DNA of 64,000 nucleotides from the human T2T-CHM13v2.0 reference genome, Homo sapiens, in the NCBI RefSeq assembly GCF_009914755.1, contig NC_060931.1. One strand, given 5' to 3'. Within the stretch, counting starts at the first letter, position 1. Every line of letters starts with the position of its first letter. The notes beneath the pieces were generated by a model. The model saw only the letters and a list, made by a program, of their open reading frames with translations, was not told where the DNA came from and ran no database searches. Position numbers and translations under genes: made by a program. Shown here one piece after another: positions 1 to 64,000 of the stretch.

Positions 1-359
1 ACAGGGGCTCCTTCTACCCTCAGCATCCTTCCATCTTCTGAATTTGAGCAGCTTAATGTGAACCCTCAGAGCAGAACAATTCCAAAAGAACAGCCAGCAG
101 GGACTAGGGGCCCACAGGGTGCAGCGGCAGAACCAGGACTAGGTCCTGGGACTTGTGACTCCCAGCCCAGGGCTCATCCAGCCACACTGAGGGTACTAGA
201 GTCAGAGGTGGACCCTAGGGGACCCCACCTCCGCACCCCTGCCCTTTAAACTGTTTCCTTTCCCACCTGGGAGCAGCTACAGAAATTTGGCATTCTGGCC
301 AGGTGCAGTGGCTCACGCCTGTAATCCCAGCACTCTGGGAGGCCGAGGTGGGCGGATCA

Positions 360-611
<252 letters not shown>

Positions 612-3060
612 TCAGCATTCCAACCATTATGAGGCCTACACGGGCTTCTATCTTCAGCTTTGAAAAGAGAAGGCCCAGCCACTCATCCCTACCCCACCCC
701 ATGTTTATCCCGGAGGCAGGTGTCAGGGAGCTCACCCACTCAGAGCATCCTCCTCAACACTGGGTGGTGCCAGGAGGGCAGACAGCAAGTGGCTCTTGGA
801 AAGGAAGAAAGGGCAAGCTAGGCGAGGTGGTACCACCTGTAGTCCCAGCTACTCAGGAGGCTAAGGCAGGGGTATCGCTTGAGCCCAGGAATTTGAGGCT
901 ACAGTGAACCATGACTGCACCACTGCACTCCAGCCTGGGCAACAGAGCGAGACTCAGTCCCTGCTCCCTCAAAAAAAAAAAAAAAAAAAAGAAAAGAAAA
1001 GAAGGAAAGTGCTGGTGATCTGACAGGAGAAACTGTGTTGAAGCCCCATGAGGAAGAGGAGGGTCCGTCCTTGAGGAGTTTCTGATATGACCAGGGACCC
1101 ACGAGTTGGGTGGTCATCTAAGTCCTCAAAGGAAGCAAGAGTAAAACATCTCAGGTGTTTACCTGTTCTTGTCCTTCAGAGTACCAGGACCAGGTGAACA
1201 CACTGCCCCTTGCTACTCCCTTCCACCATCTTTTCCACTTGACCCTCAGAAATTTCTTACCCAAAGGTTGGGCCCAGTGGCTCATGCCTGTAATCCCAAT
1301 GCTTTAGGAGGCCGAGGCAGGAGGATCACTTGAGGCCAGGAGTTTGAGACCAGCCTGAGCAACACAGCAAGACCCCATCTCTACTAAAAATAAAATAAAA
1401 TAAATAGCCAGACATGGCGGTGTGTACCTGTAGACCCAGCTACTGAGGAGGCTGAGGTGGGGGGATCACTTGAGCTCAGGAGTTGGAGGCTGCAGTGAGC
1501 TATGATTGCACCATTGTACTCCAGTCTGGGCAGCAGAGCCAGACCCCCATCTCAAAAAATATATATATATATATATTACACAAGCAAAAGAAAACATGTC
1601 AGGTAGCAAGTCATAAAAAGGAGAGGAGGGGCTCCTGGGAACAGGGCTCAGAGGCAGGCGAGGTCCCTGATTCACTCACTCACTCACTCATTCATTCGTT
1701 CCCACACACACTAAGCAGACATGTGCCCAGCACCTCCTTTGTGCCAGGCCCCATCTGGATGTCCATGCCAGGAGAGAGGCAGGCAGACCTGGGCCTCCCA
1801 GGATGGAGGACGGACGAAGACCACTGAGCATGATGAGAGGGGAAAAGCTGAAATGTGAGTGGGAAGCTCCTGCTCACCACGGCAGCCCCCTGGCTAGCAC
1901 GGCCTGGCAGAGTCCATATGGAAGGAAGGAACCAGGTTCTATGGGATCATAGAGGAGCGGACGTGATGCAGCCTGGAAAAGGCGCCCTGGAGCTGAGGGT
2001 AGGGATGCCAATAGGCATTAGCCAGGCTGTGGGTGGGAGGTGGGGAGAGGGGATCCCTGCAAGAGGCACCAAGGCACAAAAAGCAGCTTCCTGGAGGGGA
2101 GGTTCGGAGGTCTCTGAGCATCCTATGAAATCCCATAGTGCTTGGCCTTGGATCTTCCCAGGAAGCATGAGACCCAGCCAAGCTGAGGACGAGGCTCAGA
2201 CTCTGGCAGGCGCATGGTGACCCCTTCCTGAGGACTTCCAGAGGGATGGGTGGAGAAGGACATGAGAGGTGCCTTCCTCCCATCCTCTGCCATCTTGGTA
2301 CTTGGTGGACACCGCATAGGGTCCCCCAGTCCTTCCTGCACTGCTCTGACCCTGTGAAAGGACCATGAGTTGGTTGTACTCTGAAAAGTCTCCCAACCCC
2401 AATATAGGCTGACCCAGCAAAGACTCCGCTTATCCTCATTTTACCAATGGGGAAACTGAGGCTCCCCACCGTCAGGTGACTGCCTTAAGGCGTCACAACA
2501 AACTCACACCAGGGCCGATTCCAGGGTGTTCCACTTTTCCAGTGACTATCATCTTGGGCCATGGCAGGCCCGTGACTTGGAGGAGATGAGAAGGAAGTGG
2601 GGAAGAACTTGGTCTTCAAAAATAGCAGGCAGGAAGGATCTGGATCAGCACAGGGGATTGGACTTGGGGGCTTGGACCTTGATGGTAGGGGACAGGACCA
2701 TGATGGGGGTGAACAGCCATCCAACCTAGACCCTTTTTGCTCCTAACACTCCCATCCCACTCTCAGCATAATGTAGTGGGAAGTCAGGAGGGTTCTGCAG
2801 TATCTGTGGGAAGGACCCATCACGGCCTGTGGTCTTCCTCGCCTACTGTTGGCTCCTTTCTTTGAGTCAGAAGCAGCTGGCTCAGGCCAGGCGGGGTGGC
2901 TCATGCCTGTAATTCCAGCACTTTAGGAGGCCAAGGCAGGTGGATCGCTTGAGGCCAGGAATTCGAGACCAGCCTGGCCAACATGGTGAAACCCCGTCTC
3001 TACTAAAAATACAAAAAAATTAGCTTGACATGGTGGCTCACGCCTGTAATCCCTTAGCTA

Positions 3061-3394
<334 letters not shown>

Positions 3395-3619
3395 TTATGC
3401 ACTACTGTGAATTGGCTCCCAAGCTTCCCCCACCTCATATGTGTTCACTTTGCACTCTTTGACGACCCAGGGTATAGGACAGAAACTGCAAATATAAAAA
3501 TCCCAGAGAAGTTCTCATTTGCCTCCTGTTGAGGGAAAAGAATGGTGGGCTGGGGGCGCTTGAAAGTTCTGGGGCACTGGCTGCCTGGCTGCCTCCTGGA
3601 GTGGGGGGAGTATGTGTTA

Positions 3620-4018
<399 letters not shown>

Positions 4019-4280
4019 CTAGGGTGAGGGGTGAGCTTGTGATCAGGAGAGTCAGGGGTGCTCAGAGGGGCACCCCAAAACCAGGAAATATCCATTGTGC
4101 CCACTTATGCCTGTGTCTGCCCCAAATGGAGACATTAAGCTCTCCCAGGAGAGGTCTTCATGGCCTGATTGGCTTTGGGCAGCTATGGCTAGTGTTCATT
4201 GGCTGCTTCAGGCACCAATCAGGAGCCATCTGTGCCTTTCCACCAATGAGGTTGACCTCCTGGGTCTACCTCCATGTTCA

Positions 4281-4823
<543 letters not shown>

Positions 4824-5527
4824 TCAAAGTTTTACTAGGTGCCAAGTTCGGTGATAAAAAGTGATGTTACAGAGGTGAATCAGATACCACATCTGCCCTG
4901 GAGGTGCTAAAAGTCAAGTTGGTAGTGGTGATCGGAGGATTTTCGGGGAGGAACAGACCTACAAACAGACAAGGACAGTCAACTGCTACTAGATGGAGGG
5001 CCAAGGACAGGAGGAGGGATCAGCTCTGTGTAGGGAGGGAGACAGGGAGGGCGGGCAGGGTGCATGCAGAGAATCCTGGAATCTTTGCCCTGGAAGGGAC
5101 ACCAGGAAGCAAAAGCCAACCCTCTCATTTTGTGGATGGAGAAACTGAGGCCCAGACTGGGGAAGTGACGTGGCCAGGGTCACTCGGTGAGATAGAGGCA
5201 GGCTCTCAGACTCCTGAATCCCAACCAGGGCCCTTTTGATGGTGCCAGATGCCCTTCCTGGTTTTCTGTGTCCCAATCCTTGTGTCCTAACTCCACTTTT
5301 GGAAAAACATTTGCCACCTCTATCCAGCGGTCACCTAAGAGTTGCCCACTCAGGAGCCGGGCGCTGCCAGCCCTTCCTCCAGAGGCGGCGTGGCCTCTTC
5401 TCAGGCCTAGAATGGGGTGGTTGCGTTTCTCTCTCTCTCTCTCTATCTCTCTTGCATTTTTGTGAATCTAATGATGAACTTATACTACCACACTTTTCCC
5501 TTCTCTTACACACCTTACCTACTAAAG

Positions 5528-5547
5528 GAGGAAGTGCCACTTTATTG
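5528..5547 (+). other. Candidate 20-nt poison microexon in an SRRM3 intron
   Basis: 115-nt AG-free zone with (TC)n, TGC motifs, CTAAT branch-like motif and pyrimidine tract, then AAG|GAGGAAGTGCCACTTTATTG|GTAAGT (consensus donor). Confidence 0.55.
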
Positions 5548-6217
5548 GTAAGTGGACGTTAACCAAGAGGGACTTAAAAATCAGAACTTAAAAAAAAAAA
5601 AAAGAAAAAGAAAAAGAAAAGAGAGAAACAGAAAGACAGTCGGGTGCTACTGACAGCTCCAAAGCTCTCTGCAGGGCCGGAAAACAAAGAAAAATATTAA
5701 CAGAAAAATGTCAGGTTCCCCAGGATCAGATATTGTTTTTGATTTTTGGTATCTAATGACATTTGTGGATTTTGTTTTTTTATTTCTGTTTTTCCTCCCT
5801 TTCTTCGGTTCAGTTTTGAGTTCAGTTGTCCCCCTCGCCCCCTCCCCCATCTGTGTGCCGTGTGACGCCCCCACCCCCTCCATCCCCTCGCCCACCCCCA
5901 AGCGCTGGGGGTCCGGCCTGGTGGGCTGGCCCTGGCCCCGCTCCCGGTGCCGCTCTCTCTTCTCTCTGCCGGGAATCGTCCGTCCCATCGGGGGGGCAAT
6001 GCCAGCCCCGATGCCTGTCCTGGAGCCCCTCCCCCTTTGGCCCCCGCCCCCCACCGCTCCGTCCCTCTTGTGTTTTGCATGCCAAGAACCCTGCATGAGC
6101 TGCACTGTTGAGGCCAGAAGGTGGACACCCAGGAGAGGCAGAGGCAGGGCAGGCGCGGGGAACCGTGTGTGCGATGCTCCGGGACTGGCAGCCCCCGGCT
6201 CGGGCCCGGTGAAAGCC

Positions 6218-6910
6218 CTCTCTCCTTCTCTCCCCCCACCCCACCCGCCCGCTCTCTCACCCCAACTTCTCGCTCCTCTTGCTCTGTCCTCTCTCTGCCC
6301 CCACTCTTGTCCCCTGCCTGTCTGGATTTTTTCTGTTTCTCGAACTTCTCCCTGGCTTCCATCCTTCTCTCTCTTCGCTCTTTCTCTCTTCCTCTCTCTC
6401 TCTTCTCTTCCCCCACCCCCGTCTCTCCTCTGTCTCTTCTTCTCACTGTCTCTGTCCCCTTCTCTCTTGCCCCCTTTTTTCCTTCTCCTCCCTCTCTCCT
6501 CCCTTGCTCTCTCCTCTCACCCTCGCTCTTTCGCCCTCTCTCTTTCTCATCTCTCTCCCTCTCACTCTGTCTCTCTCCTGCTCTTTTTCTCTCTTCCTCT
6601 TTCTCTTCTCTGCCTCCTCCCTCTCTCCCTCTTTCTTTCTTCTCTCTGTCTTTCCTCTCTCCCTCTCTCCTGTCTCTCTTCATTCTCTCTCTCCGTCTCT
6701 TTTTCTCTGTCTCTCGCTCTTTTTCTGTCTCTCTGTCTCTCTCTCTCTCCTCTCTTTCTGTCTCTGTCTCTCCCTCTTTCCTCTTTCTGTCTCTGTCTCT
6801 GTCTCTTTCTTTCAATCTCTCTCTCCCGTCTGTCTCCTCTCTTCTCTCTCTGTCTCTGTCTCTCTCGTCTCCCTCTCCCCCCTCCGTGCCCTGTCTGCCT
6901 CTCTCCCCGT
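6218..6910 (+). repeat. ~700-bp (CT)-rich polypyrimidine/polypurine low-complexity tract
   Basis: Almost purely C/T on the + strand, ending directly at the 6914 acceptor. Confidence 0.95.
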
Positions 6911-6913
6911 CAG

Positions 6914-7275
6914 AAGCCCAGCTCGCCCTCGCCCAGGGTCCGTGACAAGGCGGCGGCCGCCGCACCCACGCCGCCCGCGCGGGGGAAGGAGAGCCCGAGC
7001 CCGCGCTCGGCGCCGTCGTCCCAAGGTCGCGGAGGCCGCGCGGCGGGCGGGGCGGGCAGGCGGCGGCGGCGGCGGCGTAGGCGGCGGCGCTCGCGGTCCT
7101 CGGCGTCCGCGCCCCGCCGCAGGGGTCGCCGGCGCCCCCGGCCCGCGCCCCCCCGGGGCTCGTCGCGCTCGCTCAGCAGGGCCCGCTCCAGCAGCGACTC
7201 CGGCAGCGGCCGCGGCGCCCCCGGCCCCGGGCCCGAGCCCGGCTCTGAGCGAGGCCACGGCGGACACGGGAAACG
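6914..7275 (+). CDS. SRRM3: SRRM3 internal coding exon (phase 0 in, phase 2 out): KPSSPSPRVRDKAAAA...RRRRRRRRRRRSRSS...GHGKR
   Basis: Acceptor ccgtcAG|aag follows a very long pyrimidine tract; donor CG|gtgag at 7276. The Arg/Ser-rich frame splices in frame to the next three exons. Confidence 0.9.
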
Positions 7276-7299
7276 GTGAGCGTGCTGGACCCGGAGCTG

Positions 7300-7960
7300 G
7301 ACTCCCGCCCCCACCCCGCACAGGGCTCCCCTCCACTAGCGGATCCCTGCCCACGGGATCCCTCCCCGCGCTGAGCTACCCTCCAGGGATCCCAACCCCC
7401 TCCCACCGAGCTACCCCCATGGATTCCACCCCCCCATGAGCTACCCCCCACGGATCCCAACCCCTCCTCACTGAACTACCCCCCACGGATCTCAACCCCC
7501 CACGGAGCTCTCCTCCCTCTCCACGGACCCCAAACCCCTATGGACCCCATGGATCCTCCCATGGATTTCCTCCGCACACTGATCTCAACTCCCCTCTCAC
7601 AGGGCTCCCTCCCTCGACGACCCCAACTCTCTCTAGGGAGTTACCCTCCCTCCACTGACCTCCAAACTCCAGGGAGTTTCCCTCCCCACACTGATCCCAG
7701 CCCCCCGACGGAGTTCTCCCTCCACTGATGCCAACCCCCCAGGGAGCTCCCTCCCCACCCTGAGCTACCCCCGGTTATCCTGACCCCTCCCCACAACTGA
7801 TCCGTCTCCCCTTACTGATCACTGCCCCCAGGGAACCCCCTCTCCTCCCATGAGGCTCCCCGCTTACTGATCACTCTCCCCCCATCCCGCAGAACAATCT
7901 CCTCCACTGATCTCCCCCAACACGCCCCCTCACGGGGCTCCCCCTGAACTGACCCCTGCC
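7300..7960. repeat. Degenerate C-rich tandem repeat (~30-35 bp unit resembling GGATCCCAACCCCCTCCCACCGAGCTACCC)
   Basis: Recurrent ggatcc, gagctaccc and actgatc motifs filling the 7276-8120 intron. Confidence 0.7.
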
Positions 7961-8120
7961 CCTCACTAGGCTCCGCGTTCACTGCGCACTCCGCGCGAAC
8001 TGACCACAAACTACACGGACCCCGCCCCTCCGCCCTAAGCCCCGCCCCAGGGAACCCTCCCCGCCCCCAGCCCCCTTTCCGGGTCGCTGAGCCCTATCCC
8101 GCGCCGTCTCCCTCCTCCAG

Positions 8121-8345
8121 GGCCAAGGAGCGGCCCCCGCGCGCGCGGCCCGCCAGCACCTCTCCGTCCCCGGGCGCGCACGGCCGGCGCGGCGGCCCAG
8201 AAGGGAAGAGCTCGTCGCGCAGCCCCGGCCCGCACCCCCGCTCCTGGAGCTCCAGCCGCTCGCCCTCCAAATCTCGCTCGCGCTCTGCGGAGAAGCGGCC
8301 CCACAGCCCCAGCCGCTCGCCGTCGCCCAAGAAGCCCCTCAGCCG
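8121..8345 (+). CDS. SRRM3: SRRM3 internal coding exon (225 nt): AKERPPRARPAS...SRSPSKSRSRSAEKRPHSPSRSPSPKKPLSR
   Basis: ctcctccAG| acceptor and CG|gtgag donor; symmetric phase 2; RS/SP-rich with no stops. Confidence 0.92.
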
Positions 8346-8436
8346 GTGAGTGCCCGCCCGGACCGGGCCGACGGGGCGGGCGGCGGGGTGGAGCGGCCGG
8401 GCCGCGTCGCTCACTTACCTCGCGCCGGCCCCGCAG

Positions 8437-8574
8437 GGACAAGGACGGCGAGGGCCGCGCAAGGCACTCTGAGGCCGAGGCCACCCGCGCCCGGCGCCGC
8501 TCCCGCAGCTACTCGCCCATCCGCAAGCGGCGCCGGGACTCGCCAAGCTTCATGGAGCCGCGGCGCATCACCAG
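8437..8574 (+). CDS. SRRM3: SRRM3 exon encoding the N-terminal part of the eMIC domain (...SRSYSPIRKRRRDSPSFMEPRRITS)
   Basis: ccgcAG| acceptor and AG|gtatgg donor; 138 nt, phase 2-2. RRRDSPSFMEPRRITS is the SRRM3/SRRM4 C-terminal signature. Confidence 0.93.
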
Positions 8575-8996
8575 GTATGGAGGGTCTTGGGGGGGCCGGT
8601 GGCGCAGGGCTGGGGCCGCTGACCCGGATCAGGGACAGAGACCTCGGCCCGGGGACCTTCTCTGAGGATCCACTGAACCTGGCACGGGGATGGGGGGGGG
8701 TGCTAAGGGACAATGAGTGGGTTCTGCCAGGGTAGGGGGCCAGGGGAGGAGGGGGCTAGAACTGGAGGTGCTGGGGTCTATCAGAGAGACAGGTGCAGGA
8801 GGCCACGCAGAAGGAAGGGCCACGGTGGGGGCCTGAGGGCCCATGAAGGGGAGGGGGCTCTGTACTTGGGTCTGGGTGGGCCGCAGCCGGCATGGAATTC
8901 AGCTCTGCAAGAGTCCCGCCATCCCTCCGGAGCCCCTCCCGCCCTCCCTGCATCCGTCTCCGGACAATGATGTCTCCTTTTCTCCTTCATCTCAAG

Positions 8997-9075
8997 GTCC
9001 AGCCTGCTGAGTGGCCTGTGGTCAGCCTGGGGGCCAGGCGGACCCCTCTGCACAGGCTGCCTGGGAGATGCCCAA
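8997..9075 (+). other. Candidate 79-nt frameshifting cassette exon that splits the eMIC domain
   Basis: tctccttttctccttcatctcAAG| acceptor and CAA|gtgagc donor; lies between the two eMIC-coding exons. Confidence 0.55.
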
Positions 9076-9666
9076 GTGAGCTGGTCTGGCCCTGGTCAGC
9101 TGTCCGTCTGTCTGCCTCTCTCTTTCTCACTAACCTGGGGGATTTGGAGGAGGGGGCACAGCAGTCTGGTCTCTGGGGCAGCTGTCAGAGGAGCCAGCCA
9201 CACCTCCTTGCCCTACACAGCTGTGGGGCTGTGCCCAGGGCGTGGCTGGTGAAGCCATTATCAGTTTCTCTGCTAGGACTGGAAGTGTCTGGGCCTGGGT
9301 CTCCGGGTGACATTATGGTCTGCCTTTGTGGAAATCACCCTGAAGCCCTAGATTACCCTGGCAGGGGGTTGGGGGGAACACAGGCAAAAAGTTCTGAGCC
9401 CAACTCTGCCACTGCCTTGCTGGGCAGCCTTGGGAGATCGGTGTGCCTCTCTGGGCCTCGGTTGCCACATCTGTACAATAACCAGGGTTTCGTGAGCATC
9501 TTTTCAGTTCTAACAGGGTATGATTATCAAACTAGTCCCTCCTAGTCCTTGGTGATCCAGGTAACCAAGAAGCATGGGGTGGGCATTACCCCAGAGCTCA
9601 AAGCCAGACCGCCTTGAAGGAGAAGCCAGATTGTGCTACTGCTTCTTTTTTTTTTTTTTTTTTTAA

Positions 9667-10026
<360 letters not shown>

Positions 10027-10405
10027 TGAACCCAGGGATCTTCCTGCGTCCCCCCTTCCTTCTGATGCCAACTCACCAGGCTGGGGACGCCCCCAGACAG
10101 GTCACACACCCTGCCCGTAGGCCAGGCCCTCACACCTTCCACCTGGCACCCACTCAGCCCCTCTCCCAGGCTGCCTCCTCCTCCACTAACGTACACCTGT
10201 TTTCTTCCTCAGAATTAACCCTGCGACGGGGCAGTGTTGCCCCTTAACCTCTCTTTTCTCTTCTCTGGGTCATAGCCTCCTGGCTTCCAACTAACTCTGG
10301 GCCAGCGGGAGGTAGCTGAGTGAGGAGTGGGGCCGGCGGGACTGGACCGGACCGTGGGCATGGGGAGCAGCGGCCAGGACTCCCCTCCTTGTTCCTTTCG
10401 AGTGA

Positions 10406-10903
<498 letters not shown>

Positions 10904-11087
10904 TGAAGAAAAGCAAAATGATCAACATGGAATTTGCAAGTAACCAATGACCGTCAGATTCCATTTGGAGAAGGCAGGTGTCTCTAAGGCCAGGGCTCAG
11001 GGGAAACTGAGGCAGGAAGCCCTGGCCGCTGCTGGGATGGGGCTCGGGGCCTGGGATGGCCTGTAATCAGCTTTTTCTTCCCGGCAG

Positions 11088-11316
11088 CGCCCGCAAGCGT
11101 CCTATTCCATACTACCGGCCCAGCCCCTCTTCCTCCTCCAGCTGCTTGAGCAGCGACTACTCGACCCGGAGCCACAGCCGCAGCCCCAGCCCCGGCCACA
11201 GCCACGGGAGCTACAGCAGTCGCAGCCATGGGACCCGCAGCCGGACACGCAGCCCCTCGAGGACCCCCAGTCCCAGCTACCACAGCCGGAGCAGCTCTGA
11301 GAGCGGGGGCTTCTGA
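11088..11316 (+). CDS. SRRM3: SRRM3 last coding exon, completing eMIC (S-ARKRPIPYYRPS...SSSESGGF*)
   Basis: ctttttcttcccggcAG| acceptor; joining 8574 to 11088 gives RRITSARKRPIPYYR; TGA at 11314-11316. Confidence 0.93.
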
Positions 11317-12738
11317 GCCCAGACAGACTCAGCTTGGTGCCCCCCTGGCACTGGGAGAGGCGAGGGGCGGGCCCCAGGACCCCAGTGGGGAGGGGGCTAT
11401 ATCTCCTTGCCCCCAAGGCTACAAAGAGGTCTCAGGGCCAGTGCACGGGCAGATGGGACCGGGGAAGACTTTGAGGGTGGGCATCCAGTGGACAAGGAGA
11501 AGCCAGATGTGCTGCTTCTACGGGTGTCCTCTCCCACCTCCTGTCCACCCACTGTGCCCGGGGAACAAAGAGCCGTTACGAACACAGGAATCTCCCCATC
11601 CCCCTTCCTGCTGATGCCAACTCACCAGGCTTGGGACTGCTGCCGGTGGATGGTACCAGAGTCCATGATCTGCTCTGTCACTTCACCTTAGCTCAGTGCA
11701 GCCAGGGACACCTTGCAAGGTGCCAGCCCTGGGAGCCCCTCTTCCGCACTACACAGCTCCCTCCACTCCTCTCTTATCACTGGGCAGACGAGGAGGTGGT
11801 ACAGCACATGGGTTTGGAGCTAGACAGAAGGAAGAACAGCCTAACCCTTGGTGCACCCCCATCCAAGCTGGGGAGCTGCATCCTTTTGAGCTGGCTGCAG
11901 GAGGACCCTGGCTGAGGGCTGGTGGCTGGCCCCACAGCCTCCCCCAAGCTCCTCCACTGACCCAGGAGTGCCCAGACGGGTGGCCCCCAAAATCCCAGCC
12001 TGGGGAGCTAGGCACCTCACTCTTGGTCTGACCTCTCCAGGCCAGGCTCTCCTCACCCCATGCCCTGGGCCAAGGTCCTACCAGCCATGACTACTGCATG
12101 ACAAGAGGTGGGGGGTACAGACCTCAGGTACATTTGACCCTGAGGTTAAAAGGGGTTCAGGTCAAGAGGTGGGAGAGGAAAGGGGTAGATGGGAGGTGGA
12201 ATCTGTAGGAAAGAGAAAAAGCAAAGTCGTTCACTGACTGAGTAGCCCCCAGGGAGTGGAGACGGGTCCCTGGGGAGGGAGCAGCTGACAGGTCAGCAGT
12301 GCCCCCAGCCCCACCCAAGAGGAGGGCAGCGTGTGCCTGTGGTCTGGGACGTGGGCTGGATGGCAGCCCAGGGTCACAGGCATAGGATAACATGTGCTTT
12401 GGACCTGACAAGGGAGTACCTTGGGGGTCTGATGGGGTCATGGCCAGCCGAGCCTCTGTAGAGATGGAGGCTACAGCCCTCAGAAGGGAGGGGAGGAAAG
12501 AGACTGAGGGCCCTGGCCTGGGGCGTCGATGGGGAAGCGGTGGCCCCCAGTCCTCTTCTGCTGCTCCCAGCCCCCTCCTCCTGGGGCCCTCAGGGATCTC
12601 ATGAAGTCTTCCTTGGCCCAACCAGGCAGATGCCCCGGGCTCCAGTGGGGGGAGGGGTCTGGGGTCTGGTCCGGGTTCCCCGCTTTCTCTATGTCCCCCC
12701 TCCCTCTTTCTCCGCAGTGCGGATAAAAATTGGACTCG

Positions 12739-12744
12739 AATAAA
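12739..12744 (+). terminator. SRRM3: Probable SRRM3 polyadenylation signal (AATAAA) ending a ~1.4 kb 3'UTR
   Basis: First AATAAA I found after the stop codon, followed by GT-rich sequence. Confidence 0.7.
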
Positions 12745-13357
12745 ACCCTTGGTGCCCGGATGGTAGGTGGTGAGACCAGGCCTCTGTGCATGTTGGCACC
12801 CCGGGAGATTCAGGAGGGCAGCGGGGCTGGGGTCTTCCTCTGAGGGAGGCGAAAGGCTCAGACTGCTCCTTGGGACCCCAGAGAGAAGAGCTGGCATCCA
12901 GGAGCCAGTGTGTCTATCCCCCTGCCTCTGAGCTTGAGGCTAAAACAGGGACCCAAAGAGACCTTCCTCCCAGCCTGGAGGCCGGGTGGACTTTGAACAT
13001 CCCACGGGGTGGGCTGCCTGAGCCCACACACCCAGGCTACCTTCAGCAGTGGGTAGGGATGGGGTAGAGGGAGGAGACACAGGGTGGACATAGGCACAGG
13101 GGACACTCACAACATGGTGGGGTGTCACAGAGTGGTTGGGACACAGCCTGAGGCAGCATGCAGGCATGCATCCTGGCTCCTGTGCCTCCCAGCCATGTGA
13201 CACACAGCTGAGATGAGGTGGGCAGGAAATATTCTGACAGTCCTCAGCTCAGTGACTGTGACTGCCATAGAGTGAGCATTTAAAAGGTGGCCACAGCCGG
13301 GCGCGGTGGCTCGCGCCTGTAATCCCAGCACTTTGGGAGGCTGAGGCGGACGGATCA

Positions 13358-13705
<348 letters not shown>

Positions 13706-13739
13706 TCACGAGGTCAGGAGATCAAGACCGTCCTGGCTA

Positions 13740-14046
<307 letters not shown>

Positions 14047-14192
14047 CTAGGGACTAGCAGGGTGCCTGGAAAGAGTGGTTTACAGAAGTTAATTTCCTTT
14101 TTATTTATTTATTTATTAAAAATGTGAGGGCCAGGCTCAGTGGCTCCTGGCCTGTAATCACAGCACTTTGGGAGGCCAAGGCGGGCAGATCA

Positions 14193-14599
<407 letters not shown>

Positions 14600-15222
14600 T
14601 AGAGACAGGGTTTCACCATGTTGCCCAGGCTGGTCTCGAACTTCTGAGCTCAAGCAATCCTCCCAAAGTGCTGAGATTACAAGCATGAGCCACCGCTCCT
14701 GGCCTGTATTTCTTTCTTTTATTAGATCTAAAGAAATACACAATTCCTCCTCCTCCCCCTCTTTCTTGCCTCTAGCCTCTCTCTCCTCCTTCCCCTTCTT
14801 CTCCGTCATTTCTCTCTCTTAGAGTGGTGGGTTTTAAGCTTGTTTTGAATCAGGTCTTCTTCGAGAATCTGATGAAGGCTGAGAACCCTCCCAGAAGAAT
14901 GTGCGCATGCCTGCAGTGTGGCTTGTAACACTGGATCTATCACACACATACTCACTCTGAAGGCTTTTAGCGTCCCACCGGTTAAGAACCCTGGTCCACC
15001 TCCAATGAGGGTGCGGCTGAGGTGGCCCCTGCTCCCACTTCTGTGTGGGCCATGACATAGGTGTCCTTGGCCCAGTCCCCAGAGCTGGGGCTGTGTCATG
15101 ACATGACCCCATTCCAGCTTCTTTTCCCCAAAACTAGAAGGGGCACCTGACCAGTGGCTCTGTTTCCTATCCACGGAAGCTGTTCACAGAAGCCCTGGTG
15201 ATTGGCCAGGTGCGGTGGCTCA

Positions 15223-15535
<313 letters not shown>

Positions 15536-16110
15536 AAGAAAGAAAGAAAAAAAGATAACAAAAAGAAGCCCTCGTGATCTCTGTAACCCTTTCTAACAAG
15601 TTCAACAAAACGCCTCAAGGCAAGGGGCTGGGCTACGGGGAAGCAGACTTGGCCCTGTGCTAGAGATGCGTGAAACACATCTGCACATCTGAGTGGCAGC
15701 ACAGTTGAGGTTGTCCTGCAACTCAGCCTGTCTCACACTGAGCATGGCACTGGGCCTAGGGACTCTGCTGTCTGGCTGCTCCGTCCCCCAACCTCCCATC
15801 CCATTCCGTCACTGCCCAGCCTGACTGCCTTCTGCACGCCACAGCCAGGCTGCTCCCAGCCATTGCAATTGCTTCCTTCCCACCCCACCTCAGCACCTGG
15901 CCCTACCGGCCTCCTCACTGGCCAGCCTGCCTCATTGCCTTCTCCAATCCCTCCTGCTTTTTTCTTTTCTTTCCTTTTTTTTTTTTTTTTTTTTTTTGCG
16001 ACAGGGTCTCACTCTGTCGCTCAGGCTAGAGTGCAGTGGCACCATTATGGCTCACTGCAGCCTTGATCTCCTGGTCTCAAGAGATCTTCCTGCCTCAGCC
16101 TCCTGAGTAG

Positions 16111-16395
<285 letters not shown>

Positions 16396-17268
16396 TGATC
16401 CACCCACCTCGACCTCCCAAAGTGCTGGGATTACAGGCATGAGCCACTGCACCCGGCCATTATTTTTTGTACAGACGGGATCTCGCTATGTTGCCCAGGC
16501 TGGTCTCACACTCCTGGCCTAGAGCGATCCTCCTGCCTCAGTCTCCCAAAGCACTGGGATTCCAGGCATGAACCACCATGCCTGACCACTCCCATTATTT
16601 CTAACATGCAGATCTGAACACCCATTCACTCATTCCACAAATACTTATTGAACAATTCCTATGTCCCCTGCAGAGTGGCTGGCTCTGAGGACACAGTACT
16701 GAATAAATGAGACAGAACTCCTTGCCATGCAGAACCTGCCTCCTGAGGCCACATCCACCAGCTCACAGGCCTTGGAAGGCCTTCTGAGTGACTCCACCTG
16801 GCACGTGCCATCCTTGGCTCCTCCCAGGGCGCCCTCCCACCTTATCTCCCATCGCTGCCCTTGATTCCAATACCCCGAGCCCAGCTGGCGCCCCTCATGC
16901 CCTCTCTGCCTCCACGGGTTCAGGTGAGCTCACAGGCCAAGGCCCAGCTCAGCCACCTCCTCCTCCATGCGGCCTTCCTGATGTGCAGCTGCCGTGACTA
17001 CTCCTGTCTCTGGGGTTCTCTGGGAGCCTGTGTTTAGGGCCCAGTCTCTTCTTCCAGTGATTTATTTGCTAGCATGTTTATCTCTCCCCAAAGCTCTGAG
17101 CTTCTGGAGGCCAGGACATGTCTTCCTTGTCTCTGCATCGCCCACGTAGGCCACTTTGAAATGTTTGTTGAATGAGTCATCGAGTGAAGGAAGGAACCCG
17201 CAGAGGAACGGTTGCAGAAACTTTGGGGGAGGCCTGGGCACCAAAGGCGAGGCGTGGTGGCGGAAAGC

Positions 17269-17287
17269 CGACACTAGAGGGCGACAG
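17269..17287 (+). promoter_or_regulatory. CTCF motif, forward orientation (ACACTAGAGGGCGA)
   Basis: Close match to the CCASYAGRKGGCRS core in a locally CpG-containing, Alu-free segment. Confidence 0.55.
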
Positions 17288-18635
17288 AGAGTAAGGGAAA
17301 AAATGCAGCCAGGACCAACAGGCTTGGAGCAGAGAGATGCCTGGGCCAGGGCTCGTCCCAGCCTGGAAGCCCCAAGCCTTCGTCCTCCATGCCTGCCCTG
17401 GCTTCGTGGGGAAGGGGTGGGGAGCATACCAGCCCCCCCCCCGCCCCACCCCGTCTGAACTCAGTCAGCCGACTGAACTCTGCTCTATACCCTGGGGAAA
17501 GGGAAGAATAGGACCAGGACGGCCGGCAGGAAAACAGGAAACTCCAGTCCCAGAGCAGCGGGCAGAAGACCGTCCCCAGGATGTGGGCACTTCTCGCCAG
17601 AGGGTCCTGAGCCTGGGGCGCACTCTTCTGGTTTGGGGTAAACTTGGTCCTCTCGTGGTCTCTCTCTCTTCAGATAGGGCCCAGGGGAGCCCCCACTCCA
17701 TACCACGTTTTTCCTTCCAACACATACAGCAGCCAGGAGGCCGGACAGAGCTTTCCGGTTTCCTGTTTTCACAACTGTATTTTCCCCTTTCTCCTTAATC
17801 AGTTTCCTACAGCCCCAGACAGGGTGACAGGCCACAGGGCACCTGCCCAGCTTGGCTGTCCCAGCCTGTCCCCCATCCCCTCACCACCCCCAACTTTTTT
17901 TTTTTTTTTTTTGAGACAGAGTCTCGTTGTGTCACCCGGGCTGGAGTGCAGTGAGTGGTGCAATCTCAGCTCACTACAACCCCCACCTCCCAGGTTCAAG
18001 CAATTCTCAAGCTTCAGCCTCCTAAGAGCTGGGACTTTGGGTTTGCACCACCATGCCCGGCTAATTTTTGTAGGTTTTTTTTTTTCTTTTGAGATGGAGT
18101 TTCACTCTTGTCGCCAGGCTGGAGTGCAATGGCACGATCTCGGCTCACTGCAACCTCCACCTCCCGGGTTAAAGTGACTCTCCTGCCTCAGTCTCCTGAG
18201 TAGCTGAGATTACAGGTGTGCACCACCACACCTGGCTAATTTTTGTATTTTTAGTAGAGATGGGATTTCACCATGTTGGCCAGGCTGGTCTCGAACCCCT
18301 GACCTCAGGTGATCTGCCCACCTCAGCCTCCCAAAGTGCTGGGATTACAGGCGTGAGCCACTGCGCCTGGCCTAATTTTTGTATTTTTAGTAGGAACAGG
18401 GTTTCACCATGTTGGCCAGGCTGGTCTCAAACTCCTGGCCTCAAGCAATCCACCTGCCTCAGCCTCCCAAAGCGCTGGGATTACAGGCATGAGCCACCTC
18501 GTGCGGCCTGCCTGCCTTTTTTTGAGACGTTCTAGAAGACCCCGGGCCTCCTGCCTTCCTCTCTCAGTTGAGGGAATACTCAGCAAACTGGCCCCATCAC
18601 CAGGCACCTGCTGGCCTCCAGGCCCCCCTCCACTC

Positions 18636-18760
18636 ACCCAAGGAGGCATCTTAGAGACCCAGATGCCTGGGGGTCTCCTACCTCCCCCTCCACCTACCCA
18701 AGGAGGCATCTTAGAGACCCAGATGCCTGGGGGTCTCCTACCTCCCCCTCCACCTACCCA
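18636..18760. repeat. Perfect 60-bp tandem duplication (about 2.1 copies)
   Basis: 18636-18695 is identical to 18696-18755. Confidence 0.95.
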
Positions 18761-18986
18761 CTTTCTAGGGCTCTCTTAAGGGGGAAATCTAAATCTATCT
18801 CGGGATAGGAATCCCACTCTCCCGCAGGCTTAAGGAGGACTCCTGCCTCATTCACCCCTTTTCTCCATCTCACTCTGATTTAAAGCAGCGCAGGTCATAT
18901 CCAGGCTTAGCTGGCCAACAGGGAGGGAACGTTCCCATCTCAGGCCTGGTGAGTGTCTCCTGTCCTCCCCTCACTCCTACCTCCAC

Positions 18987-19745
18987 TGTTTAAAAAATGA
19001 TTCTATGATACTCGTTAAAGCACGAGCAGGAACATTTTATTCAGGATCATCACAAGAGATATCTAGGCAAGACTGCAATGGGATTGTGCAGTGGAGGAAG
19101 AGAGATTGGGCTCAACTCTGAAGAGAGCACGGGCAAGGGAGAATTTATGGCCCAGGAGCAGGGTGGCGTGAGTGGATGGAAAATTACTAAGAGGAAATAC
19201 TGGGGGGTTCTGGCTCAACTGACCTAGCAGGATTCTAGCTGAAGGCCAGCCAGGGAGATCAGACACCACCTGGGAGATGGTAGAGGATGAGGAACCTGAT
19301 TGGAGGGTGATCAGATCTCAAGGGTGAGCGGCTCTTGCTAAACAGGTTTCTTGCAAAAACTGGATTTACGAACAGGGCGCAGTGGCTCACGCCTGTAATC
19401 CCAGCACATTGGGAGGCCAAGGCGGGTGGATCACCTGAGGTCAGGAGTTCAAGACCAGCCTGACCAACATGGTGAACCCCCATCTCTACTAAAAATACAA
19501 ACTTAGCCAGGCATGGTGGCTCATGCCTGTAATCCCAGCTACTCGGGAGGCTAAGTGAGGCAGGAGAATCGCTTGAACCCAGGAGTCAGAGGTTGCAGTG
19601 AGCTGAGATTGCGCCATTGCACTCCAGCCTGGGCAACAGAGCGAGACTCTGTCGGCGGGGGGGTGGGGAAGACTGGATTTATGCAGAGGGGCTTAGGAGG
19701 TTCCAGAGTCTGAGTAAAGTTTGGTCAAACGGGGGATCTTTGTCA
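18987..19745 (-). mobile_element. MER31-like ERV1 solo LTR interrupted by an Alu (~19375-19660)
   Basis: TG...CA ends, TTTATT near the left end, resemblance to recalled MER31 consensus; the Alu is flanked by an actggattta duplication. Confidence 0.55.
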
Positions 19746-20627
19746 CCCCTTCCCATGTGCACAGCCCTGTCCTGCAGCATTTAGGCTGTGGAGTGGGTAA
19801 TGCAGGGGACCTGGAGGGGAGGGGAAGAATGGAGGAGAAACTGTTGATTCACGGCCCTGGAAGGAGACTTAGAACATCCAGTCCAATGGTTTCATTGTAC
19901 AGATCAAGAAAATGAGTCACGGATGCCGGCCCTTGGCCAAGGCTGCAGTCAAAGACATCCAGGTCCCCAGACTCCAGAGCTAGACAGCCAGAGCGGGAGG
20001 GGCGGGAGGACAGATCCCCAGCCCTCCCACCTGGTCCCTCTGTGGCCCCCGCTTCAGTGGTGATGGGGGTGGCATGGCCCCCTCCCAGTCCAGCCAGAAA
20101 CCAGAGGTCCAGGGAGTGGGGCAGGCTGGAGGTGGGTTTTTAGAAGCGGACTCCCAGAGAGACAGTGTCTAGACGTTTCCAGAAAGACCCAGCGTCCCCT
20201 CTACCCCACCCCCGGCGCTCTGATTACTGTCGTCCATATTTTCAATTCCCAGCAGGCCCGGGGGCTGGCGTCATCCATCAGCTGTCAGGCCTCTCCAGGG
20301 AGCTCGGGCAGCTGCCTGGAGACTCTGGCACTTTCTCTGAGGCGGGGCCAGTGAAGGCGGGGCTGGTTCAGCCGCAGTTGGCAGAGGCCTGCAGAGGGCG
20401 TGGCCAGCATGGTCAAGGCCTTGGGCGCAGGGAAAGGAAGGGGGTTAGTCTTGGGGCTGCTGCTGAGCACCCCACATTTGGGGGCTAGAGATGAGGGGAG
20501 GGACCGTCCAATGAAGGACTCCCTGGACCTTGCAGTGGGCAATGAAGAAGGGGAAGGGCCATGACCTGCCCTCTCACCCTCCCCCAACCCCACTCCACGG
20601 TGGCTTCTGGGAAATCCCTGGGGCTAG

Positions 20628-20775
<148 letters not shown>

Positions 20776-21642
20776 TAGCTGGGATTACAGGCACATGCCA
20801 CCACGCCTGGCTAATTTTTGTATTTTTAGTAAAGACGGGGTTTCACCCTGTTGGTCACGCTGGCCTCGAACTCCTGACTTCATGATCCACCCGTCTCGGC
20901 CTCCCAAAGTACTGGGATTACAGGCGTGAGCCACTGCGCCCAGCCTGCATTTTCTTCTCTATCCCAGAAAAACCACCCCTGGCATCTCAGTGCTCTGGAT
21001 GCTGGAGCCAGCCACAGACTGACAGAGAACAGCTGGGCAGGGGGGCATGTGGGAGCCGCCACCCAGCCCTGGCCCCCTTGCCCAGCTCGGTTGCCCAGTG
21101 GGGAGGGCAGAGTGCAGCCTCCTAGAAAAAAGGCACCCGGTTAGGCTGGAAGACATGCACTCCTGCCCCTGTGCCCTGGAAGCCCACAGCCCTCTCTGAA
21201 CTGTCTGGGAAGTCTCCCCCTTGCTGGATGGAGAATAGGGAGGTCTGAGACCCTTACCAGCTTTGTGACCCTGGGGCCATTCTGACCCTCAGTTTTCTCA
21301 TCTCAATAAATGGGACTCCTAGCTGGATGCCTTGGCTCATGCCTGTAAGCCCAGGTAGTCAGGAGACTAAGGAGGATTGCTTGAGGCCAGATGTTCAAGA
21401 CCAGCCTGAGTAACATAGTGAGACCCCCTCTCTACAAAAAATTGTAAAATTGGCTGGGTGTGGTGGCATGTGCCTGCAGTCCCACCTACTCAGGAGGCTG
21501 AGCAGGGAGGATCACGTGAGCCCGGAACGTTGAGGCTACAGTGGGTTATGATTGCATCACTGCACTCCAGCCTGGGCAACAGAGTGGGGACCCTATCTAT
21601 TAAAAGAAAAAAAAAAAAAAGGAAGTTGGGCGCGGTGGCTCA

Positions 21643-21939
<297 letters not shown>

Positions 21940-22017
21940 CTATAAAGCACATATGTCCGGGCATGGTGGCTCATGTCTGTAATCCCAGCACTTTGGGAGG
22001 CCAAGGTGGGTGGATCA

Positions 22018-22317
<300 letters not shown>

Positions 22318-22644
22318 CTAAGGCTCAGTATCCACAATTAAAGGCCCTCGCAGTCACCGTGAGCGCTTACTGTGCACCGAGCACTTTACACACATTCACG
22401 CACTTGAAACTGACCACAATGCTGTCAGACGGGCAGGGGCGTTGCTAGCTCTACTTTGCAAATAGGGACATGTGGGCTCAGAGTGGTCACCAGGACAGCA
22501 GCACCCACATTCAAGCCCAGCCCTATCTGTCCCCAAAACCCAGTTTCTGCCCTACCACCCACCTCACCCCCATGCTGCCAGAAACCACCCATCTCCTCTC
22601 CCTTGTGGGTGATCTAAAAGTCGTCCCTCAAGAACTGAGCCCTT

Positions 22645-22884
22645 AGCCAGGCTGGTCTTGAACTCCTGACCTCAAGCAATCCACCCACTTCGGCCTCCCA
22701 ACGTGTTGGGATTACAGCTGTTAGCCACCGCGCCCAGCCCGTGGTGGTGCACGCCCGTAGTCCCACCTACTCAGGAGGCAGGAGAATTGCTTGAACCTGG
22801 GAAGCAGAGGTTGTAGTGAGCTGAGATTGTGCCACTGCACTCCAGCCGGCGCAACAGAGCAAAACTCCATCTCAAAAAAAACAA
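22645..22884. mobile_element. 5'-inverted Alu with 12-bp TSD (aactgagccctt)
   Basis: Antisense Alu nt ~1-95, then sense right arm and A-tail, inside one TSD (22633-22644 and 22885-22896). Confidence 0.8.
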
Positions 22885-23558
22885 AACTGAGCCCTTGAAG
22901 ATGAACGTGAATTCCGAGGGAGTGAGCAGAGTGTGTGGGTTTGGTGCCTTGAGTTGCACAATCTCTCAGGCAGCAGGAATAGATCCAGTCCGTCCTGGTT
23001 TCAGGCAAGATGAAGGGAGCTTGTGTCTACAAAGGGCTGGCAGCTCCCATCCAGAGCATGGCTGGGCCTGATAGAGCCACACCTGGAAGCATTTATAACC
23101 ACACCTGACAGCTCCCTCTGGGGTGGGGCACCCCCAGCTCCCGTCTGGGCCAAGGTGAGCAGGCAGAGGCAGATGAGGGCCCTCCCTGGCTCCTGACCTC
23201 ACCTCGACTTTATACAGCTGGGGATGGGTGGGGCTGGGAGCACTGGGGAGCAAAAACCTGGGGCTTTCTGATGCTGTCCCATGGGGTGTCAACCAGGAGC
23301 TCCCAAATGAGACCCACTGGGCTCATGACAATGACCCAGCCAGGGAGGTGAGGTAGAAGGCAGGGGTCCTGTCTGCCTCCCACCATTGGCTCCCGAGAGC
23401 CCCAGGAGTTCAGAGGCCTTTCCAGGAGTGATCTCAGATTCATGGTCCAGCCCCAGCTCTTCCCTGATGGGGAGCAGGTGGGTAAGACAGAAAGGCATCT
23501 AGGGCCGGTGGCTCACACCTGTAATCCCAGCACTCTGGGAGGCGAGGCAGGTGGATCA

Positions 23559-23868
<310 letters not shown>

Positions 23869-24431
23869 CTAGGCAGAAAGATCTCTTGGGGCCAGGAGTT
23901 CAAGACTAGTCTGGGCAACATGGTGCGACACCTGTCTCTACAAAAAATTTAAAAATTAGCCAAGTGTGGTGGCACACATCTGTAGTCCCAGTGACTCAGG
24001 AGGCTGAAGCAGAAGAATCACTTGAGCCCAGGAGGTCAAGACTGCAATGAGCTATGATCACTCCACTGCACTCCAGCCTGGGCAACACAGCGAGACTCTG
24101 TCTCAACAAAAAAAAAAAAAAAAAAGGAGAGAGAGAAAGGCATTTATGAGCTCTCTCTCAAAAAGGAAACTGAGGCTCAGAGAAGGCATGAGGACTTGCT
24201 GCTTCCCCAGCTCATCAAGGTGAGTGGCCTGGAGTCTGCCCCGATTCTGGGCCTGGGCAGGGCAAGACTTCAGTGGCCTTGGCTCCCCATAGAAGTAGGA
24301 GGAGTGGAGCCTCAGTCCCAGGATAGGGACAGCAAGTACAGTGGGACAGAAGAAGTGGGAGGCCCTGGGTACTAGAGAGGCAGGAGGTTGGCTCTGAGAG
24401 CACTTTACCGGAGACAGCAGAAAGCCATTTA

Positions 24432-24966
<535 letters not shown>

Positions 24967-25855
24967 CTACAAAGACAGGAAAGAGGGAATGTCAGGGTTG
25001 TGGCAGGAGCCTAGGGCAGCACCCTCCCTCCAAGCTGGGAGATAGGAGCCAGGATCCCATTGGTGTTTAGATGGATGAGGTAGGGTCAAGGGGCAAGCTC
25101 CAGGCTCTAAGCACTTCTGTGCAGACTCTACTACTTGGAGCTCCCCTCTCCCTCTGTGATGTGGGCATCAAAATCTGCAGAAAGGGAAACTGAGGCCTAG
25201 AGAAAGGAGGGGATTTGCCCAGAATGACACAGGAAGTCCAGACTAATTCAAGTTTGCGGCATTTGAGGTTCCTGGCCAGTGTTTCTTTTTCTTTTTTGTT
25301 TTTTCTTTTTTGTTTGAGACAGAGTCTCGTTCTGTCACCGAGGCTGGAGTGCAGTGGCGCGATCTCAGCTCCCCGCAACCTCTGCCTCCTGGAATGATCC
25401 TCGTGCCTCAGCTTCCCCAGTAGCCGGGATTACAGGCACCCATCACACCTGGCTAATTTTTTGTATTTTTGGCAGACACGGGGTTTCGGCATGTTGGCCA
25501 GGCTGGTCTTGAACTCCTGAACCCAGGCAATAAGTCTGCCTCAGACTCTCAAAGTGCTGGGATTACAGGTGGGAGGCACCACGCCCGGCCAACCAGTGCT
25601 TCTTAAGGAAAGATACATATAGTAGGAGATGTGACAGTAATCTTCCTCCTGGCCCCTCTCAGCACTGTGCCATGGAGGTTCTGATCTGGGCCAGCTGCGC
25701 TGTTAGGGGAAGGGGGAAAATGGCCAAACCCCATGTATTCTCCTTCCTTTTCCCTCTCTTCAATCCCAGGCAGGTAACAATAATTATGATGTACCAGGCT
25801 CCGGGCCAAAGTCATCACCTGCATTAGGTCACCAAATCCTCAGGCCAACCCATTA

Positions 25856-27490
<1,635 letters not shown>

Positions 27491-27949
27491 TAAATATTTT
27501 TTGGTAGAAGTAGGGTCTCACTATGTTGCCCAGACTGGTCTCAAACTCCTAGCCTCAAGGGACCCTTCTGCCTTGGCCTCCCAAAGTGCTGAGATTACAG
27601 GCATGAGCCATGCACCCAGCCCCTTTTTAAAATTTTTTTGAGAGACAAGACTTTGATCTGTTGCCTAGGCTGGAGTGCAGTGGTGAGATCATAGCTCACT
27701 GCAGCCTCAACTCCTGGGCTCAAGCACCAGACTCCTTTTATCACATTCTATCTCACACGCGTGTGGTTCCAATCCTGCCTCTGCCACTTCTCAGTTGTAT
27801 GCCCCAACCCAACCTGTCTGGCTCTGTCCTCCTTAACAGAAGGACGGCCCTGGCCACGGGCCACAGCCAGCAACGCTTAAGCACCAGGGCCGGCGAGTGC
27901 CCTGCCGTGGCACGGCTCCAGCGTCGCGCTCTCGAATTCATTTGCTTTC

Positions 27950-28870
<921 letters not shown>

Positions 28871-28990
28871 AAATTTTTTTAAAGATCATCGATGAAGAGA
28901 GAAAATGCGCTTTTCTACAGAGTCCCCTTCCCACCCACAGCCCCATCCCCAGATAAGCGGGGAGTTCCCTGGCGCGGTGCCAGTTTCTAG

Positions 28991-29642
<652 letters not shown>

Positions 29643-29739
29643 AGCCTTAGCCCGGATGCCCACCCCTGCTGCCGCCACTGGCTGTGCCTCCCCCGCCACC
29701 TGTGTGTTCTTTTGATACATTTATCTTCTGTTTTTCTCA

Positions 29740-29745
29740 AATAAA
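29740..29745 (+). terminator. HSPB1: HSPB1 polyadenylation signal
   Basis: AATAAA about 100 nt after the stop, with U-rich upstream and GT-rich downstream sequence. Confidence 0.9.
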
Positions 29746-31286
29746 GTTCAAAGCAACCACCTGTCACTGGCCCAGGCCCTGGTGTTTGTGGAAGGAAGCC
29801 TCAGGCACCTGCCATTTGCTGGCTTTCAGGAGTCATCTTTGCTCAGGCCCGTGCTGGGCCATGTGGGTACACTGGTGTAGGTTGCTGGACACAGGCTGAC
29901 TCACATCCATAAAGACAGAGGTCTTAGGGCCGGGCGCAGTGGCTCATACCTACAATCCCAGCACTTTGGGGGGTTGAAGCAGGAGGAGTGCTTGAAGCCA
30001 AGAGTTCTAGACCAGCCTGGACAACATAGTAAGACTGTCTCTAAAAAATAAAAATTAGGCAGGGTGGTACTGCACGCCTGTAGTCCCAGCTACTCAGGAG
30101 GCTGAGGCAGGAGGATCGCTTGAGCCCAGGAGTTGTGAAGGGTACAGTGAGCTAACATCGTGCCATTGCACTCCAGCCTGGGCAACAGAACAAGATCCTG
30201 TCTCAAAACAACCAAAAGCCCAGAGAGAAAGAGTGAGACCCCATCTTTAAAAGAAAAAAAAAAAAAGGTCATGATTGCAAGGTCACGATTGCAATTAAAA
30301 CTGTAAGGTGGGGAAGGAGGAGGAAATAAGAGAAGCACCTGAGGCTTGAGTTCTCAGGAGCACCTAGGTTGGGTCCCAGGTGAAGGGGCACAGAGGTAAT
30401 TGCACCTCAGAGCTGATGGGAGGATTACTATGTCAAAAGCTTGGCATCGGCTTCAGCACACCCCAAGGACACCACAGTGGACCTGGCAAGCTTTGAGATC
30501 TCTGTCACCGCCACACTCCCTGAGGCCAGGGCATCCCTGTTGGCAGTCACAAGGGAACTGGCAAGCCGAAATGGGGTGAGAACGGAGCCCGCAGAGTCTC
30601 GGGGTGGGGAGATTGGGCAGAGCCCTGGCCAACCGACGGGCTCAGACCTGTGCTGCTGGCTGGGCCAGCAGCTCTTGTTGCCTGTGTTTATTTCCAGCTG
30701 GCCTCCCTCCAGGTGTAGACAGGCTTCCAAGGGCCCAGTTCCCCTCTCTCTTGTCTGCCCTTGCCCTAGCTGCCACCCTCTCACCAGGCCCAGGGAAAGT
30801 TGAGGTAGAAAGCAGATGGGGGACCAGGCGCGGTGGCTCACACCTATAATCCCAGCACTTTGGGAGGCCGAGGCGGGTGGATTACCTGAGGACAGGAGTT
30901 CGAGACAGCCTGGCCAACAGTGAAACTCCGTCTCTACTAAAAGTACAAAAATTAGCCGGGCATGGTGTTGCATGCCTGTAATTCCAGCTACTCAGGAGGC
31001 TGAGGCAGGGGAATCGCTTGAACCCAGGAGGCAGAAGTTGCAGTGAGCCAAGATCCATGCCACTGCCCTCCAGCTTGGGGGACAAGAGCAAAACTCCATC
31101 TAAAAAAAAAAAACAAAAAACAGATGGGAGCTTTGGAGCTCAGTCCCAAGGTCCTCAAATATTTGAGGGACCCAGAGTCTGAGGCTGTAGCAAGATACTC
31201 CCATGTTCAAGGCGGAGCATGCAGTGAGCCGAGATCGTGCCACTGCACTCCAGCCTGGGCGACAGAGGAAGACTCCGTCTCAGAAG

Positions 31287-31320
<34 letters not shown>

Positions 31321-31454
31321 TCCCATGTTCTTTTCTCAGCCCACAGTCTGACTTTCCCAGGTTCCCTAAGAAGGGTGGCACCCTGCAGGCGAGGGCCTGG
31401 AGCATGTCCACACCACCCCCAATATCACCCCCCACCACCTTGCTGCTTTTTTGA

Positions 31455-31748
<294 letters not shown>

Positions 31749-34118
31749 TAGGGACAGTCTCCTACTGTCATACAGGCTGGCGTGCAGTAGTGGGATCTTG
31801 GTGCACCATACCAAAGTGTTGCAGCCTGGAACTCCTAGGCTCAAGGCATCTCCAGGAGCGCGCCACAAGCCTGGCTGATTTTTTTTTTTTTTTTGGTAGA
31901 CAGAGTCTCGCTATGTTGCCCAGGCTGGTCTCAAACTCCTGAGCTCAAGCCATCCTCCTGCGTTGACCTCCCAAAGTGCTGGGATTACAGGGGAGAGCTG
32001 CTGCGCCCAGCCCAGTCTACTCCCTCGAGTTCCCTGTCCAGAGACCCACATCTGGAGCAGGGTGGGGAGTCAGAGCAGGTCCCAGCCCACGCTCTAGGGC
32101 TCAGCTCAGATGATGTGAGCCTGGGGCAGCACCTCTGGGCATAGTGGGCTCTGGCTGGCAGGACAGGACAGGCTGGCCCAGATCTGGGGGTCTCTGCTGG
32201 GTGTTAGATTTGTGGAGTCTTTGTGCTGCTTCTGGGGTGGTGGGGCAATTCTGGGCCTCTCCAGGCCTGTCCTGCCTTTTCTTTTTTTTTTTAGATGGAG
32301 TCTCACTCTGTCAGCCAGGCTGGAGTGCAATGGCATGATCTCAGCTCACTGCAAGCTCCGCCTCCCGGGTACAAGCGATTCTCAGGCCTCAGCCTCCTAA
32401 GTGGGATTACAGGCACCTGTCACCACGCCTGGCTAATTTTTGTATTTTTAGTAGAGTCAGGCTTCCTCCATGTTGGCCATGCTGGTCTCAAATTCTGAAA
32501 GAGGAGAATTGCCTGAACCTAGGAGGTGGAGGCTGCAGCGAGCTGAGATTGCACCACTGCACTCCAGCCTGGGCAACAAAGTGAGACTCGGTCTCAAACA
32601 AACAAAAAGGCAGGACAGGCCTGGAACTGCCCCTCCCCCCCAGGACGGGTGTTGTCTAGGGCTTGCTGACCTCACAGTCTGTGAGATCAGGCAGCCCCGG
32701 GCCTTGGCTGCCCAGGAGTGAATTATTTCCAGGCGCCATCATCACTCCGACTATAGAATCAACAGGATTTGACAGGTGCAGCTTTCGACTGCTCTGTTGA
32801 GAGGGTGGAGACAGAAGCAAAAGCTGCCCACAGAAAGGCGACAGGGAACCCCAGAGCTAGGTCCCAAGAGCCTCTTGGTGATGGAGGAGAGCCACCAAGG
32901 GACAGGAGGGTTGGGGGAACTGGAGCTCCGGCCCAGGGACAGAGCCCCAAACCACCTCCAGCCCAGGCACAGAGCCCCAGACCACCGAAGCCCTATGCCA
33001 CCATGGCAGAGCCCAGGGCAGGGCAGGGGTCAGGCTGGCCCCCCCAAACACCTCCCCACCATTCCCACATGCATACACCAGGACCTGGGGGGTTGCAACA
33101 GTGCCAGAGGTCACGGGTTGGCAGGGGAGGGAGAGGAGGAAGAAAGCAGAAGAGCAGAGGGATGCGGGTGAGGCTGGGCTTGTCTCAGACAGTCTGGCAC
33201 TAGCCCTCAAAGCTCAGAATCCCTGATATGGGGGCTAAGCCCCACTGCCATACTGCCCCTCCCAGGGAAATTGCCCCCCAGGGAATATGGGGGGAACCTC
33301 TGAGTGTAGCTCCCCTGGGGCCTGGAGGGCATATCAAGACATGGGGGATAGTGAACAGCATCATAGCTCTAAGTGTCCCTGATCTGGCTGGGCGTGGTGG
33401 CTCACCCCTGTAATCGCAGCACTTTGGGAGGCTGAAGGGGGCAGATTAGCTGAGGTCAGGAATTCAAGACCAGCCTGGCCAACATGGCAAAACCCGTCTC
33501 TACTAAAAATACAAAAATTAGCCGGGTGTGGTGGCGCACGCCTGTAATCCCAGCTACTCAAGAGGTTGCAGTGAGCTGAGATCAGGCCACTGCACTCCAG
33601 CCTGGGCAACAGAGCAAAACTTTCAGGAAAAAAAAAAAGTGTCCCTGATCTGTAAATGTGTAGTGGAAACTATAGAAAGGCACTGCAGGCTGGGCGCAGG
33701 GGCTCACACCTGTAATCCCAGCACCTTGGGGGGCCTAGGCAGGAGATTTACTTGACACCAGGAGTTAGAGAGCAGCCTGGGCAACATAGCAAGAACTCAT
33801 CCCTGCAAAAAAAGAAAAAAAAAATTAGCCACATGTGCTGGTGCGCACCTGCAGGAGGATCACTTAAGCCGAAAAGCTAGAAGCTGCAGTGAGTTATGAT
33901 CACACCACTGCACTCCAGCCTGGGTGATAGTGCAAAACCTTGTCTCAAAAATAAATAAATTTAAGAAAAGCAAAGAAAAGGTGTTTCCGGCTGGGCACAG
34001 TGGCTCACACCTGTAATCCCAGCACACTGGGAGGCCAAGGCAGGAGGATTACGAGGTCAGGAGTTTGAAACCAGCCTCACCAATATGGCCAGGCGTCGTA
34101 GCACGCCTGTAGTCCCGG

Positions 34119-35469
34119 TGAGTCCAGAATTCGTGGGTTCTTGGTCTCACCGACTCAAAGAATGAAGCCGAGGACCTTCACGGTGAGTGTTACAGTTCTT
34201 AAAGGCGGCGTGTCGGGAGTTTTTTCCTTCTGGTGGGTTCATGCTCTCACTGGCTCAGAAGCGACGCTGCAGACCTTCACCGTTGAGTGTTACAGCTCTT
34301 AAGGCGGCGCATCTGGAATTGTTTGTTCCTCCCGGTGGGTTCGTGGTCTCGCTAGCTGAAGAGTAAAGCTACAAACATTCACGTCAAGCGTTACAGCTCT
34401 TAAAAGCGGTGTGGACCCAAAGAGCGAAACAACAAAGCTTCCACACTGACGAAGAAGACCCTAAGTGGCTTGCTACTGCTGGTTCGGGTAGCCTGCTTTT
34501 ATTCGCTTATCTGGCCCCACCCACGTCCTGCTGATTGGTCCATTTTACAGAGAGCCGACTGGTCCATTTTACAGAGAGCTGATTGGTCCGTTTTGACAGG
34601 GCTGATTGGTGTGTTTACAATCCCTGAGCTAGACACAAAAGTTCTCTACATCCCCACTAGATTAGCTAGATAGAGAGTGTGGACACAAAGGTTCTCCAAG
34701 GCCCCACCAGAGTAGCTAGATACAGAGTGTCGATTGGTGCATTCAGAAATCCTGAGCTAGACACAGGGCGCTGATTGGTGTGTTTACAAACCTTGAGCTA
34801 GATACAGAGTGCCGATTGGTGTATTTACAATCCCTTAGCTTGACATAAAGGTTCTCCACCAGACTCAGGAGCCCAGTTGGCTTCACCCAGTGAATCCTGT
34901 ATGGGGGCCGCAGGTGGAGCTGCTTGCCAGTCCCGTGCTGTGCGCCCGCACTCCTCAGCCCTTGGGTGGTCGATGGGACTGGGCGCCGTGGAGCAGGGGG
35001 CGGTGCTTGTCAGGGAGGCTCGGGCCGCGCAGGAGCCCACAGCGGGGTGGGGAGGCTCAGGCATGGCGGGCTGCAGGTCCCGAGCCCTGCTCTGCTGAGA
35101 GGCAGCTAAGGCCCGGTGAGAAGTCGAGCACAGCAGCTGCTGGCCCAGGTGCTAAGCCCCTCACTGCCCGGGGCCGGCGGGGCCGGCCGGCTGCTCCAAG
35201 TGCGGGGCCCGCCAAGCCCACGCCCACCCGGAACTCGCGCTGGCCCGCAAGTTCCACGCGCAGCCCTGGTTCCCGCCCGCGCCTCTCCCTCTACACCTCC
35301 CCACAAGCTGAGGGAGCCGTCTCCGGCGTCGCCAGCCCAGGAAGGGGCTCCCACAGTGCAGCGGCGGGCTGAAGGGCTCCTCAAGTGTCGCCAAAGTGGG
35401 AGCCCAGGCAGAGGAGGCGCCGAGAGCGAGCGAGGGCTGCGAGGACTGCCAGTACGCTGTCACCTCTCA
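34119..35469 (-). mobile_element. ERV9 solo LTR (LTR12C/D/E type), full length, inserted into an Alu
   Basis: The minus strand starts TGAGAGGTGACAGCG and ends AAGAACCCACGAATTCTGGACTCA; tandem CCAAT repeats; 4-bp TSD ccgg/ccag; host Alu halves share their own TSD (aaagaaaaggtgtt). Confidence 0.95.
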
Positions 35470-35697
<228 letters not shown>

Positions 35698-36871
35698 TTA
35701 CAGAGGGGAACTTGAGGCCTGACTGGGACTGCATTTGGCCAGGGTCACCCAGCAGGTCTGGGCAGGGCAGGAGCAGGGTGCGTGCACTCCACCCCAAAGG
35801 GTGCACTGTTCTACCCATCAACCGATGCCCTGGGTGCCAGCGCTGAGGAGGCCAGGGATGGAGACCCACGCATAAGCAGAGATCACTCCATTCCTGGCAC
35901 GCTCCTCCTGGTCGAGACCTCTGGTTCTCTTTCCCTTTCCAACTCGCCAGGTGACTTTGGACCTCGCTTTGCCCATCTAACTGTGCCTCCCAAGGACGAG
36001 CCATATTTTCATGGGCTGCTTACAAGAGACAGCCCTGCCAACCGCCAGTTGGTGCTGGGAGAGTTGGCAGTGTGACAAATGCCGGGAATCCCTGGCTTGG
36101 CTGAGAAGGGACGGCTCTGGATCAATAACAGACTCGTGGGATGGCCTCGGGCAGGAGCACGAGGGTGGCAGAGCCTCCCTGGCTGGCCTGCAAACAAAAA
36201 GCAAGTGTCCAGCCAGGGCTCTCGACTCAGCCCAGGGAGAAAAGAGCACAGCTGGGGACCCTGGGAAAAACAGACTCCCTCTGGGCGGGGTTCCTATAGC
36301 ATAACAGCCCCTCCCACCCTTCTTCTCAGCTGGGTACAGCAGCTGCCCTGCCTAAGATGACAGTGATGGTATCAGCAGCTGACTCTGGTAGAAGGAAGTC
36401 TTCCCCCTCCCTGCCCACCGCCCCAGGACTGAACAAGGGGGCAGAGCCTGCCAGGAGGGATTGGGGTTAAAGAATGAATCAAGGCCAGGCGCAGTGGCTC
36501 ATGCCTGTAATCCCAGCACTTTGAGAGGTTGAATCGGGAAGATCGCTTGAGCCCAGGAGTTCAAGACCAACCTAAGCAACATAGTGAGTCCCCATCTTTA
36601 CCAAAAACGTTTTTAAAAATTAGCTGGGGCTGGACACAGTGACTCACACCTGTAATCCCAGCACTTTGGGAGGCTGAGGCAGGTGGTTCATCTGAGGTCA
36701 GGAGTTCAAGACCAGCCCTAACCAACATGGCGAAACCCTATCTCTACTAAAAATACAAAAATTAGCTAGATGTGGTGGTGCTTGCCTGTAATCCCAGCTA
36801 CTCAGGAGGCTGAGGCAGGAAAATCGCTTGAACCTGGGAAGCAGAGGTTGCAGTGAGCCAAGATTGTGTCA

Positions 36872-37120
<249 letters not shown>

Positions 37121-37410
37121 CTACTTGGGAGGCTAAGGCGGGAGAATCTCTTAAGCCCAGGAGTTCGAAGCTACAGTGAGCTATGGACATGCCACTGCAC
37201 TCCAGCCTGGGTGACAGAGCAAGACCTTGTCTCTAAAAAAAATAAAGAATTGATTGAGGCGGCAGGAGTAGCTCCATGTTTAGGAAAAAGCCAGCCGGGC
37301 GAGGTGGCTCACACCTGTAATCCCAGCACTGTGGGAGGCCGAGGCAGGCGGATCACCTGAGGTCAGGAGTTCAAGACCAGCCTGGCCAACAGGGTGAAAC
37401 CCCATCTCTA

Positions 37411-37689
<279 letters not shown>

Positions 37690-38205
37690 TCAGTTTCCAT
37701 TCTGAGACTTCACTTCTGGGGGACCTCTGGTTGTCTGTTGGTGTTGTCAGTCCCATGCAGGGTGACGATCTAGGGGGAGTCATGAATAGTGGAAGCTACC
37801 CAGGTCCCCTAACAATCGTAGGAAGACCAAAGTCCCAGGGGGACTTGAGGATATGCAGATATTTCTGTGCATGACCAACAAGGGCCTGGGTGAGAAAGGC
37901 CTTCAGTCTGGCCCCTGACCCCACTAAGTAACCCCTTTTTTCCCTATGTCGTTCTGCTCTCCATATGATGGGCTCCTCAAAGTCCTCTTAGGAATGGCTG
38001 GGAGCGTCTATGTCTTCAGGCTGGTGGGACCACAGGATAAGGAGGTTGAAAACTTAATCAGGTGGATGGATGACAAAGAGGTCACTCCCGCCGGGTGCAG
38101 TGGCTCACACCTGTAATCTAGCACTTTGGGAGGCCGAGGCGGACGGATCACTTGAGCTCAGCAGTTCAAGACCACCCTGGGCAACATGGTGAAACCCAGT
38201 CTCTA

Positions 38206-38391
<186 letters not shown>

Positions 38392-38471
38392 TCAGCCAGC
38401 GCAGTGGCTCACACCTGTAATCCCAGCACTTTGGGAGGCTGAGGCAGGCAGATCACGAGGTCAGGAGTTCA

Positions 38472-38714
<243 letters not shown>

Positions 38715-39814
38715 TCACTCCCTTCTTTGGGTTCACCTACCCTCTCTTGGCCCTCATGCCCTCACTGGACCCCTCGTGAGTTCCCATCTGCCCCACTGAT
38801 TCTGTCCCTCCCTGACTCAGCTCCACTACCTGACTGTACCCCTCCCAACACCAAGTCCCTCCTCGCACAGGAAATCCGTTCTTTCTTTCTTTTTTTTCTT
38901 TTCTTTTTTTGAGACAGAGTCTCGCTCTATTGCCCAGGCCAGAGTGCAGTGGTACCATCTTGGCTCACTGCAGCCTCCTCCCAATGGGTTCAAGTAATAC
39001 TTGTGCCTCAGCCTCCAGATTAGCTGGGATTACAGGTGTGCACCACCATACCCAGCTAATTTTTGTATTTTTAGTAGAGACGGGGTTGCACCATGTTGGC
39101 TAGTCTGGTCTTGAACTCCTGACCTCAGGTGATCCGCCCGTCTTGGCCTCCTGAAGTGCTGAGATTATAGGCATGAGCCACCGTGCTTGGCTTCTTCTTT
39201 TCTTTTTGTTTTCTTTTTTAGAGACCAGGTCTCACTCTGTCTCCAGGCTGGAGTACACTAGTGAGATCATAGCTCACTGCAACCTCCAACTCCTGGGCTC
39301 AAGCAATCCTCCTGTCCAGCCTTCCGAGTAGCTGGGACAACAGGTGTGCGCCACTATACCTGGTAAGTTTCTAATTTTTTGTAGAGATGCGGGTCTCACT
39401 ATGTTGCCCAGGGAGGTCTCGAACTCCTGGAATCAAGTGATCCTCCTGCCTCCACCTCCCAAAGTGTTGGGATTACAGATGTGAGCCGCCTCACCTGGCC
39501 TTTCTTGGAGTTCACCCGTCTTCCCTGAGCTCCCACCCCATGACTGCACTTCCTCACTTCCCCACTCTCCCCTCCCTTGTTTGAGGCCCCTCCCCTCTCT
39601 GAATTCCACCCCACCTGTCTCTGAACCCTGATGCCCAAACTATCCCTTTGTAATTCCTCCCGTGGCCCCAAAGACCCCTCTTCTCCAGGTCTGCCCAGCC
39701 TGAAAGCCTTGAACCCTGGGAGCAGCCCCACAGACCGATCCCCTCAGCAGGGGGTAGTGGGCTCTGGGTGGGAGAAAGATAAATCAATCCCCACCCGGGC
39801 TCAAGTCAAGATCA

Positions 39815-40384
<570 letters not shown>

Positions 40385-40387
40385 TTA

Positions 40388-41002
<615 letters not shown>

Positions 41003-41248
41003 CTAATCAGAACTGGCACATTTTAGGAGGCACCTGCTAGCTGCCAATCACTCGTTAGCTTATTAAATCCTCATAGCAACCCCACTCCACTGAGCGGCAG
41101 CACGGGATCGCAGTTATGGTTGCAGGAACTCATGTCACACTGCCTGGGTTCAATCCCACTTGGCCACTTACTTCTTAGCTGTGGGACCTTGGGCATGTTG
41201 CTAAGTCTCAGTTTCCTCATCTGCAAATGATGCAACTATATGAATTAA

Positions 41249-41755
<507 letters not shown>

Positions 41756-43329
41756 GAGATGGGGTTTCTTTATGTTGGTCAGGATGGTCTCTAACTCCCG
41801 ACCTCAGGTGATCCACCCATCTCGGCCTCCCAAAGTGCTGGGATTACAGGCATGAGACACCATGCCTGGCTTTTTTTTTTTTTTTTTTGAGACAGGATCT
41901 TGCTCAGTTGCCCAGGCTGGAGTGCCATGGCACCATTACAGCTCACTACAGCCTCGAATTCTTGGACTCCAGCTACCCTCCTACCTCAGCCTCCCAAGTA
42001 GCCGGGACCACAAGCATTTGTCAATATGCCTGGCTAATTTTGTAATTTTGGTAGAGATAGGATCTCGCTATGTTGCCCAGGCTGGTCTGGAACTCCCAGT
42101 CTCCAGCGATCCTCCTGCCTCAGCCTCCCAAAGTGCTGGGATTACAGGCTTGAGCCTCTGCACCCAGCCACTGTGAAGTCTTTAGAAGGCTGCTGAGAGC
42201 CGATAGTAAGCACTCAGTCACTGCTAGACATTTTTGAGGTAGGTTGTATTATTCTCGTTTTACAGATGTAGAAACTGATCCTCTAAAAGGCTAAATACCT
42301 TGAGAGGTTATGTCACCTAATTAGGACATGGTGGGATGAGAATCCAAATCCTGAGCTCTTAAGCTTTTGTCCCCCAACAGCCCTTTATTCAGAAAATGAA
42401 ACATTGGGTCGGGCACAGTGGTTTTCACCTGTAATCCCAACACTTTGGGAGGCTGAGGCTTGAGGTCAGGTACTCGAGACCAGTCTGGGCACCACAGTGA
42501 GACTGTTTCTACAAAAAAAATTTAGAAATCAGCTGGGTATGGTGGTGCACACCTATAGTCTCAGCTACTCAGAGCCCAGGATTTGGAGGCTCCAGTGAGC
42601 TATGATTGCACCACTGCACTCCAGTACAGCCTGGGCAACAGAGTGACACCTTGTCTCTAAAAAAGAAAGAAAAAGAAAATAGACATTGCTGAGCGACAGA
42701 AATCCCACCTTTCTAAACAGTCAGCAACCTCACTGGAGCTGATTTTTAATTCCTAAATCCAGCCTTGATAGTGACTTGGGCAACTCAACTCCCTCTCGGC
42801 CTGGGATTATACAACTCTATGTCAGGAGATGGGAAGCGGGGAGACTGGGTGTCTTTATTCCATTTCTGACATCTTTCAGGACTGATGATGGGGGAGGGCC
42901 CTGGCCCTGGCTGGCAGCCACTGTTCGATTCAGTTATCATCATCAGGACCGTGGGAGGGAAGGGTATTGGAGCAGAGGACCTTGAAGGGCGCACAGGAGG
43001 CTGATGGGGCTGTAACACCTGGGGCATGAGGGCAGCGGAGGTTGGACAGGCAGGTTGGGACCTAGCTGTGGAGGGCCTGGGATACCAAAGAGAGGCAGGA
43101 CCTGGCCTCAGTGTCGCCAGGACACCAGATCTGCCCCCTCCCTCACTGTTGCACCATGGCTCCCGCGTGTAAAGTGATGGAACCCGTCAGACCCAGGTAG
43201 CCACCAGAAACCGCCCAGCTGTTGTGTGCATCGGGGGCCAGGAGTTTCCTCTTCTGCAATCTGGGAACAACGCAGACCTCCCAGGGCTGTTTTCAGAAGC
43301 AGAGATGTGTAGGTAAGAAAGGATAGCCA

Positions 43330-44100
43330 ACCAGTACGGGCCGGGACACGAGAGATCACGTCATTATTCAGATGGAGAAACTGAAGGGCAGGCGTGGGAC
43401 CAAGGGCCCACCACGAGCCCAAGGCTCCATCCTCCCAAGCACGTAACAAAGGTGGAGGCGGAAGACGGAGGAGAGAGAAGCGGGTGAAGTTGGGAGATAA
43501 AAGCTCCCCAGTGGCTGGAGGGCGGGATCTGCAACAAATGAAGCCCCGGGGCCGCTAAACGGGCCGATTTCGGGGCAGGGACCCAGGCCCTAGCAACAGT
43601 CCGACCATTGGCGGAGCGGGGACACGCTGGCCTGTGATTGGCTCTTGCCATGCCCGAGGGGAAGGCGGCCGCCCCCCGGGGCGGGGCTACATACACAGCC
43701 GTGGTCCCGCCCGGCCCACATCCGGGCTTCCGCGTAGTCCGGGCGCCCTGGCCTCTGCACCGTCCTAGAAACCTGTCTTACGTCGAGGAACCCGGGGGAC
43801 AGAGGCGCGCCAGTGCACGCCGGGGCCAGGGACGAACGGCTCGCCAATGCAAAGGAGGCCCCTCGGGGAGACGGCAGGCAGCAAAAGGCTTCCTTGGCCG
43901 GGGGTCTGGGCGTTTGGGGAGGGGAGGTGCTCAGAGATAGGGCCGAGGATGGAGCTCCCAGGTGGGTTGGAGGCGGGGGTGGCTGGGCTCGAGGACGCTG
44001 TTGGAGTCCGGGGTCTGGAAGAGGCGATCCCCGGGAAAGCCAGCTTCAGAGCCGGGAAGGGTCGGCAGGGGACCTACTGCAAGAGCCCCCAGGTTGGGGT
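43330..44100. promoter_or_regulatory. Orphan CpG island with promoter-like motif cluster
   Basis: High CpG; RFX-like CCTAGCAAC, two ATTGG boxes 30 bp apart, GC box, ETS- and CRE-like motifs. Confidence 0.7.
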
Positions 44101-45103
44101 AGGGAGGGGGCCCAGACCTGGGCCGGGAGGGATGCTGAATCCCCCGACCTAGCTCTGGGGCTTTGCAAACCAGCATCACTGCAGCATTTTGTGGCTCAAG
44201 GAATGGGGCAGGGCGGCCAGACCAGCTGTGGCTGGTGCGTGCGTGAGGCCCTGAGGGATGCGGCCAATGCTATTTTGCTGTTTTGTACTTACTCAGTTTC
44301 ATTTTGGCTCTGTCGCCACTAGGCGAAAGAAATCGAAGTGCTAACATACCACGGGGAGCAATGATTATTACTCAATGTGGCCCCGCCCCAGCAGCGGGAG
44401 GTGGCATCTGTTTGACCTTGGAGACTTGGACGGTATTTAGGGAGATTACATGAAAAAAAGACTCACCCCACAATGCTTGCAGTCAGCTACAAGCTGCCTT
44501 GTCCTTCATACCTTTTAGCCTTTATTTCCTGAGTCTATCTTGTCTGTTTCTAATGTAGTCTCCTGATTTAGGGCAAGAGAATATTTCTCACTCTTGGTCT
44601 GCCCACTACCCACAATCCTTGTCCGAGGATTTACTCGGCAAACTTAGCAGGCAAAACCCCTTGTCAACTTAACACTAAAAAATACCGTCTCTTGGAAGGC
44701 AGTCTGCTTTGATAAACCTAATGGAATAAAAAGTGAGTTTGCTATCTGGCTTTAAAGAACATAACCCAGCTGGGCATGGTGGCTCACACCTGTAATCCCA
44801 ACACTTTGGGAGACCGAGGCAGGAGGATCGCTTAAGCCCAGGCGTTCAAGACCAGCCTGGGCAACATAGTATAGTAAAACCCAGTCTCTACAAAAAGAAT
44901 TTAAAAATTAGCCAGGCCAGATAGCCCAGCTACTTGGGACGCTGAAACAGGATTGCTTTGAGTCCAGCAGGTGGAGGCTGCAGTGAGCTATGACTGCACC
45001 ACTGCACTCCAGCCTGGTCAACAGAGCGAGATCCTGTCTCAAAACAAAACAAAAAAACTGACAACCAATGAAACCTCATCTCTAAAATCTGGCTTCAGGT
45101 TAA

Positions 45104-45262
<159 letters not shown>

Positions 45263-46031
45263 TAGCCAGGCATGGTGGTGGATGCCTGTAATCCCAGCTA
45301 CTCGGGAGGCTGAGGCAGGAGAATCAACGTGAACCCAGGAGGCGGAGGTTGCAGTGAGCTGGTATCACGCCATTGCACTCCAACCCCGGGCAATAGTGCG
45401 AGACTCCGTCTCAAAAAAAAAAAAGGCTTTCATTTATCTTCTCAGCTCCTACAAGCCAATGAGTGGTAGGGTAATTTGCCGACCACAGTGGGAAGAACTA
45501 ATTTAACACCAAGATTGTGATTCCCCTAGTGTAGATCCAGTATGAAAGAAGTGTCTCAGGCATGCTTCTGGTTCCTGAGTTAACTCTAGTGAATAAGGTG
45601 GGCTGTGCTGTCTCCCCACCTCCCCCAGGCATAGGGGCAGAACAGCTGCAGACCACCAGGACCCAGTGGGCCAAGTGAGGATGTGAGTCAAAGCCAGTGC
45701 TTATTAAACCACCTAATACTGTACTTTTCCCATCCAGGGGAGGCAGGAGAGGATTGAGGAGGCAAATCCCCGAGCCCAGAAGACTCCAGTCAGAAAACAA
45801 GATGGTCCCCATGGGTAGTGGCCAATCCCTCTGGCCTTTCAGAGCAGTGGCTTTGGCCTTGTCCGCTTAGGTAACAGGCTCTGCTGCTGGTAGTTGCTTA
45901 AGAGCACAGAGTAGCCGGGCGTGGTGGCTCACGCCTGTAATCCCAGCACTTTGGGAGGCCGAGGTGGGTGGATCACAAGGTCAGGAGATCGAGACCATCC
46001 TGGCTAACATGGTGCAATCCCGTCTCTACTA

Positions 46032-46265
<234 letters not shown>

Positions 46266-46871
46266 TTAAGACAAAAAAAGTACCCCAACAAGGGCAGGAA
46301 ACAAGCTAAATGACATAGGCACAGACAACTGGACAAACCCAGAACGTGGGGCCTTGAGACTGTCAAGTAGCCTGGTCTCAAGCCATTATCAGGCCCAGGC
46401 GTGGTGGCTCATGCCCATTAATTCTAACACTTTGGGAGGCCAAGGTGAGAGGATCACTTGAGGCCAGAAATTCAGGAACAGCCTAGACAACATACCCATC
46501 TTTACAAAAAATAAAAATAGATTTATTGGAAGGCCATGTTGAAAAAAAAAAAAGAAAAAAATTAGCCGGAAGTGGTAGTGCAGCCCTGTGGTCCCAGCTA
46601 CTCGGGAGACTGAGTTGGGAGGACTGTTTGAGTCCATGAGTTGGAGGCTGCAGTGAGCTCTGATTGTCCAAAGCACTCCAACCAGGGCAACTGAGACCCT
46701 GTCTCTTAAAAAAAAAAAAAAATAGGCAAAGAAATCTAATATTGAAATGCAATTAATGAATTTTAATTGGAGTCTAGGTGGTGCGGGAGGGGGATTGGAA
46801 AAAGCTATCAAATGCATTCTGAGGACAATTTGGAGAAATTTGCATATGGGCTGATATTAGGGAATTATTAA

Positions 46872-47228
<357 letters not shown>

Positions 47229-48666
47229 TAAGGAGAAATATGAACATTGGGAGTAAAATGCCAACAGTGACTTTCAAGGTTCCACAACCCATAGAGGAAT
47301 TTATCTGCCATATCAAGGAGTGGGTCTGTAGCCAATCACTGTAACGTTCTTTTCAATTTTTGTGTTTGGGATTCAAGTGCCCCAATACCACCTAACTACC
47401 CTTTAAATGGAATTAAATATTCTAATTCAAGATATCTGTTTTGGGACCACCAAATTTCAACTATCTATATTTAAAATCACAAGGCCAGAGTCACATCAGT
47501 GCTCAAAGGCAGCAAAAATCCTATTTCAAGCTCAACCAAATTAGAAGAATGGATGGCAGTAGTTACCTCTAAGAATGGCAATTAATGGGTGATCAGGTAA
47601 TGGGCATGCTGGGAAGAGTTTCTGATAAACCAGGGGTCTGCAAACTACTGGCCAGAGGGTAAATATGTCAAGCATTGTGGGCTGTATACGGCCGCCTCAC
47701 ACTTTTGTAACGTGTGTGCACTGCCAATTCAAAAAATAAAAACCAGCTGGGCACAGTGGCTCATGTCTGTAATCCCAGCACTTTGGGAGGCTGAGATGGG
47801 AGGATTGCCTGAGGCCAGGAGTTCAAGACCAGCCTGGGCAGTATAGCAAGACCTCAATTCTACAAACAATCCAAAAATTAGCCAGGTGTGTGTGGTGGTG
47901 GTACGCACCTATGGTCCCGGCGACTCAGAAGGCTGAGATAGGAGGATCATTTGAGCCCAGGAGGTAGAAGCTGCAGTGAGTTGTGATCATGCCACTGCAT
48001 TCCAGCCTGTGCAAGAGTGAGATTCTGTCTTTCCAAAAAAAAAAAAAAAAGGCCCCAAGTCATAGTGTTCCTCAAATTCCTACGGCCTTTCCTCTCCAAT
48101 ACTCTGGATAACAGGATAACAGAGTGCCACGTGAGTCCCTTACATAACCTGAGATGTCTTGACTCATTGTCTTGCCAGTGTGATCCAGCTACTCTCACCC
48201 TAACTCCTCACTGACCACAGCGCTGTGTGGTTAATGAGAGGTACAGCTTGTGGCCATTCAGATTCAACCACGTTTATCCACATCAGAGTTGGAAAATTCA
48301 AACCAGTGGGCTAATTAGCAAGCTGGTATGCCACATGTTAATGTTCTGATTAGGCTGGTGACCACTGATTGTCAACTCCTAGAACAGGGTTACCCAGCTA
48401 GTGCTCAGAAGGTTGTTTCTCTGAGTAGGCTTTGGGAACTGTGCACCCAGGAGGGAGGTGCCATTCTTAGCCACTCAAATCACCCAGTGAATCAACATGC
48501 AGTTTCAGCTGACCAGAGCAGAGGCCAACGCATGTGGTCATCACACATAAATAGAGTGGAGGAAAACTGCTTTCATGCTTTGCTGTACTAGAAGGTCCCA
48601 CTGAATTACATTTATGGCCTCTCCACTCTACCCCTGACCTGAAGTTCTTGGAATGGAGACCTCTGA

Positions 48667-48909
<243 letters not shown>

Positions 48910-49091
48910 TAGCCAGGCTGATCTTGAACTACTGGCCTCAGGTGATCCGCCTGCCTCGGTGTCCCAAAATGCTGGGATTACAGGTATGAACCACCACACC
49001 TGGCCTAGTATCGGTTATTTTTAAAATTCTAGAATGCACTAAAAAAGAGGCAAAAAAGACCTTTACCACTGGTGCCTGATCTACAGACTGA

Positions 49092-49247
<156 letters not shown>

Positions 49248-49848
49248 TGAAACTACAGGTGCACACCACCATGCCCACTTAATTTTTGTAGAGACAGAGG
49301 TCTCACTATGTACTATGTTGCCTAGGCTGGTCTTGAACTCCTGGGCTCAAGCAATCCACCCAGCTCAGCCTCCCAAAGTTGACAGGCGTGAGCCACCGCA
49401 CCCACCTAATGAGAACTTTCTTAACCTTATTCTGCTTCTGCCATTCAACTTCAATTCTTTAGGTTCACCCCTTTCCAACTACTTATTTGTGTGATACTGT
49501 ATTTTTTTCAAATACTTCAAGTGAAACAACATATCACAATAGGCCAGGTGCAGTGGCTCATATCTGTACTCCTAGTGCTCTGGGAGGCTGAGGCAGATCA
49601 CTTGAGGCCAGGAGTTTGAGATCAGCCTGGACAACATAGTAAGACCCTGTCTCTAAAAAATAAAATGGCCCAGCTGGACGCAGTGGCTCACGCCTGTAAT
49701 CCCAGCACTTTGGGAGGCCGAGGCAGGTGGATTGCCTGAGTTCTGGAGTTCAAGACCAGCCTGGGCAACACGGAGAAACCCCGTCTCTACTAAAATACAA
49801 AAAAATTAGCCAGGCATGGTGGCATGCACCTGTAATCCCAGCTATTCA

Positions 49849-49962
<114 letters not shown>

Positions 49963-51740
49963 TTAAGTAAAATGGCCCGGTATGGTAGCACTCCCAGCTA
50001 CCTGGGAGGCTGAGGCGGGAACACGTGAGCCCAGGAGTTTGAGGCTGCAGTGAGCTATGATCGCACTGCTGCACTCTAGCCTGTGAGACAGAGCGAGACC
50101 CTGTCTTAAGAAAACACATATCACAACAGACTGGACGCCTAAGCAGAGAGTACGTGTGACTTAGCTCCCAAGAGATCTGCAAAACAGTAAAACAAAGCTA
50201 CTCTTGCACCTGTAACGGGACATTACGCCAAAGGAACAAGGGTGAAATAGCGGCAACTTTCAGGGGATCTACCTTCCTTCTTCAGTGACCCTGTTAGAGC
50301 AAGCTTGACTGTTCTGATCTTGTTCATATCTGTGCCAAAAGTGTTTTTTTTTTTTTTTTGCCCTCAGTAACTGCAATACTAAAAGTGCTTGGTCAGTTAA
50401 GTGCGGTGGCTTGGCCTGTAATCCCGGCACTTTGGGAGGCCAAGGTGGGCGGATCACCTGAGGTCAGGAGTTCGAGACCAACCTGGCCAACATGGAGAAA
50501 CCCCGTCTCTACTAAAAATACAAAATTAGCTGGGAGTGATGGCGCGTGCCTGTAATCCCAGCTACTCGGGTGGCTAAGGCAGGAAATCGCTTGAACCCGG
50601 GAGGCGGAGGTTGGGGTGAGCCAAGATGGCGCCACCGCACTCCACCCTGGGCAACAAGAGCAAAACTCCGTCTCAAAATAAATAAAATAAAAGTGCTTGG
50701 TCAATGTGTGCTGAAGAGTTGGTTGCTGCCGCTCGGCCTAGTTTCTTATGGTCTCCTAGCAGTGCAAAAGCAGCCTGGTGTGGGCAGACCAAACTCAGGC
50801 AGGCAGATGCGGGTTATCAGTGAGTTACAGCACCTTAGGTATAGCAGTCACTCCTAATTCTACAGCCATACACTTGCAGTGGCACCCAGGGTAGTTCTGG
50901 GTGACAAATGAGTCAACGTAAGTGAATTCACTGAGTATATGCCAAAAGCCTATTCACAGTGTGTTATCATTCCTGAAATGTGAATTAATGTTTCTCAGAA
51001 AATTAAGAAGCTTGGCCGGGCGCGGTGGCTCACACCTGTAATCCCAGCACTTTGGGAGGCCGAGGCAGGCGGATCACTTGAGGTCAGGAGTTTGAGACCA
51101 GCCTGGCCAACACGGCGAAACCCGGTCTCTATTAAAAATATAAAAATTAGCTGGGCATGGTGGTGGGATCCTGTAATCCCAGCTACTCAGAAGACTGAGA
51201 CATGAGAATAGCTTGGAACCTGGGAGGTGGAGGTTACAGTGAGCTGAGATCGTGCCACTGCACTCCAGCCTGTCACAAAAAAATAATTAAAAGCTATGAT
51301 CCAGTTATCATTTAAACCTACAACCACACCCACACCCACCCAGGCTAAGAAGTTTGAATAATTTGCCCAGGAATCAAAAGGGGCCATAATTCTGGGAGGA
51401 TCACTTGAGCCCAGGAGTTCGAGCCCAGCCTAGGCAACATGGCCAGACCCCATCTGTTTTTTGTTTTGTTTTGTTGTTTAAAACGGGCAGGATGGGGCGT
51501 GCCATCACTCAAACTCAGGTCTGTGTTTCTCCCCAGTGGTACCCCGGAAAGGCCCTCAGAGATCCAGTTGAACAGGCTCGTTTAATATGAGAAAAATGGA
51601 GGCCCAAAAGGTGCAATGGTTTGGTTTTGTTTTTTCAACAGAGATAGGGTCTCAATATGTTGCCCAGGCTGGTCTCAAACTCCTGGCCTCAAGTGATCTT
51701 CCGGCCTCAGCCTCCCAAAGTGCTGGGATTACAGGTGTGA

Positions 51741-52103
<363 letters not shown>

Positions 52104-52264
52104 TGATTCCTGGTTGGAGGCGCTTTCCAGTATCTACTGTCTTTCCCCTTTTTCCTGCCAATCCAACTTCATTGCTTGGGCTGGGGAGGGAAGAGAACAC
52201 CAACATCTGATCCAACCTTCAAAAGCAAAGGACAGTAAAACTCACACAATGAAGCTAAGGAGCA

Positions 52265-55070
52265 CTGGCGTCAGATCTGTAAGTTTATTTGCTCAATGTA
52301 CGACAGCTACATAATGACTCACATTCATGATATTCCATCACTGAGGAAACTGCTAAAGATGGTCCGTGTGTGAAATAATTCCTTAGAGAAACACGGAGCT
52401 GGAAAAATAATCACTGATTAGACCTTAAAAATAGTTCACTGCATAACATGACAAAAAGCACAAAGGCTCATTCAGAGAACATATTTGTTGTTCTCCAACA
52501 CTGTAATAGTTATAATTTCACCATGACAAACACCAGACATTAAGATTAAGCTAACACTGGTGTTTCTTTTGCTCCCCCCCTTTTAAAAACAAAATATATA
52601 ACTGCATGTCACTATAGCAACATCCAAAACAGATCAATTTGTTACAATCACTATTTGGTAGAGCAAACTTTACCCCCAAAAGGAAAAATTAAATTAAAAA
52701 AAAAAAACCTTTAAAAAATTTGAAGACTTAATTTTTTTTGTCATAGGAATACATAACACCTACAGTATAAGTTAATCAATTTCAAGCTACTGTATAGAAA
52801 TACAACACTAGCATGCACAATATTGTATCAATAGAGTAATGGAGGAGTAATCATTTCACTGGAGAGACAGTATCATAGGCAAGTGCATTTCTTTAAAAAT
52901 AAAGAAAAGAAAAACCATTCAAGCTGCTTAAATATCAAGTCTCCCATTCCCTCTCCGTTTTCAGCCCTCAGGTGTGATTTTTATCTTGCATTATTCTAAA
53001 AAGCAGCCAGAGCCAAAGCTGAAATTTAAAGGAAAAATAGGTTTTGTAATTCCAGTAAATCATTTCCAAATGCTACAAGGAAAAACGCAACACTGCTCAC
53101 TGGACATGAAGATAAATTAGGGAAAGCCCCACCTACCCTGCCCCCCCCCCCCCTCCCCCCCCAAATCGTCTTCCTCCCATGGCAATGACTTTAGGCGCCT
53201 GTGAGAGGCACAAAAGCGGCAAAGCTTCTTCTACTAGTTCTTCTGGTAGGCTTCACTTAACTGGGACTTTTACTCTAGCGTGAGGAGGGGGCCTCCTAAG
53301 GAAAGTCATGCTGGGTAAACTGTGCGATGTTACAGAGCACATTGAGTCTGTGGTCATCGTGGTTCTTCTATCTTCACTGTCACCTGTATCCTGTTACACA
53401 TACTCAGTTCCTAATTGTAAGCTCAATTTTGGTATTAGCAAAAGCATCTGTCAGTTTTTCCTCAATTACTCACACCTCTTCTTGCCTAAATAAAACAAAG
53501 AAACAAAGAAAACAAGTGTGGTGTCATTACACGTCTCGGGAGTTCCTCGTCACTGACTTTATATATATAAAAAAAAGAATGCACATGCGGGCCACGTTCA
53601 CAGATAGACAGATTCACCCGAAATGAGAATGAGGGCCTTAAGGCTGCCGAAAACAAATGGGTGGAAATAGCAACGTTGTTTCCGTCAATTCCAAATGTGC
53701 ACTGGCTGCGTGAGACAAGCCAATCTCCAATTCCTATGCTTTTTTCATTAAAAAGAAAAAACTATCTCGAGAGGAAAAAGTTCTGGTCAAATAGGAGTTC
53801 AGTGTTTGTTATCTGGTAACAGTTTTTTTATCTTCCTACAATTACTTGGGGAAGGAGTGTCTTCGGGGAGGAAAAACTGACACACTGACAAGGCTCCCGA
53901 AATTGGACAGAATGGTTAAGGATATAGCTCTTCCTTTTGGGTTTTTCTACCAGTAGGCTTCTAGCACCTGAATTTTCACACACTGCACCACAGACCTTCT
54001 CCAAACGCCTCTCCGACCCCACAGCTTCTGCACCCAGCTGCGTCCGCCAGCACGAGGCGCAGTAGGAAACGCCCCAGTGCAGAGTGGGTGACGGCAGTGT
54101 GATCCCTGAGGAGGGAGCTGCAGCAGCTTCAGAAGCGGGATGTTCTCTGAAAATACCAACACGATCCATGACATACAGACCTGAATTTTCTCTATTTTTG
54201 TGGCGTTTCACGTTTCTCTCAAGAGGATTAATAATTTTGGTGGTGGATTTACGTTAAGAGGAAAGAAGGACCAAAAAAAAAAAATCCCACAGCCACCTGC
54301 CGAGCACCTATGAACCAAAAACCTGAAGTCGCTTTCATTCTCATTTAGCCTAGGAGACCGATCAACAGCAAAACCAACCTGGATAAGGCTGAATAAGGAT
54401 GTTAAAGCCCAAACAACTAGCAAAGGAAAAGTACACAATCGATGGCTTGATGTTACATATGGCTGTAATGTAGAAATACTGTAAACTGCAATTTAGTGTT
54501 AATACTGTCAACTAATCAGAGACTTCGGAAAACTGGCAAGGCCTAAACCATAAGGATGAATGAGACCTCAGGTTCTAAGTCTGTCAGTCTGGGATTTACA
54601 CTGTTCCATGTCTGTAGGCTACACCCTGGAAAACATGCAGAGCCGAGACAGATGAGATAGAAAGTACCCAAAACGAGAGACGAGAGCGTATGTACATAAA
54701 AATCCTTACTGGAACCACAGAACTTACTGAATGAGGGCCATTCCTCTTTAAGTTTTCTTTTCATCTGAAAACCCTATTATCTAGCAATAAGTTAAATTAG
54801 AGACAGACAGCTCCACTTGCATGAATCTACAGAACAGTCCAGACGCCAGTGTGAGGCTGCTATTCCAATACCAGCACAGCTAGCCTGACTTTCCACTAGT
54901 GGTATTTTGGCAAAAATGTCAAAGAGGCGATCAAAGACAGGACAGGTCGTGGGTTTCTCCCTGGGAAGGTCATCCCTCCCTTTCCCTCCCCCACCCGACC
55001 CCCAACTCATGGGAAAAAAATAAAGACTGCAGTAGTAGCATCCGCGTGCGCTGCCAGTTCCCCTGGGGCC
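52265..55070 (-). other. YWHAG: YWHAG 3'UTR (~2.8 kb, free of recognisable transposons, many miRNA and Pumilio motifs)
   Basis: Runs from the TAA at 55071-55073 to the PAS; no Alu despite Alu-rich surroundings. Confidence 0.85.
52284..52289 (-). terminator. YWHAG: YWHAG polyadenylation signal (AATAAA on minus)
   Basis: TTTATT at the distal edge of the repeat-free AU-rich UTR. Confidence 0.8.
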
Positions 55071-55778
<708 letters not shown>

Positions 55779-56932
55779 TTAACTGTATCTTTGAGACACT
55801 AGAACAGAGCTCTGTTGAGTAACATGATGAACAGAAGGAAATTACTTTGTGTGGGCTGGGGGAAGGGGGCTGGAGGTGGAGCACACACAAGGGAGGGAAA
55901 AGTGCGGCTGGATCAATGGATCAACGGTGTCTGAACCCTGGCTTCCTCCCCAGAAAAGGACACAGGCTTATCACGTGTGTTCCACAAAACACTGTCAAGT
56001 CTAGGCCTTAGATGAGAGACTATGAGTACAGATGGTCTAACTCAGTGGTTTTTTAGGAAAACGGACTGACAAATTCCTCCTAATCCTGCCCTGTCTACTA
56101 AACTTCAGTCCCATCTCTTCTGGATAAGAAAATACTGAGTCAACTTCAAGCTGACTTCTGAGAAACATGGAGGCCTTTCTGCTCATATGCCAACACCATG
56201 TGAATTCTAAACCTCAGGGAGTCCAAATAAGGGGCATAGGATTGAGTCTGATCGCTGTGATACTTTAGCAACCCAGGGAACATGTTATTTGTGGCAGTGG
56301 GAGTGTCTGACTGAATACAACTTTACAACCAGCAATACAAAAGAACGAGGCGAGCACAGCGCCTCTAGCTGGGCAACAGGAATCAATGCTTCTCCCAAGA
56401 TGGCCATTTCTCAAGGCTCCCGCCCTCATCACCCCCAAGGCTAATCACTTTCAGAAGACTAAAGTGGCATCTCAAACCAATGTTGTATATTTTTATGACT
56501 ACAAATAACTGCTTATTAATATCAGCCAATAATACTAAATTTATTTACCTGGTTTCTATAGTATCAGAGTCATATACTATTACATTACTTGACAACCATA
56601 TGAAATACATTATTATTATTATTATATTTGACACAGGGTCTCATTCTATTGCCCAGCCTGGAGTGCAGCAGCAGGATCACAGATCACTGCAGCCTCAACC
56701 TCCCCAGGCTCAGATGATTCTCCCACCTCTGCCTACCGAGGAGCTGGGACTACCAGCACATGCCAACTGGCTGGGGATGGGGAGAGGAGAGGAGAGGAGA
56801 GAAGAAAAGTGGTTACTCCCTGTCCCTTGAGTCCCCATTGTTCCGTGTTGATCAACTGCAGCATCTGTATAACATTATATTACATACAGAGACGACAGGT
56901 AGGGACCTAGAATCCAAAAAGATCTACTAAAC

Positions 56933-57147
56933 CAAGCTTATCCAACCTGTGGCCCACAGGCTGCATGTAGCCCAGGATGGCTTTGAATGCAGCCCAACAC
57001 AAATTCGTAAACTCTATTAAAACACTGAGAATTCTTTTTGCGATTTTTTTTTTTTTTTTAGCTCATCAACTATTGTTAGTGTTAGTGTATTTTATGTGTG
57101 GCCCAAGGGAATGTGGCCCAGGGAAGCCAAAAGACTGGACACCCCTG
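56933..57147. mobile_element. MER30 (hAT-Charlie) non-autonomous DNA transposon
   Basis: Ends ggacacccctg; perfect 8-bp TSD tactaaac (56925-56932 and 57148-57155). Confidence 0.85.
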
Positions 57148-57768
57148 TACTAAACTCCTGGGGCATGGGGGAACTGAACTACCAGGAGACTTTTTTTTCT
57201 ATGTTTGAATCATTATGTTCAGTATGTTGGCCCATGCCTGTAATCCCAGTGCTTTGAGACACCAGGTGGGGAGGACTGCTTGAGGCCAGGAGTTCAAGAC
57301 CAGCCTGGCCAACATAACAAGGCCCCATCTCAAAAAAAAAAAAATTTTTTTTCTTAAATTATAAACGGGGGGTATGCTTGGCAAAAGTGATTACAGTCAT
57401 TACTTCAAGCAGCATCTACTCAGAGATAATTAAATCAAAACATAAACCAAATCATGCTTATTAGTTTATGGCAGGCAATTCATTTTCTGAATGAATGATC
57501 AGCAAGTGCTACACGCTCAAATATTCTCTAAACTGATTAGTGGTGTTGTTAAAGTTAACATTTTCCTAGACATTACTGATGCTCTGTTTTAATGCTGGAC
57601 AACGTTACTCCTACCAGCCGTGCCCTCAGTGAAACAGACTCAAAAGAGGGGAAGAATAGGGGGTGGGTACTACTTGAGTTCAGAGCAGAAGGAAACCAGG
57701 AAAGAGATGCTTTGCTCCACCACCTCTTGTTCCCGGCACTTCTGCAAACACTCCTCCTGCATGAATAA

Positions 57769-58459
<691 letters not shown>

Positions 58460-58629
58460 TGATTTATTTATTTCTTTATTTAGAGATGGGGTCTCACTAT
58501 ATCAATCCGCTGGAAGTGCAGTGGCACTATCTTGGCTCACTGCAACCTCAGCCTCCCAGGGCTTCAAGCAATCCTACCTTAGCCTCCTGAGTGGCTGGGA
58601 CTAAGGCACATGCCACCACACCCAGCTAA

Positions 58630-58776
<147 letters not shown>

Positions 58777-60495
58777 TAGTAGAGACAAGGTCTCACTATG
58801 TTGCCCAGGCTGGTCTTGAACCCTTAGTTCAAGTGATCCTCCCACCTTGGCCGCTCAGAGTGCTGGGATTACAGGTGACAGCCATTGTGCCCAGCAAAGT
58901 CTTCTTGAAAAAGTAAAATGCTACAGAAACATGAGGAACTACTTTTAAGAATACCCTGAATAATTTTCCTTCATTTTAGTTCTCACCACAGGGGATGTCT
59001 ACATTTCCTAACGATCTCCCAGCTCATCTTCCTGTATCGAGTGTCTCTTCTCCGTTTCATCCTCTTCTCTATATTAAGCGGAAACTGCCTTAGCTGCCTC
59101 ACATCGCTTCCTTTCCATAAACCCTAGTTCCATACAGCCTGAAAAAAAACTGCCCAGACTTGGCTTTGGAAGGAGCTGAGCCCTTGGGCGCTGCTGCCAC
59201 CCATCTCTGGCATACTTTACTGAGTGTGCGAATGCTGAAGACAAACCGCCCCGCGGTGCAGCCCTCATGACTGCCTCCAGTGCAAGGAGAGGCCAGCGTG
59301 CCGAAGGCCACAAAGATCAAGTTCTGGCCTTTCCCCTAAATCATGTTGTCCTTATTTCAAGGGCCAGGAGCTATTTAAAGCTCAAATTATCTCACCAGTC
59401 CTGGGGGCACTCCTCCTGCCACAAATGAAGTCTCCCAGCAGTGCCCAGAGAGGCAATCTGTACTTATGTAAAGTCTGCCTAGCTGTCCCCAGACACATTG
59501 GAACAAGGAGATTATGAAATGCCAGGATCACCTTTGGATACAGTAGCTCGACCACATTTGGAACACGCCCAGATGTTCCCTGCCAGTGAAAAACTAAGTT
59601 AGAGGGGAAACCCTTCAGCTCTAAAAAGTCTAAAGAAAAGTTGTTCTGAACACCTTAAATCAAAATTTTTAAAAATCCTTTATCCTTTAGATCATAATTA
59701 CTTGCATAAGAATCTGTTATTTTTAAATTAAAATAAGAGATCCCCACCATATTAGTTTTAAAGGTCAACAGATAACCTCTTAAAAGAACAAGTTATTCTA
59801 ATAGTGTCTAAAATGATTTAATCAAGACAGAATGACAGAATGACTATTCAATGTGGGAAGATACGGGATCTTGTATCATTTGGGAAGGGAGGTAACATTT
59901 TTCAAAACAGTCATTAAATTTGTTGTTGTTGTTTAAACAGAGACAGGGTCTCACTCTGTTGCCCTGGCTGGAGTACAGTGGTGCAATCACAGCTCACTGC
60001 AGCCACGCCACAAACTCCTCTGCCTCAGCCTCCAGAGAAGCTGGGACTACAGGCATCTACCACCACGCCCCCTAATTTTTGTATTTTTTGTAGGGACCAG
60101 GGTCACCCTATGTTGTCCAGGCTGGTTTCGAACTCCTGAGCACAAGTGATCCTCCAGCCTTGGCCTCCTAAAGTTCTGGGATTACAAACATGAGCCATTC
60201 TGCCTAACCTTCTTCTTCTTTAAAAAAAAAAAGAAAGAAAGAAAGAAAAGAAAAGAAATGGGGTCTCACTCTGTTGCCCAGGCTGGAGAGAAATGGCGTG
60301 ATCACAGCTCACTGCAGCCTCAACTTCTCAGGCTCAGGTGATCCTCCCACCTCAGCCTCCCATCACACCCTGGTTAATAAATTGTTTCTACGAATGCAAC
60401 ACTTGTAAACATGGTCCCCAAAATTTACTGTCATGGCTGTTGGAAAATGTAGAAAGTTTCAGTTTTTATTCCCCAGAGTTGTATGTTCTGCTTAA

Positions 60496-60786
<291 letters not shown>

Positions 60787-61337
60787 TGATCCGCCCGCCT
60801 CGGCCTCCCAAAGTGCTGGGATTACAGGCGTGAGCCACCGCGCCCGGCCTCAAATTTCTTTTGGTGACTTAAAAGATGTTAAAGATAGCTGTAGGTAAAA
60901 TGGTTAGAAAAATCTATGTTATTCTCACCAACAGTTTAAAAAGTAGAACTCCCCAAATCCCAGCTGCTAAGGAATCAGATGTTAATTAGTGTCAACTATT
61001 TTCCCCTAAGAGTTGATGAGGAGAGAAACCTTTTCTACCTAAGATTAGCAACTCTTGAAATTCTTGGAAAGCTACTTAGATGACTTTCTGACCTTAAGCC
61101 ATGGAGTACCAGGTCATTCACAATTTCCTTATCTACCAAGAACCTTACATTGTAATGGTAGGGACCAGACACAGCCGCTCACCTCTGTAATCCCAGCACT
61201 TTGGGAGGCCAAGGTGGGTGGATCACTTGAGGTCAGTAGTTTGAGACCAGCCTGGCCAACATGGCGAAACCCTGTCTCTACTAAAAATACAAAAATGAGC
61301 TGGGTGTGGTGTGCATGCCTGTAATCCCAGCTACTCA

Positions 61338-61490
<153 letters not shown>

Positions 61491-61639
61491 TTAATCTTCT
61501 TAAATAACTCCTCGGGGCTCAAGCAATCAATCCTCCTGCCTCAACCTGGAACTACAGGCATGCACCACCTCACCCAACACATTGATTTAATAAAACTGAA
61601 AATCTCTACAAAGAACTGAAGTTTACATCCAAAAAATAA

Positions 61640-61940
61640 GCCAGGAGAGATGAACAGGCAGAGCACACAGGACTTTCAGGGCAATGAAACTACACTGTGT
61701 GATATTCAGGTGGTGGCTACATGCCTCTATAAACTTGTCCAACTCCACAGAATGTAGATCACCAAGAGTGAGCTCTACTGTAAACTGTGGACCTTGGGTG
61801 ATAATGTTTCATTAATTGCAGTTTAAGTGTACCCCTCTGGTGGGGGCTGCTGAGGGAAGAAGGCTGTGCTTGTGTGGGGCAGGGGGTATATGGGAACTCC
61901 ATTAAATTTTACTGTGAATCCAAAACTGCTCTAAGAAAGT
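61640..61940 (+). mobile_element. Old L1 (L1MC-like) 3' fragment
   Basis: gatgaacaggcagagcac...ccacagaatgta...caccaagagtga...tgtaaact...tatatgggaactc resembles the L1MC 3'UTR. Confidence 0.6.
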
Positions 61941-62115
61941 CTGGCTTTTTTTTTTTTTTTTTTTTCTGAGACAGAGTTTCACTCTGTCACCCAGGCTGGA
62001 GTGTGATGGCACGATCTAGGCTCACTGCACCCTCTACTTCCGGGTTCAAGTGATTCTCGTGCCTCAGCCTCCAAAGTAGCTGGGATTACAGGCACCCACC
62101 ACCACGCCTGGCTAA

Positions 62116-62346
<231 letters not shown>

Positions 62347-62616
62347 TGAAAGGGCCAAGGGCCATGAAAAAGAGAAATGCAGTGAGTGCTAAATAGAAAC
62401 AGAAAGAATGAGATGACCAAGTGCAGGATGTGCGCTGCTGTCCATGTTAAGGATACACCATGCAGACAGTGGATAAACCACTGCAAACGGATGGGACACG
62501 GTTCTCCTTCATCACAACTCGTTCGAAAGACAACCTATGTTTACTAAGTAATCAACTAAACACTGAAAATAACCTTATGTATCTGAAATAACACGCCTCA
62601 AACATGAACTCCCTTC

Positions 62617-63448
<832 letters not shown>

Positions 63449-64000
63449 CATTCATTCCAGAAAACTTGATACATGTTTTATAAGTCCGGTGACCAGGGAA
63501 AAGATGATTAATGGCCACTACTTATCAAATAATTAATTCATCAAGCATCCATGGACCATCTAGTATATACATCACATTGTATCACAACGTGAAGACACAA
63601 AACACTAGTGGGATGTACTCAAGGTACTCAGTCTACACGGAGAAAATACAACTTATTCACATTGGAGTATCAGTCACAGAGGTATTCTTAACATAGCAAA
63701 CTGCATGGAAACTTGGAGAAAATTTTAATTAGGAACTAACAACTTTAGTTGGGTTTTTCCAGCAGCGATCACCCTGGCTAAAAATTGTGCAGAGGGAAAC
63801 ATTCATTCGAGGAAGAGGAACAGCCTCAGAGTCGTGAAATTTCTACCCAAGGCCAAGCCAAGGTCTCACAGATGAGAGGAGAGCTGGGTGAGGGCCTGGG
63901 TTTGGCTGACAGCGCCAAGTCCCACTCCACAAGGTGGGTATTACACTCGCTTTACAGGTGTGACTCAGAGAAATAACATGACTTTTCCCCAGAGTCACCT

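What the first reader, a model, noticed from the sequence alone, without database searches (positions are those of the whole stretch)
5411..5553. Candidate poison microexon in SRRM3 that builds a stop codon across the splice junction (possible autoregulatory loop)
Seen: a 115-nt AG-free zone (5411-5525) with TGC motifs (5422, 5453), a (TC)n run (5428-5452), a CTAAT branch/QKI-like motif and a pyrimidine tract. It is followed by a 20-nt segment GAG GAA GTG CCA CTT TAT TG and a consensus GTAAGT donor. The next coding exon starts in phase 0 with AAG, so inclusion reads E-E-V-P-L-Y-TG|A = TGA. The NAGNAG alternative acceptor (5531) gives the same stop. Three further exon junctions lie downstream, so the mRNA would be an NMD substrate, or would encode a protein lacking eMIC. 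Established: SRRM3/SRRM4 activate neural microexons through upstream UGC and SRSF11-bound UC repeats, and many SR-type factors autoregulate through poison exons. Inference: SRRM3/4 activity switches on a microexon that destroys SRRM3 mRNA, giving negative feedback on the microexon programme. Caveats: the acceptor is AAG, the UGCs are further upstream than typical, and I cannot tell whether the exon is already annotated.
Basis: partly seen in the sequence, partly recalled or inferred. Interest (0 to 1): 0.85.

Follow-up and report, generated by a model that had tools for sequence, protein, structure and literature searches.

The report
Conserved frame-breaking microexon in SRRM3
A 20-base mini-exon hidden in an intron of SRRM3, kept almost unchanged in the sister gene SRRM4, would cut off the domain that switches on brain microexons, and probably acts as a built-in brake on that programme.

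Summary
Window 5528-5547 is a 20-nt segment with an AAG acceptor, a GTAAGT donor and a 115-nt AG-free zone upstream. It is the only such configuration on the + strand of the 64 kb window. Spliced before exon 12 (phase 0), it reads E-E-V-P-L-Y-TG|A, a stop 724 nt before the last exon junction.

New evidence:
1. The block from -68 to +12 around the exon is the most similar non-repeat DNA between SRRM3 and its paralogue SRRM4. SRRM4 carries a 16-nt counterpart at the collinear place that also breaks the frame (EEFLLDHWVGVCC*). A motif spanning both splice sites occurs only at these two places in the genome.
2. A published supplementary table lists a 20-nt mouse Srrm3 exon (VastDB MmuEX6021616) as eMIC-sensitive. 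That means less inclusion when Srrm3/4 are depleted.

So the exon is very probably real, old and frame-breaking, and the feedback idea has sparse direct support. NMD, human junction reads and mouse-human orthology by sequence were not testable here. The event is already catalogued, and I found no text that discusses it in print. It is a new member of a known kind, of moderate interest.

The parts
5411..5525 (+). AG-free zone upstream of the acceptor (115 nt)
   Evidence: second longest of 5114 inter-AG gaps on the + strand.
5422..5455 (+).
   Evidence: Present. It lies outside the paralogue-conserved block. The (TC)n run is absent from SRRM4 and the UGC positions are not kept.
5460..5527 (+). 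Conserved upstream intron block: TCTAATGATGAACT (CTAAT at 5468-5472, branch-site-like, 56 nt from the AG), pyrimidine tract with TCTCTT, CCTTACCTAC, TACTAAAG acceptor
   Evidence: 56 of 74 aligned columns identical to SRRM4, against 34 of 78 in the 70 nt further upstream.
5528..5547 (+). 20-nt cassette microexon (T2T chr7:77567528-77567547); reads E-E-V-P-L-Y-TG
   Evidence: 13 of 20 columns identical to the 16-nt SRRM4 counterpart. Same length as mouse Srrm3 exon MmuEX6021616.
5548..5559 (+). 5' splice site GTAAGTGGA and flank
   Evidence: 10 of 12 identical to SRRM4. 7 of 9 consensus positions.
6077..6097 (+). Tandem GCATG (RBFOX-type) motifs 16 nt apart, about 530 nt downstream of the microexon
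   Evidence: the SRRM4 intron has a like pair 15 nt apart. Such a pair appears in 4 of 5000 and 7 of 5000 dinucleotide shuffles of the two introns. Found post hoc, so suggestive only.
6914..7275 (+). Exon 12 (phase 0); its first base A completes the TGA stop after inclusion
   Evidence: Hub annotation.

Best explanation
Window 5528-5547 is a genuine, anciently conserved cassette microexon in the SRRM3 intron that precedes exon 12. SRRM4 has a paralogous 16-nt version. When it is spliced in, the reading frame ends at once (EEVPLY-stop), upstream of the exons that encode the eMIC domain. The mRNA then either becomes a substrate for nonsense-mediated decay or encodes an eMIC-less protein. Inclusion is promoted by eMIC activity (SRRM3 and/or SRRM4), so the exon gives negative feedback on the dose of the regulators of the neural microexon programme.

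Shown: the anatomy, the frame effect, the paralogue conservation, and the mouse catalogue entry with its eMIC-sensitive label.
Inferred: that the mouse exon is the orthologue, that the isoform is degraded by NMD, and that the loop is physiologically meaningful.

My odds are about 0.85 that it is a real frame-breaking cassette exon under selection, and about 0.55 for the whole chain including eMIC-driven feedback.
For: (1) Anatomy and frame.
(2) A genome-wide DNA search with window 5400-5900 gave 5 matches: itself, three to the A-rich tract only, and chr12:119131902-119131996 (77% identity, E 4.2e-7). The chr12 match lies on the same strand 12 kb upstream of the SRRM4 last coding exon, which is 56% identical in protein to SRRM3's.
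(3) The motif CTAAAGGAGGA-N(4-16)-TTGGTAAGTGGA occurs 2 times forward and 0 reverse in 3.1 Gb, with 0 for the reversed control. The two places are these.
(4) After repeat-like HSPs were removed (18 of 136 kept), the microexon block (77.2% over 101 columns) is more similar than the two coding segments that also match collinearly. These are the last exon (64.5% over 265) and the end of exon 14 (69.2% over 91).
(5) Conservation is confined to the splicing footprint. Identity is 56/74 at -70..-1, 13/20 in the exon and 10/12 at +1..+12. Beyond that it is 34/78, 24/53 and 36/81.
(6) The SRRM4 16-nt exon also breaks the frame. The next exon (305 nt) is open only in frame 0, and inclusion gives EEFLLDHWVGVCC*.
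(7) Table S2 of PMC8797185 has the row: Srrm3, MmuEX6021616, chr5:135867127-135867146, length 20, flanking exon ends 135857215 and 135868173, group eMICsens. That paper defines eMIC-sensitive as dPSI <= -15 on Srrm3/4 knock-down in N2A cells, or <= -10 in Srrm4 knock-out hippocampus and cortex.
(8) The mouse exon lies 1027 nt before the next exon, the human one 1366 nt.
Against: - No human junction read, EST or RefSeq model supports inclusion. The hub table lists 2 transcripts and neither has the exon.
- Orthology with the mouse exon rests on gene, length, order and spacing only. No mouse sequence was available.
- The label is 'sensitive', not 'dependent'. It may come from a knock-down of the host gene itself, and I could not see which dataset gave it.
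- No UGC lies between the candidate branch site and the acceptor in SRRM3.
- UGC positions and the (UC)n run are not conserved between the paralogues.
- Supplemental Table 7 of a meta-analysis of KCl-activated neurons reports no high-confidence splicing or expression change for SRRM4 or SRRM3.
- NMD sensitivity is only predicted from the position of the stop.
- I saw no Srrm4 gene row for the 16-nt exon in the same table, but that check rested on recalled mouse coordinates and is inconclusive.
Confidence: 0.55

Rival explanations
1. Protein switch rather than decay. The exon is real, but its main product is a stable truncated SRRM3 (and SRRM4) that keeps the N-terminal and RS regions and lacks eMIC. 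This protein would have a function of its own or act as a competitor, echoing the eMIC-less isoforms of the ancestral Srrm234 gene.
For: In Drosophila a proximal exon before the last eMIC exon serves either as a terminal exon or as a 'poison' exon and yields eMIC-less protein isoforms (PMC8797185, passages). Both human tails begin E-E-hydrophobic-x-L. Reading through the donor also stops at once in both genes (EEVPLYW*, EEFLLGKWI*). SRRM3 already has an annotated 79-nt alternative exon (8997-9075) that replaces the C-terminal 76 residues by frameshift.
Against: The stop lies 724 nt and three junctions before the end of the mRNA, the classic NMD configuration. The exon interior is the least conserved part of the block (13/20), so the peptide is not under strong constraint. 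There is no AATAAA or ATTAAA in the 1366 nt after the SRRM3 donor. The fly exon sits at a different place, after the first eMIC exon, so homology is not shown.
Confidence: 0.15
2. The exon is a poison exon controlled mainly by other neuronal regulators (RBFOX through the tandem GCAUG downstream, PTBP1/2 through the UCUCUU tract). It would then be a developmental or cell-type dial on SRRM3/4 dose, not an autoregulatory loop.
For: Paired GCATG motifs 15-16 nt apart lie 530-580 nt downstream of the microexon in both paralogues. Such a pair appears in 4 of 5000 and 7 of 5000 shuffles. A conserved TCTCTT-containing pyrimidine tract lies upstream. The canonical proximal UGC is missing in SRRM3. The mouse exon is only 'eMIC-sensitive', not 'eMIC-dependent'.
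Against: The mouse label still shows a response to Srrm3/4 loss. In real sequence GCATG pairs are not rare: 4 on the + strand of the 64 kb window and 2 in 24 kb of SRRM4. The motif was found post hoc among three motif types tried. No binding or perturbation data were seen.
Confidence: 0.15
3. Decoy or structural intron element. The conserved acceptor-like and donor-like signals recruit U2AF/U1 without productive inclusion, and control retention or the rate of removal of this intron. Alternatively, the upstream CCUUACCU pairs with the donor GGUAAG as a regulatory helix.
For: A decoy has no length constraint, which fits 16 versus 20 nt. The two most conserved pieces, CACCUUACC and GGUAAGUG, are complementary and pair in the consensus fold of both genes (8 invariant pairs of 14 predicted).
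Against: A 20-nt exon of mouse Srrm3 is catalogued as a spliced cassette event. The folds are no more stable than shuffles (z -0.43, -0.19, -0.23, -0.02). Only 1 of the 14 predicted pairs shows a change on both sides, and the 8 pairs of the CACCUUACC/GGUAAGUG helix are invariant in both genes, so that helix has no covariation support.
Confidence: 0.1
4. Chance splice-like sequence, or a DNA-level element such as an enhancer kept in both paralogues, that is never spliced in human.
For: There is no human transcript evidence in the hub annotation. Duplicated conserved non-coding elements near paralogues do exist (recalled, not tested).
Against: The conserved block ends exactly at the limits of a splicing footprint and is strand-specific in its signals. 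The genome-wide E-value is 4.2e-7 at the collinear place of the paralogue. There is the mouse cassette event.
Confidence: 0.05

Closest known systems
REST exon N (16-nt microexon activated by nSR100/SRRM4, giving REST4)
   Same: A very short neural exon whose length is not a multiple of three. SRRM4 promotes its inclusion, which creates a stop at the start of the next exon and removes the functional C-terminal part of a regulator (review PMC7235277, passages).
   Different: Here the target is the splicing regulator's own gene family, so the sign of the loop is negative. REST inactivation instead de-represses Srrm3, a positive loop (PMC7652395, passage). The proximal UGC enhancer typical of SRRM4 targets is not evident in SRRM3.
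Poison exons of SR proteins and other splicing factors (AS-NMD autoregulation)
   Same: A highly conserved cassette exon in a splicing regulator introduces an in-frame stop well upstream of the last junction, and inclusion is driven by the factor or its paralogues. This is described in passages of bioRxiv 10.64898/2026.09.14.751627 and PMC11648925.
   Different: It is a microexon of 16-20 nt rather than a long ultraconserved exon. Conservation is shown here between paralogues, not across species. NMD is not shown.
Drosophila Srrm234 proximal 'poison'/terminal exon
   Same: An alternative exon in the 3' part of the same gene family decides whether the eMIC domain is made (PMC8797185, passages).
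   Different: The fly exon lies after the first eMIC-coding exon, can end the transcript at its own poly(A) site, and is skipped under Elav/Fne. The human exon lies four coding exons before the end and has no poly(A) signal after it. No sequence similarity was tested with fly. The SRRM2 3' region (20 kb) has no counterpart.
Annotated 79-nt alternative exon of SRRM3 (window 8997-9075)
   Same: A frame-shifting alternative exon of the same gene that removes eMIC sequence.
   Different: It is placed between the last two coding exons, and its stop falls in the last exon, so NMD is not predicted. No collinear counterpart in SRRM4 was found.

Membership tests
SRRM3/SRRM4 (eMIC)-regulated neural microexon | Length of at most about 27-30 nt | tested here: met
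   20 nt in SRRM3 and 16 nt in SRRM4.
SRRM3/SRRM4 (eMIC)-regulated neural microexon | Inclusion falls when SRRM3/4 are lost, or rises when they are expressed | tested here: inconclusive
   A mouse Srrm3 20-nt exon is labelled eMICsens in table S2 of PMC8797185 (definition). Orthology is inferred, not aligned. I saw no PSI values and no human data.
SRRM3/SRRM4 (eMIC)-regulated neural microexon | UGC-containing intronic enhancer close to the 3' splice site (as described in PMC10551640 and PMC7235277, passages) | tested here: inconclusive
   UGC lies at -75 and -106 in SRRM3 and at -44, -69 and -100 in SRRM4. SRRM3 has none between the candidate branch site (-56) and the AG. The positions are not conserved.
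SRRM3/SRRM4 (eMIC)-regulated neural microexon | Weak acceptor/pyrimidine tract with a strong donor and conserved flanking introns | tested here: met
   The acceptor is AAG, the tract is interrupted by A, and the donor is TTG|GTAAGT with 7 of 9 consensus positions. The flanks are conserved with the paralogue. MaxEnt scores were not available.
Poison exon (AS-NMD) of a splicing regulator | Inclusion creates a premature stop more than 50-55 nt upstream of the last exon junction | tested here: met
   The TGA spans the junction with exon 12 and lies 724 nt and three junctions before the last junction (hub annotation). The SRRM4 stop comes 13 codons after the start of its microexon.
Poison exon (AS-NMD) of a splicing regulator | Inclusion isoform is stabilised when NMD is blocked | not testable with these tools
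   No expression data are reachable.
Poison exon (AS-NMD) of a splicing regulator | Unusual sequence conservation of the exon and its flanks | tested here: met
   It is the best non-repeat nucleotide match between SRRM3 and SRRM4, above the coding exons. Cross-species conservation is not testable here.
Recursive-splicing (RS) exon | A 5' splice site is regenerated at the start of the exon after the first splicing step | tested here: not met
   The exon starts with GAGGAA (SRRM3) or GAGGAG (SRRM4), not GT.
C/D box snoRNA (because of ATGATGA at 5472-5478) | C box plus D box with terminal stem; match to an Rfam model | tested here: not met
   No Rfam match at the site at E <= 1. The only row is a sub-threshold lncRNA model on the other strand at 6008-6121. 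SRRM4 has ATGATGG at the aligned place.

The most novel reading that the evidence does not exclude
The 20-nt (SRRM3) and 16-nt (SRRM4) exons are one ancient device, inherited from before the two genes split. Through it, the eMIC activity of either paralogue poisons the mRNAs of both, giving auto- and cross-regulation. It would work against the known positive REST loop to fix the dose of the whole neural, retinal and islet microexon programme. The paired GCAUG sites would tie it to neuronal maturation. If so, blocking the exon with an antisense oligonucleotide would raise SRRM3/SRRM4 where microexon inclusion is deficient.
Probability: 0.28. Interest if true: 0.8.

Novelty: new member of a known kind. 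Interest (0 to 1): 0.58.

Why it matters
SRRM3 and SRRM4 are described as the master regulators of neural microexons, and their dose matters. Passages describe misregulated microexons in autism and an autism-like phenotype in heterozygous Srrm4 mutant mice. Passages describe transcriptional control through REST and a fall of nSR100 on neuronal activity. I found no text on a splicing-level brake inside the genes themselves.

A frame-breaking microexon conserved in both paralogues and sensitive to eMIC activity would be such a brake. It would make the homeostasis of the programme directly testable, and it is the kind of exon that antisense oligonucleotides can mask to raise productive mRNA.

Two limits on novelty apply. 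The mouse event is already in VastDB and in a published supplementary table. One 2025 paper also says, citing work I could not read, that a microexon in nSR100 regulates its expression. The SRRM4 half may therefore already be in print.

Tried and rejected
- RNA structure. Single-sequence folds of both paralogue blocks (66, 62, 121 and 121 nt) are no more stable than shuffles, with z from -0.02 to -0.43. The consensus fold has 8 invariant pairs (CAC.CUUACC with GGUAAG.GUG), and only 1 of 14 pairs changes on both sides. I keep this as an idea, not as evidence.
- SRRM2 counterpart. In 20 kb covering the large exon and the 3' end of SRRM2 (located through PF08312), there is no GGTAAGTG and no blastn-short hit better than 12 nt at E 0.11.
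- Terminal-exon reading. There is no AATAAA or ATTAAA in the SRRM3 intron after the donor, and one ATTAAA in SRRM4.
- Rfam. Nothing at the site.
- Upstream-exon homology by tblastx over 25-30 kb. Only low-complexity and repeat hits came up; the two I inspected were A-rich tracts. That the two microexons lie in the same intron therefore rests on collinearity with the downstream exons and on phase 0 in both genes.
- Supplement phrase searches across table cells. The control phrase failed, so the empty result means nothing.
- Whole-word searches in the supplements of PMC9303857 and PMC13281805 showed only sample and genotype labels.
- Search for an Srrm4 gene row in table S2 by coordinate prefixes. 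None was seen, but the mouse coordinates were recalled, so this is inconclusive.
- KCl meta-analysis. It lists 'none' for SRRM3 and SRRM4 splicing change.
- Literature. Ten full-text searches found no passage that describes a poison or autoregulatory exon in SRRM3 or SRRM4. Of the 15 papers opened I saw only matched passages, plus supplements for 4 of them. Torres-Mendez 2019 and Nakano 2019 are not held. Quesnel-Vallieres 2016 carries no PMC id in the reference list I saw, and I did not try to open it. bioRxiv supplements are closed.
Full report
THE OBSERVATION. AAG lies at 5525-5527, the 20-nt GAGGAAGTGCCACTTTATTG at 5528-5547, and GTAAGT at 5548-5553. The AG-free stretch 5411-5525 (115 nt) is the second longest of 5114 inter-AG gaps on the + strand; only 2 reach 115 nt. 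TGC lies at -106 and -75, a TC repeat at -100 to -80, and CTAAT at -60.

The annotated coding parts from 6914 to 11316 total 954 nt and translate cleanly to the terminal stop, so exon 12 begins in phase 0. Inclusion therefore reads EEVPLY then TG|A. The GAG acceptor three bases on gives EVPLY-stop. The stop is 724 nt and three junctions before the last exon junction.

As a chance control, of 5 GTAAGT sites on the + strand (13 AG-to-GTAAGT combinations 3-30 nt apart) this is the only one with an AG-free zone of 50 nt or more. The - strand (7 sites, 17 combinations) has one, with a pyrimidine-poor upstream region (0.35). By crude counts its signals equal those of annotated exons in the window: donor 7 of 9 consensus positions, upstream pyrimidine 0.78. 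AAG acceptors also serve HSPB1 exon 2 and the annotated 79-nt SRRM3 exon.

PARALOGUE CONSERVATION (new). The window's own genome could be searched. Window 5400-5900 gave 5 matches. These were itself, three that cover only the A-rich tract after the exon, and chr12:119131902-119131996 on the + strand, 77% identical to window 5460-5556, E 4.2e-7 for the whole genome.

That chr12 place lies 12 kb upstream, on the same strand, of a stretch 56% identical in protein to the last SRRM3 coding exon (tblastn). This is the 3' part of SRRM4. The alignment shows ...TCTAATGATGGACT...TCTCTTACACCTTACCTACCTACTAAAG|GAGGAGTTCTTGCTTG|GTAAGTGGA, a 16-nt counterpart.

A motif spanning acceptor and donor (CTAAAGGAGGA, 4-16 free bases, TTGGTAAGTGGA) occurs twice in 3.1 Gb, at these two places, with none on the reverse strand or for the reversed control.

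I compared 12.7 kb of SRRM3 with 24 kb of SRRM4 and dropped repeat-like multi-hit HSPs (18 of 136 kept). The microexon block (77.2% over 101 columns) is then more similar than the only two coding segments that also match collinearly. These are the last exon (64.5% over 265) and the end of exon 14 (69.2% over 91). Two better-scoring rows belong to a repeat present twice in SRRM3 intron 14 and are not collinear.

Conservation is confined to a splicing footprint. Identity is 56 of 74 columns at -70..-1, 13 of 20 in the exon, and 10 of 12 at +1..+12. Just outside it is 34/78, 24/53 and 36/81.

Zebrafish has separate srrm3 and srrm4 genes (mutants and primers in the supplements of PMC9303857; PMC13281805). 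The two genes therefore split before the fish-tetrapod ancestor; that this is more than 400 million years ago is my recollection. Neutral intron sequence does not survive that long. The two genes lie on different chromosomes and their coding exons have diverged, which makes recent gene conversion unlikely; this is an inference.

FRAME EFFECT IN SRRM4. The exon after the SRRM4 microexon (chr12:119132814-119133118, 305 nt, cag|ATC...AAG|gtcagt) is open only in the frame that starts at its first base. Inclusion of the 16 nt gives EEFLLDHWVGVCC-stop. The shared property is thus a length not divisible by three and an early stop before the eMIC-coding exons. A stop built across the junction is not shared; that is particular to SRRM3.

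EVIDENCE THAT THE EXON IS SPLICED AND RESPONDS TO eMIC ACTIVITY. The hub's RefSeq table has no such exon. However, table S2 of Torres-Mendez et al. [quoted passage not shown]

The paper's methods define eMIC-sensitive as dPSI <= -15 between Srrm3/4 knock-down and control N2A cells, or <= -10 in Srrm4 knock-out hippocampus and cortex. So a 20-nt cassette exon of mouse Srrm3, 1027 nt before the next exon (human: 1366 nt), is catalogued and is included less when eMIC proteins are depleted.

I could not align mouse DNA, so orthology is inferred from gene, length, order and spacing. I did not see PSI values or which dataset gave the label. The main text of that paper does not discuss the exon in any passage I retrieved.

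MECHANISM. The best-supported reading is a conserved poison microexon. Inclusion, favoured by SRRM3/SRRM4 activity, ends the frame before the eMIC domain. The mRNA is predicted to be degraded by NMD or to give an eMIC-less protein, which lowers active SRRM3. This negative loop would oppose the published positive loop in which SRRM3/4 inactivate REST and so de-repress Srrm3 (PMC7652395, passage).

The (TC)n run has no counterpart in SRRM4, and the UGCs sit at -75/-106 versus -44/-69/-100, at or beyond the edge of the conserved block. SRRM3 has no UGC between the candidate branch site CTAAT (-60) and the AG.

What is conserved is this set of elements:
- TCTAATGATGRACT.
- A pyrimidine tract with TCTCTT.
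- CCTTACCTAC.
- A TACTAA-like motif abutting the AAG.
- A purine-rich exon start GAGGA.
- TTG|GTAAGTGGA.

Both introns also carry a pair of GCATG motifs 15-16 nt apart, 530-580 nt downstream of the microexon. Such a pair appears in 4 of 5000 and 7 of 5000 dinucleotide shuffles. It is commoner in real DNA (4 pairs on the + strand of the 64 kb window, 2 in the 24 kb of SRRM4), and I found it post hoc. It points to RBFOX as a possible co-regulator and no more than that.

RIVALS. I consider four:
- A stable eMIC-less protein isoform rather than decay.
- Control mainly by RBFOX/PTBP rather than autoregulation.
- A decoy or structural element.
- Chance, or a DNA-level element.

The complementarity between the conserved CACCUUACC and the donor GGUAAGUG is real. 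The folds are not more stable than shuffles and there is no covariation. The block is not an RS exon (it starts with GAGGA), not a snoRNA and not a terminal exon in SRRM3 (no poly(A) hexamer). SRRM2, the paralogue without eMIC, has no counterpart in 20 kb of its 3' part.

The fly Srrm234 'poison' exon works alike but sits at another position. The annotated 79-nt SRRM3 exon 8997-9075, which shifts the frame of the last exon, is positionally closer to it.

KNOWN OR NEW. Ten full-text searches and matched passages from 15 papers gave no description of a poison or autoregulatory exon in SRRM3 or SRRM4.

Two caveats apply. First, the mouse event is already in VastDB and in a published supplementary table. 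Second, the introduction of PMC12129014 says depolarisation regulates 'a microexon in ... nSR100, which regulates its expression', citing Quesnel-Vallieres 2015 and 2016. The 2015 paper has no such passage among those I retrieved. I did not try to open the 2016 paper, because the reference list I saw gave no PMC id for it. The same paper's Supplemental Table 7 lists no KCl-induced splicing change for SRRM4 or SRRM3. Torres-Mendez 2019 and Nakano 2019 are not held, and bioRxiv supplements are closed. The SRRM4 half, or both halves, may therefore be in print where I could not look.

VERDICT. The exon is very probably real, ancient and frame-breaking (about 0.85). eMIC-driven negative feedback is the best single reading (about 0.55 for the whole chain), but NMD, human inclusion and the identity of the regulator remain to be shown. 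It is a new member of a known kind (poison-exon control of a splicing regulator). Interest is 0.58.

Noticed in passing
window 6216-6911: Exon 12 of SRRM3 is preceded by a 696-nt AG-free zone, the longest in the window. It includes a roughly 500-nt imperfect (TC)n array at 6366-6877. This is an extreme pyrimidine tract that implies a very distant branch point or unusual recognition of this exon. SRRM4 has only a short TC tract about 100 nt before its corresponding exon.
   Followed up: partly
window 6077-6097; SRRM4 chr12:119132567-119132586: There are paired GCATG (RBFOX-type) motifs 15-16 nt apart in the intron between the microexon and the next exon in both paralogues. Local context is similar: GCATGC, 7-8 bases, CTGCATGA.
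   Followed up: partly
window 8997-9075: The annotated 79-nt alternative exon of the second RefSeq transcript shifts the frame. The last exon is then read out of frame, which replaces the final 76 residues (SARKRPIPYYRPSP...) with an unrelated tail ending in the last exon. This is a second way to make SRRM3 without an intact C-terminal eMIC region. No collinear counterpart in SRRM4 was found.
   Followed up: partly
window 5507-5519 and 5546-5555: The conserved upstream CACCUUACC resembles the 5' end of U1 snRNA (recalled). It is complementary to the conserved donor GGUAAGUG. The loop between the arms is 27 nt in both paralogues, because a 4-nt insertion upstream offsets the 4-nt shorter exon in SRRM4 (my count on the sequences). 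The folds are not significant.
   Followed up: partly
window 5590-5636: An A-rich low-complexity tract (AAAAAG-like units) lies 40 nt after the donor. It matched unrelated A-rich places on chr3 and chr8 and is not conserved in SRRM4.
   Followed up: no
window 9690-9947 and 10579-10837: Two copies of a repeat of about 260 nt in SRRM3 intron 14 both match one element in the SRRM4 region at about 82% identity. It is presumably an interspersed repeat.
   Followed up: no
PMC12129014, introduction: The paper says that heterozygous mutations forcing skipping of an nSR100 microexon phenocopy autism-like traits. The cited 2015 paper describes a deletion of exons 7-8, so the sentence may conflate two things. 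It may also point to an nSR100 microexon described in the 2016 paper, which I could not read.
   Followed up: partly
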